In this document: positions 1-64,000 of the stretch, one piece after another
How the letters are laid out: each line of letters begins with the position of its first letter
Position numbering within the stretch: position 1 is the stretch's first letter
From: Candidatus Multivoradales bacterium
GTDB lineage: Bacteria; Acidobacteriota; Thermoanaerobaculia; Multivoradales; JAHEKO01
Direction of reading: 5' to 3'
Assembly: GCA_965223855.1 (NCBI GenBank)
Contig: CBDCXM010000008.1
Coordinates: forward strand, 707,528-771,527
Length of the DNA: 64,000 nucleotides
Notes under the pieces: model-generated
The model's input: the letters and a program-made list of their open reading frames with translations, nothing else
Told to the model about the DNA's origin: nothing
Database searches by the model: none
Made by a program: the position numbers and the translations under genes

Positions 1-509
1 TTTCTCGAGTCACGCCTCCGGGACCTACCTGAGGATCGGGGCGGCGGGCTCACTGCGGGTTGGCCAGCGCATCGACTCGACTGCAGGTGATCGTCGCCTC
101 GTCGGGGACTGGACGCTCAGGCTCGGCTCTCGGACGAGGGACCTCCGTCCGTCCAGGTCCTCGTCCGTGGGGTTTTTCAGGCCGCCCTAGTCATCAAGAC
201 CCGGGTTGTCGGTGCCGGACCTGTCGCACCCAACTCACACTCTCTGGATCAAGGAACTCGGATGGGGCCACTACTGGACTCACCCCCGGAGACGCCGCGG
301 TCCGCCAGCGACTCGTCGAAGCACTCCCACGGGTCAGGTGTGGCCGAGACTCGATCGGGGGAACGAGAGCAGGTTCTCCTCCGGACTGCGCGGACCCTCC
401 AGAGCCGCTGTCCAGGCCTACCTCGCGAATCGAACCAGCCCTGGAGGCTCCGGAAAGACTATCGGAAACCCCAAGGCTCGACCGCTACCAGCACAGAAGG
501 GAAGACAAC

Positions 510-1691
510 ATGAAGACACTCGAACGTTCCCCCATCGCCCGAAGGACGAGGCCGGCAACAGCTCTGCTGGTCCTTCTCGGCTTGTGCTTCGCGAGTTCGC
601 CGGAGCTCGCCCTCGGCGCGGAGCCTTGTTCGGCTGGTGTTGTCGGCAACATCCACCTGAGATGCAGAACCTACTCTCAGGTCTACCACGCACTGCCTTG
701 CGGAGTGACGGGTATCGACCACCCCACCTGCGGTGACTACGACTGGGATCCGCAACTGGGCTGTCAGTTCGGAATCGGAGACTACCTGGACCCCGATCAG
801 ATCTTGGTCGAGTGGTGGGCCGACCAGTCGTGCCCGTCGTTGCAGCCCAACGAGGACTGGTGCTTCGAGATGTGGGCCTCACTCACGCCCTGCGGACCTC
901 CCGAATCGCCCGAGGACCCTGATTGCCCCGATCCGGTGGCCAGCGGTGTTTGCCAATTCAACTGCCAAGGGCTCAGCGCACAGGAGGCAGGCCTCCCTCG
1001 CTCGAAATCCTCTCGGGTGCCCCACGACTCCCACCTCTCCGACGGTCAACTACGGCAGGCCGGCCTCTCGTACGCCGCGGGCTTGGACACCGCCGGTCGA
1101 ACCGGCTCACAACCGGAGAGCCTGATCGCGGAACTTTGGAACGAGCAGTGCCGCGCGATCGTCCTGATGCCCGAAGAGTGGCAAGGCGATCCCTGGACCG
1201 CAGCTCGAGGGTTCTTCACGATCGGACGAACCTTCCCCCCGGAGGCGCTGGGCTGGCCCGGCGAAGGAGCCGGGTACGGTGTGCACGATGCTCTGCTGGA
1301 GGGGCAGCTCGGTCCGCTCGTCCTGTCTCCGGCGGGCGCCTCGCCCTTGTGGGGTGGTGAAGGCGGAAGAATCGACACGGACTGGGAGGCTCTCAAGGAA
1401 GCTGATCTTTGCATCAACTCCAACGCACTGCTGGCGTCGCCCTACTGGAAGATGATGCAAGGAGGGTTTCAGCGCAGAAGGGCGTTGGTGCGCTGCCAGG
1501 GGAACTCGGCCAGCAACGGCATGGACCTCTACTTCCATTCCTCGAACAGCGAAGAGGATTGGAAGGAGTCGGGCGCTCTCGCCAGCGAGGTCCGGGGGCA
1601 GCTCGAGGAGGTTCGCCGAAGCGGCCTTGTTCCAGTCTGTGTGACCGCCGAGTTGGCGGAGCTACGTCGAACGGCGCGCTCCGGACGCTAG
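510..1691 (+). CDS. Secreted hypothetical protein with Cys-rich N-terminal region
   Basis: ATG at 510 after purine-rich GAAGGGAAG; signal-peptide-like MKTLERSPIARRTRPATALLVLLGLCFASSPELALGA; about 11 Cys in the next ~120 aa. Start re-assigned from the ORF-track 60. Confidence 0.6.
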   Translation: MKTLERSPIARRTRPATALLVLLGLCFASSPELALGAEPCSAGVVGNIHLRCRTYSQVYHALPCGVTGIDHPTCGDYDWDPQLGCQFGIGDYLDPDQILVEWWADQSCPSLQPNEDWCFEMWASLTPCGPPESPEDPDCPDPVASGVCQFNCQGLSAQEAGLPRSKSSRVPHDSHLSDGQLRQAGLSYAAGLDTAGRTGSQPESLIAELWNEQCRAIVLMPEEWQGDPWTAARGFFTIGRTFPPEALGWPGEGAGYGVHDALLEGQLGPLVLSPAGASPLWGGEGGRIDTDWEALKEADLCINSNALLASPYWKMMQGGFQRRRALVRCQGNSASNGMDLYFHSSNSEEDWKESGALASEVRGQLEEVRRSGLVPVCVTAELAELRRTARSGR

Positions 1692-1751
1692 TCTGGACGC
1701 TGGAAGCAGCCTAATCGCAAGTTCCCTGTGGTCATGGCTGGCGACCGCATC
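1658..1751. repeat. Dispersed ~94-bp imperfect direct repeat, copy A
   Basis: Manual alignment with 9193-9284 gives about 80 of 94 identical positions, including CGTCGAACGGCGCGCTCCGG. Confidence 0.85.
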
Positions 1752-1926
1752 CACCACGGGGAGTGGGCCTATCGATTCCCCTACCGCTCTTCACGAGCGC
1801 GTACGAGACGACTCCAGCGCCTACTGCACTTCTACAATCACCATCGAATGCACCAGACACTTCCATGGACTGCCACCCATCAGTCGGCTACCCCGACCGA
1901 ACAACGTCATGGGAATCCACAGCTAG
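1750..1926 (+). pseudogene. IS481-family transposase 3' remnant
   Basis: EWAYRFPYRSSRARTRRLQRLLHFYNHHRMH, frameshift, then GLPPISRLPRPNNVMGIHS*; resembles the IS481 C-terminus (EWAY...YNHHR.H...PPISRL..NN). Confidence 0.75.
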
Positions 1927-1937
1927 CCCAACACTGG

Positions 1938-4454
1938 TCAGGGCTGCGGCGCATCGCCAACGAGCCATACGCCGGCCACGGCTACTCCGATGGGTCGCCC
2001 GTGGCGAAGGAATGTATCGCTTTGGATTGTCACGGTTGCAGCCCCCCTAAGATTAGTGCCTTCAACCGGGAACTCTCCTGACCAAGGCGCTTCGGCCACG
2101 CGTCCTTCAAACAAGGGCTTCTCGTTGACCAAGACCCTGACCAAGCTCCCACCATCTCGCACCGCCCCGAGACGTATCCTGACCGCTCGGAGCGCTCCCC
2201 GACCCTCCGCAGGGAGCGGAATCGAGAGGCGCCCGTTTCCGTTGGTCCATCGGATCACGCTTCCATCTGGGTAGATCTCAGAGTGTCTGAACCCCGACTC
2301 GGCCACCCTCGGGTCTCGTCGGACACCCAGGCGGACCCCAACGAAGCTCGGTACTTCTCCAAGACGATCAGGGATTCGCCGCAGCTCGCAGTCTCTCGCT
2401 CCCTTGGTCCATTCGAGCACCTCCACCTCATTGAATCCATTCCTGATGACCTGCTCAGGCACGATCGCTGAGAACAGAGCTCCGGCCGACTCGTGACGGT
2501 ATGGACGGGTGAAGGCCCATACCCTGCCGTTGACTGCGATGGCCAAAGCAGATTCGTGCGCCCCCGGCCCAAAGACCGTTCCTACGATCTCCGCGGGTAC
2601 GAAGCCGCTTTCGCGGTCTACCACCGAGAGTGCGTTCGGTTCCTGGAGGACGACGCTCAGCCGCGACTGCGAACTACATGGGGTGTCAGGCAGGTCCATT
2701 CCGAGGCGTTCGCTGCCGAAGGTGGGCGCCGGCCACCTGTGTTCTTCACCCGAGCCGAGCAGGATGGTCTTTAGCCTGGCAGCTTCCACGATTGAGGCGA
2801 CGGAAACGGGTCCCCAGTCCTCCACGCCAGCGAGCGGGCACCGCAGCGCTTCCCCGCCTACAGCCTCGGTGCGCAGTTGTGTCGAGCCTGCGAGGGCCGC
2901 CAGCGTCATGCTCAGGACATCCACGCTCTGAACAGGGCGATCGTCAGGGCCTCCTTGCAGCTGGCCAGGCATTTTCACGAACAGGGGAACGCCTGCGATG
3001 TCTGAGTAGTTGGCCTGGGTCAGGCCGCGAACCGGCTGGCCTGGCTGAAACGACAGGCCGTGGTCGGCCGTCACAACAAGGAGCGACTCCTCGTAGAGCC
3101 CGGAGTCGTCCAGAGCAGTCAGGAACTCCCCGAGGAGTTGGTCGACAAAGCCGAGCTGAAGCAAGTGCCTCTGCTGACTGTGCAGTGCGACCCACGGATC
3201 CTCCGGAAGGCGAGTCCAAATTCCTCCAGGTTCAATACCTCTTCGGTATTGGATACCCGACGGCAGGTAGATGTATGGCGGATGCGGTAGTACCAAGTGC
3301 GCGAACCAGAGGGTTGGGCTCTTCGTATCGCGAATGCTCGCGACTAGAGCCTGGTACTCCTGGAGTCGCTGAGCCCGGCCACCCTCGCTCTGAGGCCCAG
3401 GATGCCGCTTCGATTCAGAGAACCGGCCCCAGGAGTCGCTGATGTCCGGGAGCAGGCGGCTCGCCCACCCACTTGGCAGGATGCTGTGGCCGAAGACGAC
3501 GAGGGAGTCCAGCGACAGGGTGACGAGTCTTCTGGGGAAGGCTGCGTTCGTTGACTCACATAGCCAGGGTGGGCACAGCAGGGTTAAGGGCTCAATGGCG
3601 GCAACGTTGTACACACCGCCCAGCCGGGTGAAGAGATTCACCGGATACCCTCGAAACGTCGGCGGTATACCAGCCTCGGGGCACCGACCGCTCAGTAGCG
3701 CGGGCACAGCTTGGGTCGTCAGTGGAGCAGCGGCCGTCGCACGTCGATACCAACTCGTTTCTCGGGCAAGCCGGGCAAACGCTGGATACCGAACCTCATC
3801 GACTCTCCCCTCCGGCGTAAGTAGCGAGTTGGTTGGCAGCGCATCGAAGACGACGAACGCTATTGGCGGCCTTGTGTCCGCGCGGAGAACTGGCGCAGGC
3901 GTCTCGTGCTGCGCAGGTAGCCAGAGTTCCTTTATTCCCGGTCTCAGAAGGAACGCCATCGCGAAGACCACCGAGAATATGGCCGACAGCTGCACGAACC
4001 TTCTCGCCGGGGCGCTCGTGGACAGAACGACGCTTGCTACCCCACCTAGTCCGCAAGCTAGGGCTGCTGCTACGAGCGGCGCTGCGCCCGGGAGCGTCGA
4101 TGTAAGGCCCGGCAAAGCCCCGACAGCAACCAACAACGCGTCGCTCGATCTATGGCCAAGCCACCGCGCTCGCGAGCCAAGGAGGCCAAGCGTTTCGAGC
4201 AATGCTATCCAGACTGCGGGCACACTGGCCGAAATCACTAGGGTGAAGGCCACGACCTCGAGGCCGCGAAAGCGGTGTAGGAGGAAGAACTCCGGATAAC
4301 GACCCAGCACATCGTAGAGCGGCTGTGCAATACAGAAGCTATATAGGGCGACGACTCGGGCGAACCTCTTGCGTGCGCTTCTGCTCGCCGTCCCGGACTT
4401 CGGAGGCAAACTTGTGACGTCGCGCGCTAGTCGGCTAGGCACTGGGTCGTTCAC
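1938..4454 (-). CDS. Membrane-anchored sulfatase-like hydrolase/transferase (alkaline phosphatase superfamily)
   Basis: N-terminal TM helices, then FVVFDAL, TTQAVP nucleophile region, HLVLPHPPY, VVTADHG and VPLFVK motifs. Confidence 0.85.
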   Translation of the reverse strand: MNDPVPSRLARDVTSLPPKSGTASRSARKRFARVVALYSFCIAQPLYDVLGRYPEFFLLHRFRGLEVVAFTLVISASVPAVWIALLETLGLLGSRARWLGHRSSDALLVAVGALPGLTSTLPGAAPLVAAALACGLGGVASVVLSTSAPARRFVQLSAIFSVVFAMAFLLRPGIKELWLPAQHETPAPVLRADTRPPIAFVVFDALPTNSLLTPEGRVDEVRYPAFARLARETSWYRRATAAAPLTTQAVPALLSGRCPEAGIPPTFRGYPVNLFTRLGGVYNVAAIEPLTLLCPPWLCESTNAAFPRRLVTLSLDSLVVFGHSILPSGWASRLLPDISDSWGRFSESKRHPGPQSEGGRAQRLQEYQALVASIRDTKSPTLWFAHLVLPHPPYIYLPSGIQYRRGIEPGGIWTRLPEDPWVALHSQQRHLLQLGFVDQLLGEFLTALDDSGLYEESLLVVTADHGLSFQPGQPVRGLTQANYSDIAGVPLFVKMPGQLQGGPDDRPVQSVDVLSMTLAALAGSTQLRTEAVGGEALRCPLAGVEDWGPVSVASIVEAARLKTILLGSGEEHRWPAPTFGSERLGMDLPDTPCSSQSRLSVVLQEPNALSVVDRESGFVPAEIVGTVFGPGAHESALAIAVNGRVWAFTRPYRHESAGALFSAIVPEQVIRNGFNEVEVLEWTKGARDCELRRIPDRLGEVPSFVGVRLGVRRDPRVAESGFRHSEIYPDGSVIRWTNGNGRLSIPLPAEGRGALRAVRIRLGAVRDGGSLVRVLVNEKPLFEGRVAEAPWSGEFPVEGTNLRGAATVTIQSDTFLRHGRPIGVAVAGVWLVGDAPQP

Positions 4455-4799
4455 CGACCCGGCCTCTGAAAGTGGAAGAAGGGATTAGCCATCGCAAGAA
4501 GTAGGTCGGGTAGCAGGGAGCCGAATCTGATCTGCTCAGTGTCTTGGTATCTGCCAGCAGGAGACCTGCTACCACCAACCGTCTCGATGGCCTGGATGGT
4601 CTGCCCTACTCGCTTGAGCGCTACGGGTTCCTCGTCGTTCCTGCCCCTGTGCCGGCCTCGGCGTTTGCTACCTTCTTCCTTGACTGGAACGCGCGAATCT
4701 GACCGGGACTGGCCCAAACCTGACGCTTGCTTCCCTCCTGGCTCGTTAGTTGGTACGCTGAGGAGCAGATCGTCCGGGTGCTTCGCCAGGCCGCTTCGC

Positions 4800-5110
4800 G
4801 CAAGAAGGTCAAGGTCCTCCGTAAACACGGGATCTCGGAGCAGACCTAACTACGGGTGGAAATCGAAGTGCGGCGGCATGGAGGTCTCCCACTCGAAGCG
4901 GCTGAACCACGCTCGAGACAGAGAACCGCCGGCTCAATCGCTCGACAAGCAGATGCTGCCGGAGTGCTGGACCAAGGGTGGTGAAGCCCGCTGCGCACAA
5001 GCTGGCGGTGCGCTGGCTTCGCAGGCGTCTCAGCGTGAGCGTGCGGAGGACTTGCCAAGTAGTGCGGATTGCTTGATCGACGTGCCGCTACCGGTCCCAG
5101 CTTCAGGAGC
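4800..5110 (+). pseudogene. Degenerate IS3-family transposase remnant (orfA end, orfB start)
   Basis: RKHGISEQT*..WKSKCGGMEVS..KRL...ENRRL..LDKQML then VKPAA...VS.RRTCQV..STCRY, with stops and frameshifts. Confidence 0.75.
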
Positions 5111-5160
5111 CGCCTATTCCGCGGGAGCGCCTCTCGGCGCCAGCCCGGAGAGTAGGTGTC

Positions 5161-5584
5161 CCGGAAGGCGCGTGGATCGACCGATCGGAGCACCATCGAG
5201 CTCTCCGCCGCGGAGAGGCGAATCCGTCGAGACGCTTCGCCTCGAAGGACGGTCTCGAGCTAGCTCCGATCCCTTGCTGGGAGCAGCTCGACCAAGCCGG
5301 CTATCGCAAGCGAGTCCGCGAGATGGTCAACGCCACCGAGAAGGCGCATGAGGAGACCGGCAGGACCGAACTGGGGCGCAAGGCGATCCTGGCGCAGGAT
5401 CCTCACGACGGGCCCGAGCACTTGGAGCGTACGCCTGCACCGAGATTCCATGCCCGCGACGGCAAGCCGCATCGGGGGATGGAAGAGGCCTACGGTGGTT
5501 GGTGATCGAGTACCGCTCCGCTTCGGAGAAGCTCCGCAGAGGCCGACAGGCGTGCTTTCCCGAAGGCTGCTTCCGTCCACCGTA
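5161..5584 (+). pseudogene. C-terminal fragment of a RAYT/IS200-like transposase, paralog of 30036-30938
   Basis: EGAWIDR...LELAPIPCWEQ...VREMV...LGRKAILAQDPHD...RTPAPRFHA, frameshift near 5492, then FPEGCFRPP*; co-linear with EGVWIDR...IELSPLPCWEH...LGKQAILAQHPHD...RTPAPRFHA...FPTGCFRP. Confidence 0.85.
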
Positions 5585-5833
5585 AAACCAGCCGGTGGCG
5601 GTGAGCGCCAGGTAGCTGCAAGCTACCTCTGCGGAGGGTGGTCTCCGCCATCTCGTCGGGGATCGCGGATTCCTCCATTCGTCCAGACTCCGGAGAGGGC
5701 ACCGCGACGACCTCGAATGCCTTCGCGTCAGCGCTTCAGCAGTCGAGAAGCAGGTCAACCGCCCGGTTTCGAGCCGTGTGCCACGGCGAAGAAGCGAGCC
5801 ACGACAAGTTGGGCGAGCCGAGAAGGGATTCTC

Positions 5834-5900
5834 GATCATTCACCCGGAACCCCTCTCCCTCCCTGCCCGGGGGATCATTCACCCGGAACCTCTCTCCGGG
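5834..5900. repeat. REP-like tandem repeat, GATCATTCACCCGGAACC x2
   Basis: Identical 18-mers at 5834-5851 and 5873-5890; the second forms CCCGGA-loop-TCCGGG; related ATTCACCCGGAA at 8269-8280. Confidence 0.7.
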
Positions 5901-6338
5901 AGAGCGCTACAGCGATGACCGTCGCCGTTGCTTCAACGGGCGCGCAGAGCGCCGATGCTGAGCCCCGCCCTAGATATGTCTCGCGTCCTCGTTGCGGGTG
6001 CCGCGCAAGTGAGTGCAAACCTAGGTGTGGAGTCTCAAGACGTTGTTCGGTAGCTGGTTCCCATCTCCTGAGAGTGGACCTTTCGCCTTCTTTCTCCTAG
6101 CTCGAGGCACCCCCTCCAACTTCTAGTTGGAGCCTAATCGCTATCGACGGTTGGAACGAGTCCTGCACCCTGATCGCGGTGCGAACGATGAGTTGAGAAT
6201 GCGGGATTTGGCGCGTACCTACTGGAGCCTACGACACGCAGAACGTGGAGGTTCTGCTCTGGCGCACGAGACGTAGGCGACCCGGCAAGCACGTCGAACA
6301 GAACCGGATCCTACCGAATCACAAGAAAGGTGCTCGAC

Positions 6339-6743
6339 ATGAATCGGAAGCGTCGCGTAGGTGCTCTCGTCGTTGCCACAATGCTACTTCTTGGCGGCCA
6401 GCTCTATGCACTGGACCCCAACGGCTGCGCAGACCCCAACCACGATGACGACGACGACAAACCTCATCTTTGCGCCCTTCCAGGGGCCTGCCAGCCGGGC
6501 GACCTGATTGGCGAGCGGTGGAGCCACTTTGGATACCAGCGGTCCGGGGAGACCTGGGTCGAGTGCGGCATCCAGGGTTGCCGCGGCATCATTCGATGCG
6601 TCTGCAATGGAGCAACAAGCTATGTAGCGACCCCCTTCAAGAACTTCGTTTCGTGCGACCCAGCGGAGGAGACCTGCAAGGCAGCTGACTATCCGCCTAG
6701 CTGGGGGACGCCAGCCACTCCAGCGGCCTGTCCACCGTGCTAG
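6339..6743 (+). CDS. Small secreted Cys-rich protein, paralog 1 (11 Cys)
   Basis: RBS-like GAAAGG; signal peptide MNRKRRVGALVVATMLLLGGQLYA; motif CADPNHDDDDDKPHLCALPGACQPGD shared with 7040-7477. Confidence 0.85.
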   Translation: MNRKRRVGALVVATMLLLGGQLYALDPNGCADPNHDDDDDKPHLCALPGACQPGDLIGERWSHFGYQRSGETWVECGIQGCRGIIRCVCNGATSYVATPFKNFVSCDPAEETCKAADYPPSWGTPATPAACPPC

Positions 6744-6790
6744 ATGTTCGGGCTCCACAGTCGCGGCATCGACGGCCTCTGCCAGGGAGA

Positions 6791-6818
6791 AGCGGTCCTC
6801 TAGCAGGACCGGGCTTTT
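6791..6818 (+). terminator. Probable intrinsic terminator
   Basis: CGGTCCT-ctagc-AGGACCG hairpin followed by GGCTTTT, about 50 nt after the stop of 6339-6743. Confidence 0.5.
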
Positions 6819-7039
6819 GGCTTGCCCCGTTGAGCGCGCGCGGAGTTCCTCTTTCCTCACCCACTCGACGCTCGAGCGATCCCCTACGGGGCTCTTGAAG
6901 TGAGCGCCCGGCGCCAATGAGCCACTTGCAACAGCGTTCGCGCGCTCTGGATAGAGCGAGATCCCGGGGCCAGAACCAATTGGGAAGCAGCCCAGATGGC
7001 CTCTTGAGCACGAAAGACTTCCCTCGCAGAAAGGTCAGA

Positions 7040-7477
7040 ATGAGAAGCATAGCAATCAAAAGAAGCCTTCGTTTCGGAATTATTCTTCTTGCTCTCACGG
7101 TGGCCCCCGCACCTGCCGGGGCGGCTGATTCGAATCCGTGCGCAGACCCGAACCACGATGACGACACCGATGCCCCCCACCTTTGCGCGCTGCCAGGGAC
7201 TTGCCTTCCCGGGGACATCGTAGGCGATCGCTTCGGTCATTCCGGCGTTGGCGTCTCAGGCCTGACCAGAATCAGATGCGACCCAGGAGGCTGTCGGGGG
7301 CGTATTCAATGTCAGACTTGCGCTGGGACGACGTACCATCGCTATACCCCTCTGAAGAACTACGTGATCTGCACGTCCGAAGCGGGCAATCAGTCAACCT
7401 GCAAGGCGAGCGACTATCCGGTATCTTGGAATGCTGGTGTAACGACTGTTGCCTGCTACGAAGAAGTTTGTCCCTAG
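7040..7477 (+). CDS. Small secreted Cys-rich protein, paralog 2 (11 Cys)
   Basis: RBS-like GAAAGG, ATG 7040; signal peptide ending APAGA; CADPNHDDDTDAPHLCALPGTCLPGD; Cys spacing matches paralog 1. Confidence 0.85.
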   Translation: MRSIAIKRSLRFGIILLALTVAPAPAGAADSNPCADPNHDDDTDAPHLCALPGTCLPGDIVGDRFGHSGVGVSGLTRIRCDPGGCRGRIQCQTCAGTTYHRYTPLKNYVICTSEAGNQSTCKASDYPVSWNAGVTTVACYEEVCP

Positions 7478-7533
7478 GCTCCGCGACCAGGCCTGGCCAA
7501 GCGAGTGTTCAAGAGCTGTATGGGATTGCCGGG

Positions 7534-8085
7534 TTGATTCACGGTCCGATTCCTTTCGGTTGCGTACTCACACTGGCTGTCCTGCTCGGGTGGACGCTGC
7601 CTTCAGCTCTCCAAGGAGAGGAGGCCGATGCCTGTCGGCCTGAGGCAACGACTCACTTGGGCGAGATCAACGCCACTCTTCTATCCATCAGAGACGCCAT
7701 GACTTCTAGTGCGGAGGTCCGTCAACTGGAGCTGCTGTTTCGGCGGGCCGAGCTCGCTACAGCCAGAGTTGGAACCTTGGAGAGTCAGCTTCGGTCAGCC
7801 TACGGCGAAAGAGAGACGGTACAGCGACGGTTGGAGCTCGGAGAGCTACAGATTGTCCAGATGGCCGAGGTCAATGATCAGGATCACAAACCGATCGGCG
7901 CCACCGACAAGTATCACGCCCGACTGCTCCGACAGCTGAAGGCCACCCAGGAGAGGGTTCAGGCGCGACTTCACAGTCTAGATCTAGACATTGCTGCCAT
8001 CCAGAACGAACTGGCAGCCAAGGAGATTGAGGTCGAAGAGTGGACGGACGCTTTGGATCGACGGCTGCTTCCTGCGCCGGACTGA
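7534..8085 (+). CDS. Putative exported coiled-coil protein (start uncertain)
   Basis: Hydrophobic VLTLAVLLGWTLPSALQG followed by a long heptad-rich helical region. The ORF-track start 7183 overlaps paralog 2, so TTG 7534 is proposed. Confidence 0.55.
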   Translation: MIHGPIPFGCVLTLAVLLGWTLPSALQGEEADACRPEATTHLGEINATLLSIRDAMTSSAEVRQLELLFRRAELATARVGTLESQLRSAYGERETVQRRLELGELQIVQMAEVNDQDHKPIGATDKYHARLLRQLKATQERVQARLHSLDLDIAAIQNELAAKEIEVEEWTDALDRRLLPAPD

Positions 8086-8268
8086 CGCCGGCCGAGACAG
8101 GCTCAAGCGAGCCCAACCGGGAACCAGCGGCAAATCGTCGATCGCCAGTGTCTTGACCTGCTGAGGCCCGGCCACGAGCAAGCTCGAGGTCGCTCGAGTT
8201 CATTCGACGCGAGGAACGAGGCCACATCCGGCGAGACGGCGACTTGCGTCTGTCGTCGCCACCCGACT

Positions 8269-8293
8269 ATTCACCCGGAAGCTCTCTTCGGGA
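8269..8293. repeat. Third REP-like copy
   Basis: ATTCACCCGGAAGCTCTCTTCGGGA versus ATTCACCCGGAACCTCTCTCCGGGA at 5877-5901. Confidence 0.6.
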
Positions 8294-8517
8294 AGCTATC
8301 TTCGGGTCTGAGACGGCGACTGAATACCGGGCGCGCTGTGCGCGAGCCCCTCAGCATCCGTCTCACTTCCGAGCGGCAGCGACTTCCGAGTGTCTCGTTC
8401 CAACTAGGCAGCGGCGCAAGCCTCGACGGAAGAAGGGGTGGTCGATTCCGGCTCTCGGTCCCATGTGCCTACGCTGCAACCCTGCCGTAGCCGTCTGCGG
8501 CGCGCCGCTCCATCCGC

Positions 8518-9015
8518 CTATTGAGGAGGCATCGCTGGACCGCAACGATAGGTTACCTGGCTGTAGTTGGCCCGCTGACACGAAACCTCCTGCCCTTCGG
8601 CATAGGCCTCCACACCCTCGCAGGTGATTGGAGATGCGTCGTTGGGGCAGTTGGCCCAAGCCTTGGCTGCCGGTTCAGAACCTCCGTCTGTCCACGTCAT
8701 CCATTGGTCGCTCCACCGTCTGCCGAAGCAAGCCGTCAACGTTGGTGCGTCAGCAAGATTCACGGAGTGACAGGGCTCGTCTGTAGGGTTGTCGACCATC
8801 CCGCCCTCCTCGTCGATGCCAGGGTTGTCGGGGCCGGTTCGCGGATGGCTCCGTGCTCCGGCGTGGGGCATCCAATGAGGGCATTCGTCGTCGAAAACGG
8901 GCTCGACTTGCGCTTCAAGACTCAACCCGCAGAGAAGGGCTGCTAGTAGCGCAAGCGCCGCGGCCCAGAGTAGCCGGTGTCGGCCGAGATCAGGTGAGTT
9001 GGCATCCTGCTTCAC
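8518..9015 (-). CDS. Small secreted Cys-rich hypothetical protein
   Basis: AAGGAG RBS before GTG; signal peptide LLWAAALALLAALLCGLSLEA; 7 Cys in the mature part. Confidence 0.75.
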   Translation of the reverse strand: MKQDANSPDLGRHRLLWAAALALLAALLCGLSLEAQVEPVFDDECPHWMPHAGARSHPRTGPDNPGIDEEGGMVDNPTDEPCHSVNLADAPTLTACFGRRWSDQWMTWTDGGSEPAAKAWANCPNDASPITCEGVEAYAEGQEVSCQRANYSQVTYRCGPAMPPQ

Positions 9016-9192
9016 GGGAACTCCTTTGGACGGGGTGACGGTCGAGACTCGCTCGGGGTGCTACATGAAGACCGCGAGGGAACTGCGTTCGTTGACTCAG
9101 CAGGCTTGGAGCGAGTCAGACTCCGGAACTGTTCAGGCGCTTGCAGTTCCCGCCAGCAATCCAAGTGAGATCGATCTCCCTTGGAAGGAGTT

Positions 9193-9284
9193 GGAGCTGC
9201 GTCGAACGGCGCGCTCCGGGAGCCAGTCTGGGCGCTGAAAGCAGCCAAATCGCAGGCTCCGTGGTCCTGGCTGGCGCCCGCCTC
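9193..9284. repeat. Dispersed ~94-bp imperfect direct repeat, copy B
   Basis: Aligns with 1658-1751 at about 85% identity. Confidence 0.85.
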
Positions 9285-9402
9285 TTCGGCGCCCGGCGCG
9301 CGCTCAGACGTCGGGGATCGTCTGTCGCCGGACGCTCCCCAAGATCCTCCATGCGCCTGCGCTCCTCTTCCACTTGCCGGGAGCCTCTGGCGCTCGGCGT
9401 GA

Positions 9403-10431
9403 CTAGCGATGCGGATCGGTGGGGCCAGGGGAAGTTCTGTACTGAAGCGCTACGCTGACGAGAATCAAGCACAAAGCCAGGCCCGGAACCCACCAGGCGC
9501 CCCTCGAGACCAGAACAAGGACGACAATCATCAGCGCAGTCCCTCTAAGCAAGCTGCCAGGTCGTGCGCTCCGCAGGAAACTCATCAGGTCCGCCAGCCA
9601 CTTGAGAAGATCCCGACGGGCGATCAGTAGAACCACCGACATGACCGTCAACACCGCCGGCCTGCCCCAGGTGGAAGGCGGAGTCGGTAGATTGACCAGA
9701 GCGTGCGCAAAGATGACTGGGAGGAGAGTCTCTGTGCGCACGAACACATAGCCCGCGAAGAGTGAACCAAGGGCGAGGCTCGCCAACATGATGAGGCTCA
9801 GGGCCTCGAGGACAAGATACTGGCCGTGAGCAAGGGTGAAGAAGAGCGTGGAAAGGAGAACGGCCTCCGACTGGGCGAATCCGTCGGACAGACGGGTCAC
9901 GAGGTAGCCCCGAAAGTAGAGCTCTTCGACCACCGGGACGAGCAAGAAACTGCTCGCTGCCATGAAAGCGAGAAAGCCGAGCGACCAGCTGGTGGGGAAA
10001 AGGGCCCAATGGCCTGGCCCGCTTCCGAGGGCAGGATAGAAAGTGGCCAGCAACTGAACGGCGTTCGGCAGCCAGCCCATGGCGGCCCAGAGAACGAAGC
10101 CCAGAGCCAGACTCTGGCCAAAGGTTCGACCCCCGGAGCGCATGCCATAGCTCTGAATACGTCGGCGACGCAGCCAGTAGCCGAGAACGTAGAAGAGTGC
10201 GAGGGCAAGCCCGTACTTGAGCGCCTGTTCGATCGTTGCGAGTCGGGCGAGCTCCCAGAAGTCCGGGGTCCCAGATACCACCATCTCTGACTGGACGACC
10301 TTCCACTGCGGAACTCCCAAGCCTGCCTGCACGAACCTGCCGGCGAAGATGGCGACGATCAGGACGCCGACGACCTCCAGGATCGCTGCAAGCTCAGTTG
10401 TTCGGGACGAGGTCGATACCGTCAAAACCAC
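9403..10431 (-). CDS. CPBP (CAAX/Abi) family intramembrane glutamic endopeptidase
   Basis: Multi-TM protein with EELYFRG, FTLAH and HALVN, the EExxxR, FxxxH and HxxxN motifs. Confidence 0.9.
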   Translation of the reverse strand: MVLTVSTSSRTTELAAILEVVGVLIVAIFAGRFVQAGLGVPQWKVVQSEMVVSGTPDFWELARLATIEQALKYGLALALFYVLGYWLRRRRIQSYGMRSGGRTFGQSLALGFVLWAAMGWLPNAVQLLATFYPALGSGPGHWALFPTSWSLGFLAFMAASSFLLVPVVEELYFRGYLVTRLSDGFAQSEAVLLSTLFFTLAHGQYLVLEALSLIMLASLALGSLFAGYVFVRTETLLPVIFAHALVNLPTPPSTWGRPAVLTVMSVVLLIARRDLLKWLADLMSFLRSARPGSLLRGTALMIVVLVLVSRGAWWVPGLALCLILVSVALQYRTSPGPTDPHR

Positions 10432-10562
10432 AGCTCACAGGCAAATGCTGCGTACGTTTTCGGCTCCGCAGCCAAGGCGACATCCATTCTGGTTGAGGGA
10501 CCTGGACGAGGGACTCGCGACCGGCGAAGTCGTTGGCCAGCGGAGCTCAGCTGTCACCGTTC

Positions 10563-10620
10563 GGCAGCAAAACTCCGCCCCGCCCTTGCTGCCCTCAAGG
10601 GGCCGCTCGGACGGGGCGGA
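10563..10620 (-). terminator. Hairpin/terminator downstream of the small peptide gene
   Basis: Inverted repeat 10574-10585/10609-10620 (11 of 12 match) followed on the minus strand by GTTTT; overlapping alternative stem GGCAGCAA/TTGCTGCC at 10563-10570/10586-10593. Confidence 0.55.
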
Positions 10621-10676
10621 CAGGCCCATCTGTTCTTGGCAGGAAGATCGCTGATGAAGCTCTCTTCCTTGTGCTC

Positions 10677-10733
10677 TCACTCCAGGATCGGCATCAGCGA
10701 TTGACCTGCCTTGACCTTGGTCTTGACCTTCAA
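10677..10733 (-). CDS. Putative exported precursor peptide MKVKTKVKAGQSLMPILE (18 aa)
   Basis: AGGAGG (10741-10746) 7 nt before TTG start at 10733; TGA at 10677-10679; lies directly downstream of a C39-peptidase ABC exporter; Lys-rich leader ends in Ala-Gly. Confidence 0.8.
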   Translation of the reverse strand: MKVKTKVKAGQSLMPILE

Positions 10734-10908
10734 GCTGCCACCTCCTTCCTTCGTCTGCGGTTCGATTTCGGCTACCCCGGGAGAGTCGGGGCGTCAGCTT
10801 GTCCGGCAACCCTCCTGAAGGTCGCGCAGATTGCAGCCTACTTGCCTCACGCGAAAACCGATTTGCTTTCGCTTCGATCCGTAAGCTCGACGGCTGATCC
10901 GGCATCGA

Positions 10909-13011
10909 CTAGTGCGTCACGAGGACGAGCGCGCCGTCCACATTCTCCAAGGCGCTCAGAACAGTCTCGGCGGTTGCCGGATCGAGGCCCGAGAGACTCT
11001 CGTCGAGAACGAGAAGTCTCGGGCCCTGCAACAGACCCCTCGCAACAAAGACTCTCGATCTTTCGCCATGAGACAGACGCCACCCAGACTCGCCAACCAA
11101 CTGATGGATACCTGCGGGCATGCGATCCAACAAGTCCCCGAGGCCCAGACTTCTGCAGACACGCTCCGCCTGCCGCAGATCAAAGACCGATGCTGGCCAC
11201 CGCCCGCCGATCAGGAGGTTGTAGGCAAGGGATCCGGTCAGTAGGTGGTTCCTGTGGAACTGCGGCACAAGTGCCACGGTCCTGCGTCGAACCGCCGGCG
11301 GCATCGACCTGACCTCGAACCCGGAGGCTACGACGGTACCCTCCTCAGGAACGAGGTTCCCAGCGAGCGCTGAGACCAGGGTCGACTTTCCCGAGCCCGA
11401 TTCTCCGGACAGTAGGATGCGTTCGCCTTTCTCGATGACAATGGAGCAGTCTCTGAGCACTGCTCGCGATCCGAACCGATGTGAGATGCCGTGTGCTCTC
11501 AGCACCGGCCTTTCCTGACTCTCGCTCAACCTCGACAGGTGTGGCCGGGCCTCCGACCTTGCGAATCCCGAGGCGATCGACTGCCACGAGGCAGCAGCCC
11601 TGGACAGGTCTTCGACCCCGCGAACCAACTTCCACAGTGCCCGGTAGACGAACAGAATTCCACCCACCGTAGCGGCGATGACAAGGCCGTCGCGATTGGC
11701 TCCATAATCGGCGACCGACAGTAGAAGTGCCAAGGCCAGCCAGGCTCGCGGAATGACTGACTTGAGCCGCACTTCGGACCTATCGAGACGGTCAGTCTTT
11801 CGGGTCAGTCTCGCCAGCCGATGGTCCTCTTCGAGATGATGGCAAGACTCGTCTTCTTGAACTCTTCGCGTCGTCGACCCGACCACCTTCTCCACAGCGT
11901 CCTTTGCAACAAGGGCATGACTCCTCGTCCACTCCAACCTCGTCTTGAAGGCCTCTCGACCGCTCAAGACGACCGAACACACCGCCACACCAAGAAGAAA
12001 AAGGTGGAGACCTGGCGTGAGGCCGAAGGCGAGGAGCCCCGCTCCCAACGCCACCTCGAGCAGAGCGATGAGACCGATGTGGGCGCCGCCAAGGGCGTAT
12101 GTCTCGAGAGACTCCGCCTCGAACAAGGCACCTAGAGCGCGGCCGAGGCCCATCGACTCCTTCGCGTCCTCAGGCTCTGAGAGAGCAGAGTCCAGCAGAC
12201 GCTGTCTCACCACGCGCCCCACTGTCACCGTGGCAGTGGCCAGCAGCGAAACTTCGGCAGCCCGGAATGGCGTCACGCTGCCGAGGAGTAGAGCCCAGAG
12301 CACCACCCACGCCGGCGATGAACGGTCCGCAAGGACAACTCCGGCAAGAATCCACCAGGAAGAGAGCAACAGAACATGCTGGAGAAGGTGCGCCGACAGC
12401 AACTTGCTCACGGTTCCGACAAAACCAGCCGCCTTGAGTTTCTGCCAAGGCGATGCAGAGCTGACAGTGCCTACAGACCAGACCCCAGCGCTCCCCCGAG
12501 GTAACTCACTCCAGGAGGCGTAGCTCATTCGCACCCGGTCGCGGCCCTTCTTCGACAGGCCACTTCTCTCCAGGACTCCAAGCAAAGTGGCCAGTCCCTG
12601 TGCCGACCTCTCAGGCAGCAGCTCCGAGATCACCTCCGCGATGTCCATCCAGCGCCGCTCGCCGGTGGGAGTCACTGCGAGGAATCGATGTCGCCTTCGC
12701 TCAACCACCAGCAGGAAGGACAGCTCACCATCAGTCTCGCAAACGAGAAGAGCCGGGTGTTCCCCAGGTTCGGGTAGGTCTTCCGCGGAAGCTATTAGCC
12801 AGTGCTTGCCGGTCGTGAGACCGAGGTCTCGCAGTTGGCTCTCGAGCCACTCGCCCACCTCGGCCATGGAGACGGGGCCACTCTCGAGCGCCGGTCCCTC
12901 AGACTCCCAACCGGCGAGAAAGACCGCTAGCGCCTCCTTGAGTCGGCTTGCCGGCCATTTCTGGCTCAAGGGCCGTCCAGACGACCCTCTCGGATCTCCA
13001 AGTGTCGCCAC
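10909..13011 (-). CDS. ABC transporter TMD-NBD subunit with degenerate N-terminal domain
   Basis: TM helices; Walker A GESGSGKST; non-canonical signature LSHGE; Walker B LLVLDE; ends at the H-loop VTH*. Confidence 0.9.
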   Translation of the reverse strand: MATLGDPRGSSGRPLSQKWPASRLKEALAVFLAGWESEGPALESGPVSMAEVGEWLESQLRDLGLTTGKHWLIASAEDLPEPGEHPALLVCETDGELSFLLVVERRRHRFLAVTPTGERRWMDIAEVISELLPERSAQGLATLLGVLERSGLSKKGRDRVRMSYASWSELPRGSAGVWSVGTVSSASPWQKLKAAGFVGTVSKLLSAHLLQHVLLLSSWWILAGVVLADRSSPAWVVLWALLLGSVTPFRAAEVSLLATATVTVGRVVRQRLLDSALSEPEDAKESMGLGRALGALFEAESLETYALGGAHIGLIALLEVALGAGLLAFGLTPGLHLFLLGVAVCSVVLSGREAFKTRLEWTRSHALVAKDAVEKVVGSTTRRVQEDESCHHLEEDHRLARLTRKTDRLDRSEVRLKSVIPRAWLALALLLSVADYGANRDGLVIAATVGGILFVYRALWKLVRGVEDLSRAAASWQSIASGFARSEARPHLSRLSESQERPVLRAHGISHRFGSRAVLRDCSIVIEKGERILLSGESGSGKSTLVSALAGNLVPEEGTVVASGFEVRSMPPAVRRRTVALVPQFHRNHLLTGSLAYNLLIGGRWPASVFDLRQAERVCRSLGLGDLLDRMPAGIHQLVGESGWRLSHGERSRVFVARGLLQGPRLLVLDESLSGLDPATAETVLSALENVDGALVLVTH

Positions 13012-15554
13012 GCTCCGCCACGACCGAGGTTCCCTCGCGCGACGTCACGAGAAGGGGCAGCTTCCAACCTGTCGATGACGCCCGCCCGCGTGATGGCACC
13101 GTGCTCGAGAAGAACGAACCGGTCGAACAGCTTCGCCTCTTCCCTGTCGTGAGTTACGCATACGATCGTGGCTGCTCGCCATGCCTCGAGGCAAGCGCGC
13201 AGGAGTTCGTTTCGCCTTCGAAGGTCAAGACCTCGGAAGGCCTCGTCGAACAGAACGAGATCAGGCCTGGGGTGCAGGAGGCCGCGACCGAGCCGTAGCC
13301 GCTGCCCCTCTCCCCCGGAGAGCCACTCGCCTCGCTCGCCCGCTCGCCTCTCCAGTCCTCCGCCACGACCTGCAACCGAGTCCAACAAGTCGGCGGTGCA
13401 CAGTGCTCGAACGAGGCCGACACCAGCCTGAGCGAATCCGTATCGCAAGTTGCGCAGCAGGCTCTGATCCCAGATCTCCACGTCAGGCGCAACCCAAACC
13501 GTTCTGTGGTGGCTCGACTCGTCCGGAGAAGGCGGTCGGCCGTCGATCCTCACTCTTCCGCCGGTGGGTTGACTCAGTCCCAGCAGAATCCTGATCAAGC
13601 TTGACTTGCCGGCACCCGAAGGTCCCAGAAGCGCGACGTGCTCACCGGGAGCAACATCGAGGCTGACACCCCTCAGCACGTCAACCCCACCGAGAGTCAG
13701 CTCTACTGAGTCGAGTTCGATCGTGGGAGCCCCTTGCTTGGGCCTGCGCGAATCAGTCCGGCTCCTGGCGGGCTCCCTCTGCCCAAGAAGCTCGAGTATG
13801 CGATGCGCTTGAAGTTCCAACGAGGGATAGTCACCGGACAGGATCACACCGAGGATGTGTCCGTGCATGAAGATGGACAAACCCCAGTAGGCGAGGAGCA
13901 GCGCCTGGCTGGACGCACCTCGGGCTGAGAGGTGAGTAACAACGAGAGCCATGATGCATCCGAGTACGACGACGTGCATCGTGGTCTCCAACAGCGACAC
14001 TGCCGCTGTCTTCTGGCGAACCCGCTCTCCCCAGCGTCGAAGAGCTCTCTCATGCTCCCCTCGCACGGTAGCGCTCGCCCCATGTGCCTCGATCGCATGG
14101 CGACCGACAAGAGCGTCGAAGTAGATCCGCGCAAGGCTCTGTCTGGATGACTGCACCCGCCGTTCACGGTCCCGGACGCGCGGCAACGCGAGCACGGGCA
14201 AGCCGAGTCCCGCCACCACTGCGCCAGTAACCGCGGCCAGCCCCCCCGGCTCGATCATGGCCACTCCGAAGGCCGCCACCACAAGTTCGATGCTCGAGCG
14301 GAGACCAGCGTCGAAGAACATCGGCACCCCCCGAAGGCGGAAGAGGGTTGCGAATCGCTCGGAAAGGTCGGAGGGAAGGCGCGTGCTGAAGAACTCGGGC
14401 TGGAGACGTGGAAGCTGCCGGAACAAGGCCAACCTGAGGCGAACCTCGAACTCCGTGGCCCAGCTCAGCAACGCCTTCGCCTGGTGATACTCCAGGAGTC
14501 CGACGACACACAAGAAGGCGCTGAGCATCCCGGCGAAGAAGGCTCGGGCGCCCGGACTCTCGAGGGGGAGGTCGATGAGACTGCGGAAGAGCAGCGGCTC
14601 CAAGGCTGCGCAAACGGCGAGCAGGCAGGCGCCGGAAGCCGCCAGCCATGGCCAACGACACCCCTCAACTGAATGCTGAAAGAGCTCAGACCAGACCGAG
14701 GGGCGATGGTGAGAATCAGCCCGGGGATGCGTGCCGGCGGTTCGTGCGTCAAGGGGGTGACCGGTCAGCCCTCGGGGAGCGACGTGGAGCACAACGGCTC
14801 CTCTCAGTACCAGGTCATCGGGAGACGCCGCCGGCCTGACCTGGAAGAGTTCCGGGGGCACGGCCTGGGGGCAAGCTCGCTCCTTCATGAACTCCTCGAA
14901 GAGGCGCGAAGCCCTCCACCCAGGAGGCAGTACTCCGTCTGACCGAAGCCTCTCGATCAGGCGTAGGACCGCCTCGACCTCGGCGGCCTCTCGCCAATCT
15001 CTCTGCCGGACCTCGGTCCATCTCGCTTCGAAGGCTCGCCAAGGCACACCAAGCTCCTCGCACCGAGTCCTCAGCGGATCAAGAAAATCCTCGGAGCCCA
15101 CCCAGTCGAGCCAATCCCTGATCAAAACCTCTTGAGAGTGGACATAGAGTTCGTCTCTCAAGGTCCGAGCAGTCGTCCAGCGTCTTCCCCAGGCAGGATC
15201 CATGACCTGAAATCGCCCTAGGTGACATCTCCACAGAACCACGAAGTGAGTTGCCTCGTCCGGTGTCCTGGTCACTACGATGCAGGGCAGGAAGAGATCC
15301 GGCCGCGCCAAGAGGTGCTCGATGGGCACGACCCTCTGCTCTGCGCGGAAACCGAGCGAGGTCAGGAGGTCCTCGAGCATGTCGATCGAGGTACCGTCGA
15401 GCCCCACCCCTGAACGCGCTCTGAGTTCCTCGTAGTTGGCCGACAGACCGAATCCCCTGACCAACGCCTGCAAGGCGGCAGGGCCACAGTCCATCGCTGA
15501 GGCCTGGAGTACCGTCGGAACGATCAGCCTGCGCCGGTCACGAACTCTAGCCAA
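12966..15554 (-). CDS. Peptidase-containing ABC transporter (C39 peptidase-TMD-NBD)
   Basis: LQASAMDCGPAAL (Gln, Cys), HFVV (His), VMDPA (Asp) triad intact; GPSGAGKSS, LSGGE, LVLFDE, CVTH. Confidence 0.95.
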   Translation of the reverse strand: MARVRDRRRLIVPTVLQASAMDCGPAALQALVRGFGLSANYEELRARSGVGLDGTSIDMLEDLLTSLGFRAEQRVVPIEHLLARPDLFLPCIVVTRTPDEATHFVVLWRCHLGRFQVMDPAWGRRWTTARTLRDELYVHSQEVLIRDWLDWVGSEDFLDPLRTRCEELGVPWRAFEARWTEVRQRDWREAAEVEAVLRLIERLRSDGVLPPGWRASRLFEEFMKERACPQAVPPELFQVRPAASPDDLVLRGAVVLHVAPRGLTGHPLDARTAGTHPRADSHHRPSVWSELFQHSVEGCRWPWLAASGACLLAVCAALEPLLFRSLIDLPLESPGARAFFAGMLSAFLCVVGLLEYHQAKALLSWATEFEVRLRLALFRQLPRLQPEFFSTRLPSDLSERFATLFRLRGVPMFFDAGLRSSIELVVAAFGVAMIEPGGLAAVTGAVVAGLGLPVLALPRVRDRERRVQSSRQSLARIYFDALVGRHAIEAHGASATVRGEHERALRRWGERVRQKTAAVSLLETTMHVVVLGCIMALVVTHLSARGASSQALLLAYWGLSIFMHGHILGVILSGDYPSLELQAHRILELLGQREPARSRTDSRRPKQGAPTIELDSVELTLGGVDVLRGVSLDVAPGEHVALLGPSGAGKSSLIRILLGLSQPTGGRVRIDGRPPSPDESSHHRTVWVAPDVEIWDQSLLRNLRYGFAQAGVGLVRALCTADLLDSVAGRGGGLERRAGERGEWLSGGEGQRLRLGRGLLHPRPDLVLFDEAFRGLDLRRRNELLRACLEAWRAATIVCVTHDREEAKLFDRFVLLEHGAITRAGVIDRLEAAPSRDVARGNLGRGGAWRHLEIREGRLDGP

Positions 15555-16689
15555 GAGCCGCTCTAGCCTTTTCGACCTGCCGTATTGCGACCTGAAGAGG
15601 AGTCACTCGATCTACCTCGATGTCCACCAGACACGGCAGGCCCGCCTCCAACGGAGCGTCTCCATCATCCAGCAAACGAAGTACCACCTGAACGAGTCCC
15701 TCTACTTCCTCGCTACCGACACTCGCCACCTCGGCCGGCATTCTGCGGCGTCCGTTCACAGCATGCTCCAGCCGAACTACGGCCGGCTGACCAGCTCTGA
15801 CACGACCTACCGCTCCAGGCGGGGCCAACCTCGCTCGCACGACCAGCGGGCCTTCGGGAAGCAAGCTCGCCAGTCGCTCACCCTTCGAGACGAGTCCACC
15901 GACCTCGGTCTCCGTGACACTCGCCACGACACCGGAGCGAGGAGACCGCACTCTCAGGTCCCGGACCGTGCGCTCCGCCAGAGACACGGCTTCCTCAGCC
16001 GCCTGCAAGGCGGCCTCCAGGACGACCATCTCCGACTCGATCTGCTCGAGTGCGGAAGCTTCATCCAGAGCGATCCGCTCTCCAGACCGAGTTCCTCCTG
16101 TCAGGACCTCCCTCGCAGCCGCCAGGGCACTCTTCCTCGTGACGACCTCGCTGCGAAGCGCATCGACTACCGCAGCGCTCACGATCCCCTCCTCGTGGAG
16201 GCCCTGTTCCCGATCGAGCTCTGCCTCGGCACGCCTCAGAGCCTCGGCCGACGTGTCTCTCGCAGCAGCCAACTGGCGCAACAGTGCAGCCTGCTCGGCC
16301 GCGCTCACCGACAGTCTCGCGACGGCCAGGGCGCGGGCCCGGTCTCGCTGGCGCAGCTCGGCCCTTACCGACGTGAGCGTGGCACGTGCCTGAGCAAGGA
16401 TCAGGTCCTGCGACGGGCTCTCCAGAACGGCGACCAGCTCGCCCGGACCTAGCCGGTCGCCCGGAGCCACCTCGAGGCTGGAAAGAGCGCTCTCCATTCG
16501 GGCCGAGATCTGCAGAAAGCCAACCTCGGACTCGACACGCGCAACCTCCGAAGTTACATAGACAGGCACGGAAGCCACCGCAAACCAGACCAACCAGCCC
16601 AAGATCAGACTCGAGGGCACGATCACGTTGCTGGCTCGCCTGCGACACAGATCCACCAGGACCGCAAGAGTTCTCGGAAAAACCGCCAT
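15547..16689 (-). CDS. HlyD-family membrane fusion protein
   Basis: Single N-terminal TM, lipoyl half-motifs (VAPGDRL; VRSPRSGVV..GGLVSKGE), long coiled coil; overlaps the start of the C39 transporter. Confidence 0.9.
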   Translation of the reverse strand: MAVFPRTLAVLVDLCRRRASNVIVPSSLILGWLVWFAVASVPVYVTSEVARVESEVGFLQISARMESALSSLEVAPGDRLGPGELVAVLESPSQDLILAQARATLTSVRAELRQRDRARALAVARLSVSAAEQAALLRQLAAARDTSAEALRRAEAELDREQGLHEEGIVSAAVVDALRSEVVTRKSALAAAREVLTGGTRSGERIALDEASALEQIESEMVVLEAALQAAEEAVSLAERTVRDLRVRSPRSGVVASVTETEVGGLVSKGERLASLLPEGPLVVRARLAPPGAVGRVRAGQPAVVRLEHAVNGRRRMPAEVASVGSEEVEGLVQVVLRLLDDGDAPLEAGLPCLVDIEVDRVTPLQVAIRQVEKARAALG

Positions 16690-17139
16690 GAGGGTCCGAC
16701 CGCTGCTCAACTTGCTCACTGTCTCAAGGTCAGGTTCAAACCAAGGAGTTCGAAGACCCCGCCAGGTCACAAGGCCGAGAAGCGACCCTCACCGCCAGGC
16801 GCTACTTATCTGGCTCACTCGGCTTCCTGCCGCTCCACTCCGCTAGGGTCTCGAATCGTCGGCGACGCAGATCCCAATCGGCCCAGCATGCATCTCATCT
16901 GGCGCAGCATGGAACTCAACCAACGGCAGCCGCGCGTTCTCGATAGGAGGAACGCGTCTTTCGGTGAAGATCAAGCTCACACCACGGCAACGACCGAGGC
17001 CGGCCACAGCAGGCCGTACGGTGTTGGCCACAAGCAGGCTCATACTCAGAAGGTATGAACTCATACTTTTCAAGGTCTTGGCGTATCGACCTGGTGCGCC
17101 TACACTGCCCTTCCCCCGATCGACCTGCGTCGGCTCAAG

Positions 17140-17751
17140 ATGACTGCTCAAGCCTCTTCAAATCAATCCACCGTCAACACGGAGTCGGAAGGCACCGTCA
17201 CCCTCCTCCTTGGCGCCTGGTCGCGAAGAGAGCCGGGAGCGCTCGACGATCTGTTCTCACACGTGTTCTCCCGCCTGCAGCGCATAGCGACCGGGCATCT
17301 AAGAAACGAAGGTCTGGGCCAAGGAATGGAGGCTCGAGACCTCGTGAACGAGTCGTACCTCAAGGTCGTCCGCCAAGGCCCGGTCGCTTGGCGCAACCGA
17401 GCCCACTTCTACACCATCGTCTCGATGATCATGCGGAGAATTCTGGTGGACCACGCGCGGAAGCGCCACGCAGAGAAGCGGGGAGGAGGCTGGCAGCGGG
17501 TACCACTCGATCAGGCCTGCCAAGCTCTCGAGGGCGACAGGGCCAGCCTTGTCGACATCGATCGGGCTCTGAAGAAGCTCTCGGTCACGGACCCCGAACT
17601 AGCGCGCGTGGTCAATCTCAGGGTCTTTGGTGGCTTTTCTGTCGAAGAGACAGCGAAGATCCTTGGCTGCTCCCGAGCCACACTCGGGAGGAGGTGGCGT
17701 CTCGCAAAGGACAGCCTGGCAGATGCACTCGGAAGAAGACAGACCGACTGA
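17140..17751 (+). CDS. ECF sigma factor of the kinase-associated (TIGR02999/ECF43-like) type
   Basis: VTLLLGAW..., WRNRAHFY..., MRRILVDHARKRHAEKRGG, VVNLRVFGGFSVEETA; overlaps a downstream Ser/Thr kinase. Confidence 0.9.
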   Translation: MTAQASSNQSTVNTESEGTVTLLLGAWSRREPGALDDLFSHVFSRLQRIATGHLRNEGLGQGMEARDLVNESYLKVVRQGPVAWRNRAHFYTIVSMIMRRILVDHARKRHAEKRGGGWQRVPLDQACQALEGDRASLVDIDRALKKLSVTDPELARVVNLRVFGGFSVEETAKILGCSRATLGRRWRLAKDSLADALGRRQTD

Positions 17752-18739
17752 TCTGGCTCTCGAATCAGTTCTCGACAGTCTACTCAGATGCCCCGCCAAC
17801 GAGCGGGAAGCGGAGCTTCAGGCCTGCAACCTGGGAGCTGGCGGACAGGACTATCTCCGACTCCTGACGACCTCGTCCGAGGTCGCAATGCAACGCGTCT
17901 CTGCGCAGTTGTCTCCTCGCTCGGTCCCAGCAGAAGTAGCCGGCTACGCCATCGGCCGAAGACTGGGTGGTGGCGGCCTGGCGACCGTCTATGAGGCCGA
18001 GGCGCCGGGGAAGCTTCCGAGGGTCGTGGCAGTCAAGGTCATGAGGCCTTCGCTCCCGTCACACCTGGCCGAGCGGTTGCTCCGCCATGAGGCATTCGTC
18101 CTCCGCCATCTTGCACATCGATCGATACCTCGCTTCTACGGCCGGGAGAAATCCGGACAAGGCTCATGCTCGCTGCTGATGCAACACATCGACGGCACGC
18201 CACTGCTCGAGGTCTGCAGGAGTCAAACCCCGTCCCTTGATCAACGGATTGGCCTGGTGCGGCAGCTTTGCGATGTTGTTCAGCACGTCCACGATGCCGG
18301 TTTCGTTCACTGCGACGTCAAACCCGAGAACATTCTGATCTCAGAGGCGGGTCGCCCCTATCTGGTCGATTTCGGGTCAGCACGCAAGACACGTCAGAGC
18401 CCAGCACTCCCTGTCACCGCGACACCTGGCTACGCATCTCCGGAACTTCTTCGGCACCAGCCGGTAGGACCCCAAGCCGACGTGTACGGCCTGGGCTCTC
18501 TACTTCACAGTCTGTGCTTTCCCCTAGCTCTCGACCGTCCCGCCTGCTTGCTGCGTAGCCAAGATGGGGATCGGGATCCGGACAACCAAAAGATCTCTCT
18601 AGTCACTGAGCTCTCTCGCATTGTTCGCCGGACCCTGCGACTCCGGCCGGAGGATCGGTACTCCAGCGCCGCCGAACTGGCTGAGGACTTGGACGAACTC
18701 GAGAGGCTAGGATGTCCCGCGAGTTCAGGCACTCGGTAG
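17723..18739 (+). CDS. Hanks-type Ser/Thr protein kinase, soluble, no C-terminal sensor
   Basis: GGGGLATVY, VAVK, HCDVKPENIL, DFG, TPGYASPE, DVYGLG; ends just after the catalytic domain. Confidence 0.9.
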   Translation: MHSEEDRPTDLALESVLDSLLRCPANEREAELQACNLGAGGQDYLRLLTTSSEVAMQRVSAQLSPRSVPAEVAGYAIGRRLGGGGLATVYEAEAPGKLPRVVAVKVMRPSLPSHLAERLLRHEAFVLRHLAHRSIPRFYGREKSGQGSCSLLMQHIDGTPLLEVCRSQTPSLDQRIGLVRQLCDVVQHVHDAGFVHCDVKPENILISEAGRPYLVDFGSARKTRQSPALPVTATPGYASPELLRHQPVGPQADVYGLGSLLHSLCFPLALDRPACLLRSQDGDRDPDNQKISLVTELSRIVRRTLRLRPEDRYSSAAELAEDLDELERLGCPASSGTR

Positions 18740-19612
18740 GCCGCGCTCTACCACCTCGGCAAATCTCATTGCGGCCATCGTTGCATCGGGTCGCCGTAGA
18801 AGAAACGTCCTACCGATTGGGGGATCACGGGCGATCTGGGCGAACCGGGCTCCAGGACACGCCACAGTAGAGAACGAGGTCGGCACGAAAGTAACGCCAA
18901 ATCCCGCAGCAACCAACGGAACCATGCTCAGCCAGCTCTGAGCCTCCTGCACAATGCGAGGGGAGAAACCATGAGTACGGCAGCTCCCGATCAACAGATC
19001 GTACTCGCCAGGTGAGGCGTGACGAGGGAACATCACGAACGGCTCGTCGGCCAGTCCTTTCCACCTAACGGTCGACTTCGCCAGTGGATGCGCATCAGGT
19101 AGTACGCACACGTACTCCTCCCGTGCCACTTCCCTCAGTACCAGTTCGTCCAACCTGCCGGAAGGTTGACGCAGGAAGCCGATGTCGGCTGAGCCGGAAG
19201 TCACTTCGTCCAGCACAGAACTCGACTGGACATCGTGAAGAACGACCTCGACCTCGGGAAAAGCCGCCCGAAAGCTCGCGACCGAAGCAGGCAGGGAAGT
19301 CAACATGAATGAAGGCGACATCGCGACGACGACCACTCCCGACTCACCAGCAGCCGCCGACCGGACACTCTTGATGGCCCCATCGAACCTCGAGACGACA
19401 TCGCGCGCCAGTGGCAGCAGCAAACGTCCGCAGCTCGTCAGAGCCACCTTCGGTCGGCGTTCGAGCAGGACACAGTCCAAAGCCTCTTCGAGACTCCGTA
19501 TCTGTTGGCTTAGCGGGGGCTGCTGTATTCCGATTCGCTCTGCAGCGCGCCCGAAATGGGCCTCCTCCGCGACGGCAATGAAGTAGCGAAGGTGGCGCAA
19601 CTCGATCCTCAT
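18725..19612 (-). CDS. LysR-family transcriptional regulator
   Basis: ELRHLRYFIAVAEEAHFGRAAERIGIQQPPLSQQIRSLE HTH plus substrate-binding domain. Confidence 0.95.
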   Translation of the reverse strand: MRIELRHLRYFIAVAEEAHFGRAAERIGIQQPPLSQQIRSLEEALDCVLLERRPKVALTSCGRLLLPLARDVVSRFDGAIKSVRSAAAGESGVVVVAMSPSFMLTSLPASVASFRAAFPEVEVVLHDVQSSSVLDEVTSGSADIGFLRQPSGRLDELVLREVAREEYVCVLPDAHPLAKSTVRWKGLADEPFVMFPRHASPGEYDLLIGSCRTHGFSPRIVQEAQSWLSMVPLVAAGFGVTFVPTSFSTVACPGARFAQIARDPPIGRTFLLRRPDATMAAMRFAEVVERGLPSA

Positions 19613-19850
19613 GACCAAAGCCTAGCAGCCGAGTGCCGGGGCCACAGATCCTCCGGTGCCTGCCCGGCAGGCCCGATCTCAGCTCGTGGTCGGTGGACCG
19701 CCAAGGAGGGTCGGCAACAACCCAAGGCAGTTGCTCGGAGCAAGGAGGACGTCGCGAAGATTCGAGTTCTCCGTGATCGAACGGAGGGCCCGAGAGTCAT
19801 CATCACGACGCGAGCGCGAGCGCTGTCGGCGCCGCCGCAGACCCCTCCCT

Positions 19851-20957
19851 TTAGCCCGCCCCTGCTTTCCTCGGGTGGAAGAGAGCGACCACATGCGTCA
19901 CGAGAACGTAGAGATAGTGAGCCAGCGGAACTAGCCAGCCCATGAGACCGAAGTGACGGCGGGCGACGAAGCTCTTCTCTTCCAGAGAGAAGCGTTGGAG
20001 CTTGAAGGCTGCCAAGCGCTCGACCAGTGGTAGCTCTGTGTTCCTCCAAGGCTGATCTCGATTGACCTTGCAGAACCCATGGTGCCCCGGCGCGAGCCAT
20101 ACTCCGACACCCGCAGCCGAGGCTCGCAAGCCGTAGTCGAGATCCCCGCCAAGATGTACCAACCTGGGTTCGATGATCCCGAGAAGCCTGGAGACATCGC
20201 GAGGTACGAGAACGCAGTTGCCGTTCATGGTCATGCACCGCGTCGGCTCGGATCGAGGCTCCACGAGCGCAAGGAGGGGCCAGGGTCGAAGCTGCCGCTG
20301 CCCTCCGTAGGACAGTTGACCGGTCTCAGGGTCCAACGTCGAACCTACGATAATGAGGTCGCGCCGGCCCGTTCGAGAGAGCTCGCGGTATGTGGCCAGG
20401 AGCCGTTCGATTGCGTCTGGGAGAAGCTGCACATCGTCTTTCAACCACAAGAAGAAATCGAACCGCTCAGGCGCCTCGTTCGCCGCCCGCAACGCCCTCC
20501 GCATGCCCCCACACCAGAAGAGACTGCCATGGCCCTTCTCCATCCGGGTGTTCGGGAATCTGGCGAGGATCGCCTCCGATGTCCCATCTGTAGAGCCGTC
20601 GTCGACGACGAAGGCCTCCTGTCGCCACTCGTCCGACCATTGCTGGGCCTCGAGTGATTCAAGGCACGCCAAGGTGGTGTCCCGCCGATCGTGGCAAGCG
20701 ATCAACGTGGCAATCGTGGTCCCTCGCGAGGGCGCTCGTCTCCGACCATCCGAAGACCGGTGAATGACGCCTTCCGGCTCAACGGTGCCTGCGCTCCCCC
20801 GCAACCGCTCGCCCCAGCCAGGGTACTCGCCACGGGCCGGCTCGAAGCTCGCGCTTCGACGGGAACGATCCGATATCGGCTCTGAAGGAGCGGCTTGAGA
20901 ACGCATCGCGGGCTTCTCGGGTCGGCTTGGTCCGCTATCTCTTTCTCTGGGTGACAT
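19851..20957 (-). CDS. Glycosyltransferase family 2 (true start probably downstream of 20957)
   Basis: ACHDRRDTTLACL, VVDDGSTDGT, LFWCGGM, MNGNCVLVP, GDLDYGLRA. Confidence 0.9.
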   Translation of the reverse strand: MSPRERDSGPSRPEKPAMRSQAAPSEPISDRSRRSASFEPARGEYPGWGERLRGSAGTVEPEGVIHRSSDGRRRAPSRGTTIATLIACHDRRDTTLACLESLEAQQWSDEWRQEAFVVDDGSTDGTSEAILARFPNTRMEKGHGSLFWCGGMRRALRAANEAPERFDFFLWLKDDVQLLPDAIERLLATYRELSRTGRRDLIIVGSTLDPETGQLSYGGQRQLRPWPLLALVEPRSEPTRCMTMNGNCVLVPRDVSRLLGIIEPRLVHLGGDLDYGLRASAAGVGVWLAPGHHGFCKVNRDQPWRNTELPLVERLAAFKLQRFSLEEKSFVARRHFGLMGWLVPLAHYLYVLVTHVVALFHPRKAGAG

Positions 20958-21062
20958 TCGACTCCGGGCAGTTCTCTATCAACGCCGCCAGCTCTCTCCT
21001 CCTCGACCGAGGGCCTCGAAGAAGGGGCGCGAGGAGATCGGCGTCAGGTTTCTCTGGCCCCC

Positions 21063-22253
21063 TCAGTTGGTGAACGCCTCCAAGTACTCGTCGGCAACCC
21101 GCTTCCAATCGTGCGCCTCTCCGCTCCGTGCCGCCGCAGCCCGCAACGCAGCCGCATTCGGGTCGTCTAGAGCCTCCAGGATCGTCGCGGCAAGGGCATC
21201 TGCATCGCGCGGAGGGCAGAGCCATCCGTTGTTGCAGGGAGAGATCAGATCCGGTATCCCATCGACCGCGCTGCCGATGACGATCGAGCCGCTGGCAAGC
21301 GCCTCCACGACCACAGTCGGCATCCCATCAGCCTCTCCGTTCGCATCGACAATCGACGGAACGATGACCGCGCGGCTGCCCGACATAGCAGCGGCGACAT
21401 ATCGATGCGACCTACGACCAACAAATCGAACAGCGCGGGCTACCCCCAGCGCCGTAGCCTCCTGTCTGAGAGAGGTCGACAGCGGCCCCGCTCCGATGAT
21501 CACAAGACGAAGCCCGGGGTGCCTCTCGAGTACCCGGCGCATCGCTCGCAACAGGTACTTGAATCCCTTCTTCTCGACGAGCCTCCCAACGGCTACGAGG
21601 TAGCCCTTCGGAAAGTGAAGTTCGCTCGGTGGTTGCTGTGAGCTGTCGAAGAGATCGCTCCGAACCCCCATGGGCCGAAGAGTCGCCTTCGAAGGTGCAA
21701 AGAGGAGGCGGTCCAGCCGGTCTCGGACATGACTACCGTCCGCGAACACGTGGTCCGACCTATCGACGACGAAGCGCGCTATTGCGCGCCCGGAGGGAAG
21801 CTTCTCCAGGAGATAGACGTCTGCGGCATGCACGCTGAGAACGTGCCTGAACGTCGGTGCCCTGCGCCGCAGTAGTGCGGCAGTCAGGCCTTGAGGAACG
21901 AGCCAGTGAGAGTTCACGACGTCGAACATCTGCTGCGTCAGGCACCGATGGAGCGCGGCCAGTTGGGTCGACAGGAAGAATGGAACCTGAAGGCGAGCCA
22001 GCCAGGAGGCACGCAGGTTCTCCCGCATGCCCCGCCCGTAGGCGAGCGCCTGGAGGCGGCGAGGGTAGAAGTACGCGAAGCGCCGCACCAGGACGCCTTG
22101 CATTGTCTCTACGTCCTGCACCCCCGGGCTCGCCGGCACCAGCGCAGACACCTCACACCGGCGGGAGAGTTCGGATGCCAGGTCGAGCACGAAGCGAGGT
22201 ATCCCATCCTCCTCGGCTAGGGGGAAGGTCGAACTGGTAAGGAGCACCCTCAT
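21063..22253 (-). CDS. Glycosyltransferase family 4
   Basis: HWLVPQG, VGRLVEKKGF, DGMPTVVVEALASG, VDGIPD. Confidence 0.92.
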   Translation of the reverse strand: MRVLLTSSTFPLAEEDGIPRFVLDLASELSRRCEVSALVPASPGVQDVETMQGVLVRRFAYFYPRRLQALAYGRGMRENLRASWLARLQVPFFLSTQLAALHRCLTQQMFDVVNSHWLVPQGLTAALLRRRAPTFRHVLSVHAADVYLLEKLPSGRAIARFVVDRSDHVFADGSHVRDRLDRLLFAPSKATLRPMGVRSDLFDSSQQPPSELHFPKGYLVAVGRLVEKKGFKYLLRAMRRVLERHPGLRLVIIGAGPLSTSLRQEATALGVARAVRFVGRRSHRYVAAAMSGSRAVIVPSIVDANGEADGMPTVVVEALASGSIVIGSAVDGIPDLISPCNNGWLCPPRDADALAATILEALDDPNAAALRAAAARSGEAHDWKRVADEYLEAFTN

Positions 22254-22691
22254 TCGGAACTAGTGTCCGAAACACTCCCGCAATCTGGCCCCGTCCTCGC
22301 GTGCGGATGGCAGCAATACCCATGCGCCCTTGAGGCACTCTCCGTGGGAACACACAAGGCCAGGAGTGAAGATCGCTGAAGACACCTGGGACCCTCGTAG
22401 GTTCGGGGTTCCAGGTGCCAATGCACTGGGGTCTGCCCTACTACCAAGTCGCGCAACACGGCTGACAAGAACGCGGCCTTTTCACCGCTCTTCTCTCAGT
22501 CAAGGTCGGATTCAGTCCGGCGAATGGAGGAGCCGGCCAGCCGAACACACTGCCCGACAGATTGAAGGGCGGACGGGGACGAGCCCACTCTCAGAACGGC
22601 AAGTGGGAGCTGTCGCCGGCCGCGTCGTCTCAGTTCGCCGATCCGCGGCTGAGCTGGTCCATCGCAGCAAGCTCTGCGTAGGGCTGTCGGT

Positions 22692-23543
22692 CTAGGGAGC
22701 CGCCGACTCGAGGCGGCGCAGCCACAGGCTGCCGCCACTCAGCGGCGAGCCGTCGGATCGACCGAGAGCGGCGGCCACCTCTCGCGGCCGGGTGAGGAAG
22801 GCGTGATGACTGCCGAAGAGGATCCTGAACGCCGTCGAGTACATCAGGAGGGCGCGGACGAGGTACTGCTCGTTCCAACTCCGGTTCTCTTCGATCACCC
22901 ACTCCCGCGGGTACTCGGAGGGCAGGAAGATGTCGTGGAAGTGGATGAGCACGCCTGGAGCCAGGCGGGGCAGCACTTCGAAGGCGAGGAAGTTCAGGTC
23001 GCTCCCGGTCTTCGAGACGTGGGAGGAGTCGATGAAGAGCACGTCGCCGCTCTCGAGTGCCCCGAACTCGCCCACGTCGAGGAGCTCCACCCGCGACACC
23101 ACCAGACGGGTCAGCCCGGAGATTCCGCTCTTCAGGAACTCCCGCGGGTACGGCTCGATGCAGGTGAACTCCATCGAACCGTCGAGAAAGCGGTGGTTGA
23201 CGTCGGCGCTCAGGAGCGACGAGAACCCGCTCCCGACCTCGATCATGCGGCGCGGACGCAGCTCTCGCAGGATCACGAAGAGCAGCCGCGCGTCGAGCCA
23301 GCTGAACTGCGAGTTGCGGCTGTAGAACCGGTGGGGCCGCGATCGGTCCTCGTGCTCCGGGTAGTCGTAGGCGTCGATGTGACGCGGAAACCACTCCGTC
23401 AGGATCCGGTCGGTCGCCGCCTCGTCGAACTCGATCCCGCGCACCGGGCGCTCGGCCCAGACGGTCTCCTCACGCTCGCACAGCTCCTCCGGATCGACGA
23501 TCGGGGAGTAGAAGTGCCCCGGCGGGAACGCAGCGTCACTCAC
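22692..23543 (-). CDS. Class I SAM-dependent methyltransferase (Methyltransf_24-like)
   Basis: PPGHFYSPI, IEVGSGFSS, LFIDSSHV, IHFHDIF, WNEQY. Confidence 0.9.
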   Translation of the reverse strand: MSDAAFPPGHFYSPIVDPEELCEREETVWAERPVRGIEFDEAATDRILTEWFPRHIDAYDYPEHEDRSRPHRFYSRNSQFSWLDARLLFVILRELRPRRMIEVGSGFSSLLSADVNHRFLDGSMEFTCIEPYPREFLKSGISGLTRLVVSRVELLDVGEFGALESGDVLFIDSSHVSKTGSDLNFLAFEVLPRLAPGVLIHFHDIFLPSEYPREWVIEENRSWNEQYLVRALLMYSTAFRILFGSHHAFLTRPREVAAALGRSDGSPLSGGSLWLRRLESAAP

Positions 23544-24537
23544 CGGCAGCCTCGGGCCGGCGGGTGCAGAACTCGGGGGTCCAGTGTCGATGGCAGCGCA
23601 GCTGCTCCACCCCGCCGCTGCGCAGCGCCGCGATCAGGTGCGTCGGCTTGATGACGCCGCGGTCGATCAGCTCCTCGTCGAGACGGGCCACCCGTTCGAT
23701 GAACTCCCGCTCCGCCGGCACCTCGGGGTCGAAGTTGTGACCGAAGCTGCGGTCGACGAAGATGTCGATCACGTTGCCGAACGCGAGGAACACCTCGAAG
23801 TCGAAGCGCTCGAGCAGCAGGGGTTGAATGTCCTCTGCGCGAATCCCCTCGTTGCCCTCTACCGAACAGTCCCAGTTGACGAACTCGTCCTCGAATCGCT
23901 GGAGCTGGTGGTTGTACTTGAACCGCCGCGGCAACTCCCGCCACAGATCCTCGACGACCTCCAGCGCCTCGGGCCAGCGCATGTGGCCGTTGCGGCCGAT
24001 CATGTCGTTGACGAGGAACACCCCTTCGCTACCGATCGCCTTCCGCACCCGATCGAACAGCGACTCCAGCTCGACGATGTGGTGCAGCGAGTGATTGGCC
24101 AGGCAGGCGGCGAACGGTCGATCGACGACCCAGTCGTCGATGTCGAGAACACGGAAGACGAAGTGATCTTCGAGCCCGTGCGCGGCGGCGTCGGCTCGCC
24201 CGCGCTCGATCATGTGAGGGTTGAGCTCGAGGCAGTGGAATCGGAAGTTGCCGAGCCCTCGATCTCGCAGCCCGGTGGCGAGACGCACCTCCAGATCACA
24301 GTTGCCGGCACCGATACTGGCGAACTCCGCCGTCCCGGCCGCAGCCTCTGTCGCCGTCCGGCATGCCGCCTCCAGGTACTGGAGGAAGAAGTCATCGACG
24401 TCCTCGAACCCGCACTCGAGGAACATCGGCCGCACCCGGCCGTGACTCCAGACGTGGTAAATCGCCGGCAGGTCGTGGACGTTCTCGCACTCGCGGTAGC
24501 GCTCGATCTCCTGCTCGAGTCTGGAGTCGTGGCTCAT
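23536..24537 (-). CDS. Class I SAM-dependent methyltransferase
   Basis: SIGAGNC motif I, LANHSLHH, DMIGRNGH; overlaps the next methyltransferase. Confidence 0.85.
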   Translation of the reverse strand: MSHDSRLEQEIERYRECENVHDLPAIYHVWSHGRVRPMFLECGFEDVDDFFLQYLEAACRTATEAAAGTAEFASIGAGNCDLEVRLATGLRDRGLGNFRFHCLELNPHMIERGRADAAAHGLEDHFVFRVLDIDDWVVDRPFAACLANHSLHHIVELESLFDRVRKAIGSEGVFLVNDMIGRNGHMRWPEALEVVEDLWRELPRRFKYNHQLQRFEDEFVNWDCSVEGNEGIRAEDIQPLLLERFDFEVFLAFGNVIDIFVDRSFGHNFDPEVPAEREFIERVARLDEELIDRGVIKPTHLIAALRSGGVEQLRCHRHWTPEFCTRRPEAAGE

Positions 24538-24692
24538 GGCGGGTCGCAGCTTGGGCGGCATCGGACGGGGTGGCAACTGGCGACGCGGCAACTGGCGAGG
24601 CGGAGCCGATCGATGACGAATGCAACGAACACTATCAAGTGGACACGGGCCTTAGCTGAGGCTCTGGTAACGTCTGTCCGCCGGAGGGCACC

Positions 24693-26030
24693 ATCGTCGC
24701 GACGACCCCGAAACCCGCCGGACCCGCCACCCTGCTGTGGGTCGCCGCCACGATCCTCGCCTGCGGCCAGGAGAGCGAGAGCACGCGGCCTGCGGCACCG
24801 CCCGAACTCGGCCGAGCCCCCGGGGCCAACGTCCTGATCGTCAGCTTCGACGCCCTGCGAGCCGACGCGCTCGGCCTCTACGGCTATCCGCGGAAAACCT
24901 CGCCTCAGCTCGATCGGTTCGGAGCCGAAGCCCTGGTCTTCGAGCGCGCCTACACTTCCGCCCCGGTGACGCCCACCTCTTTCGCCGGCGCCTTCACCAG
25001 CCGACTCGCCCACGACAGTTTCCGCGGCTGGAGGCTCTCGGAGCTGCCGACGATGGCGGAGGCCTTCCGCGAAGCCGGGTACGCCACTTTCGGCCTGATG
25101 AACAACTCCCAGGTCACCGCGGAGCGTGGCTTCCACCGCGGGTTCGACGACTACGCGACCCCGCGTCTGCCTGATGAGGAGCTGCTCGAAGAGGCGATCG
25201 CCTGGCTCGACGAACCGCCCGACCGGTGGTTCGCGTGGGTCCACTTCATCTCACCTCACTCGCCCTACGATCGACGGGACGAGGCGGCCCACCTCTACGA
25301 ACCGTACGAGGGGCCGTTCTCCGAAACGACGACCTCCGACTTCCATCCGACCGAGCCGGCCGACATGGCTCGCGTCCGCGCGCTCTACGACGGGGAGGTG
25401 TTCTTCGCCGACACGCTCTTCGGCCGGCTGTTCGCGGCGATCGATGAACAGGTGCTCGACGAGACCCTCGTCCTCGTCACCGCGGACCATGGCGAGGAGT
25501 TCGGTGAACACGGGCGCTATCAGCACTGGAGCCTCCACGAGGAGGGCCTGAGGGTGCCGCTCCTGATCCGCTACCCCGGAGGGAACCCGCGCGGTCGCGT
25601 AGAGCGCCGCGTGAGCCAGCTCGACCTCTGGCCGACACTCGCCTCGATCGTCGGCATCGAGCCGCCCGAGGCTAGCGACGGAGTCGATCTGCTGGACAAC
25701 AAGGACCAGGGGCGGCCGATCCCGGCGGTCGCGATGACCGACACCTCCTACCGCGGCGCCGGCATCACCGCGGGTGATTGGCGCCTGATCGTCGACTGCC
25801 TGCCGGAGCGCCGGGCGAAGCTGTTCGACCTCGCCTCCGATCCGACCGAGAGCCGGGATGTCGCCGAGAGCGAGCCCCTCAGGACACGGGAACTCCTGGC
25901 CGAGCTCCGACGCATCGTCGGTCCGCGGCCGTGCGACGCCCTCGTCGCCGCGATCCGCGGCGCCGATCCGACGGCCGGCCTCGCCGACGAGACGGTGGAA
26001 GAGCTCCGCGCGCTGGGTTACATCGACTAG
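24693..26030 (+). CDS. Sulfatase-like lipoprotein (start non-canonical or uncertain)
   Basis: Frame open from 24660; NVLIVSFDALRAD..YGYPR at 24828 lies upstream of the ORF-track start; HFISPHSPY, YDGEV, TADHGEEF, LRALGYID; lipobox-like TILA-C; GGAGG then ATC at 24693. Confidence 0.8.
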   Translation: MVATTPKPAGPATLLWVAATILACGQESESTRPAAPPELGRAPGANVLIVSFDALRADALGLYGYPRKTSPQLDRFGAEALVFERAYTSAPVTPTSFAGAFTSRLAHDSFRGWRLSELPTMAEAFREAGYATFGLMNNSQVTAERGFHRGFDDYATPRLPDEELLEEAIAWLDEPPDRWFAWVHFISPHSPYDRRDEAAHLYEPYEGPFSETTTSDFHPTEPADMARVRALYDGEVFFADTLFGRLFAAIDEQVLDETLVLVTADHGEEFGEHGRYQHWSLHEEGLRVPLLIRYPGGNPRGRVERRVSQLDLWPTLASIVGIEPPEASDGVDLLDNKDQGRPIPAVAMTDTSYRGAGITAGDWRLIVDCLPERRAKLFDLASDPTESRDVAESEPLRTRELLAELRRIVGPRPCDALVAAIRGADPTAGLADETVEELRALGYID

Positions 26031-27160
26031 GGCAGCTTCGAGTCGCCCAGGCTTGCCCCGCGGGCAGCCTCCGCCACCACAGGCCCGAGGGCCCGTGCCC
26101 AACGCCGCTGCACCTCGGGGCCGGGATGAGAGTCCCAGCCGAGGCTGAAACGCTCGAGAAACTCCTCCAGCGACCCGACTTCGGGAAAGAGGCCCAGCAG
26201 ATCGACGATCGGCACTTCCCGGTCTTCGGCGAGGCGCGCCATCATCGCCCGGTAGTCGGAGACGCCGACGTAGGGGGCCAGCACGACGGCCGCCCCACCG
26301 GTGCGAGCCTGCCGAATCATCTCCTCCAGGGGCTCGTGGACGCTCGTTCGCAGCCGCTGTGAGATCGGGCCGGACGCCAGGGGACCGGGCCATCCGCCGT
26401 TGTCCGCACGCCCATCACTTCCGGTCGGAACCGGCGCTTCCTCGTCGCCGCCTTCTCCGGCGGCACGCCTGCGCAGCTGCAACCGCAGGTAGAGGTACGC
26501 ACGACTGCTCCTCAGCCAGGTCGAGGCGTGGTCGGTCACACCCTGTTGGATCGCCCGATCGGGGACCCGAGTCGTCGGGTCTTCGCTGCCGTCCCAATGA
26601 AGCCAGCCCTCCCCGTCCACCAGGAGCGCCGGCTTGTGATCGTTGTTGGCCGGCATGAGAAGCACCAGGTGCGGGGAGTACTCGAGAGCTCTGCCGAGAC
26701 TCGCGAGCTGCTGCTGCGAGTTGTAGCCGTTGACGGCGAAGTTCAGCACCTCGCTCGGAGGTCCGCCCGCGGCACGTACCGCCGCCGGCAGCAGGCCGGC
26801 CAGCGACTCTTCGGGCTCGACACCGAAACCGAAGCCGATCGAGTCGCCGATGAGAGCGATGCGCAGCACCCCCTGCCTCGCCTCGGGCGACCACTCGCCG
26901 CCGCGGAACCCCTCGCTGTTGGTGGTCAGGTCGGCGCCGAAGGCGGTACCGCGGAAGTTCTCCCGATAGGTGTATCCAAGGCTGTCGTCCTCGGCGCGCC
27001 GATAGATGTTGCCGATCGGCCAGAACACCTCCTCGGGTACGAGGAGCCGGGTGAGGATCTCCGCACCCGCGGCGACGACCACCGCTGCCAGTAGGGCGGT
27101 CAGGCAGCCGAAGGCGAGATTCCGGGTGGGTTTCACGGCGGGCGAAAGGACCGGAGACAA
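26027..27160 (-). CDS. SGNH/GDSL hydrolase family protein
   Basis: N-terminal TM, TNSEGFRG, IGDSIGFG, NFAVNGY, NND, DSHP; start may be GTG 27136. Confidence 0.85.
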   Translation of the reverse strand: MSPVLSPAVKPTRNLAFGCLTALLAAVVVAAGAEILTRLLVPEEVFWPIGNIYRRAEDDSLGYTYRENFRGTAFGADLTTNSEGFRGGEWSPEARQGVLRIALIGDSIGFGFGVEPEESLAGLLPAAVRAAGGPPSEVLNFAVNGYNSQQQLASLGRALEYSPHLVLLMPANNDHKPALLVDGEGWLHWDGSEDPTTRVPDRAIQQGVTDHASTWLRSSRAYLYLRLQLRRRAAGEGGDEEAPVPTGSDGRADNGGWPGPLASGPISQRLRTSVHEPLEEMIRQARTGGAAVVLAPYVGVSDYRAMMARLAEDREVPIVDLLGLFPEVGSLEEFLERFSLGWDSHPGPEVQRRWARALGPVVAEAARGASLGDSKLP

Positions 27161-27161
27161 G

Positions 27162-27189
27162 AAAAAGGCAGGCGCCGGAGCGCCTGCCT
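27162..27189 (-). terminator. Intrinsic terminator
   Basis: Minus strand AGGCAGGCGC-tccg-GCGCCTGCCT then TTTT, about 27 nt after the stop at 27216. Confidence 0.85.
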
Positions 27190-27215
27190 CGAGCGTACAA
27201 CGCTGGTGAGGACTC

Positions 27216-28415
27216 CTACTGCTCGGAGACCTCGCCCTCCGGGGTCTCGAGAGCGGCGAGTCGCGCCTCGAGGGCGGCGATCGTCTCGTGCTGCTGCAGC
27301 GTGTAGAGCGTCAGCTCCTCGATCTTCTCGAGCAGCTTCATCTGCATCTTGGAGACGCTGATCGGGCCGACGAGCTCCTCGGCCGAGGGGACGTTGGGCA
27401 GGTGCCCGTTCTCGTCGATGAACGCCTCGACCTCGTCGAGCGGCAGCAGGTCGTAGTCGTCCTCGAACACGTAGTCGGGAGCGCACGGCATGGTCTGCGC
27501 GACACAGGTCGCGGAGTAGACCTCGCCGGGAACGACAAGGTCACCGTCGGTCTCGAACGAGAACACCGGCCCGCCGGTGTTGATGAAGGCGAAGTTGCCG
27601 GTGCCGTTGAGCACATCGAAGTTCCAGACCGACGGCACGGAGTTGTTGACCATCTCGAGGCGCGGTCGGGCGCCGCTCTCGAGGCTCAGCAGCTGTGTCG
27701 TTCCAGCTGTGTCCGTCGTCTCGATGTGGAGGCCGTCTGCGGCGTCGTTGTAGAGGATGTGCATGTTGGAGTCCGGACTGAACGTTCCGACACCGATGTC
27801 TCCCGTGTTCTGCTCGATGGTCAGCGACTCCGACGGTGCGCTCAGACCGATCCGAAACGGCAGGGTCGATCCGTTCGTCGCGTCCCGGATGAAGAACCCG
27901 GCCTCGTTGCCCGCCACGTCCCAGGTCTGTGGCGAGAAGCCGGACGTTCCGTCCTGCTGCAGGCGCAAGGTGGGGGTGTTGCCGTCCTTGACCTCGATCT
28001 CCACGACCGGCGTCGTCGTACCCTGACCCCACTCACCCTGGCTGTCGATCACCATGGAGTTCGCTGGAGCCCCGGCGAACACCCGGAACAGGAAACGTCC
28101 GGCGCTCGCGTCCTCGATCGAGAAGTGGTTGGCACCCCCGTTGGTCGAGTCGTTCGCCGTGAGGCGCCAGTCGTTCGGCGGGAAGCTGGCCGAGTTCGAC
28201 GTATCCAGGAAGTGGAACCTGACGTTGTTCTCCTTCACTCGGATGGTGTCGGAGCCGAAGGACTCGCCGTTGACGCAGTCGAGGCCTACGCACATCGAGC
28301 CGTCGATGATGCAGTCGTCGAGGATGACGTGGTCGGCGGCCGCGGGCATGCCGACGAAGGCAATCGCTCCCAGGAGGAGCGTCACCGTCCCGGCAGTAGC
28401 GTTGAACTTGATCAT
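27216..28415 (-). CDS. Secreted tail-fibre-like protein with C-terminal chaperone-like coiled coil
   Basis: Signal peptide ending PAAA; beta-rich body; C-terminal PDYVF..L.PLDEVEAFI..NGHLPNVPSA...LLEKIEELTLY, reminiscent of S74/ICA-like tail-fibre ends. Confidence 0.7.
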   Translation of the reverse strand: MIKFNATAGTVTLLLGAIAFVGMPAAADHVILDDCIIDGSMCVGLDCVNGESFGSDTIRVKENNVRFHFLDTSNSASFPPNDWRLTANDSTNGGANHFSIEDASAGRFLFRVFAGAPANSMVIDSQGEWGQGTTTPVVEIEVKDGNTPTLRLQQDGTSGFSPQTWDVAGNEAGFFIRDATNGSTLPFRIGLSAPSESLTIEQNTGDIGVGTFSPDSNMHILYNDAADGLHIETTDTAGTTQLLSLESGARPRLEMVNNSVPSVWNFDVLNGTGNFAFINTGGPVFSFETDGDLVVPGEVYSATCVAQTMPCAPDYVFEDDYDLLPLDEVEAFIDENGHLPNVPSAEELVGPISVSKMQMKLLEKIEELTLYTLQQHETIAALEARLAALETPEGEVSEQ

Positions 28416-28431
28416 CGTCTCTCTCCCTGGC

Positions 28432-28908
28432 TCAGGCTTCGTCACGAGGGCCGCGCTGAGCCTCGACGAGGCTCGGATCGACGACAGCGCCATTGAGGAT
28501 GGTGAAGCTTCCGGAGAAGACCCGCGGCTCGAAGTCGATCCGGTTCGTCTCGACATGCTCGGCGGAGTCGCGTCCGTTCTCCGGATCGCGAACCCGGTCG
28601 TTCACCGGCTCGCGCACGCCGGACAACTCCCACTGATAGGTGCCGTCGGGCAGTGCCGCGCCCTCACGGTCGAAGAGGCTGAAGACAGGCGACTCGCCGG
28701 CCGCGAACTCCGCAGTCTCGTGGATGTCGCCGCCGGCGACCACGAGCGACCAGCGGCCGTCGAAAGACTCCATCGACCAGGCGACCTCGCTGCCGAAAGC
28801 CGACATCCTCGCGCCCGCATCCTCGGCTGGTGCGGCACCCGCGGCGAGCGCGAGCATCAGCGCCGCCGACCATGCCATCGGGAACTTCCTCTTCGGATCG
28901 ACCATCAC
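28432..28908 (-). CDS. Small secreted hypothetical protein upstream of the fibre-like gene
   Basis: AGGAG RBS; signal peptide; LPDGTYQWEL beta-sandwich-like segment; 16 nt from the next gene. Confidence 0.75.
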   Translation of the reverse strand: MMVDPKRKFPMAWSAALMLALAAGAAPAEDAGARMSAFGSEVAWSMESFDGRWSLVVAGGDIHETAEFAAGESPVFSLFDREGAALPDGTYQWELSGVREPVNDRVRDPENGRDSAEHVETNRIDFEPRVFSGSFTILNGAVVDPSLVEAQRGPRDEA

Positions 28909-29015
28909 TCTCTCCTATCGGTTGTGCGGGCCACGGGTCTATCGCGCCGGATCGACGTGTACACCCATTCGATTTCGAGAACTATGCGCAGAGTATACCG
29001 CCCGCCCGGCGGCAG

Positions 29016-29903
29016 CTAGCTGCTGTCGGCCGCAGGGCGCGCGCGGGGCCACAAAGCCCGCTCGGTGACCGGCCGCCCTGCCGGAACCCGGCACGGCGAC
29101 GATTCGAACCAGCCCTGTGCCTCGTAGGCCCTCTCCAACTCCGCCTCCGGGCGCTCGAACTCGAGCGACTGCTCGATCATGAACTTCTGCATCTCGAGCG
29201 CTCCCTCGCAGTCTCCCGACTCCGCGCGGGCTGCCGCCAGCAGCTCCACCGCGCCGATGCTGCGCCGCTCCACGAACAACTGCTGGGACAGCTCCAGGGC
29301 CCGCGCCCCGTCCCGCAGCTCGGGGTCGGGGGACGAGGAGAGCATCCAGGCGAGTCCGTAGCGCAGTCCGCGGCTTTCGGGGAACTGCTCGAGCGATCCC
29401 TCGAGCAGGGCCAGCGCATCGCCGAAGCGGCCGCTACCGACGAGAGCCTCCGCCAGTCCGATGGCGCCGTTCTCGTCACCCGGTGCCAGGGCTCGAACAA
29501 GCTGATAGTGCTCGAGCGCATCGGGCCACTCGGCGAGAGAGCGATGGACCTCGCCCAGGGCGTAGTGCCCCGCCGGATCGCGCGGCGCCAGCTCGACCGC
29601 CTGCTCGAGGTGAGGCCGCGCCTCCTCCAACCGTTCGAGAGTTGCCAGCAGCGTGCCGAGACGCAGGTAGAGAAGCGGTTGCTCAGGGGCGAGAGCGATC
29701 GCCTCCGTGTAGGCCTCGATGGCGTCGTCGTGACGCTCGAGATCGCGGAACGCCTCCGCCAGCCGCAACTGCAGTTCGGCCGGCGACTCCTCGGCGGAGT
29801 CCTGGGCGGCAGAGTCCTGGGCGGCAAGGGGGGTCGCTGACTGGAAGACGCTGCAGAGCAGCACGGCGGCGGCGAGTCCGAGGAGGAAGTTGCGCATCCG
29901 CAT
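29016..29903 (-). CDS. Secreted tetratricopeptide-repeat protein
   Basis: Signal peptide; repeated TPR helices (AIEAYTEAIALAP, LEQAVELAP); LAWMLSSSPDPELRDGARALEL. Confidence 0.85.
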   Translation of the reverse strand: MRMRNFLLGLAAAVLLCSVFQSATPLAAQDSAAQDSAEESPAELQLRLAEAFRDLERHDDAIEAYTEAIALAPEQPLLYLRLGTLLATLERLEEARPHLEQAVELAPRDPAGHYALGEVHRSLAEWPDALEHYQLVRALAPGDENGAIGLAEALVGSGRFGDALALLEGSLEQFPESRGLRYGLAWMLSSSPDPELRDGARALELSQQLFVERRSIGAVELLAAARAESGDCEGALEMQKFMIEQSLEFERPEAELERAYEAQGWFESSPCRVPAGRPVTERALWPRARPAADSS

Positions 29904-29926
29904 AGCCTACCTCTCGCGAGATCCGT

Positions 29927-29999
29927 TCCAACAAGTGCGCTCCAACAAGTGCCACACGAATCTGCTCCAACAAGTGCTCCAACAAGTGCCACACGAATC
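29927..29999. repeat. Tandem TCCAACAAGTGC x4, two extended by CACACGAATC
   Basis: 12-mers at 29927, 29941, 29966, 29978; 22-mers at 29941-29962 and 29978-29999. Confidence 0.9.
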
Positions 30000-30035
30000 C
30001 GTGAGAACTCCGTGCGGCTCTCCGTCTAGGAGGGC

Positions 30036-30938
30036 ATGGGACGAAAGCTACGGTACCTGCCCTCAGAAGCCCTCGTAGAAGTCACCTGCCGCGTGATCCA
30101 GCGGCGCTTCCTCCTGCGCCCGTCTCCGGTGCTCAACGAGATCATCCTCGGTACTCTGGCCCGTGGCCAGAGGCGTTACGGAATGAGGGTGTGCGGGTTC
30201 GTCTACCTGTCGAACCACTGCCATCTACTGCTCTATCCAACCGATGCCAAACAGCTCGCCGACTTCATGCGCTATGTCAACTCGAAGATCGCCCGCGAAG
30301 TCGGGCGGCTCCATGACTGGAGAGAGAAGGTCTGGGGCCGGCGCTACGTGGACATCGAGGTCTCCGAGGAGCCCGAGGCACAGATCCGTCGCCTTCGCTA
30401 CCTGCTCAGTCAAGGGGTCAAGGAAGGCCTCGTCGCGTCGCCGAGGCACTGGCCAGGGGCGTCGTCCACGAAGGCACTGCTTCAAGGCGAGGAGCTCGAA
30501 GGTGTTTGGATCGACCGCACGATGCAGTTCAAGGCCTACGAGCGAGGTGAGCCCAATCCGGATGCACTCTTCACCTCCAGCGAACGCATCGAGCTCTCGC
30601 CATTACCCTGCTGGGAGCACGAACCTGAGAACCACTGGCGCTCGGAAGTCCGGCGGATGGTGAGAGAGATCGAGGAAGAAGCTCCCGAGGACATCTTGGG
30701 GAAACAAGCGATCCTCGCCCAGCACCCTCACGATCGCCCGACTTCACCCGAGAACCGCACGCCTGCCCCCCGGTTCCATGCGATCGAGGGAAGTGTGCGC
30801 CGGGCGCTCGAGGCCGGCTATGCCCTCGTGGTCCTCGCCTACCGGCAGGCGGCAGAGGACCTCAAGCGAGGCAGGGTCGCCGACTTCCCCACAGGGTGCT
30901 TCAGGCCGGGGCTCGGCTTCGTGCCGCTCAGGACGTAG
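30036..30938 (+). CDS. RAYT/IS200-like Y1 HUH transposase
   Basis: AGGAGG RBS; VTCR..RRFLLRP; YLSNHCHLLL (HUH); WGRRY; LRYL...VKEGLV..P..WPG. Confidence 0.9.
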   Translation: MGRKLRYLPSEALVEVTCRVIQRRFLLRPSPVLNEIILGTLARGQRRYGMRVCGFVYLSNHCHLLLYPTDAKQLADFMRYVNSKIAREVGRLHDWREKVWGRRYVDIEVSEEPEAQIRRLRYLLSQGVKEGLVASPRHWPGASSTKALLQGEELEGVWIDRTMQFKAYERGEPNPDALFTSSERIELSPLPCWEHEPENHWRSEVRRMVREIEEEAPEDILGKQAILAQHPHDRPTSPENRTPAPRFHAIEGSVRRALEAGYALVVLAYRQAAEDLKRGRVADFPTGCFRPGLGFVPLRT

Positions 30939-31170
30939 GACCCCTCAGAACGCAGCTCGAACTCACCGGCGAGAGCCGGATGGCAGAGCTGTACCTGCCT
31001 GCCGCCAATTTGCCGTGCCCCGGCAGGGCCTAGCATGCAACCGAGCCCACAACTGCGCGAAGGAGCTCTCGGGTGCGCTTCTTCAGACGAGCATCACCAA
31101 GGCCAGGAGCAGAAGTCCTGCCTCAGACACGCCCAACGAACTCTTCCCAAGAATCGTGTGGCACCTATTA

Positions 31171-31630
31171 AGGGGCGCGAAACCGCCGCCAACGCCTTCT
31201 CCCCCCCCGTCGCCTCGTCACTCCGCAGCGTGTTGAAGTCCTCGATCACGCCGGCAAACGTCGCCGCCAGATCCCCTCCCTTGATCGCGAACTTCGCCCC
31301 CGACTTGACGAGCTTGAACAGCACCCGGCCGTCCGGATCGACCGTCGCCATCGGATCGTTGCCGCCGTAGATGTAGCGATTCCACGACTGCGGCTCCCCA
31401 AGCCGAAAGCTCTGCTTCGCCGGATCCACCTCCAAAAACCGCCCCGCCCAAGGCTGGTAATACCTGGCGTGCATGTAATCCAGATCCGAAACCTCTGAAT
31501 CCCCGAAGTCCCGCTCGTGCCCGGTGAACTTCACCCTCTCGGCGTCCTGCCCTCGCGGCGTCGCCTCCTCCCCGAACGGGAAGTACTGGTGGTAGGCGAC
31601 CCTCTCTCCGTTCCCGACCCTTGCTACTCA
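31171..31630 (-). pseudogene. Orphan RHS repeat-associated core fragment with truncated C-terminal domain
   Basis: YHQYFPFGEE..KFTGHERD..DLDYMHARYY..GRFLEVDP..WNRYIY..NDP...DPDG; in-frame stop upstream; toxin region cut at the inverted repeat. Confidence 0.85.
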
Positions 31631-31698
31631 CCTGGAACCCCCCGAGGCCTAGCGCGCCCAGGAAGTCGATCGGCAGGCGACCGCTAGACTCGACCGCG

Positions 31699-32991
31699 AT
31701 GAGCTCCACCCCCCCAGTCCGCCGCCGCGAGATCGCCTCGTGGGCGATGTTCGACTTCGCCAACTCGAGCTACACCACCGTCATCGTCACGGTGGCGTTC
31801 AGCGTCTTCTTCACCAGCGCGATCGCGCCGGGCGACAAGGCGGACCTGCTGTGGGGAATCGCGCTCGGGGCGTCCAACCTGATCGTGCTGCTGACGGCAC
31901 CGCTCATCGGCGCGGCGGCCGACGACGCCGGGCGCAAGAAGGTGTTCCTGGTGGCGACGTGGGCGTTGTGCGTGATGGCAACGGCGGCGCTCTACTTCGC
32001 GGTGCCCGGGCGGGTGGCGCTGGCGATGGGGCTCTTCGTCGCCTCGAACGTCGCCTTCGCGCTGGGGGAAAACCTGATCGGCGCCTTCCTGCCGGAGATC
32101 TCCACACCGAAGAACGCCGGGCGCATCTCCGGCTTCGGCTGGGGGCTCGGCTACCTGGGCGGCCTCGGATCGCTGCTGCTGATCCGTCCGTTGATGGCGG
32201 ACGGGCTCGACGCCGGCAACCTCGACCGGGTGCGGTGGATCTGGCCGATCACCGCGGTCTTCTTTTCTGTCGCCGCCCTGCCGACCTTCTTCTGGCTGCG
32301 CGAGCGGGCGCGGCGCACGCCATGGGAGGGGCTCGCCACCTACGCCCGCCGTGGCTTCCGGCGTCTCGGCGAGACGAAGCGCTCGATCGCCCACTTCCGC
32401 GAGCTGGCGCGCTTCCTGACCGTCTTCTTCGTCTACTCGATCGGCTTCACGATCGCGATCTCGTTCAGCGGCATCTTCGCCCGCACCACGCTCGGCTTCA
32501 CCGCCAATGAACTGGTGCTGCTGTTTCTCATCCTCCAGATCGCCTCGGCGCTCGGGGCGGTCGGCTTCGGCTGGCTGCAGGATCGGCTCGGCTCGCGCCG
32601 CGCACTTCAGCTCTCACTTGCGTTGTGGATCCTGGTCGGCCTCGGCTCGGCGGCGTGCCAGACCAAGACGCAGTTCTTCGTCATCGGGCTCGCCGCCGGC
32701 GCCGGCATCGGCTCGCTGCAGGCGACCTCTCGAGGGGTCGTCGCGCTCTTCTCACCCCGCTCCAAGAGCGGCGAGTTCTTCGGCTTCTGGGGTCTGGCGC
32801 TGCGCGCCGCCTTCGCCCTCGGACCGCTGCTGTTCGGGGCGGTCTCCGCAGCGACCGGTTCTCAGAGAATCGCGGTGCTCGTCGCCACGGCGGCGTTCGC
32901 CTTCGGCCTCTTCGGCCTCAGGTGGGTCGATACCGACGCCGGAATCCGCGCCGCCGAGCGCTGGGACCAGAGCGCCGCTTCCGACGGCTGA
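31699..32991 (+). CDS. MFS transporter, UMF1/ATG22-like
   Basis: SWAMFDFANSSY, GRISGFGWGLGYLGG, SGEFFGFW; about 12 TM helices. Confidence 0.92.
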   Translation: MSSTPPVRRREIASWAMFDFANSSYTTVIVTVAFSVFFTSAIAPGDKADLLWGIALGASNLIVLLTAPLIGAAADDAGRKKVFLVATWALCVMATAALYFAVPGRVALAMGLFVASNVAFALGENLIGAFLPEISTPKNAGRISGFGWGLGYLGGLGSLLLIRPLMADGLDAGNLDRVRWIWPITAVFFSVAALPTFFWLRERARRTPWEGLATYARRGFRRLGETKRSIAHFRELARFLTVFFVYSIGFTIAISFSGIFARTTLGFTANELVLLFLILQIASALGAVGFGWLQDRLGSRRALQLSLALWILVGLGSAACQTKTQFFVIGLAAGAGIGSLQATSRGVVALFSPRSKSGEFFGFWGLALRAAFALGPLLFGAVSAATGSQRIAVLVATAAFAFGLFGLRWVDTDAGIRAAERWDQSAASDG

Positions 32992-33015
32992 TCGCGGCCT
33001 CGGCCCCTAGGCCTC

Positions 33016-33945
33016 CTACTCCGCTCCGCTGCCGTCCTCGCCCAGCCTGAAGAAGCGCTGGGTCGGGTAGGCGAACTCCAGCGCCTCGGTGCCGGCGAAC
33101 GCCTCGAGGATGTCCTCCCACACGGCCTCGTTGATGCCGCGCCGCCGTCGGGGGTCGCACAGGAACCGCAGGGTCAGCATCACTCCCGAGTCCTTCACCG
33201 ACGTGTAGACGATCGGCTCGACCTTCGAATAGACGATCGGGAACCTCCTCGCGGCCCGGGCGATCTCGTGCCTGGCACCGTCGGCGAAGCCGGCCGCGTG
33301 CCGGACGGCGATCTCCTGCAGTACCCGCTTGCCGAGCCTCCAGTCGCTCTCGAAGGTCACCAGCACGGGGATCTCGTGCCAGATGTAGCTGAACCCCTTG
33401 GTGTAGCTGGCCAGAGAGTCGGAGAAGACCGTGCCGTTCGGCACATGGATGATCCGGCCGGTGCTTTGGTCCGCATCGACCCAGTTGCCGATCTCGAGCA
33501 GGGTGAACTGGAAGATCCTCAGGTCGATCACGTCGCCGGATCGCCCGGCGATCTCGATGCGGTCGCCCACCTCGAAAGGCCGCCGCCAGAGGATGAACGC
33601 CCAGCCGGCCAGATTCACCAGTGGCGTCTGGAGCGCGATGGCCAGGCCGGCCGAGAGCAGCCCGAAGTAGGTCGCCGCGGGGCCGAGCCCCTGGAACCAC
33701 ACCCTCCAGAGCACCAGCGCCAGAACGAAGAACGAGAAGTAGAGCGACGCCTTCTTCCACCGGTAGTGCACACGCGGGTCCGACGTGCGGCGCCGCACCA
33801 GCACCAGCAGGAGAAGTCGCAGCAGCAACAGGGCGAGGAAGCTGCCGATGGAGACGTACAGCTTCCACTGCAGCTCGGCCTCGAGCCCGAGCGCACCCTC
33901 GACCCACTCCGCCAACGACTGCAGGGCGGCACTCACCGCGCCCAC
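33016..33945 (-). CDS. Small-conductance mechanosensitive channel (MscS family)
   Basis: GLLSAGLAIALQ..NLAGW...RPFEVGDRIEI..GDV; IHVPNG. Confidence 0.92.
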   Translation of the reverse strand: MGAVSAALQSLAEWVEGALGLEAELQWKLYVSIGSFLALLLLRLLLLVLVRRRTSDPRVHYRWKKASLYFSFFVLALVLWRVWFQGLGPAATYFGLLSAGLAIALQTPLVNLAGWAFILWRRPFEVGDRIEIAGRSGDVIDLRIFQFTLLEIGNWVDADQSTGRIIHVPNGTVFSDSLASYTKGFSYIWHEIPVLVTFESDWRLGKRVLQEIAVRHAAGFADGARHEIARAARRFPIVYSKVEPIVYTSVKDSGVMLTLRFLCDPRRRRGINEAVWEDILEAFAGTEALEFAYPTQRFFRLGEDGSGAE

Positions 33946-33975
33946 CGCTCGGTCGGTCCGGATCGAGGCGAACGG

Positions 33976-34476
33976 CTAATCCGAAGCCTCGGCTTCGATC
34001 AGCTGGCGGTAGCCGCGGTTCCAGTAGATCAGCGGCGCGCCGTCGGCGTTCGGGCACTCGCTCGCCTGCACCTCGCCGATGTAGATCGTGTGGGTGCCGG
34101 CCGAATGGCGGGTGTAGATGGTGCAGTCGAGCCAGGCGAGCGCGTCGCCGAGCACCGGCGCGCCGGTCGCCGCCGTCTTCCAGTTGCCCTCGGCGAACCG
34201 GTCCTCGGTCTTGACCCAGGCGAAGCGGTTCGAGAGCTCCTCCTGCCCCTGAGCGAGGATGTTGACGGCGAACACCGCCCCCTCCTGCTCGAGCATCTCG
34301 TAGCCGCTGTGGCGGTGGTCGATCATCACGCACACGAGCGGCGGATCCGGCGAGACGGATGCGAAGGCGGAGACGGTCAGACCGTGAACCCGGTCCCCCG
34401 CCTTGATGGTGACGATGGTGACGCCGGACGGAAAGTGACGCAGGGCGTCCCGGTACGCTTCGGATGCAACGCTCAT
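33976..34476 (-). CDS. Flavin reductase family protein
   Basis: RHFPSGVTIVT, GLTVSAFASVS.DPPLV, FAVNIL, GTHTIYIGEV. Confidence 0.93.
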   Translation of the reverse strand: MSVASEAYRDALRHFPSGVTIVTIKAGDRVHGLTVSAFASVSPDPPLVCVMIDHRHSGYEMLEQEGAVFAVNILAQGQEELSNRFAWVKTEDRFAEGNWKTAATGAPVLGDALAWLDCTIYTRHSAGTHTIYIGEVQASECPNADGAPLIYWNRGYRQLIEAEASD

Positions 34477-34504
34477 CTCTGTCTCCTCCGACGCCGCGGG
34501 CCGT

Positions 34505-35740
34505 CTATGCGGGCGCCAGCGCTGGTTCGAGTGCGGGGTAGCGCGTCTCGACGTAGTCGTCGATGATGGCGCGGAAGCCCTCGGAGAGCTCCTCGTAGGT
34601 GCCCTTGAGGCTCGTGAACTCCTGGCCGTCGATGTAGACCGGGCACAGCGGCTCCTCCCCGGTCCCCGGCAGACTGATGCCGATGTTGGCGGCCTTCGAC
34701 TCGCCGGGGCCGTTGACGACGCACCCCATCACCGCGACGGTCATCGTCTCGACCCCTTCGTAGCGCTGCTTCCACTCCGGCATCCGCTCGCGGACGTAGC
34801 CCTCGACCCGCTCGGCGAGTTCCTGGAAGGTGGTGCTGGTCGTGCGGCCGCAGCCGGGACAGGCGGTGATGCTCGGCATGAACGAGCGAAGCCCGAGCGA
34901 CTGGAGCAGCTCGATGCAGGCATAGACTTCTTCGCGCCGGTCGCCACCGGGACGCGGGGTCAGCGAGATTCGGATCGTGTCGCCGATCCCCTCCTCGAGC
35001 AGAACCCCCATCGCCGACGCCGACCACACCAGCCCCTTGATCCCCATCCCCGCCTCGGTGAGGCCGAGATGAAGCGGCTGATTCGTCTGCCGGGAAAGCT
35101 CGCGGTAGGTGGCGATCAGATCGACCGGCCGCGACACCTTGCACGAGATGATGACCTTGTCCTCGGCGAGGCCGCAGTCGAGCGCCAGCGCCGTCGAGTC
35201 GAGCGCGGAGAGGATCATGCACTCGTTGTAGATCTCCTCGGGCGTCTTGCCGAGGTCGCGGTCGGTGTTCTCCTCCATCTTCGCCATCACCAGCTCCTGG
35301 TTGAGGGAGCCCGCGTTGACGCCGATCCGTACCGGCTTGTCGTGCTCGGCGGCGATCCTGACGATGGTGGCGAAGTTCTCGTCGCGCCCCCGACCGGCGC
35401 CGACGTTGCCGGGGTTGATGCGGTACTTGTCGAGCGCCCGCGCGCAGTCGGGGAAGTCCGAGAGCAGCCGGTGACCGTTGTAGTGGAAGTCGCCGACGAT
35501 CGGCACCGTGCACCCGCGGTCGAGCAGCCGCTTCTTGATCTCGGGCACCGCGCGCGCCGCCTCCGGCACGTTGACGGTCCAGCGCACCAGCTCCGAACCG
35601 GCCTCGGCGAGTTCGAGCGTCTGCTGAAGGGTCGATTCGACGTCGGCGGTATCGGTGTTCGACATCGACTGCACCACGATCGGGGCATCGCCGCCGACCG
35701 TGACATCGCCGACGCGCACGGGAATCGTGGAGCGAGCCAT
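34505..35740 (-). CDS. ispG: (E)-4-hydroxy-3-methylbut-2-enyl-diphosphate synthase
   Basis: [50 protein letters not shown]. Confidence 0.97.
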
Positions 35741-35949
35741 GACCTGCAAACTCTACCAATCGGCGCCACGACTTGCGACCGCAACCCGTCTCCCCGGCAG
35801 CGGTGGCATGGAATCTCTCTCCGCGGCCGTCCGTAGTGTAGAGTCGGCAGCCACGCGATCGGCCCTTCAAGTCCCCGCGAAGCCCGCGAACAACGGCCTC
35901 GCTCCCGAGACAGCACCGCCCGAGACTGGGAACGCCCCGACAGAGACGA

Positions 35950-37011
35950 ATGACCCCTCCCGCGGAATTCACCCTCGAGCTCGCCCCCGCGAGCCGTTGC
36001 GACGCGATCGACGTCGCCGCGCGCCTGCGTCGCGAGATCGGTGACACGCTGGGCGCCTACAAGAGGGCGATCTACTGCTCGCATCACACCACCGCGGGTT
36101 TCCTCGATCGCCGTCTCGGCCGGCGGCTCGCGAAGCGCGAGGATCTGTTCGACTTCATCGGTGCGTTCCAGAAGCTGTTCCCGGAAGAAGGGGGCTACGA
36201 GCACGACAAGCTCGACAAGCGCATCGAGCTCTCCGAGGAGCAGCGCAAGGTCGAGCCGCGCAACGCCGACTCCCACCTCACCTTCATGAGCTCAGGGCTG
36301 TCGAACTGCGTGACCTGCGACGCCCAGGAGGACGGTCCGGTCTATCTCGTCGATCTCGACGGCGTCTGGGAGCACGGCCGGCGCCGGCGCAAGACCTCCG
36401 TCATCGCCTATCGCGAGGAAGTCACGGAAGCGAAGCTCGACCTCGAGATCGGCGCGGGCGACCACTCGCTCGAATCGATCAACCTCTTCGACCCGGCGCT
36501 CGGCGTCACCGAGCAGCTCGACGAGTTCGTCAGCCGACACGGCGTCGGCAAGGGGCGGCTCGATCTGGCGCTCGCCGAGGACGAAAGCGGCGCCAGCGTC
36601 ACCGTCAACGAGTACGAGACCCTCCTCATGCAGCACGACCTGCGTGAGGTGCTGCGCAACCCGCTCAGGTTCATGCGCGAAAAGGGCCTCAACATGCTGC
36701 GCGACCCACGCGCCGTGCCGGGCAAGACGCTGACCTATGCGCAGTACGACCTCGTCCACCTCCTCAACGAGATCATGGACGCCGTCGGCGCCACCGAGTC
36801 GCTCCTCGAGCGCCTCGTCGCGCGGCTGGTCGCACTGCCCGCCTCCCGCCTGCTGGGCGTCAAGCGTGAGGTGAGCCTCGTCGTGAGCGAGTCCGACAAC
36901 GGCGCCAGCCCGATCGTCCGCGGCACCTACCAGAGCCCGATCCTCGTCCAGTGGCGCCGGCCCGACGGCGGACGTCGACGGCTGACGGCTTCGCTCGTCA
37001 GCTTCCACTAG
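35950..37011 (+). CDS. Hypothetical protein with two YjbQ/UPF0047-like halves
   Basis: HHTTAG, YEHD, NADSHL, DLDG in the first half; VTVNE, RGTYQS in the second. Confidence 0.6.
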   Translation: MTPPAEFTLELAPASRCDAIDVAARLRREIGDTLGAYKRAIYCSHHTTAGFLDRRLGRRLAKREDLFDFIGAFQKLFPEEGGYEHDKLDKRIELSEEQRKVEPRNADSHLTFMSSGLSNCVTCDAQEDGPVYLVDLDGVWEHGRRRRKTSVIAYREEVTEAKLDLEIGAGDHSLESINLFDPALGVTEQLDEFVSRHGVGKGRLDLALAEDESGASVTVNEYETLLMQHDLREVLRNPLRFMREKGLNMLRDPRAVPGKTLTYAQYDLVHLLNEIMDAVGATESLLERLVARLVALPASRLLGVKREVSLVVSESDNGASPIVRGTYQSPILVQWRRPDGGRRRLTASLVSFH

Positions 37012-37029
37012 CCCCGCCTGCCGCCGAAC

Positions 37030-37719
37030 GTGCCGCGCTACCGCTGCGTCCTCTTCGACGCCGACGGCACGCTGTTCGACTACGACCGCGGCGAGCGGGC
37101 GGCACTCACGGAGGCGCTCTCGAGCGTCGGCATCGAAGCCGACGAGACGGCCCGCGCCACCTACAAGCGGGTCAACCACGCGCTGTGGCTGGCCCTAGAG
37201 CGCGGAGAGGTCGACGCGGTGACGTTGCGCCTGCGGCGCTTCGAGCACCTGCTCACGGAACTCGATCACTCCCTCGATCTGGCGCCGACCGCCGCCGGGC
37301 GCTACCTCGAAGCCCTCGGCCGTGCCACCGACCTCATCGACGGCGCCGAGGAGCTCGTCGAAGGGCTCGCCGGCCGCGCCTCTCTGGCGATCATCACCAA
37401 CGGCCTCACCGAGGTGCAGCGCTCGCGCTTCGCGCTGTCACCCCTGACCCGGCACTTCGACGCGATCACCATCTCCGACGAGCTCGGAGTGGCCAAGCCC
37501 GATCCCAGGATCGTCGATCACACCCTCGCTCAGCTCGGCGATCCGCCACGCGACGAGGTCGTCATCGTCGGCGACAGCCTCACCTCCGACATCCAGGCGG
37601 GCGTCAACGCAAATATCGCCACCTGCTGGTTCGCTCCCGGCGGACAGGAACCGCCCGAGGAGCCGAGAGCGGACCATGTCGCCCGCTCGCTTGCGGAAGT
37701 CGCAGGCTTCCTCAGCTGA
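37030..37719 (+). CDS. HAD hydrolase, YjjG-like pyrimidine nucleotidase
   Basis: FDADGTLFD, ITNG..VQRSR, KPDP, VGDSLTSDI. Confidence 0.9.
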   Translation: MPRYRCVLFDADGTLFDYDRGERAALTEALSSVGIEADETARATYKRVNHALWLALERGEVDAVTLRLRRFEHLLTELDHSLDLAPTAAGRYLEALGRATDLIDGAEELVEGLAGRASLAIITNGLTEVQRSRFALSPLTRHFDAITISDELGVAKPDPRIVDHTLAQLGDPPRDEVVIVGDSLTSDIQAGVNANIATCWFAPGGQEPPEEPRADHVARSLAEVAGFLS

Positions 37720-37750
37720 CCCCCGGATCTATTTCCCCGTCAGCTGAGGA

Positions 37751-38080
37751 TCAGCCCGATGGCGATCCAAGCCAGCACAAGTAGGCTTTGAGCAGGCCGC
37801 CGGCCGCGGCGACCAAGGATGAAAGGCCCCCTGCCAGCACATAACCTCGCGCCTCCGGCTCCGAAAGGAAGACGCGGGAGAACAGCGGCTGCGACACGAG
37901 GCAGGCAAAGCTCACGCACGTCGAAAGAACCATGACGACAGCAAACAATACCCATCCCCAGCAGGCCCATCGTTCCGCGAGAACCATCCAGACGCTCGCT
38001 GCCAGAGGCACCCAAGCGAGCCTGGACCATCTCTTGGCCTCAGGCCGAAGAAAGGTCGCCGGCCCCCTGAACCTGGTCAT
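37751..38080 (-). CDS. Small putative membrane protein
   Basis: Three hydrophobic segments, GGAG upstream, fills an intergenic gap; no recognisable family. Confidence 0.4.
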   Translation of the reverse strand: MTRFRGPATFLRPEAKRWSRLAWVPLAASVWMVLAERWACWGWVLFAVVMVLSTCVSFACLVSQPLFSRVFLSEPEARGYVLAGGLSSLVAAAGGLLKAYLCWLGSPSG

Positions 38081-38162
38081 GCTCGCCTTACTCCAAGCGG
38101 ATCTTGGCCCCGAGTACGAGCGCAGTAGAGCCGGCCTGCGAGGCGGCTCGAATCTCCAGGCG

Positions 38163-38630
38163 CTAGTGCTCGTGCTCGATGTAGTGCTTGGCCATCGTGT
38201 CGATCGCCGCGTTGAGGGCGTCGACGCTCTCGGTGGCCGCGGTCTGCTTCGCCTTCATCGCCGCCGTCATCACGGCGTGGTGGTCGGCGAGTGAGGCGAG
38301 GTAGGCGTCGCGGTCCTCCCCTGCCTTGACCCTCTGCGCGAGGAAGTAGTTCGCCATCACCTCGATGATGTGCGAGGCGTGCTCTTCCTTCGTGACCACC
38401 CAGCGGGTGATCTGGTTGAGAGACTGGACGTCGGTCTTGCCGGCGAGCGCCTCGATCTCGGTCACCGCCTTGGCGATCGTCGTCGCGTCCTCCTTGAGCG
38501 CGGTGACGCGCGCCATGTCGTCGTAGATGCCGCACGGCACCTGGCAGTGCGACCATGCCGGCAGCGGGGCCAGGAGCGCCACCACGACGGCGGCCACGGG
38601 GAGCAAACGGGAGAGACGGGAAGCGGACAT
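38163..38630 (-). CDS. sodN: Nickel superoxide dismutase with signal peptide
   Basis: Ni-hook HCQVPCGIYD directly after a signal peptide ending AWS. Confidence 0.9.
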   Translation of the reverse strand: MSASRLSRLLPVAAVVVALLAPLPAWSHCQVPCGIYDDMARVTALKEDATTIAKAVTEIEALAGKTDVQSLNQITRWVVTKEEHASHIIEVMANYFLAQRVKAGEDRDAYLASLADHHAVMTAAMKAKQTAATESVDALNAAIDTMAKHYIEHEH

Positions 38631-38641
38631 CGGCACGATCC

Positions 38642-39450
38642 TCACGAGTCGGTGGACGTTGAGCTTGCCGGCAGCTTACCGCGACCGGAGCGCCCGTCCG
38701 GCGACAGCAGTCGGTGCTCTTCGACGTAGCGACCGATGCTGTCGGCGAAGCGGCGATGGGCTCCGGCGTTCGGATGCGAGTCGAGTGGATGAACGAAGAA
38801 GTCCCCGGGCCGGGTATCGATGAAGTCGAGCGACGGGTTGACGTAGCGCAGCCGCAGCCGACGAAGCATCCGCTCGAGGTAGGGCGCGTACATCGGGTAG
38901 GTGGACAGGTAGGCGACGACCACCGGGACATCGTTCGCCCGGCTCCACGCCCCGATCCGGCCGAGGTAGGTGCGCACCCGTGCGCGATGCTCGCCGAGCC
39001 GCACCCTCTTGGGCCTCGCGGTCCGTCGCTCGTCGAGCTTGAGCCCGAAGCCGCGCCGCAGACGCAGACCCTCCAGAAGGAACGACGTGAAGAAGCGCCC
39101 TTCCGCCGGCTTGACCTCGTACCGGCCGTCGAACAACTCGTCCCGCCAGGCGCGGTGGTCGTTGTGGGCGCAGAACCCCAGGAGAACGAGGTCGGGCTGG
39201 TAAGCCATCGCCTTGCCGGCGATCACTCCCGAGTACTGACGAAGGTTGTAGCCGGCGACGGCGAGGTTGACGACCTCGACCGGGCGGGAAGTCCCTCCTC
39301 GCTCCACTGCCCTTCGAGCAACGAGTGCCAGGCGTCTTCGAGCCGCACGCCCGAGGGCATCGAGAACGAATCGCCGACGACCAGGACACGGAACGAGCCG
39401 TCGGGCTTCTCGAGCGGATATTCACGGTCGTGCTCGCCACGAGAATTCGT
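38642..39450 (-). pseudogene. SGNH hydrolase, 5'-truncated and frameshifted
   Basis: TNSRGEHDREYPLEKPDGSFRVLVVGDSF, frameshift in a C-run near 39287, then EVVNLAVAGYN...HND...DSHPN; no N-terminus beyond 39450. Confidence 0.8.
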
Positions 39451-40027
39451 ACCCGGGTCGGCTACCACCGGGCGCTCGTGCTGACCCGCAACGCGCTGAT
39501 GATCACCCTCGGACTCGCCCACCCTCCGCCGACGTTCGACTCGGTCGAGATGACGATGTACCAGACCCTGCTGATGCGCGCCGCCGCCCTGGTGCTGTGC
39601 GACAACGCGGGGGATCGATCGCCCCGTCGCCGAGCCGGTCGATCCGGGGGGCGGCGCCGGCGGGCTGCTCGCTGCGCTGCGCCGCGACGTCGACGACATC
39701 ATCGTCCCGGCCCTGCCCGAGGGGTTGGCGGCCCGCCGCGCATCGGGGGTGGGGCGTGCGCTCGCTGTGCTCGACCACGAGGCGGCCGTGGGTCCGATCC
39801 TCGACGCCGCCGAGCTCGACGACGTGGCCGACCTGCTCGGCGCACGACCGGCCGACGCGGCCACCGCCGACGAGGAGCTGCGCCGCTGCTTCGCCGATGG
39901 CGATCCCGCGGCCGACCCAGACCGGATCGCCTACCTGGCCCGGCGGATGCATCGCCTCGCCGAGCGCCGCCGCCCCTTGATGGGCGAGCTGATCGATCGC
40001 CTGCCCCAGCCCCTGGAGGACCCGTGA
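39451..40027 (+). pseudogene. 3' portion of a gene (possibly phosphotransferase/APH-like), 5'-truncated and frameshifted
   Basis: TRVGYHRALVL...LVLCDNAG, extra G in a G-run near 39610, then IDRPVAEP...QPLEDP*; stop overlaps the next GTG (GTGA). Family call is tentative. Confidence 0.55.
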
Positions 40028-40944
40028 TCGGTCGCGAACACGACCTCGTCGTCACCGAAGCCGACGACGACTTCCACCCACCGACCTCCGACGACCCCTC
40101 GTGGATCGAGACGATGTGGTTCCCGTTCTGGGTCCCCGAGGAGCGGGCCACCGTCTACGTCCGGGTGTGGTTCAGCCCCAATGCGGGCACCCAGGGCGGG
40201 TCGGTCGCAGGCTGGACCGACACGTCGGGGTTGTTCGGCGACCAGTGGGTCGACGACTACGCGGGTCCGCCCGACCTGCGCGATCTCCGGTCGGCGAGCG
40301 GCCTGCACCTGTCGTGCGAGGTGCCGCTGAAGCGCTATCGCATCGAGCATCGCAGCGAGCAGGTCGAGATCGACGTCACCTTCGACGCGATCATGGCGCC
40401 GAACCCGGTCGCCCCCGAGGAGTCCCCGGGGATGTTCGCCGGCCATGTGGAGCAGCCCGGCCACCTCACCGGCGAGGTGCGGTTCCGCGGGCGGACGCTG
40501 CCCGTCGACTGCTACTCGATCCGCGACCGCTCGTGGGGGCCGCGCGAGATGCCGGCGGAGCTGCGGCTCGGCAACGCGCACGGCACGGCGGCCGGCTTTG
40601 GGTTCTTCACCTACGTGAACCCGACGAGCGATGGCACCGAGGCGATCACCGCCGGCTACCTGCTGCGCGACGGGGTGGAGGCCCGCATCGTGTCGGGTGA
40701 GCGCCGCACCGAGTGGCGCGGTGAGGTCCCCGCCGCGGTGATCCTGACCGCGACCGACGCCGCAGGCCGGACGCTGGCGGCCGCCGGCGAGTGCGTCAAC
40801 GCCCGGGCGTCGAACGCGGGCAACGGCGTGTACGCAGTGCTCAACCTCGTGCGCTGGACCTGTGACGGCGCCGAATGCTGGGGAGAGAACCACGACGTGT
40901 GGTCCGAGACGGCCTGGCTCGCCGCGGGGCGGCCCGCTCTGTGA
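40024..40944 (+). CDS. Conserved hypothetical protein (possibly tocopherol cyclase/AttH-like fold)
   Basis: DDFHPP..DPSWIETMWFPF, GHVEQPG, IRDRSWGPR; strong GC3 codon bias. Confidence 0.7.
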   Translation: MIGREHDLVVTEADDDFHPPTSDDPSWIETMWFPFWVPEERATVYVRVWFSPNAGTQGGSVAGWTDTSGLFGDQWVDDYAGPPDLRDLRSASGLHLSCEVPLKRYRIEHRSEQVEIDVTFDAIMAPNPVAPEESPGMFAGHVEQPGHLTGEVRFRGRTLPVDCYSIRDRSWGPREMPAELRLGNAHGTAAGFGFFTYVNPTSDGTEAITAGYLLRDGVEARIVSGERRTEWRGEVPAAVILTATDAAGRTLAAAGECVNARASNAGNGVYAVLNLVRWTCDGAECWGENHDVWSETAWLAAGRPAL

Positions 40945-40947
40945 TCC

Positions 40948-41793
40948 TCAGCCGCCCGGGCGGGGGTACATCGTGGCGACCGTGGCATCCCACGCCTGAG
41001 CCGAGCTGGCCTCCTTCACGGCGATGAGCTGCTCGGCCATGGCGCCGACCACGACCCGGGGCTCGGGTTCGTCGTCGCTCAGCGACGCCCACACGGCGTC
41101 GGCGACGTCGTCGGGCGTCGACGAACCCTCCATCGGCTCGGACCCGAACGTCGACTCCAGCGCGGCGCGCACGCCGGCGCGAAACCCGTCGTAGGCCCTG
41201 TCGGGCGTCGGCCGCAGGGCGTCCATGGTGCGCAGCGACGTCTCGCCGAACGCCGAGGCGGTCGGGCCGGGCTCGATCACCACCACCCGCACGCCGAATC
41301 CGGCGACCTCGAATCGCAGGACGTCGCTGAGGGCTTCGAGGGCGTACTTCGACGCGTGGTAGGCGCCGCCACCCGGGAAGGTGAGGCGCCCGCCCATGCT
41401 CGACACGTTCACGATCCGCCCCCCTCCGGCGCGACGCATACCCGGCAGCACCGCCTGGCACAGGCCGACGACGGCGAACACGTTGGTCTCGAACTGGGCG
41501 CGGAACGCGTCGACCGGCGTCTCCTCGACCGGGCCCTGCTGGCCGTACCCCGCGTTGTTGACGAGCGCGCCGACCGCTCCGTGGCGCTGCTCGATCTCCG
41601 CGACGAGCGACTCGACGGCGTCGCGGTCGGTGACGTCGAGCTGGCGGATCTCGCAGCCGGAGTCGGCCAGGTCGGCGATGCGGTCCGGCGTCCGGGCGGT
41701 CGCGTACACCCGCCATCCCTCGCGCGCGAGCCGTTGAGCGACCGCACGGCCGATGCCGGAGGAGCAGCCGGTGATCAGGGCGGGGTGGGCCAT
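40948..41793 (-). CDS. SDR oxidoreductase
   Basis: TGCSSGIG, NNAG, YHASK. Confidence 0.95.
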   Translation of the reverse strand: MAHPALITGCSSGIGRAVAQRLAREGWRVYATARTPDRIADLADSGCEIRQLDVTDRDAVESLVAEIEQRHGAVGALVNNAGYGQQGPVEETPVDAFRAQFETNVFAVVGLCQAVLPGMRRAGGGRIVNVSSMGGRLTFPGGGAYHASKYALEALSDVLRFEVAGFGVRVVVIEPGPTASAFGETSLRTMDALRPTPDRAYDGFRAGVRAALESTFGSEPMEGSSTPDDVADAVWASLSDDEPEPRVVVGAMAEQLIAVKEASSAQAWDATVATMYPRPGG

Positions 41794-41825
41794 CGTTCCT
41801 CCGGGTCGATGGCGACGGACTGTAG

Positions 41826-41962
41826 TCAGCGAGCACCCCGGCGAGCGAGGACGAGCTTGGTCGCCCCGAACGCCGCGACCATGGCCGCGACCAGCGCGAC
41901 CGCGACGGCGCCGCCGGTCGAGAACCAGTCGGCCGCGATCGCCGCGAGCGAGGCGACCAGGG
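41826..41962 (-). repeat. Diverged tandem duplicate of the last ~45 codons of 41963-42361
   Basis: Encodes WFSTGGAVAVALVAAMVAAFGATKLVLARRGAR* versus WFSTGGAVAVALVAAMVATFGATQLVLARRGAR*. Confidence 0.9.
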
Positions 41963-42361
41963 TCAGCGGGCGCCCCGTCGGGCGAGGACGAGCTGGGTCG
42001 CCCCGAACGTGGCGACCATGGCCGCGACCAGCGCGACCGCGACGGCGCCGCCGGTCGAGAACCAGCCGGCCATGATCGTGGCGAACGACGCGACCACCCA
42101 GGTCGCGTCGGCCGCGCTGACCGCGAGCGCGTCGCGCCGGCGGCGTTCGGGACGAGACCGGGCGACGGCGAGCACCGCGCCGGCGAAGGCGACCAGCCCG
42201 ACCCCGGTGATCCGGACCCAGCCGGGATGCCCCGTCCCGAGCAGGCGGTCCAAGGTTCCCGGGACCGCCGCCGCGACGAGACCGCCCACCGCGGAGGTGA
42301 GGGCGTTGGCCCGCAGGACGGATCGCAACCCGTCGGCGGGGAGGAGCGTGGACGTGGTCAT
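41963..42361 (-). CDS. Small 4-TM membrane protein
   Basis: LRSVLRANALTS and four hydrophobic helices; divergent from the XRE regulator. Confidence 0.8.
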   Translation of the reverse strand: MTTSTLLPADGLRSVLRANALTSAVGGLVAAAVPGTLDRLLGTGHPGWVRITGVGLVAFAGAVLAVARSRPERRRRDALAVSAADATWVVASFATIMAGWFSTGGAVAVALVAAMVATFGATQLVLARRGAR

Positions 42362-42394
42362 GGGGTCAGCATCCGCTCGCCGCTGCCCCGAGGC

Positions 42395-42413
42395 CATGAC
42401 CCGACGGGTCATG
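42395..42413. promoter_or_regulatory. Palindromic operator CATGACCCG-A-CGGGTCATG
   Basis: Perfect 9-bp arms in the gap between divergent genes, next to an HTH regulator. Confidence 0.7.
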
Positions 42414-42447
42414 TTCGGGGTGCGCTGCCTCGCCCTACGCTCGAGCC

Positions 42448-43236
42448 ATGGCGACCCGTCAGACGGCTGGCCCCCTGTTGCGGGAGTGGCGCAAGCGACG
42501 CCGGCTCAGCCAGCTCGACGTGTCGGCGCGTACCGGGGTGTCGACCCGGCACCTGTCGTGCGTGGAGACCGGGCGCGCCAACGCCAGCCGCGACCTGCTG
42601 CTGTATCTCGCCCGCGAGCTGGAGATCCCGGCCCGGGCCACCAACGACCTCCTGCTGGCGGCCGGCTTCGCGCCGGCCTACAGCCAGCTCGACCTCGATG
42701 ACGCCGCGATGGCGGCAGCCCGCGAGGTCGTCCAGCTCGTCCTCGACGGCAACGACCCGAACCCGACCACGGTGATCGACACCCGCTGGAACCTGGTCGA
42801 CGCCAACGCCGCAGCGTTGTGGTTCGCGGCCGGGGTCGATCCGGCGCTGCTGGAACCACCGATCAACGTGGCCCGTCTCAGCCTCCATCCGGGCGGGTTG
42901 GCGCCCCGGGTGGGCAACCTCGACGAGTACGCGGGCCAGCTCCTGTGGCACATGCGCCACACGCTCGCCCGGACGGGCGACGCCCAGCTCGCCACGCTCG
43001 TCGCCGAGTGCGAGGCCTACGCGCCGGCGGCCGCTCGCACGGTCCCCGAGGGCAGCGATGTCGTCCTCCCGCTCGAGCTGACGATCGACGGTGAACCGCT
43101 CGCCTTCCTGTCGACGATCACCACCTTCGGCGCCGCGCTCGACGTCACCCTCGCCGAGCTGTCGATCGAGACGTTGTATCCGGCCGATGCCCGGACCCGC
43201 GCCGTGCTCGCCCGGCGTCCGTGGGCCGGGGCTTGA
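42448..43236 (+). CDS. XRE-family HTH regulator with MmyB-like ligand-binding domain
   Basis: LLREWRKRRRLSQLD...STRHLSCVETGR, LLLAAGFAP, FLSTITTFG, ELSIE..YPAD. Confidence 0.92.
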   Translation: MATRQTAGPLLREWRKRRRLSQLDVSARTGVSTRHLSCVETGRANASRDLLLYLARELEIPARATNDLLLAAGFAPAYSQLDLDDAAMAAAREVVQLVLDGNDPNPTTVIDTRWNLVDANAAALWFAAGVDPALLEPPINVARLSLHPGGLAPRVGNLDEYAGQLLWHMRHTLARTGDAQLATLVAECEAYAPAAARTVPEGSDVVLPLELTIDGEPLAFLSTITTFGAALDVTLAELSIETLYPADARTRAVLARRPWAGA

Positions 43237-43283
43237 CCCGGTTGGTCATCGCTTCGGCCAACCCGATGGCAGAAGGTGGGCGC

Positions 43284-43685
43284 ATGGAATCCACCTCCGA
43301 CACCACCATCGCCGGGCCGTCCCCCGAACTGCTCGTCGAGGACTACTTCACCTGCTGGAACACCACCGACCCCGCCGAGCGGCGGGCCGCCGTCGAGCGG
43401 GTCTGGTCGCCGACCGCCCGATCGGTCGATCCGGTCGGCGACGCCCGAGGGCACGAGGAGCTCGTCGCCTTGTTCGCCGGGTTCCACGACACCTACCCGG
43501 GGTTCTCGTTCCGCCGACGCGGCGGGATCGACGCCCACCACGACCAGCTCCGCTGGGGGTGGGAGATGATCGATCCCGGCGGTGACGTCGTCCTCGACGG
43601 GGTCGACGTCGCCGAACGGGCGCACGACGGGCGCCTCGACCGCCTCGCCGGGTTCTTCGGCCGCGACGTCGCCGCGGCGGACTGA
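43284..43685 (+). CDS. SnoaL-like/NTF2 family protein
   Basis: YFTCWNTTDP.ERRAAV..W...VDP; DAHHDQLRWGW; GFFG. Confidence 0.85.
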   Translation: MESTSDTTIAGPSPELLVEDYFTCWNTTDPAERRAAVERVWSPTARSVDPVGDARGHEELVALFAGFHDTYPGFSFRRRGGIDAHHDQLRWGWEMIDPGGDVVLDGVDVAERAHDGRLDRLAGFFGRDVAAAD

Positions 43686-43733
43686 TCGGGGCCGTCGACC
43701 CGAGCGGGCCCCGGACGCCGAGCGCCTCCGGGG

Positions 43734-44510
43734 TCAGGCTCCGGGGTCGGCCTCGAACTCGTTCGGGGTCTCGGGCTCGGGGGCCCGCAACAGGATCGAG
43801 TCGACCCCGAAGGTCGGGGCGCCGAACATGAGCGCCATCGTCGCCGCCAGGTGTTCGCCGACGTCGTCGGCAGCCATCAGCCCGGTGCGGAACCCCTGCC
43901 GCTGCCAGTGCGGGATCGCGGCGCCGAACACCTCGGGGTCGAACTCGTCGGCGAAACCGGTGGGCTGGGTCGGGCCGAGGACCACGGTGAGGAAGCGGCG
44001 CCCGCCGATCTCCTCGGTGCGCCAGCCTTCCATCGTGGCTTCCAGGGCCGCCTTCGACGCCGCGTAGGGCACCAGCGAGTGCCGCGGCTGGTGCGACGAG
44101 TCCGACGAGACCGCCATCACGACAGCATCGGCCGCCAGGTGGGGGAGGGCGGCCCTGATGACGAGGCTCGGCCCGAACGTGTTGACCCCGAAGATCGTCT
44201 GCCAGTCCGCGACCTTGCAGTCGCGCATCGGGCGCATCGGCGACATCCCGGCGCTGTAGAGGATCCCGTCGAGGCCCCCGAGCTCCGCGGCGGCCTCGTT
44301 CACCGCCCGCTCGACGTCGTCGGCGTCGAGGACATCGATGGTGACCACCCGGCCGCCGCCGGCCTCGGCGACCGCTTCGTCGAGCAGCTCGCGGCGGCGG
44401 GCGGCGAACACGACGTCGGCCCCGTGGCGCACCCCGGCCAGCGCCGTGGCGCGACCCATGCCCGAGGAGGCACCGATCACCATCAGCTTCCGTCCGGTCA
44501 GCGAGCCCAT
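43734..44510 (-). CDS. SDR oxidoreductase
   Basis: ATG 44510 after AGGAGG; IGASSGMG, YAASK. Confidence 0.92.
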   Translation of the reverse strand: MGSLTGRKLMVIGASSGMGRATALAGVRHGADVVFAARRRELLDEAVAEAGGGRVVTIDVLDADDVERAVNEAAAELGGLDGILYSAGMSPMRPMRDCKVADWQTIFGVNTFGPSLVIRAALPHLAADAVVMAVSSDSSHQPRHSLVPYAASKAALEATMEGWRTEEIGGRRFLTVVLGPTQPTGFADEFDPEVFGAAIPHWQRQGFRTGLMAADDVGEHLAATMALMFGAPTFGVDSILLRAPEPETPNEFEADPGA

Positions 44511-44588
44511 GTTCGTTCCTCCTGTTGCCCGGTCGGCGAGTCCAGTCGGGTCGGGCGCGCCCGTCAAGCGGCCGCTACCGTCGAGCGG

Positions 44589-45710
44589 GTGACCGACAAG
44601 ATCTGGACCCACTCCGCCGACTCGCACTTCCTCGAGCCGAAGGACCTGTGGCATCAGATGATGCCCAAGGCGATGGCCGACCGGATGCCCCGACGCGAGC
44701 AGCTCTCCGACACCGAGGAGCGCATCACCGTCGACGGCAAGAGCTTCGACCGCAAGATCCCCAAGATCATGCTGGCCAAGGGCGAGACCGGTGAGACGAT
44801 CGCCGAGCTGTCGCACCGCCCGCCGGGCTCGCGCGACCTCGCCGCCCGGCTCGTCGACCTCGACGAGGAGGGGGTGTGGGCCGAGGTCATGTACCAGTCG
44901 ATCGGACTGTGGTGCGGGCTGATCGAGGACCGCTCCCTCATCGCCGCGGCGGCCGCCGCCGAGAACGAGTGGCTGGCGACCGAGGTCCAGGCCTTCGCCC
45001 CCGATCGGCTCGTCCCGGCGGCTCTGATGCCGCTGGTGAGCGTCGACGACGCGGTCGCCGAGGTCCACCACTGCGCCGACCTGGGCCTGAAGCTGATCAG
45101 CCTCACCACCGGCCACGCGCCCGGCACCGAGGACTACAACCATGACTCGTGGGAGCCGTTGTGGGCCGCCGCCGAGGAGACGGGCATGGTCGTCGGGTTC
45201 CACATCGGCACCGACGGCGGTGACCAGGCCTCGTCGTACCGTGGGCCGGGCGGCGCGGTGCTCAACTACGTCCACACCGGGTTCGGCGGCATGACGGCGG
45301 CGATGAAGATGGTCACCAGCGGTGCCCTCGAACGCCATCCCGGGCTCCGGGTGCTCGTCTCGGAGGGCGGTGCGAGCTGGGTGCCCTACATCGGCGACCG
45401 GATGAACGAGGGGTATCGCCAACACGGCATGTTCGTACGGCCCAAGCTGCGCCGCCTGCCCAAGGAGTACCTGTACGAGCAGGTGTACGCCAGCTTCCAG
45501 CACGACGAGTCGGCTCCGGCCGCCCTGTGGGCGATGGGCTACCGAAACGTCATGTTCGGCAGCGACTACCCGCACCTCGAGGGAACCTGGGGCCACACCC
45601 AGAAGACGCTCCACGAGCTGTTCGACGATGTCGAGCCGGAGGTGCGCCACCGGATCACGCGCGGCGCGTTCGAGGAGCTGTTCCCCCACGTGAGCGCCCC
45701 ACCGGCCTGA
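44589..45710 (+). CDS. Amidohydrolase_2 family protein
   Basis: SADSHFLEP, FHIG, SEGGASW, MFGSDYPHLEGT. Confidence 0.92.
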   Translation: MTDKIWTHSADSHFLEPKDLWHQMMPKAMADRMPRREQLSDTEERITVDGKSFDRKIPKIMLAKGETGETIAELSHRPPGSRDLAARLVDLDEEGVWAEVMYQSIGLWCGLIEDRSLIAAAAAAENEWLATEVQAFAPDRLVPAALMPLVSVDDAVAEVHHCADLGLKLISLTTGHAPGTEDYNHDSWEPLWAAAEETGMVVGFHIGTDGGDQASSYRGPGGAVLNYVHTGFGGMTAAMKMVTSGALERHPGLRVLVSEGGASWVPYIGDRMNEGYRQHGMFVRPKLRRLPKEYLYEQVYASFQHDESAPAALWAMGYRNVMFGSDYPHLEGTWGHTQKTLHELFDDVEPEVRHRITRGAFEELFPHVSAPPA

Positions 45711-45740
45711 CGCCGAGGCGCCGCCAACGGTCGGGTGGCC

Positions 45741-46223
45741 ATGGACACCGTCGAGTTCGCGATCGTCGATCCCCGCAGCGACGACGCCCTGTGGGCGATG
45801 ACCGAGTACTTCGCCGAGCTCGACCGGCGCTTTCCCGGCGGCTTCGACCCGGGCGACACCCTGATCGCCGACGCGCCGGCGCTGCGGGGACCCGGCGGGG
45901 CGTTCGTCGTCGCTCGGGTCTCGGGATCGGTCGTCGCGTGCGGAGGCGTGCAGCGCTTCGACGAGCACACCGGGGAGATCAAGCGGATGTGGGTGCGCGG
46001 CGACCAGCGCGGTGCCGGGCTCGGCCGGCATCTGCTCTCGCGATTGGAGGCCGAGGTCGTCGCGCTCGGCTACCGGCGCGTCGTGCTCGACACGAACAGC
46101 GAGCTCGTCGAGGCGATCGCTCTGTACGAGCGGGCCGGCTATCGCAGCGTCGAGCGCTACAACGACAACCCCTACGCCCTGCGCTGGTTCGCCAAGGACC
46201 TCGATTCTCCGACGACGGCGTAG
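45741..46223 (+). CDS. GNAT N-acetyltransferase
   Basis: EIKRMWV...RGAGLG, LDTN..L.EAIALY..AGY. Confidence 0.92.
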   Translation: MDTVEFAIVDPRSDDALWAMTEYFAELDRRFPGGFDPGDTLIADAPALRGPGGAFVVARVSGSVVACGGVQRFDEHTGEIKRMWVRGDQRGAGLGRHLLSRLEAEVVALGYRRVVLDTNSELVEAIALYERAGYRSVERYNDNPYALRWFAKDLDSPTTA

Positions 46224-47035
46224 GCGACCGCGGCCACGACCACGACCGCGCCCACCACGGTGCGCGCCGGCGGCGGCTCGTCGAAGAACAGCCACGCCCA
46301 CCCGGTCGCCGCGACCGTCTCGACCGGCGAGAACAAGGCGACCTCCGCAGCGGGCGCGTGGCGCGGTGCGTGGGCGAGGCCCATCCGCCCGACCGGGTTG
46401 AACACCAGGCCCATGAGCCCGGCCGCCACCCACACGCGGGTCGGGATGGCGCCGACGTCGGCGAGCGGGGCGGCGCAGACGGTCATCGTCGCCGAGCCGA
46501 GGGCGAGGGCCAACGGCCGGTCGAGGTCGGGGTGGGCCCGCCACACCAGCACCATGGCCGCGAACAGCGAAATGGCCAGGAGCGCGAGCAGGTCGCCGTC
46601 GAGGGTCGGCGCACCGAGCGAGCCGCTGACCACGATCCCGATGCCGACCGTGGTCGCGGCGATGGCGGCCACCACCCGAGGGCGGGGACGCTCGCCGAGC
46701 ACGACCCGGGCCAGGACGGCGACGACCACCGGCACCGACGCCACCATGGCGACCACGTTGGCCACCCGCGTGTGGTTGACCGCCGCGGTGAACGCCAGCT
46801 GGCTGCCGGCGCCGGCGACGGCGAGGGCGGCCAGGGGACCGCGGTCGCGCCGGACCTGCTGCGACCGGCCTCGCGTCAGGGCGTACCCGCCGAGCGAGAC
46901 GGTGGACGCTAGTCCGAAGACGAAGGCGATCGTCCACGAGTCGTCGTCGGCCTGGCGGATGAAGAAGGAGTCGGTCGACACCAGCAGCATCCCGACGGCG
47001 GCCAGCGCCCACCCGCGCGGTCGCCCGTGGAGCAC
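46172..47035 (-). CDS. DMT/EamA-family transporter
   Basis: About 10 TM helices; FTAAVNHTRVANV, VLGER, GDLLAL. Confidence 0.88.
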   Translation of the reverse strand: MLHGRPRGWALAAVGMLLVSTDSFFIRQADDDSWTIAFVFGLASTVSLGGYALTRGRSQQVRRDRGPLAALAVAGAGSQLAFTAAVNHTRVANVVAMVASVPVVVAVLARVVLGERPRPRVVAAIAATTVGIGIVVSGSLGAPTLDGDLLALLAISLFAAMVLVWRAHPDLDRPLALALGSATMTVCAAPLADVGAIPTRVWVAAGLMGLVFNPVGRMGLAHAPRHAPAAEVALFSPVETVAATGWAWLFFDEPPPARTVVGAVVVVAAVAYAVVGESRSLANQRRA

Positions 47036-47073
47036 GGGCGCCAGTCTGCCTGCGGCCGCTACCGTCTCCTGTC

Positions 47074-47799
47074 ATGGTCACCACGCGCTCCGTGCAGCTC
47101 GCCGCCCCCGACGGAGGGACGTTCTCCGCGTTCGTCGCCGTGCCCGAGGCCGGCCGCGGCCCCGGTGTGCTGGTCATCCAGGAGATCTTCGGGGTCAACG
47201 CCTACATCCGCGACGTCTGCGAGCGGCTCGCCGTCGCCGGGTTCGTCGCCCTGGCGCCCGACGTCTACTGGCGCATCCAGCCCGGCACCGAGTTCGACTC
47301 CTCCGATCCGGCCAGCCTGGGCCCGGCGATGGAGGTCACCGGGAAGTGGGACGCGGAGGCCGGCCTCGGCGACCTCGGCGCCGCGCTCGACCAGCTCGGG
47401 GCCCTGCCCGAGGTGCAGGGTGGATGCGGGGTCATCGGGTTCTGCTTCGGCGGGACCCAGACCTTCCGCATCGCCGCCGACTTCGACCCGGTGTGCGCGG
47501 TCTCCTACTACGGCTCGGGCGTCGCCGGCCTGCTCGGCGACGTCGAGGCGATCGCCTGCCCCACCCTGTTCCACTTCGGCGGCGACGACCCGTACCTGCC
47601 CCTGGCCGATGCCGAGGCGGTCGCCGCGGCCGCCGCCGGCCGCGACCATCTCACCGTGCGGATCCACGCCGGCGCCGGCCACGCCTTCGACAACCACCTC
47701 GCGCCCCACTTCTCCCAGCCAGCGACCGCGGTGCGGGCCTGGACCGAGACGCTCGCCTTCCTGTTCGCCCATCTCGGCGTCCCGGGCGCGACGGGCTGA
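47074..47799 (+). CDS. Dienelactone hydrolase family protein
   Basis: VIQEIFGVN, GFCFGG nucleophile, DD, AGHAF. Confidence 0.95.
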   Translation: MVTTRSVQLAAPDGGTFSAFVAVPEAGRGPGVLVIQEIFGVNAYIRDVCERLAVAGFVALAPDVYWRIQPGTEFDSSDPASLGPAMEVTGKWDAEAGLGDLGAALDQLGALPEVQGGCGVIGFCFGGTQTFRIAADFDPVCAVSYYGSGVAGLLGDVEAIACPTLFHFGGDDPYLPLADAEAVAAAAAGRDHLTVRIHAGAGHAFDNHLAPHFSQPATAVRAWTETLAFLFAHLGVPGATG

Positions 47800-47805
47800 C
47801 CGCCG

Positions 47806-48168
47806 ATGTCCGCCCCGATCGTGCTCGAGCGCTACCTGGCTGCCCACGCGGCGGCCGACACGATGGCCGTCGTCGGCCTGTTCTCGCCCGGGGCGACGCT
47901 GGAGGACCCGGTCGGCGCCGCGCCCCATGTGGGCATCGACGCCATCCGCTCCTTCTTCCGCTCCGCCCACGAGCGCCAGGGTCGACTGCGCCTCGATCCG
48001 GTCGGGCCGGTCATCGTGGGCGGCGACGAGGCCGCGGTCCACGTGCGGGCGTCGGGCGCCGACGCGGACCCCGACGAGGGGCCGGTGTTCGACGTCATCT
48101 ACGTGCTGACCGTCGACCCGCAGCGGCGGATCAAGCGCCTCCGGGCGTTCTTCGACCTCGGCGCCTGA
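47806..48168 (+). CDS. NTF2/ketosteroid-isomerase-like protein
   Basis: LFSPGATLEDPVG..PHVG.DAIRSFF; IKRLRAFF. Confidence 0.85.
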   Translation: MSAPIVLERYLAAHAAADTMAVVGLFSPGATLEDPVGAAPHVGIDAIRSFFRSAHERQGRLRLDPVGPVIVGGDEAAVHVRASGADADPDEGPVFDVIYVLTVDPQRRIKRLRAFFDLGA

Positions 48169-48180
48169 CCGGCGCGACCG

Positions 48181-50418
<2,238 letters not shown>

Positions 50419-50500
50419 CGGGTCGCACACTACCCACCCTCCGACCGGTCGGCGAAGGAGCCTCCCCGATCCGAGGGCGGTTCCCGCCGGACGCGCGAGG

Positions 50501-51592
50501 ATGCCGGGCATGGACTCAGCCGCCTCGCCGCTCGACGACATCCGCGTGCTCGATCTCACGACGTTCTTGTCGGGACCGGTCGCCGCGATGGCCCTGTTGC
50601 AGCTCGGCGCCGACGTGGTGAAGGTCGAGCCGCCCACCGGCGACGTGACCCGTGGCGGGCCCGACGCCCCGCTCAGCCCGTTCTACTGGGCGCTGCACCG
50701 GGGGCGCCGTGGCCTCGTGCTCGACCTGAAGTCCGATGCCGGGCGTGAGACCCTGCTCGAGCTCGTCGCCGCGTCCGACGTGCTCGTCGAGAACTTCCGC
50801 CCGGGCGTGATGGATCGCCTGGGCCTGGGCTGGGAGCGGCTGAGCGCGGCCAACCCCCGGCTGATCGTCGGGTCGATCACCGGGTACGGGCCGGCCGGGC
50901 CGATGGCCGACGCCCCGGCCATCGACGGCGTCGTCCAGGCGTTCACCGGGGCCTTCGGACTCCCCGAGGTCTACGGGCTCGATCCCGCCCCCGTGCCGAT
51001 GACGATCGCCGACCTCGCCGCGGGGTCGATCACCGCCCAGGGGATCCTCGCCGCCCTGTACACGCGCGAGCGCAGCGGCGTCGGCACACGCATCGAGGTC
51101 AGCCTCATCGACGCCATCCTCCCGTGGCTCTGCGCGAGCGACTGGGTCGGGTCCTTGCGATGGCCGGGCACGATCGTCGCCGAGGGCAGCGACGGGCTCC
51201 GGTTCGTCGTCCAGGTGCCCAGCCACTTCCGGGCCCGGCTCGGCAACCTCGTCGGCATCGACTACGAGCCGACCGACGATTGGGGCAACGCGGTCAGGGC
51301 GGTGATGGCGAGCCGCAGCCGCGACGAATGGCTTGCCACCCTGGCGGCCGAGGGCATACCCGCGGCGCCGGTGCAGACGTTGGACGAGGCGCTCGCCCAT
51401 CCGTCGACGGCCACGGTCGAGGTCGAGGGCCGGGTGGTCGCCGACTCGCCCTTCGTGATCGACGGTGCCCGCCGCCCGCTCGACGGGCCGCCACCGACGC
51501 TCGGCGAGCACTCCGAGGCCGTGTTGCGCGATCTGCTCGGCGACGACGACGAGGCGCTCGAGCGTCGCCGCGCCGCGGGCGCGTTCGGCTGA
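50501..51592 (+). CDS. Family III CoA transferase (CaiB/BaiF)
   Basis: [42 protein letters not shown]. Confidence 0.93.
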
Positions 51593-51668
51593 CGGCGCCG
51601 ACCGGCCGGCGGCTGGCCGGTTCCGGTCCGCCCCGGTACTGTCCACGCCCGACCGAGAGGGGACGATC

Positions 51669-52487
51669 ATGGCGAAGACGGGGCTGGGACTCGAAGGCAA
51701 GAACGCGCTGGTGATCGGCGCCGGGTCGGGCATCGGCGAGGCGACGGCCATGTTGCTGGCCCGCTCGGGCGCGAACGTCGCGGCGGGCGACCTCGACCCG
51801 GCGGCCGCCGATCGGGTCGCTGCGGCGGTCGCTGAGCTGGGCGTGACCGGGGTGGGCGTGTCGGGCAACGTCACGGTCGAGGCCGATGCGGTCAAGGTGG
51901 TCGACGACGCCATCGCCGGCCTCGGTGGTCTCGACATCGTCGTCAACATCGTCGGCTTCGCCGGGTGGGCGACGCTGATGGAGATGGACGACGCGATGTG
52001 GCAGCTCGACCTCAGCCGCAACCTCACCCATCACCTGTACGTGTCGCGCGCCGCGGCCCGGCGCTGGATCGAGGCCGGCACGCCGGGCAACATCGCCTGC
52101 GTCGCGTCGGTCAGCGGCATGTACGGTGCGCCGAACCACGCGGCCTACGGAGCGGCCAAGGCCGGGCTGATCGACCTGGTCCGCACGATGTGCCACGAGT
52201 GGGGCCCCCACGGGATCCGGGTCAACGCGGTGGCGCCCGACATGATCGCCACGCCGCGGGTCCTCGCCGCTCAGGCCGAGGCCGGTACCCACCCCGACGA
52301 GGGCGCGGTCGCCGATGGCGCCCCGCTGGGCCGGGCCGGGGTCCCCGACGAGATCGCCGGGCCGCTCGTGTTCCTCGTGTCGGACCTGTCGAGCTTCATG
52401 AGCGGTCAGACCCTCGTGGTCGACGGCGGCATGATGGCCGCCTTCCCCCACCTGAAGGGCACCACGCTCATGCCCAACAGCGACTGA
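51669..52487 (+). CDS. SDR oxidoreductase
   Basis: IGAGSGIG, YGAAK, GIRVNAVAP, VDGG. Confidence 0.93.
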   Translation: MAKTGLGLEGKNALVIGAGSGIGEATAMLLARSGANVAAGDLDPAAADRVAAAVAELGVTGVGVSGNVTVEADAVKVVDDAIAGLGGLDIVVNIVGFAGWATLMEMDDAMWQLDLSRNLTHHLYVSRAAARRWIEAGTPGNIACVASVSGMYGAPNHAAYGAAKAGLIDLVRTMCHEWGPHGIRVNAVAPDMIATPRVLAAQAEAGTHPDEGAVADGAPLGRAGVPDEIAGPLVFLVSDLSSFMSGQTLVVDGGMMAAFPHLKGTTLMPNSD

Positions 52488-52494
52488 CCCGCCC

Positions 52495-52556
52495 CGTGCT
52501 GTCCGACACCACGACCGTGTGGACAGTCATGCGGGCGCGTGGTGTCTGACACCACG
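52495..52556. repeat. Pair of REP-like palindromes
   Basis: Perfect CGTGGTGTC-T-GACACCACG at 52538-52556 and variant CGTGCTGTC-C-GACACCACG at 52495-52513, between convergent genes. Confidence 0.8.
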
Positions 52557-52557
52557 G

Positions 52558-52857
52558 TCAGGGGAGGGCGACGTCGATCTGGAAGGGGGCCGTGTCGCCG
52601 ATGTCGATGCCGGCGCGGGTGCGGATCGCCTTCTTCACGGGGAGCAGGTAGCTCCCCGACGCCTTGTCGGGGAACACCGACGTGGCCCACTCGACCGACC
52701 CGACCCGGACCGTCACCCGCACCGAGCCGAACCCCGTACGGGGCAGGTCGATATCGCGGATCTCGTCGGCGACCTCGATCGGGAGGGTGACGAACACCCA
52801 GGCCGCCTCGCCGGTCCACTCGAACAGCTCGGCGGTGAAGTCGAAGGTCGCCTCCAT
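52558..52857 (-). CDS. DUF1905-like protein
   Basis: WVFVTLP, GFGSVRV.V..G...W.TSVFP, YLLPVKKAIR. Confidence 0.85.
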   Translation of the reverse strand: MEATFDFTAELFEWTGEAAWVFVTLPIEVADEIRDIDLPRTGFGSVRVTVRVGSVEWATSVFPDKASGSYLLPVKKAIRTRAGIDIGDTAPFQIDVALP

Positions 52858-52876
52858 CGCGGGTGGATGCGCGGCC

Positions 52877-54040
52877 TCAGCCGAACGCGACGTGCAGGTG
52901 CTTCATCCCGTTGATGAAGTTCGACCGAGCCTTCTCGGGCGGGGCGGTGAGCCGCATGGTCGAGAGGTGGGGCCGCAGCGCGTCGAGCGTGGCCGCCGCC
53001 TCGAGACGGGCCAGGTGGGCGCCGAGGCAGAAGTGGGGCCCACCGCCGCCGAGGGCGGTGTGGTGGTTCGGCTCGCGCCCCAGGTCGAGCCGGTCGGCAT
53101 GGTCGAAGGCGGCGGGGTCGCGATTCGCGGCGACCATCCACAGCGTCACCCGGTCGCCCTCGCGGATGTGCTGGCCCGCGACCTCGACGTCGCGGGTCGG
53201 CCAGCGCGAGTGGTGCATCACCGGCGTGACCCAGCGCAGCAGCTCCTCGACGACGGTCGCCGTCGCCACCTCGCCGTCGACGAAGCGGCGCAGCTCGTCG
53301 GGATGGTCGACCAGGTCGGCGAAGGCGTTGCCGAGCAGGTTACGGGTCGTCTCGGTCCCGCCGAGCAGGTAGTTGAGCCCGAAGCCCCGCAGGTCCTCCT
53401 CGGAGAGGGGATGGCCGTCCTGGTCGACCGCGAGCAGCTGGGAGAACAGGTCGTCGCCCGGGTCGCGCCGCCGGGCCTCGAACTGCTCGCCGAGGAACTC
53501 GCTCAGCTCGACCTGGGCGTCGAGCGCCGCGTCGGGCGTCGGGCGGTACTCCGGGTCGGTGTTGGGCGCGATGGCGTGGCCCCAGGCCATGACGTCGGCC
53601 TCGGCCGAGCGGGGCACGCCGGTCAGGTCGGCCATCACCCGGAACGGGATGGACGCGGCCACCGCGGGGATGGCGTCGCCGCCGCCGGCCGCGACGAACT
53701 CGGCGACCGCGTCTTCGGCGATCGCCCGCACATGGTCGGCGATGGCGCCGATCGCCCGGGGCACGAACGAGCGGATCACCATGCGCCGATACTCGGTGTG
53801 CACCGGCGGATCCATCGCCAGCAGCACCTCGGGGTTGACGTGGGCGCCCGCGGGGATGATGCCGCCCTCGCTGGAGTAGGTCTCCCAGTCGCGGTTCATG
53901 CGCTCGACGAGCTCGTGGGTGGTGACCACCCAGCACTCGCCCCCGGGCCACCACCACACCGGGGCCTCGGCACGGAGGCGGGCCAGGTCGTCGTGGGGCA
54001 CCCCTCGACCGAACCGCTCGTCGCTCAGGTCGATGTCCAT
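52877..54040 (-). CDS. Cytochrome P450
   Basis: MDPP.H..YR, GGTETT I-helix, EELLRW, GPHFCLG heme ligand. Confidence 0.96.
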   Translation of the reverse strand: MDIDLSDERFGRGVPHDDLARLRAEAPVWWWPGGECWVVTTHELVERMNRDWETYSSEGGIIPAGAHVNPEVLLAMDPPVHTEYRRMVIRSFVPRAIGAIADHVRAIAEDAVAEFVAAGGGDAIPAVAASIPFRVMADLTGVPRSAEADVMAWGHAIAPNTDPEYRPTPDAALDAQVELSEFLGEQFEARRRDPGDDLFSQLLAVDQDGHPLSEEDLRGFGLNYLLGGTETTRNLLGNAFADLVDHPDELRRFVDGEVATATVVEELLRWVTPVMHHSRWPTRDVEVAGQHIREGDRVTLWMVAANRDPAAFDHADRLDLGREPNHHTALGGGGPHFCLGAHLARLEAAATLDALRPHLSTMRLTAPPEKARSNFINGMKHLHVAFG

Positions 54041-54101
54041 GGCCGGACCCTACCCGGGCGGCCCGGGCGCGGTCGGATGCGCGGCGTGCGATGCTGAGCG
54101 G

Positions 54102-54614
54102 GTGTTCGGAGGCGCGAAGAAGCCCATCGCAGCGATCGTCGAGGCCGAGGGTTTGGTCGAGACCGCAGAGTCGCGCGGGCCTCGGCACTTCGTGGCGACG
54201 ACGGTGCGCGACGGTGTCGAGGTCACCGTCGAGATCCGCTCCCAACAGCTCTTTCGGCAGGGCGAACCGGTCGACCGCTCGCCCCAGCGGGTCTTCCGGT
54301 GTCGAGGTCTGTCGCCGGCCGTCGACCTGTCGGTGTTGGCGCCGCCCGGCCACAGCACCCGCTCCGATCCGGCCCGAGGCGCCCCGGTGGCGACCGGCGA
54401 CGGTGCGTTCGACGACCGTTTCGAGGTCCGCTCGCTCCGCGCCGGAGATGTCGCCGACCTGCTCACCGACGACATCCGGTCGCGGCTGCTCGCGCTCGAC
54501 GATGTCGCAGAGCTGCGCGTCGACGGAGGCCAGGCATCGCTGCACCTGACGTTCACGAAGCTCGACCACGAGCCGATCGCTCGCTCGATCGAGCTCGTCG
54601 CCGGGCTCGCCTGA
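54102..54614 (+). CDS. Hypothetical protein
   Basis: Fills the gap between P450 and BVMO with GC3-biased codons; TGDGAFDDRFEV motif; start uncertain. Confidence 0.5.
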   Translation: MFGGAKKPIAAIVEAEGLVETAESRGPRHFVATTVRDGVEVTVEIRSQQLFRQGEPVDRSPQRVFRCRGLSPAVDLSVLAPPGHSTRSDPARGAPVATGDGAFDDRFEVRSLRAGDVADLLTDDIRSRLLALDDVAELRVDGGQASLHLTFTKLDHEPIARSIELVAGLA

Positions 54615-54678
54615 TCGGCCCTCACCGCGCGACCCGGGCGACTGGCACCGCGGCGTCGGTGTCGGCGAACCTGAGTCG

Positions 54679-56628
54679 ATGACCGACACCCCCCGCAACC
54701 CCCACGCCGGCCTGCCCTTCGACGACGACGACGCCGCCATCGCCGCCGCCCTCGACGAGGTCAGCGTCCCCGCCCTGTTGTGCTCGCTCGTGCACCTCAC
54801 CGGTGACCCGTCGTGGATCCGCGGCGAGCTCCGGCCGCAGGGGGCGATGATCAACGAGTACCAGGGGTACATGCCCCCGGAGATGCTGGCCGAGGCCCGC
54901 CGCCGCGCTCTGCCCGCCATCGCCGCCTACCGCGACGCCGGCTGCCCCGGGCCTGCGGTCCTCCCGCCGGAGCTGGTCCACGAGATGATGTCGTTCCTGG
55001 CCTGCGCACCGGTCGACGAGCGCGTGGTGCCCCTGTTCGTCGAGGACCTGCACCTCGACGGCGCCGACGCCGGCGCGATCACCTGGGGCGACGAGATCCC
55101 CGCCGAGGTCCGGGAGTCGGCCCACGTCGTGGTCATCGGCTGCGGCGAGTCGGGCCTGCTCGCGGGCATTCGCCTGAAACAGGCCGGGATCCCGTTCACG
55201 ATCGTCGAGAAGAACGCGGGGCCAGGCGGCACCTGGTGGGACAACCACTACCCCGGCGCCCGCGTCGACATCGGCAGCCACTTCTACTGCTACTCGTTCG
55301 AGCCGGCCGATCACTGGACCGAGTACTTCGCCCGCCAGCCCGAGCTGAAGGCCTACTTCGAGCGGGTGATGCACAAGTACGGCATCGAGGCGCACTGCCG
55401 CTTCGAGACCGAGGTGCTCGGCGCGGTCTTCGACGACGCGAGCGGCCGGTGGACGGTCGAGGTCCGTGACCGTGACGGCCGCACCGAGTCGCTCGACGCC
55501 TTCGCCGTCGTCTCGGCGGTCGGCGCGCTCAACCAGCCGAAGCTGCCCGACATCGAGGGCATGGACGACTTCGAGGGCCCGTCGTTCCACTCGGCACGCT
55601 GGGACGAGTCGGTCGACATCACCGGCACCCGATTCGCCCTCGTCGGCGCCGGCGCCAGCGGCTTCCAGATCGGCCCGGCGATCGCCGACCAGGTCACCCA
55701 CCTGACGGTGTTCCAGCGAACCGCCCAGTGGATGTTCCCGAACATGAAGTACCACGACCCCGTCCCGGCCGGCGACAAGTGGGCCATGCGCCACCTGCCC
55801 TTCTACGGGCGCTGGTTCCGGTTCCTCACCTTCTACCCGGCGGCGGGGCTGAGCATGGCGGGCAACCGGGTGGACCCGAGCTGGGACGACCCCGACGGCC
55901 TGTCGATCAGCGAGGCCAGCCTCGGTCGGCGCGGCGTGCTCAGCGAGTGGATCCGCAGCCAGGTCGGCGACGACGAGGAGCTGTTCGAGAAGATGCTCCC
56001 GGACTATCCGACGGCCGCCAAGCGCATGCTGCAGGACAATGGCTCGTGGATCCGCTGCCTCACCCGCGACGACGTCGAGCTGGTCCGCACCGGCATCGAG
56101 CGGGTGGTCGCCGACGGGATCGTCACCGTCGACGGGACCCATCACCCCGCCGACGTGATCTGCTACGCCACGGGATTCCGTCACAACGACTTCCTGTGGC
56201 CGCTCCACATCGTCGGCCAGAGCGGGGTGACCCTGCGCGACCGCTGGGGCGACGAGCCGACCGCCTACCTCGGCGTCACCGTGCCCGACTTCCCCAACCT
56301 GTTCTGCCTCTACGGCCCGGGGACGAACCTGGCCCATGGGGCGAGCCTGATCTTCCAGTCCGAATGCCAGGTCGACTACGTGATGAGCGCCCTGCGTTCG
56401 TTGCTCGTCGGCGGCCACCGCACCCTCGAGCCCCGCGTCGACCGCCACGACGAGTACGTCGAGCGCTACTCGTCGGAGATCTCCCAGATGGTGTGGGCCC
56501 ACTGGTCGGTGCGCCACTCGCACTTCAAGAACGCCGACGGGAAGGTCTTCACCCTGTCGCCGTGGCCGATCCCGATGTACTGGGAGTGGATGAAGAACTT
56601 CGAGCCCGACGACTACGTGTACGCCTGA
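54679..56628 (+). CDS. Baeyer-Villiger monooxygenase (4-hydroxyacetophenone monooxygenase-like)
   Basis: GCGESG, GGTWWDNHYPGARVD, FEGPSFHSARW fingerprint, GAGASG, ATGF; N-terminal extension. Confidence 0.93.
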   Translation: MTDTPRNPHAGLPFDDDDAAIAAALDEVSVPALLCSLVHLTGDPSWIRGELRPQGAMINEYQGYMPPEMLAEARRRALPAIAAYRDAGCPGPAVLPPELVHEMMSFLACAPVDERVVPLFVEDLHLDGADAGAITWGDEIPAEVRESAHVVVIGCGESGLLAGIRLKQAGIPFTIVEKNAGPGGTWWDNHYPGARVDIGSHFYCYSFEPADHWTEYFARQPELKAYFERVMHKYGIEAHCRFETEVLGAVFDDASGRWTVEVRDRDGRTESLDAFAVVSAVGALNQPKLPDIEGMDDFEGPSFHSARWDESVDITGTRFALVGAGASGFQIGPAIADQVTHLTVFQRTAQWMFPNMKYHDPVPAGDKWAMRHLPFYGRWFRFLTFYPAAGLSMAGNRVDPSWDDPDGLSISEASLGRRGVLSEWIRSQVGDDEELFEKMLPDYPTAAKRMLQDNGSWIRCLTRDDVELVRTGIERVVADGIVTVDGTHHPADVICYATGFRHNDFLWPLHIVGQSGVTLRDRWGDEPTAYLGVTVPDFPNLFCLYGPGTNLAHGASLIFQSECQVDYVMSALRSLLVGGHRTLEPRVDRHDEYVERYSSEISQMVWAHWSVRHSHFKNADGKVFTLSPWPIPMYWEWMKNFEPDDYVYA

Positions 56629-56634
56629 ACCATC

Positions 56635-56672
56635 TTGACAGTTGACCTGTCGGATTGACAGGTATATTGTCA
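56635..56672 (+). promoter_or_regulatory. Leaderless sigma70-type promoter overlapped by two palindromic operators
   Basis: TTGACC (56642-47), 17 nt, TATTGT (56665-70), ATG at 56678; GACAG-N5-CTGTC and TGACA-N7-TGTCA. Confidence 0.7.
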
Positions 56673-56677
56673 GTCGT

Positions 56678-57109
56678 ATGGAGCCCATCGAGACCGTCGT
56701 CGACGAGGTTCGCCTGCTGTTTCACCGGCTGGCCGCGGTCGCCGACGACCTGCACGCACAGTCCGTTCTCACCGCGGCCCAGCGCGGCGTGTTGGAGCAC
56801 CTCCTGCGCAACGGCCCGACCACGGTGCCCGACATCGCCCGCGCCCGCGGCGTCACCCGCCAGCACATCCAGGTGCTGGTCAACGATCTGCTCGCTGGCG
56901 AGCGGGTCGCCACCGTCGCCAACCCGGCCCACCGCCGGTCACCGCTCGTCGAGCTGATGCCCGACGGTCGGGCGGTCATCCTGGCCGCGCTCGCTCGCGA
57001 GGAGCAGCTCGTCGACGAACGCCTCGGCGATGTCGATCCCGGCGAGCTGGAGACGACCATCCGCACCCTGCGCCTCCTGCGCAGCCGCCTCGAAGGGAGC
57101 CCGACGTGA
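56678..57109 (+). CDS. MarR-family transcriptional regulator
   Basis: GPTTVPDIARARGVTRQHIQ, NPAHRRSPLV winged HTH. Confidence 0.92.
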   Translation: MEPIETVVDEVRLLFHRLAAVADDLHAQSVLTAAQRGVLEHLLRNGPTTVPDIARARGVTRQHIQVLVNDLLAGERVATVANPAHRRSPLVELMPDGRAVILAALAREEQLVDERLGDVDPGELETTIRTLRLLRSRLEGSPT

Positions 57110-57720
57110 ACGTCTTGACCCGTCACGCCTACGACCAGTTCCGCCTTCCCCGCGGTCCGCTCGGCCACCTGGCCGGACGCATCATGTCGCGCCGCGAGTC
57201 GAACCTGGCCCGGAGCCGATGGACCGTCGACCTGCTCGACCTGGCGCCCGGCGACCGGGTGCTCGAAGTCGGCTTCGGCCCTGGCATCGGTCTGGCCGCA
57301 GCGCTCGCCGCCGTACCCGACGGCGAGGTCGTCGGCATCGACCACTCGGACCAGATGCGGCGGGCGGCGGCCCGGCGCAACGCGGCGGCGGTCGCGGCCG
57401 GCCGGCTCGTCCTGCACGTCGGCGACGTCGAGCGCGCCGACCTCGGCGACGCCCGATTCGACGCCATCTTCTCGTGCAACGTGTGGATGTTCTGGCGGTC
57501 GCCGGTCGACACCGTCCGGCGCCTCGCCGCGCTCTTGGTGCCCGGAGGTGTCCTCGCGGTCACCCACATGCCGCGCCACAGCGCCACGGCCGACAGCGAC
57601 GCCGATCGGGCCGGCGAGACGCTCGTCGAGCAGTTCACCGCCGCCGGGACGACCGGGGTCCGCCGCGAACGCACGACGGTCGCGGGCGACCCTGCCGTCT
57701 GCGTCCTCGGGCTGCGATGA
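57106..57720 (+). CDS. Class I SAM-dependent methyltransferase
   Basis: QFRLPRGPLG, VLEVGFGPG, GIDHS; GTGA overlap with MarR. Confidence 0.92.
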   Translation: MNVLTRHAYDQFRLPRGPLGHLAGRIMSRRESNLARSRWTVDLLDLAPGDRVLEVGFGPGIGLAAALAAVPDGEVVGIDHSDQMRRAAARRNAAAVAAGRLVLHVGDVERADLGDARFDAIFSCNVWMFWRSPVDTVRRLAALLVPGGVLAVTHMPRHSATADSDADRAGETLVEQFTAAGTTGVRRERTTVAGDPAVCVLGLR

Positions 57721-57780
57721 TGGCAGCGGCGGGACGTTGGACCCTGGGCCGTGATCGTCGTCGAGCGCGACGATCGGCCG

Positions 57781-59220
57781 ATGAAGGCGAGCCGGATCGC
57801 GATGATCGTCCTCGGGAGCCTCGTGGTCGTGCCGGCCGCTGCGGTGCTCCTGGCGGGCGGCGCGCTGGCCGGCGCCTACGCCTTTGCCCGCGACGACGAC
57901 GGGTACTTCCGCGTCGGGCTCGACCGGATCGAGACCGCGACCGCCGCCGTCACCGCCGAGGACATCGACCTCGCGGCTGACCCGGGCACGCCGGACTTCC
58001 TGATCGACCGCCTCGACGTCGACGTGCGGCTCGACGTGACGTCGGCGGCGAGCGACCGGTCGGTGTTCGTGGGGATCGCGCCCCAGGCCGACGTCGACGC
58101 CTACCTCGCCGGGGTCGCCCACGACGAGGTCGACCACATCGACGGCAGCCGGCCCGAGTACCGCACCCGGACCGGGACGCTCGAGGTCGCGCCGCCGACC
58201 GCCCAGGGGTTCTGGTCGGTCGCGACCTCGGGCACCGGCACGCAGGTCCTCGACTGGGAGGCGACCGCCGGTCGCTGGGCCGTGGTCGTCATGAACGCCG
58301 ACGGCGGTCCCGGCGTCGCGGCCGACGTCGAGGTCGGAGTGCGGTCCGGCGTCGTCCTTCCCCTCGCTCTGACCCTGATCGGAATCGGGCTCGTCGGCAC
58401 CATCGCCGGTGTGGTGCTCATCGTGGCCGGCGCGACCGGCGGCCGGCGCGAACCCGCCTCGCCGGCCGCGGCCGTGGCCCCGGTCGAACCGACGGTCCAC
58501 CCCGTCGCGCTCACCGCCCGACTCGACCCCGAACTGTCGCGATGGCGGTGGTTGGTCAAATGGTTCCTCGCCATCCCCCACTTCATCGTGTTGACGTTCC
58601 TGTGGGTTGCGTTCGTCGTGTTGACCGTCGTGGCCTTCTTCGCCATCGTCTTCACCGGCCGGTACCCGCGGGGCATCTTCGACTTCAACGTCGGCGTGCT
58701 GCGGTGGAGCTGGCGGGTCACCCACTACGCGACGGTCGGGGGCATCGGTACGGACCGCTACCCGCCGTTCAGCCTCGCGCCCGACCCCGCCTATCCCGCC
58801 GACCTCGACGTCGCCTACCCCGAGCGCCTCTCCCGGGGCCTCGTCTGGGTGAAGTGGTGGCTCCTCGCCCTGCCCCACTACGTCGTCGTCGCCCTGCTGG
58901 TCGGGGGGACGATCGGCTGGACCGACGTCGGGTGGGACGGCGTGGACGTCGTCGGCGGGGGCGGGCTGCTCGGGGTGCTCGTGCTGGTCGCCGGCGTCAT
59001 CTTGTTGTTCACCGGTGCCTACCCGCCGGCGCTGTGGGGGCTGATCGTCGGCTTCAACCGGTGGGTGTACCGGGTGATCGCATACGCGGCCCTCATGACC
59101 GATGAGTACCCACCGTTCCGTCTCGACCAGGGCGGGGACGAGGTCCGATCCCGCCCGCCCGACGGGGCGGTGCCGCCTGCCGCCGTCGACCTGCGCGAGC
59201 CGACCGTCACCAGCTTCTGA
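57781..59220 (+). CDS. DUF4389 domain membrane protein
   Basis: LSRWRWLVKWFLAIPH, FTGRYP, YPPFSL and a second LSRGLVWVKWWLLALPH...YPPFRL repeat. Confidence 0.88.
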   Translation: MKASRIAMIVLGSLVVVPAAAVLLAGGALAGAYAFARDDDGYFRVGLDRIETATAAVTAEDIDLAADPGTPDFLIDRLDVDVRLDVTSAASDRSVFVGIAPQADVDAYLAGVAHDEVDHIDGSRPEYRTRTGTLEVAPPTAQGFWSVATSGTGTQVLDWEATAGRWAVVVMNADGGPGVAADVEVGVRSGVVLPLALTLIGIGLVGTIAGVVLIVAGATGGRREPASPAAAVAPVEPTVHPVALTARLDPELSRWRWLVKWFLAIPHFIVLTFLWVAFVVLTVVAFFAIVFTGRYPRGIFDFNVGVLRWSWRVTHYATVGGIGTDRYPPFSLAPDPAYPADLDVAYPERLSRGLVWVKWWLLALPHYVVVALLVGGTIGWTDVGWDGVDVVGGGGLLGVLVLVAGVILLFTGAYPPALWGLIVGFNRWVYRVIAYAALMTDEYPPFRLDQGGDEVRSRPPDGAVPPAAVDLREPTVTSF

Positions 59221-59235
59221 ACCACCGCCCGAACG

Positions 59236-60171
59236 TCAGAACACGATCACGCAGCGGCCCCGCACCCCGCCGGCCTGCAGCCGCCGATGGGCCTCGGCTG
59301 CGTCGTCGGCCGGGTGGGTCGACGCGACCCGTAGGGTGACCGCGCCGTCCTCGACCTGCTCGCGCAGCCGCTCGAGCAGGTCGCGTCGATGGTCGTACTC
59401 GAAGACCCAGGTGCGGTGGAAGGCGATGTCGCGCTCGCCGGTCCCCTTCCATCCGCGCACCGCGGCGTACGCCCCGCCGTCGCGCACCGCGGGCAGCACC
59501 AGCTCGTTCTGCACCGACCCGTCGGCGAGCGCGTCGACACCGGCGGGGAAGGCGGCGCGGATCTGGCCGGCCACGTCGTCGCCTCGCGGGACCACGACGT
59601 CGGCGCCGAGCCGGCGCACGAGCGCCTCGTCGGACTCGGATGCGTCGGCGATCACGGTCAGCCCGTCGGCCTTGGCCAGCTCGACGACGTACCCGCCGTA
59701 GCACCCCGCCGCCCCGGTCACCGCGAGGGTCTGCCCTGGCGAGAGTGCGAGCTGATCGAGCGTCAACCGGGCGGTCAGGCCGTTCATCGGCAACGTCGAC
59801 GCCTCGGCGTGGCTCGAGCCGCGCGGGGCCCGGGCGACCGCATCCGCAGCCAGGACGATCTGCTCACGGTAGGCCCCGTGGGTGCCCGCGGGGATCACCA
59901 TCGCCATCACCGCGTCGCCGACGGAGAGGTCGGTGTCGGTGCCGGGGCCGATCTGGTCGACGACGCCCGCGATGTCCATCCCGGGGATCAGCGGGCGAGG
60001 CGCGTCGGCCAGATCGGGGCGGGTCCCGGCGCGGATGTGGGTGTCGGTCGGGCTGACCGCCGCCGCGTGCACCCGCACCCGGACCTCACCGGCGCCCGCG
60101 TCGACCTCGTCGAGCTCGACGATCTGGAGGACCTCGGGGCCCCCGAACTCGATCACGCCGACGCCGCGCAT
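59236..60171 (-). CDS. NADP-dependent MDR/quinone oxidoreductase
   Basis: FGGPEVL, IPGMDIAG, LPMNGLTA, VTGAAG..GGY. Confidence 0.92.
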   Translation of the reverse strand: MRGVGVIEFGGPEVLQIVELDEVDAGAGEVRVRVHAAAVSPTDTHIRAGTRPDLADAPRPLIPGMDIAGVVDQIGPGTDTDLSVGDAVMAMVIPAGTHGAYREQIVLAADAVARAPRGSSHAEASTLPMNGLTARLTLDQLALSPGQTLAVTGAAGCYGGYVVELAKADGLTVIADASESDEALVRRLGADVVVPRGDDVAGQIRAAFPAGVDALADGSVQNELVLPAVRDGGAYAAVRGWKGTGERDIAFHRTWVFEYDHRRDLLERLREQVEDGAVTLRVASTHPADDAAEAHRRLQAGGVRGRCVIVF

Positions 60172-60232
60172 GGCGGTTCCTCCTGCTCGCGGTCGACGCC
60201 ATCATGCCCGGTGGGGCGCTACGGTGCGCCCG

Positions 60233-60715
60233 ATGTCGCAGCCCGTCCCCGATCCCGAGGCGGTCGAGGCGTTCTGGGCCCGCTACCTCGCGGCGGTCGA
60301 CGAGCCCACCGGCGCCCGATGGTCGGCGGCCGAGTGCTTCGGCGACGGGCCGGCAATGGCCGACGCGCTGCTGGCGCTGGTCGTCGACGGACCCAAGCGG
60401 GCCACCGCGGGTGCGCTCGCCGACTACGAGTCCGACGACGAGCCGCTGCCTGCGGTCGGCGATCGCTGGATCGTCCTCGACGGCGGCGGCACCCCCCGGG
60501 CGGTGGTCGAGACGACCGAGGTACGGATCGGGCCCCTGTCCTCGGTCGACGAGGCCTTCGCCTGGGACGAAGGGGAAGGCGACCGGACCCGCGCCGACTG
60601 GCTGCGGGGCCACACCGCCTTCTTCGAGCGCCGCTACCGCGAGCTCGGGCTCGACTTCGGCCCCGACATCGCGGTGGTGTTCGAGCGCTTCGACCTCCGC
60701 TACGCCGAACGCTGA
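60233..60715 (+). CDS. ASCH domain protein
   Basis: FGD...AD.LL.LV..GPKRAT, FAWDEGEGDRT, VVFERF. Confidence 0.92.
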   Translation: MSQPVPDPEAVEAFWARYLAAVDEPTGARWSAAECFGDGPAMADALLALVVDGPKRATAGALADYESDDEPLPAVGDRWIVLDGGGTPRAVVETTEVRIGPLSSVDEAFAWDEGEGDRTRADWLRGHTAFFERRYRELGLDFGPDIAVVFERFDLRYAER

Positions 60716-60741
60716 CCGAGTGTCCCCCCGAGGGGCCGCGG

Positions 60742-61587
60742 TCAGGCCGGGCGGTCGGTGCCCAACACGGTCACCCGGTGCATGCGCCGGGTCTGGCCCG
60801 ACCCGGCGAAGTCGGCGACCGCGCCGTGCTGCACCGTGCGGTTGTCCCACATCGCCACCGAGCCGGGCTCCCACTTGAACCGGACCTGGAAGCTCGGGTG
60901 CTCGAGGTGGGTCCGCAGCAGGTCGAGCAACAGGGCGCTCTCGGCCGGGGTCGTCTGATCGATCCGGGTCGTGAACTGGCGGTTGACGAACAGCACCTTG
61001 CGCCCGGTCTCGGGATGGGTCGTGACCACCGGGTGCAGCACCTGCGTCTGGGCGAGCTCCTGGGTCCCGGTCCAGCGGGTCGCGAACGCCCCGCCGCGCT
61101 GGTTGGGTCCCGTCCCGAACACCTGGTTGGAGTCGTGGACCGCCCGGAGCCCGGCGATCCGGTTCGCGAGGGTGTCGGACAAGGCGTCGTGGGCGGCCGC
61201 GGCGTTGGTGAACAGGGTGTCGCCACCGGCCGCCGGGCATTCGTGGGCGTAGAGGATCGACGCCATCGGCGGGATCGGCTCGAACGTCGCGTCGGCGTGC
61301 CAGTCGAGGAAGCTCGTCATCGCCGACGTCTCGAGCTCGATGATCTCGGGATGGTCGGGTCCCAGGTTGGGCGCGTACGGATGGACGTGCAGCTCGCCGA
61401 GCCGGCGGCCGAACGCCACGTGCTGGTCCCGGCTCAGGCGCTGATCGCGAAAGAACAGCACCCCGTGGTCGAGCCACGCCTTGCGGACCTCGTCGAACGC
61501 CCCATCGTCGTCGATCAGCTCCGCGATCTGGACCCCGCGGATCTCCGCCCCGGCGTGACCGGTGAGCGGACGGACCTCGATCGCCAT
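60742..61587 (-). CDS. TauD/TfdA family 2-oxoglutarate dioxygenase
   Basis: GAEIRGV, WHAD, GGDTLF, HPVVTTHPETGRK, WDNRTVQH. Confidence 0.95.
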   Translation of the reverse strand: MAIEVRPLTGHAGAEIRGVQIAELIDDDGAFDEVRKAWLDHGVLFFRDQRLSRDQHVAFGRRLGELHVHPYAPNLGPDHPEIIELETSAMTSFLDWHADATFEPIPPMASILYAHECPAAGGDTLFTNAAAAHDALSDTLANRIAGLRAVHDSNQVFGTGPNQRGGAFATRWTGTQELAQTQVLHPVVTTHPETGRKVLFVNRQFTTRIDQTTPAESALLLDLLRTHLEHPSFQVRFKWEPGSVAMWDNRTVQHGAVADFAGSGQTRRMHRVTVLGTDRPA

Positions 61588-61589
61588 GG

Positions 61590-62567
61590 TCAGCCCTCCA
61601 GCGCGGGAAGCACCTTGTCGACCGACAGCTCCACGCTCGACCACGCCTCGTCGATCGGCATGCCGCCGACGAGCGGATGCAGCGACAGCGCGCCGGTCGC
61701 CTTCGCCCGCTCGGCGGCCTCGGCCGGGGTGAGGACCTGGTAGATGCCCTCGGCGCGCAGCTCCTCGACCGTCGAGGCCTTCGAGCACACGGCCGAGGTC
61801 TGGCCCGGCGGCTGCCAGTTCTTGTAGGTCATCGCCTCGAGCATGAAGTGGTCGCCCAGCTCCGCCCAGACCCGGTCGGGGTCCTCGGCGACGTGCACCA
61901 TCGCCACCTGGTCGGGGGCGATCACGAACCCCTGGGTTCCCAGCCGCTCGCACTCCGCGTAGTAGAGGGCCTCGATCTCGGGGAACTGGCCCGGGAGCTG
62001 CAGCGGCAGCCCGAGCCGAGCCGCCCGGCGCGCCGACACCTTCGCCGACCCGCCGACGAAGATCAGCGGATGGGGCCGGGTGTAGGGGCGGGGCCGCACC
62101 TGAACCATCTCGCCGTTGTGCTCGAAGGGTTCGCCGGTCCACGCCTTCAGCAACACGTCGAGCGCCTCGTCGAGCAGCTTGCCGCGCGAGGCCCAGTCCT
62201 TGCCGGTCGCCGCGTACTCGACCGGCCGGTAGCCGATGCCGGTGCAGATCATGATCCGCCCCTTCGAGACCAGGTCGAGCACCGCCACGTCCTCCGCGAC
62301 CCGGATAGGGTCGTGGAGGGGGAGCAGTAGGGCGGAGATCGTCACCGTGACCTTGTCGGTCGACGCCAGGATCATGCCGGCGTTGAGCAACGGGGTCGGG
62401 CTCCAACCCATCTCCGATGAGTGGTGCTCCTCGAGGGAGATCCCGTCGAAGCCGGCCTTGTCGACATACCGGGCCATCTCGATGCCGGCGCGGTACCGGT
62501 CGCTCATGTCCTCGGGGTCGGTCGGGTCGGCATGGACGAAGTTCAGCCGGATCAGCTTGTAGGTCAC
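61590..62567 (-). CDS. LLM-class flavin-dependent oxidoreductase
   Basis: EEHH, LLPLHDPIRVAEDVAVLD.VS.GR, GIGYRP.EY, AARLG. Confidence 0.92.
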   Translation of the reverse strand: MTYKLIRLNFVHADPTDPEDMSDRYRAGIEMARYVDKAGFDGISLEEHHSSEMGWSPTPLLNAGMILASTDKVTVTISALLLPLHDPIRVAEDVAVLDLVSKGRIMICTGIGYRPVEYAATGKDWASRGKLLDEALDVLLKAWTGEPFEHNGEMVQVRPRPYTRPHPLIFVGGSAKVSARRAARLGLPLQLPGQFPEIEALYYAECERLGTQGFVIAPDQVAMVHVAEDPDRVWAELGDHFMLEAMTYKNWQPPGQTSAVCSKASTVEELRAEGIYQVLTPAEAAERAKATGALSLHPLVGGMPIDEAWSSVELSVDKVLPALEG

Positions 62568-62636
62568 GGAAGGCTCCCGGTGGAGGTGTCGGGAACCGAA
62601 GTGTCGGTCACGCGACCGGCTCTGGGCAACCGCGGC

Positions 62637-63122
62637 TCAGGCCAGCATGCTGCGCAGCATCCACGCCGTCTTCTCGTGGACCTGCATCCGCTGGGTCAGC
62701 AGGTCGGCGGTCGGCTCGTCGGCGGCGCGCTGGACGGCGGGAAAGATCGACCGGGCCGTCCGCACGACCGCTTCCTGGCCCTCGACCAGGCGGCGGATCA
62801 TGTCGGTCGCGTCGGGGACGTCGTCGTCCTCGGGGATCGACGACAGGGCGGCGAACTCCCGGTAGGAGCCGGGGGCCGGACGGCCGAGGGCTCGGATCCG
62901 CTCGGCGATCAGGTCGACGGCGAGCGCCAGCTCGTTGTACTGCTGCTCGAACATCAGGTGCAGGGTGTTGAACATCGGGCCGACGACGTTCCAGTGGTAC
63001 CGGTGGGTCTTCAGGTACAGCGTGTAGGTGTCGGCGAGCAGCCGTGAGAGGCCGTCGGCGATCTCGGTCCGGTCGGCTTCGCTGATGCCGATGTCGATGG
63101 TGGGGACAGTGTTGGTGCTCAT
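62637..63122 (-). CDS. dps: Dps DNA protection protein
   Basis: [46 protein letters not shown]. Confidence 0.96.
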
Positions 63123-63192
63123 GTCGCCAGGATGCGCCCGCTCCGCCCCCAAGTCCAACGAATCGCGGTGATGGGTGCGATAATCTCTAATT

Positions 63193-64000
63193 ATGGAGAT
63201 GCCGACCTTGCGCCAGCTCGAGTACGCGGTCGCCGTCGCCGACGAACGCCATTTCGGACGGGCGGCGGCCTCGGTTGCGGTCTCCCAGCCCGGGCTGTCC
63301 AGCCAGCTGCGCGAGCTGGAGCGCCGGCTGGGGGTCGTGCTGTTCGAGCGGGCGGCGGGGCAGGTCCGCCCGACGGCCGAGGGGGTGGAGGTGGTCGTTC
63401 GGGCCCGATCGATCCTCACCGCGGTCGGGGAGCTGACGGAGGTCGCCGCCTCGCTCGGCGGAACGGTGCAGGGCGAGTTGCGGATCGCCGCGATCCCCAC
63501 CGTCGCCCCGTACTGGCTTCCGGCGCTGTCCCGAGTGGCGCGCGAGCGCTGGCCCGGGGCTCGCCAGGACATCCAGGAGCTGCAGACCGGGGCCCTGGTC
63601 GAGGCGATCGAGGGCGGCGGCATCGATGTCGGGCTAGTCGCGGTCCCGGTCGACACCGCGGCGTTGCACGTCGAGACGGTTGCCTTCGAGCCTTTCGTGC
63701 TCGCCCTGCCGCTCGGTCACCCGCTCGCCGGGTCCGATCCGCTCCCGATCGGGGAGCTGGCCGGCCTGCCGATGCTCCTGTTGCCCGAGGGCCATTGCCT
63801 GCGGGACCACGCGCTCAGCGTCTGTGACATCGCGGGGCGCGTCGACTCGCGCGAGGTGCACGGGGCCAGCCTGGCCACCCTCGGCCAGATGGTCGCCAGC
63901 GGCATCGGGGTCACGTTGCTCCCCGCCGCTGCGGTCGGGGTGGAGGCCCGCCCCGGCAACGGGCTCACCACCCGGCCCCTCGCCGCACCCGTCCCCGGCC
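63193..64000 (+). CDS. oxyR: OxyR-like LysR regulator, runs off the window
   Basis: [25 protein letters not shown]; [13 protein letters not shown] with both redox Cys; divergent from dps; absent from the ORF track because there is no stop in the window. Confidence 0.88.

Follow-up and report, generated by a model that had tools for sequence, protein, structure and literature searches.

The 64,000-nucleotide stretch of DNA analysed here, referred to as the window, may well hold one arm of a two-locus circuit in which secreted micro-peptides would be exported under the control of an ECF sigma factor and a Hanks-type kinase; from the sequence evidence we put the probability of this whole explanation at about 0.55. 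The arrangement of peptide, exporter and sigma/kinase genes is repeated in many related bacteria and has the appearance of a peptide signalling system not described before, for which we infer a communication function. The source genome of the window (G000) was compared with 300 genomes of the same order. ORF calls and domain scans located all seven genes where the earlier note had placed them, in a minus-strand run encoding HlyD, C39-ABC, second ABC, peptide and CPBP proteins and a divergent plus-strand pair encoding the ECF sigma factor and the kinase:

15547..16770, minus strand: HlyD-family periplasmic adaptor, 407 aa (HlyD_3, 45.1 bits, cut-off 22.2)
12966..15554, minus strand: C39-ABC transporter, 862 aa (Peptidase_C39 PF03412, 66.2 bits, cut-off 22)
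10909..13011, minus strand: second ABC half-transporter, 700 aa (ABC_tran match, N-terminal C39-like domain)
10741..10746, minus strand: Shine-Dalgarno sequence AGGAGG, 7 nt before the TTG start of the peptide gene
10677..10733, minus strand: peptide precursor gene, 18 codons, MKVKTKVKAG-QSLMPILE
9403..10431, minus strand: CPBP/Rce1-like glutamic-type intramembrane protease, 342 aa (PF02517, 63.9 bits, cut-off 22.4)
17140..17751, plus strand: ECF sigma factor of the TIGR02999/PF07638 type, 203 aa
17627..18739, plus strand: Hanks-type Ser/Thr kinase, 370 aa (TTG start) or 338 aa (in-frame ATG 17723)

The HlyD and C39-ABC genes overlap by 8 nt, the C39-ABC and second ABC genes by 46 nt, and the sigma and kinase genes by 125 nt, or by 29 nt with the kinase counted from ATG 17723. 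The gap of about 450 nt reported earlier between the HlyD and sigma genes holds from the ATG then used as the HlyD start and shrinks to 369 nt from GTG 16770. At its other end the kinase gene overlaps the end of a LysR gene on the opposite strand. The window locus and the peptide locus upstream of it both lie inside a low-GC island of about 60 kb.

The peptide ORF reads TTG AAG GTC ... GAG TGA (10733-10677, minus strand), with a TTG start and a TGA stop at 10677-10679, and encodes a basic leader of 10 residues (M-K-V-K-T-x-V-K-A-G) followed by the 8-residue tail QSLMPILE. A paralogue 23 kb upstream preserves the leader and the C-terminal ILE via synonymous changes, and the leader DNA pattern occurs at 47 sites in 32 of the 300 same-order genomes, with no match to the reversed pattern. 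The micro-ORF therefore exceeds what chance would give, and the earlier view of it as a real precursor of an exported type appears to be correct. Two long ORFs overlapping it, at 10435-10905 (minus strand) and 10533-11312 (plus strand), match no Pfam family.

Six genes of this family are carried by G000, all with a start codon and five of them in the upstream locus; four further PSSM matches above the threshold have none. The micro-genes span 16-18 codons in G000, and the family ORFs, which are unannotated, 14-19 codons. The leader pattern matches at least 131 stretches across six phyla, reaching Acidobacteriota, Myxococcota, Chloroflexota, Planctomycetota, Verrucomicrobiota and Gammaproteobacteria. 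The 247 peptides catalogued come from 102 of 105 unique loci and have a median tail of 9 residues (reversed-sequence control, 0). They are encoded in tandem arrays with hypervariable tails and by orphan copies, which likewise have promoter-like motifs of their own. The tail classes VLIxD, xxxTGAD, QSxxxILE and xxLWGS are kept across genera and families, and QSxxxILE, present in sister genera, is orthologous to the window tail. No Pfam or NCBIfam model matched the ten members long enough to scan, and a literature search on the leader strings returned no match.

Double-glycine leaders end in GG, GA or GS and carry hydrophobic residues at positions -4, -7 and -12 on an amphipathic helix, with -7 and -12 described for ComA and LahT in the available excerpts of PMC10885120. 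The window leader was rejected as one of this type, as it ends in K-A-G followed by Q and not in GG, GA or GS. If a cut after K-A-G is assumed, all 247 members have V, I, L or M at position -4, a figure partly forced by the regular expression, and K or R at position -7; a leader of only 10 residues has no position -12. Invariance of K-A-G is likewise partly built into the search patterns. The following residue is G in 73 of the 247 members and otherwise variable, and only that subset can be read as having a GG site. The non-canonical K-A-G site and the absence of hydrophobic positions -7 and -12 from the leader were counted against the circuit.

The main partner of the peptide family is the HlyD/C39-ABC/second-ABC trio. 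Exporter orthologues were found in 65 of the 300 order genomes, comprising 26 of the 32 leader-positive versus 39 of the 268 leader-negative ones (Fisher p = 1.8e-14, the relatives not being independent), while 53 of the 105 unique peptide loci contain an ABC cluster and 40 have HlyD grouped with the transporters. Hydropathy predicts one N-terminal membrane helix in the adaptor. In the C39-ABC protein the C39 domain is followed by transmembrane and ATPase parts (ABC_membrane 30.6 bits, ABC_tran 76.8 bits), and the cysteine in AMDCGPA, the histidine in ATHFVV and the ABC membrane and ATPase domains on the same chain class it as a PCAT; the DCGPA cysteine motif recurs in 12 of 12 orthologues. 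Judged by profile alignment, the N-terminus of the second ABC protein is a C39-like domain without catalytic residues: hhalign of 14 such N-termini versus 12 C39 domains gave a probability of 93.7% (E 1.8e-7), in an alignment that covers only the C-terminal half of C39, leaves the Cys segment unaligned and has Ser at the His position. Among specific NCBIfam models, TIGR03794 (42.4 versus 156.2 bits), TIGR03796 (156.6 versus 853.3) and TIGR03797 (107.2 versus 709.4) rank highest for the trio, but all three are far below their cut-offs, and the trio was not assigned to the NHLP export systems; nor was the C39-ABC protein assigned to TIGR01193, the ComA/BlpA type, with 80 bits against a cut-off of 523.85.

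PatS, representative of the short morphogen peptides of Nostoc, is the 13-17-residue precursor of a pentapeptide signal; to our knowledge HetC/PatS is restricted to cyanobacteria and has no sigma/kinase partner. Compared by description, the window exporter resembles HetC of Nostoc, a PCAT and diderm peptidase-ABC exporter in developmental peptide signalling (PMC10986499, in excerpt), but the leader family of HetC/PatS differs from that of the window. The trio is also like the NHLP/Nif11 exporters, in which a diderm adaptor and peptidase-ABC are joined by a second ABC without an active peptidase, although the NHLP/Nif11 leaders typically exceed 70 residues in the excerpted PMC10885120, whereas the leader here has 10. 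With the ComC/ComAB/ComDE and BlpC/BlpAB/BlpRH systems of streptococci and lactobacilli, as excerpts of PMC10885120 and PMC7595303 describe them, the locus shares a small precursor with an N-terminal leader, a C39-ABC exporter with an accessory protein, peptide genes adjoining sensing or regulatory genes, and conserved leaders with variable mature parts. Unlike them, it belongs to a diderm host and has an HlyD adaptor, two different ABC proteins, one with an apparently inactive C39-like domain, a lysine-rich leader of 10 residues ending in A-G, and a mature part of about 5-9 residues. An ECF sigma and a Hanks kinase are found here instead of the histidine kinase and response regulator of ComDE and BlpRH, neither of which was detected among the eight locus ORFs with Pfam and NCBIfam.

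The window sigma scores 181.8 bits with TIGR02999 (cut-off 126.15) and 155.3 bits with PF07638, Sigma70_ECF (cut-off 21.1), which places it in this class; the kinase scores 117.3 bits with Pkinase (cut-off 31.7), and VAVK, HCD and DFG are readable in its translation. The overlap of the two genes, with no anti-sigma domain among the locus ORFs scanned with Pfam and NCBIfam, corresponds to the ECF43 neighbourhood. In phosphorylation-dependent ECF43 sigmas a Thr (STTA/QTTA) replaces the acidic DAED-type motif of region sigma-2.2 (PMC8999054, PMC13147305, both in excerpt). The window sigma has E-A-R-D in this region, with two acidic residues and no Thr, so it was not classed among them by the Thr motif and may not need phosphorylation at sigma-2.2. 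The window kinase has no hydrophobic segment, hence no membrane helix, and no sensor domain by hydropathy and domain scan.

Besides the five peptide genes, the upstream locus encodes an ECF sigma paralogous to that of the window and a Hanks kinase that is transmembrane and carries TPR; it has no exporter. Its sigma has A-P-T-A at the phospho-site, in keeping with the ECF43 Thr feature (PMC8999054, in excerpt), and in its kinase one membrane helix links the kinase domain to some 600 aa of TPR, the layout given in excerpts of PMC13147305 for PknS, the partner of EcfK, a kinase with one membrane helix and a periplasmic TPR. The two G000 sigmas are sister paralogues (48.7% identity, 96% local support in FastTree), and the window kinase is 31% identical to the upstream receptor kinase. 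As in the EcfP-PknT pair of Vibrio parahaemolyticus and the EcfK-PknS pair of Xanthomonas citri, in their excerpted descriptions, a PF07638/TIGR02999 sigma lies beside a Hanks kinase without an anti-sigma gene. The window pair is unlike these in its E-A-R-D motif and sensor-less kinase, and the excerpts give polymyxin resistance and a type VI secretion system as their regulons; no peptide or exporter partner was found in the available portions of the literature on these pairs.

The peptide/exporter genes co-occur with a TIGR02999/PF07638 sigma and a Hanks kinase well above chance, as the earlier proposal implied: both G000 loci show the pairing, as do loci from seven or more genera of the order. 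With 2-9 strong sigmas in a genome, a locus would have one within 3.5 kb by chance in about 0.4-1.4% of cases, and of the 9 strong PF07638 sigmas of G000, 2 lie next to its two peptide loci. The leader pattern led to 39 loci in the order; the fetched flanks of 8 contain such a sigma and those of 31 do not, and 93 of the 105 unique peptide loci have no sigma nearby; motif-led searches add the sigma-linked genera g7, g27 and g76 and one further g84 genome. Sigma, kinase and exporter are co-directional neighbours in G010, G097, G098 and G120. The G000 sigmas fall outside a loose clade of the other peptide-linked sigmas in FastTree.

In relatives the module has a specific promoter-like motif, GATCR-N16-YCGCGTTA, and 6 of 6 matches in five whole genomes are at peptide or exporter loci (reversed control, 0). 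It occurs upstream of peptide genes in G009, G110, G111, G106, G109, G108, G120, G215, G216, G219 and G240 and upstream of the exporter operon in G010, G097 and G098, with sites directly after or before sigma/kinase genes. In G110 and G111 the motif is followed by the peptide gene and then by the sigma gene, which fits the expectation for an autoregulated ECF sigma (autoregulation is described in excerpts of PMC7826278). Within family f1 the genera with the motif are exactly those with the exporter (g6, g7, g22, g23 and g27). The regulatory link had been said to rest on adjacency only; because a promoter-like motif precedes both the peptide genes and the exporter operon in relatives, this is superseded for them, while the window itself has no such motif. 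A composite weight-matrix scan of the G000 genome for the relatives' motif gave a best score below 20 bits versus self scores of 30-44. The window contains two candidate elements:

10847..10879, minus strand: weak promoter-like candidate GATCG-N20-TCGCGTGA, upstream of the peptide gene
16911..16938, plus strand: ECF-type promoter-like candidate GGAAC-N17-CGCGTT, roughly 200 nt ahead of the sigma gene, between the divergent genes

The former resembles the relatives' motif but has a spacer 4 nt longer; the latter proves little by itself, since GGAAC-N16-18-CGCGT[TG] matches at 11 places genome-wide. A bipartite site, GAGTC[AC]-N14-YCGCGT, is found in G000 ahead of each of the two upstream peptide clusters and of a gene for a secreted protein; these sites are 3 of its 9 genome-wide matches and all lie within 8 kb.

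In the proposed circuit, the leader is most likely cleaved behind K-A-G by the C39 domain of the first ABC protein, with MKVKTKVKAGQSLMPILE as the candidate substrate, and the tail would be pumped out by a complex of the C39-ABC protein, the second ABC protein with its inactive C39-like domain and HlyD. An unlinked TolC-type channel would probably complete the export path; the earlier report of no TolC in the window extends to its contig, which has no TolC-type gene, and both OEP genes of G000 are on contig C9. The adjacent ECF sigma would drive the peptide genes and, in relatives, the exporter operon too, with the partner Hanks kinase setting its activity, as suggested by conserved synteny, the conserved motif in relatives and the published ECF43 mechanism. 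The sigma/kinase wiring advanced earlier thus gains from the conserved pairing and motif in relatives and is weakened in the window by the sensor-less kinase, the sigma without Thr and the absence of the relatives' motif. The parts are divided between the loci, with the exporter and the sensor-less kinase in the window locus and the five peptide genes in the exporter-less sister locus, where the likely receptor would be the TPR domain that the transmembrane kinase places in the periplasm. If exported tails bind this domain, the circuit would constitute a self-inducing cell-to-cell signal.

The CPBP protein combines the PF02517 match with EELYFR, FTLAH and HALVN for EExxxR, FxxxH and HxxxN, which supports its assignment to this class, and no NCBIfam CPBP model reaches its cut-off. 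It had been counted into the circuit, but a place in the conserved module did not hold: tblastn found a homologue in 0 of 134 other locus sequences, and CPBP is an accessory gene of the window locus only, not a core component. In the circuit it would be a local add-on, for immunity or as a trimming protease.

CPBP/Abi proteins are bacteriocin immunity factors, and the CPBP gene follows the peptide gene on the same strand with no terminator predicted between them, so that the locus might instead encode a weapon akin to a bacteriocin or microcin, with antimicrobial cargo using a general leader/PCAT route, CPBP conferring self-immunity and the sigma/kinase pair responding to competition or envelope stress. 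A minority of members do have long, bacteriocin-like tails, with 25-58 basic or Cys-rich residues in L012, L150 and L157, and tandem arrays with hypervariable tails are in the style of bacteriocin loci. However, 173 of the 247 tails have at most 12 residues, many of them 5-8, which is short for an unmodified antimicrobial; the persistence of tail classes across genera and families argues against free diversification, CPBP is missing from all the other loci searched, and the recurrent partner is a receptor-type kinase rather than an immunity gene. We regard this reading as unlikely. RiPPs are characteristically marked by a hypervariable core behind a conserved leader, PCATs with three-gene exporters of the NHLP/Nif11 type (the TIGR03794/6/7 names) serve RiPPs according to excerpts of PMC10885120, and precursors in L091, L109, L115, L141 and L145 are multi-core, with repeated leader-like units. 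The peptides might then be RiPP precursors, or yield another non-signalling product, with tailoring enzymes encoded elsewhere and the exporter and sigma/kinase serving production only. We regard this as improbable: once the exporter genes with the shadow ORFs antisense to them, the kinases and the sigmas are set aside, none of the protein clusters occurs in more than 12 of the 105 unique loci, and Pfam scans of selected ORFs, among them the eight of the locus and a set of 19 from the region 60-30938, revealed no radical SAM, YcaO or LanM domain. That no tailoring enzyme is conserved across the 105 loci agrees with the unmodified peptide proposed earlier, short of proving it.

It is also rather improbable that the window sigma/kinase pair is uncoupled from the exporter and peptide, as a decayed or independent duplicate that is a mere neighbour. 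Such a state would fit a sensor-less kinase whose gene runs into the LysR gene, a sigma without the threonine motif, the divergent rather than co-directional orientation of sigma and exporter, and the finding that the sigma gap and the peptide gap share no strong promoter motif. It sits poorly with the recurrence of this pairing, both in the sister locus and across seven or more genera, the co-directional order in the four genomes named above, and the sister-paralogue relationship of the two G000 sigmas. The proposal with the least to commend it, which we consider highly improbable, is that the micro-ORFs make no functional peptide and are cis-regulatory upstream ORFs or chance ORFs; they are indeed unannotated and of only 14-19 codons, but are conserved at the amino-acid level with synonymous changes, 214 of the 247 have a strong Shine-Dalgarno-like sequence within 16 nt of the start, both reversed controls are zero, arrays and orphan copies alike have their own promoter-like motifs, and the family is tightly associated with an exporter predicted to cleave leaders.

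Some peptide loci adjoin histidine kinases or FHA-sigma54 activators instead of the sigma/kinase pair. The cluster found in 12 of the 105 unique loci is a histidine kinase/response regulator, and in L111, L121 and L154 genes of 13-16 codons for KTKTNVKAG peptides accompany those for the exporter trio, for a kinase and for an FHA-GAF-sigma54 activator.

The gene run described in the earlier note is present in the window, its coordinates and domains being confirmed by open reading frames and by Pfam and NCBIfam matches; the ECF sigma factor scores 181.8 bits against the TIGR02999 cut-off of 126.15. The run comprises the following features.

9403-10431, minus strand: CPBP protein, 342 aa
10733-10677, minus strand: micro-ORF TTG-AAG-GTC-...-GAG-TGA, encoding MKVKTKVKAGQSLMPILE, with AGGAGG preceding the start
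10909-13011, minus strand: second ABC protein, 700 aa
12966-15554, minus strand: C39-ABC protein, 862 aa
15547-16770, minus strand: HlyD adaptor, 407 aa
17140-17751, plus strand: ECF sigma factor, 203 aa
17627-18739, plus strand: Hanks kinase, 370 aa, with an in-frame ATG at 17723

Neighbouring exporter genes share 8 and 46 nt, and the sigma and kinase genes 125 nt (29 nt counted from the ATG). The micro-ORF lies in the 475-nt gap separating the ABC gene from the CPBP gene. No Pfam family was matched by the long ORFs overlapping this gap, and an Rfam search of the whole window gave 0 matches at gathering thresholds. A scan of 9200-19000 for sigma-70 promoters and terminators stayed at background (1 promoter against 1.0 expected, 9 terminators against 6.9). 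Downstream of the CPBP gene, a 165-aa ORF (8518-9015, minus strand) that begins with a hydrophobic, signal-like segment and contains several cysteines matched no Pfam or NCBIfam family. At the other end of the run a LysR-family regulator gene (18725-19618, minus strand) is convergent with the kinase gene and ends 15 nt inside its 3' end; the kinase may have lost a former sensor part at this overlap.

A whole-genome scan of the source genome revealed six micro-peptide genes, each with a start codon directly before a leader of the form K/R-x-K/R-T-x-hydrophobic-x-A/V-G. One is the gene in the window and five form a second locus (L001) on the same contig, 23 kb upstream, encoding the following peptides.

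MKVKTNVKAG-QSTAHILE
KARTQVVVG-ANPWFE
KVRTNLVAG-GNPWFE
MRVRTNLPAG-ESTVAILG
KARTNVVAG-ASPWLE

Compared with its closest paralogue, the window gene differs synonymously in the leader and the terminal I-L-E, with replacements confined to the residues between them. The same tail class was found in sister genera (QSTTGILE, QSTAGILE and QSVGAILE, compared with QSLMPILE and QSTAHILE here).

A degenerate DNA pattern for M-K-x-K/R-T-x-x-K-A-G had 47 matches, spread over 32 of the 300 genomes and 16 of the 89 genera of the order; the same pattern reversed had none. At least 131 stretches were matched in a one-genome-per-species collection. By record title, the matches listed include Blastocatellia, Terriglobia, Bryobacteraceae, Pyrinomonadaceae and Thermoanaerobaculia within the Acidobacteriota and, beyond it, Myxococcota, Chloroflexota, Planctomycetota, Verrucomicrobiota and Gammaproteobacteria. 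Two cultured bacteria carry family members, by the titles of their records: Nannocystis radixulma (L096) and Methyloglobulus morosus KoM1 (L117). Thermoanaerobaculia records L131/L132, L137 and L143 are identical in peptides and gene order to the same-order loci L065, L054 and L062. A few isolated matches in archaeal or Firmicutes records are probably due to chance, and a leader-type peptide was not found in the examined parts of two relatives, G010 (L011) and G017 (L013).

The resulting catalogue of 121 locus sequences, 105 of them unique, holds 247 peptides in 102 of the unique loci; the reversed-sequence control gave 0. A Shine-Dalgarno-like sequence accompanies 214 of the 247 genes, and tandem copies are common. 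The tails are short, with a median of 9 residues (quartiles 7 and 13) and at most 12 residues in 173 peptides, and fall into classes recurring across genera, namely VLI[GSA]D, xxxTGAD, TPLPA, xxLWG[SA], QSxxxILE and a class of tryptophan plus acidic residues. The invariance of K-A-G in the catalogue is partly forced by the search patterns. The residue that follows is glycine in 73 of 247 peptides and otherwise highly variable, suggesting that the leader is cleaved directly after K-A-G. Ten members of at least 20 aa matched no Pfam or NCBIfam family at the curated level, the sub-threshold matches (SurA, 14.9 bits; DUF7324, 16.5 bits) being at chance level. Such genes are too short for routine annotation, which makes the family invisible in current genome records despite its presence in at least six phyla. 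Literature searches by leader sequence and by concept, with most subscription journals outside their coverage, returned nothing on the K-A-G leader; within these searches, the peptide family and its ECF sigma/Hanks kinase wiring appear undescribed.

Variants of the precursor were also observed. Seven loci (L091, L109, L115, L141, L145, L120 and L138), in records including Blastocatellia, Bryobacteraceae and Verrucomicrobiota, encode longer proteins in which a leader-like L-K-V-K-T-x-V-K-A-G is repeated 2-5 times, the units being separated by short cores containing N-H-N-Q-T; these look like multi-core precursors. In Chloroflexota records L150, L157, L088 and L105 the same leader carries tails of 22-46 residues, which in L150 and L157 are cysteine-rich and bacteriocin-like. 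The leader/exporter route is thus not limited to a single type of cargo.

The exporter is the main partner of the peptide family. Gene content was compared by tblastn synteny and by all-against-all ORF clustering of the 105 unique loci, in which the ABC cluster occurs in 53 and the HlyD cluster in 40. Seven further clusters (37, 35, 21, 18, 18, 12 and 8 loci) are shadow ORFs whose representatives overlap the exporter genes on the opposite strand. At genome level, a C39-ABC orthologue, defined as a full-length-type match with E <= 1e-60, was found in 65 of the 300 order genomes: in 26 of the 32 with a leader match and in 39 of the 268 others (Fisher p = 1.8e-14, with related genomes not independent and diverged leaders missed by the strict pattern). 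The counts over the 300 order genomes and 21 relatives include one unpublished genome (G005) with no leader, exporter-orthologue or motif match, which contributed no sequence to the analysis. Genome comparison thus shows a tight association between peptide and exporter. The C39 domain retains its cysteine motif in all 12 orthologues compared. In the second ABC protein, the first 200 residues match the C-terminal half of C39 (hhalign 93.7%, E 1.8e-7); the cysteine segment is missing there and a serine stands at the C39 histidine position, so this C39-like domain probably binds but does not cut. Against NCBIfam, the three exporter proteins score far under the cut-offs of the named NHLP and ComA-type families, and the curated threshold of no named exporter family tested is reached. 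The genome encodes two TolC-type proteins, both on another contig.

The sigma/kinase pair is a second partner. The five peptide genes of L001 lie on either side of genes for a 1001-aa Hanks kinase and a PF07638 sigma factor. This kinase combines a kinase domain with a single membrane helix (near residue 370) and TPR repeats spanning about 600 residues; from hydropathy, it is predicted to be a receptor kinase whose TPR domain lies in the periplasm. It shares the layout of PknS, which, in the available part of the source, phosphorylates the ECF43 sigma factor EcfK (PMC13147305). Nine strong PF07638 sigma factors are encoded in the 4.5-Mb source genome; two adjoin its only two peptide loci, and these two are mutual closest relatives (48.7% identity, 96% local support in FastTree). 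Among 39 loci of the order found by the leader pattern, eight have a PF07638-type sigma in the searched flanks (the window locus, L001, L053, L055, L058, L059, L060 and L069). That of L055, at a distance of 8 kb and in a genome encoding about 38 sigmas of this type, is probably there by chance; in the other seven, the sigma lies about 0.3-6.4 kb from the peptide in genomes with only 2-9 strong sigmas. By chance, about 0.4-1.4% of loci would have a sigma within 3.5 kb, and the predicted co-occurrence of sigma and kinase with the peptide module above chance is therefore borne out, both in the source genome and in at least seven genera of the order. By clustering, 12 of the 105 unique loci contain the sigma; L084, L103, L106 and L138, from Terriglobia and other Acidobacteriota records, are among them. 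Most peptide loci thus have no adjoining sigma. The locus comparison marks the pair as a recurrent, non-random partner, a frequent option and not an obligatory part. A cluster of histidine kinases and response regulators is found in 12 of the 105 loci.

The window kinase has intact VAVK, HCD and DFG motifs and no membrane or sensor part. In the phospho-site region the window sigma reads E-A-R-D and its L001 paralogue A-P-T-A; ECF43 sigmas, in the available parts of PMC8999054 and PMC13147305, have a threonine motif and no acidic residues at the E-A-R-D position. Another arrangement was found in 5 of 105 loci, in Acidobacteriaceae-type records, where an FHA-GAF-sigma54 activator cluster occurs with a kinase beside 13-16-codon peptides. 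In L111, L121 and L154, for instance, KTKTNVKAG peptides of this length accompany the exporter, a Hanks kinase and the activator, not an ECF sigma. Gene content indicates that these loci have the same peptide/exporter module with a different transcriptional output.

Upstream of the peptide genes of relatives, 20-75 nt before the start codon, a common 29-nt element GATCR-N16-YCGCGTTA was identified (consensus GATCAsTTTCGnnnnnGnTTCyCGCGTTA). It occurs 6 times in five whole genomes, each time at a peptide or exporter locus, with none for the reversed control. Across the 300 order genomes a loose pattern gave 100 matches and its reversed control 16, so chance accounts for part of the 100; full-consensus matches precede family peptides or the exporter operon. 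In one family (f1), the motif-bearing genera (g6, g7, g22, g23 and g27) are exactly the exporter-bearing ones. The gene orders in the relatives are as follows.

G120: peptide ... sigma > kinase > HlyD > C39-ABC > ABC
G097, G098 (and G010): sigma > kinase > motif > 60-codon ORF ending AILE > HlyD > C39-ABC > ABC
G111 (and G110): motif > peptide > sigma > kinase
G215, G216, G219, G240: sigma > kinase-TPR > motif > peptide
G109: motif > MTTKTHLKAGQSTAGILE > HlyD > C39-ABC > ABC

Autoregulation is usual for ECF sigmas, according to the available part of PMC7826278; together with the motif-peptide-sigma operons of G110 and G111, this makes the motif fit as the putative own promoter of the linked sigma. 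In G010 a 62-codon ORF ending in AVLE follows the motif in place of a leader-type peptide. Similar arrangements of motif, 46-63-codon ORF and HlyD gene occur in L211 (G010), L230/L247 (G098), L253 (G097) and, in genus g22, L246, L252 and L254; these ORFs have no K-A-G leader and end in AILE, AVLE or AFFE, the first two endings matching the short QSxxxILE tails. In L249 (G202), from one family of the order, sigma, kinase and motif precede a secreted cysteine-rich protein with a Sec-type signal, with no micro-peptide.

Peptide-based cell-to-cell signalling is textbook knowledge for Gram-positive bacteria. For diderm soil phyla such as Acidobacteriota there is, to our knowledge, scarcely any record of it, and their social behaviour is little described. 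The K-A-G micro-peptides may be a widespread, undescribed class of diderm pheromones, extending over Acidobacteriota, Myxococcota, Chloroflexota, Planctomycetota and others, that are cleaved, exported and sensed by TPR domains, with a kinase acting through an ECF sigma on the peptides' own promoter; we hold this reading tentatively, with a probability of about 0.35. The heteromeric C39-ABC/C39-like-ABC exporter would remove the 10-residue lysine-rich leader by a cut after K-A-G and export the tail of 5-9 residues. The TPR domain of the Hanks receptor kinase might then detect the tail in the periplasm, closing an autoinduction loop. By analogy with EcfP/PknT and EcfK/PknS, the kinase would activate the ECF sigma, or in Acidobacteriaceae act via the FHA-sigma54 activator in its place, and the sigma would transcribe the peptide genes and exporter from a dedicated promoter corresponding to the motif. 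The parts of this circuit established by genome comparison are the peptide family, its exporter association, the recurrent sigma/receptor-kinase association and the dedicated motif of the relatives.

Such a circuit would work like the Gram-positive double-glycine pheromone systems but differ from them in three respects: a 10-residue lysine-rich leader ending in A-G, without the hydrophobic positions -7 and -12 described in the available part of PMC10885120; a three-gene diderm exporter with one inactive peptidase-like domain; and a sigma/kinase pair as regulator in place of a two-component system. If true, it would represent quorum sensing by Ser/Thr phosphorylation of a sigma factor, and its parts are open to testing: the peptides of 5-9 residues, the exporter that would cleave them off, the receptor kinase and its periplasmic TPR domain, the sigma factor and the promoter-like motif of 29 nt. 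The available texts of PMC13147305 and PMC8999054 identify no ligands for the ECF43-type kinase/sigma pairs studied, and the peptide module offers candidates.

The main rival to the pheromone reading is a bacteriocin-like role for the peptides, with CPBP as the immunity protein. Roles of the CPBP family include bacteriocin immunity as well as trimming of the AgrD pheromone precursor by MroQ, and all three catalytic motifs are present in the window protein. A minority of the peptide family, with long and cysteine-rich tails, would suit a bacteriocin; most tails, however, are very short and class-conserved, and CPBP is absent from the other loci searched. tblastn found no CPBP homologue in 134 other locus sequences (sets of 40, 80 and 14, some overlapping), which indicates that CPBP is a local addition and does not bear out its place in a recurrent circuit, as had been proposed. 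Beyond the exporter, shadow-ORF and sigma/kinase clusters, no cluster occurs in more than 12 of the 105 unique loci, and no conserved tailoring enzyme is evident among them.

The source genome itself lacks the motif of its relatives, the weight-matrix composite score never exceeding 20 bits against self scores of 30-44. Instead, both peptide clusters of L001 are preceded by GAGTC[AC]-N14-GCCGCGT. The loosened form GAGTC[AC]-N13-15-YCGCGT has 9 matches in the genome, 3 of them within 8 kb of this locus; two of the three defined the pattern and only the third is independent (roughly p = 0.03). This third site, GAGTCA-N14-TCGCGT (L001:17797-17823), precedes an ORF (L001:17931-19076, plus strand) encoding a protein of 381 aa that carries a signal peptide and matches no Pfam family and that may belong to the same regulon as the L001 peptides. 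Two weak candidates were found at the window locus.

10879-10847, peptide gap: look-alike of the relatives' motif, with a spacer 4 nt too long
16911-16938, sigma gap: GGAAC-N17-CGCGTT, 1 of 11 such sites in the genome

By gene content, the two loci look complementary: L001 holds the receptor kinase, the threonine-type sigma and five peptides but no exporter, whereas the window locus holds the exporter, one peptide, the sensor-less kinase and the acidic-type sigma. Both lie within a single stretch of about 60 kb with low GC (0.62-0.64, compared with 0.68 for the genome; about 670-730 kb of the contig), and third-position GC of the window genes is 0.66-0.74 up to 22.3 kb against 0.83-0.90 beyond about 22.7 kb. 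Four genomes of the same genus have neither exporter nor leader, so the module was probably acquired horizontally with this stretch as an island.

Other genes of L001 include a beta-propeller protein (L001:14648-15976, plus strand; weak SGL/gluconolactonase-like match) and an alpha/beta hydrolase (L001:16072-17736, plus strand), both downstream of two plus-strand peptide genes and on the same strand. A beta-lactamase-family (PF00144) gene (L001:7336-9018, plus strand) is convergent to the upstream peptide cluster; its homologues are present in 5 of 105 unique peptide loci, which may be due to chance. The window also contains an IS200-like transposase ORF at 30036-30938.
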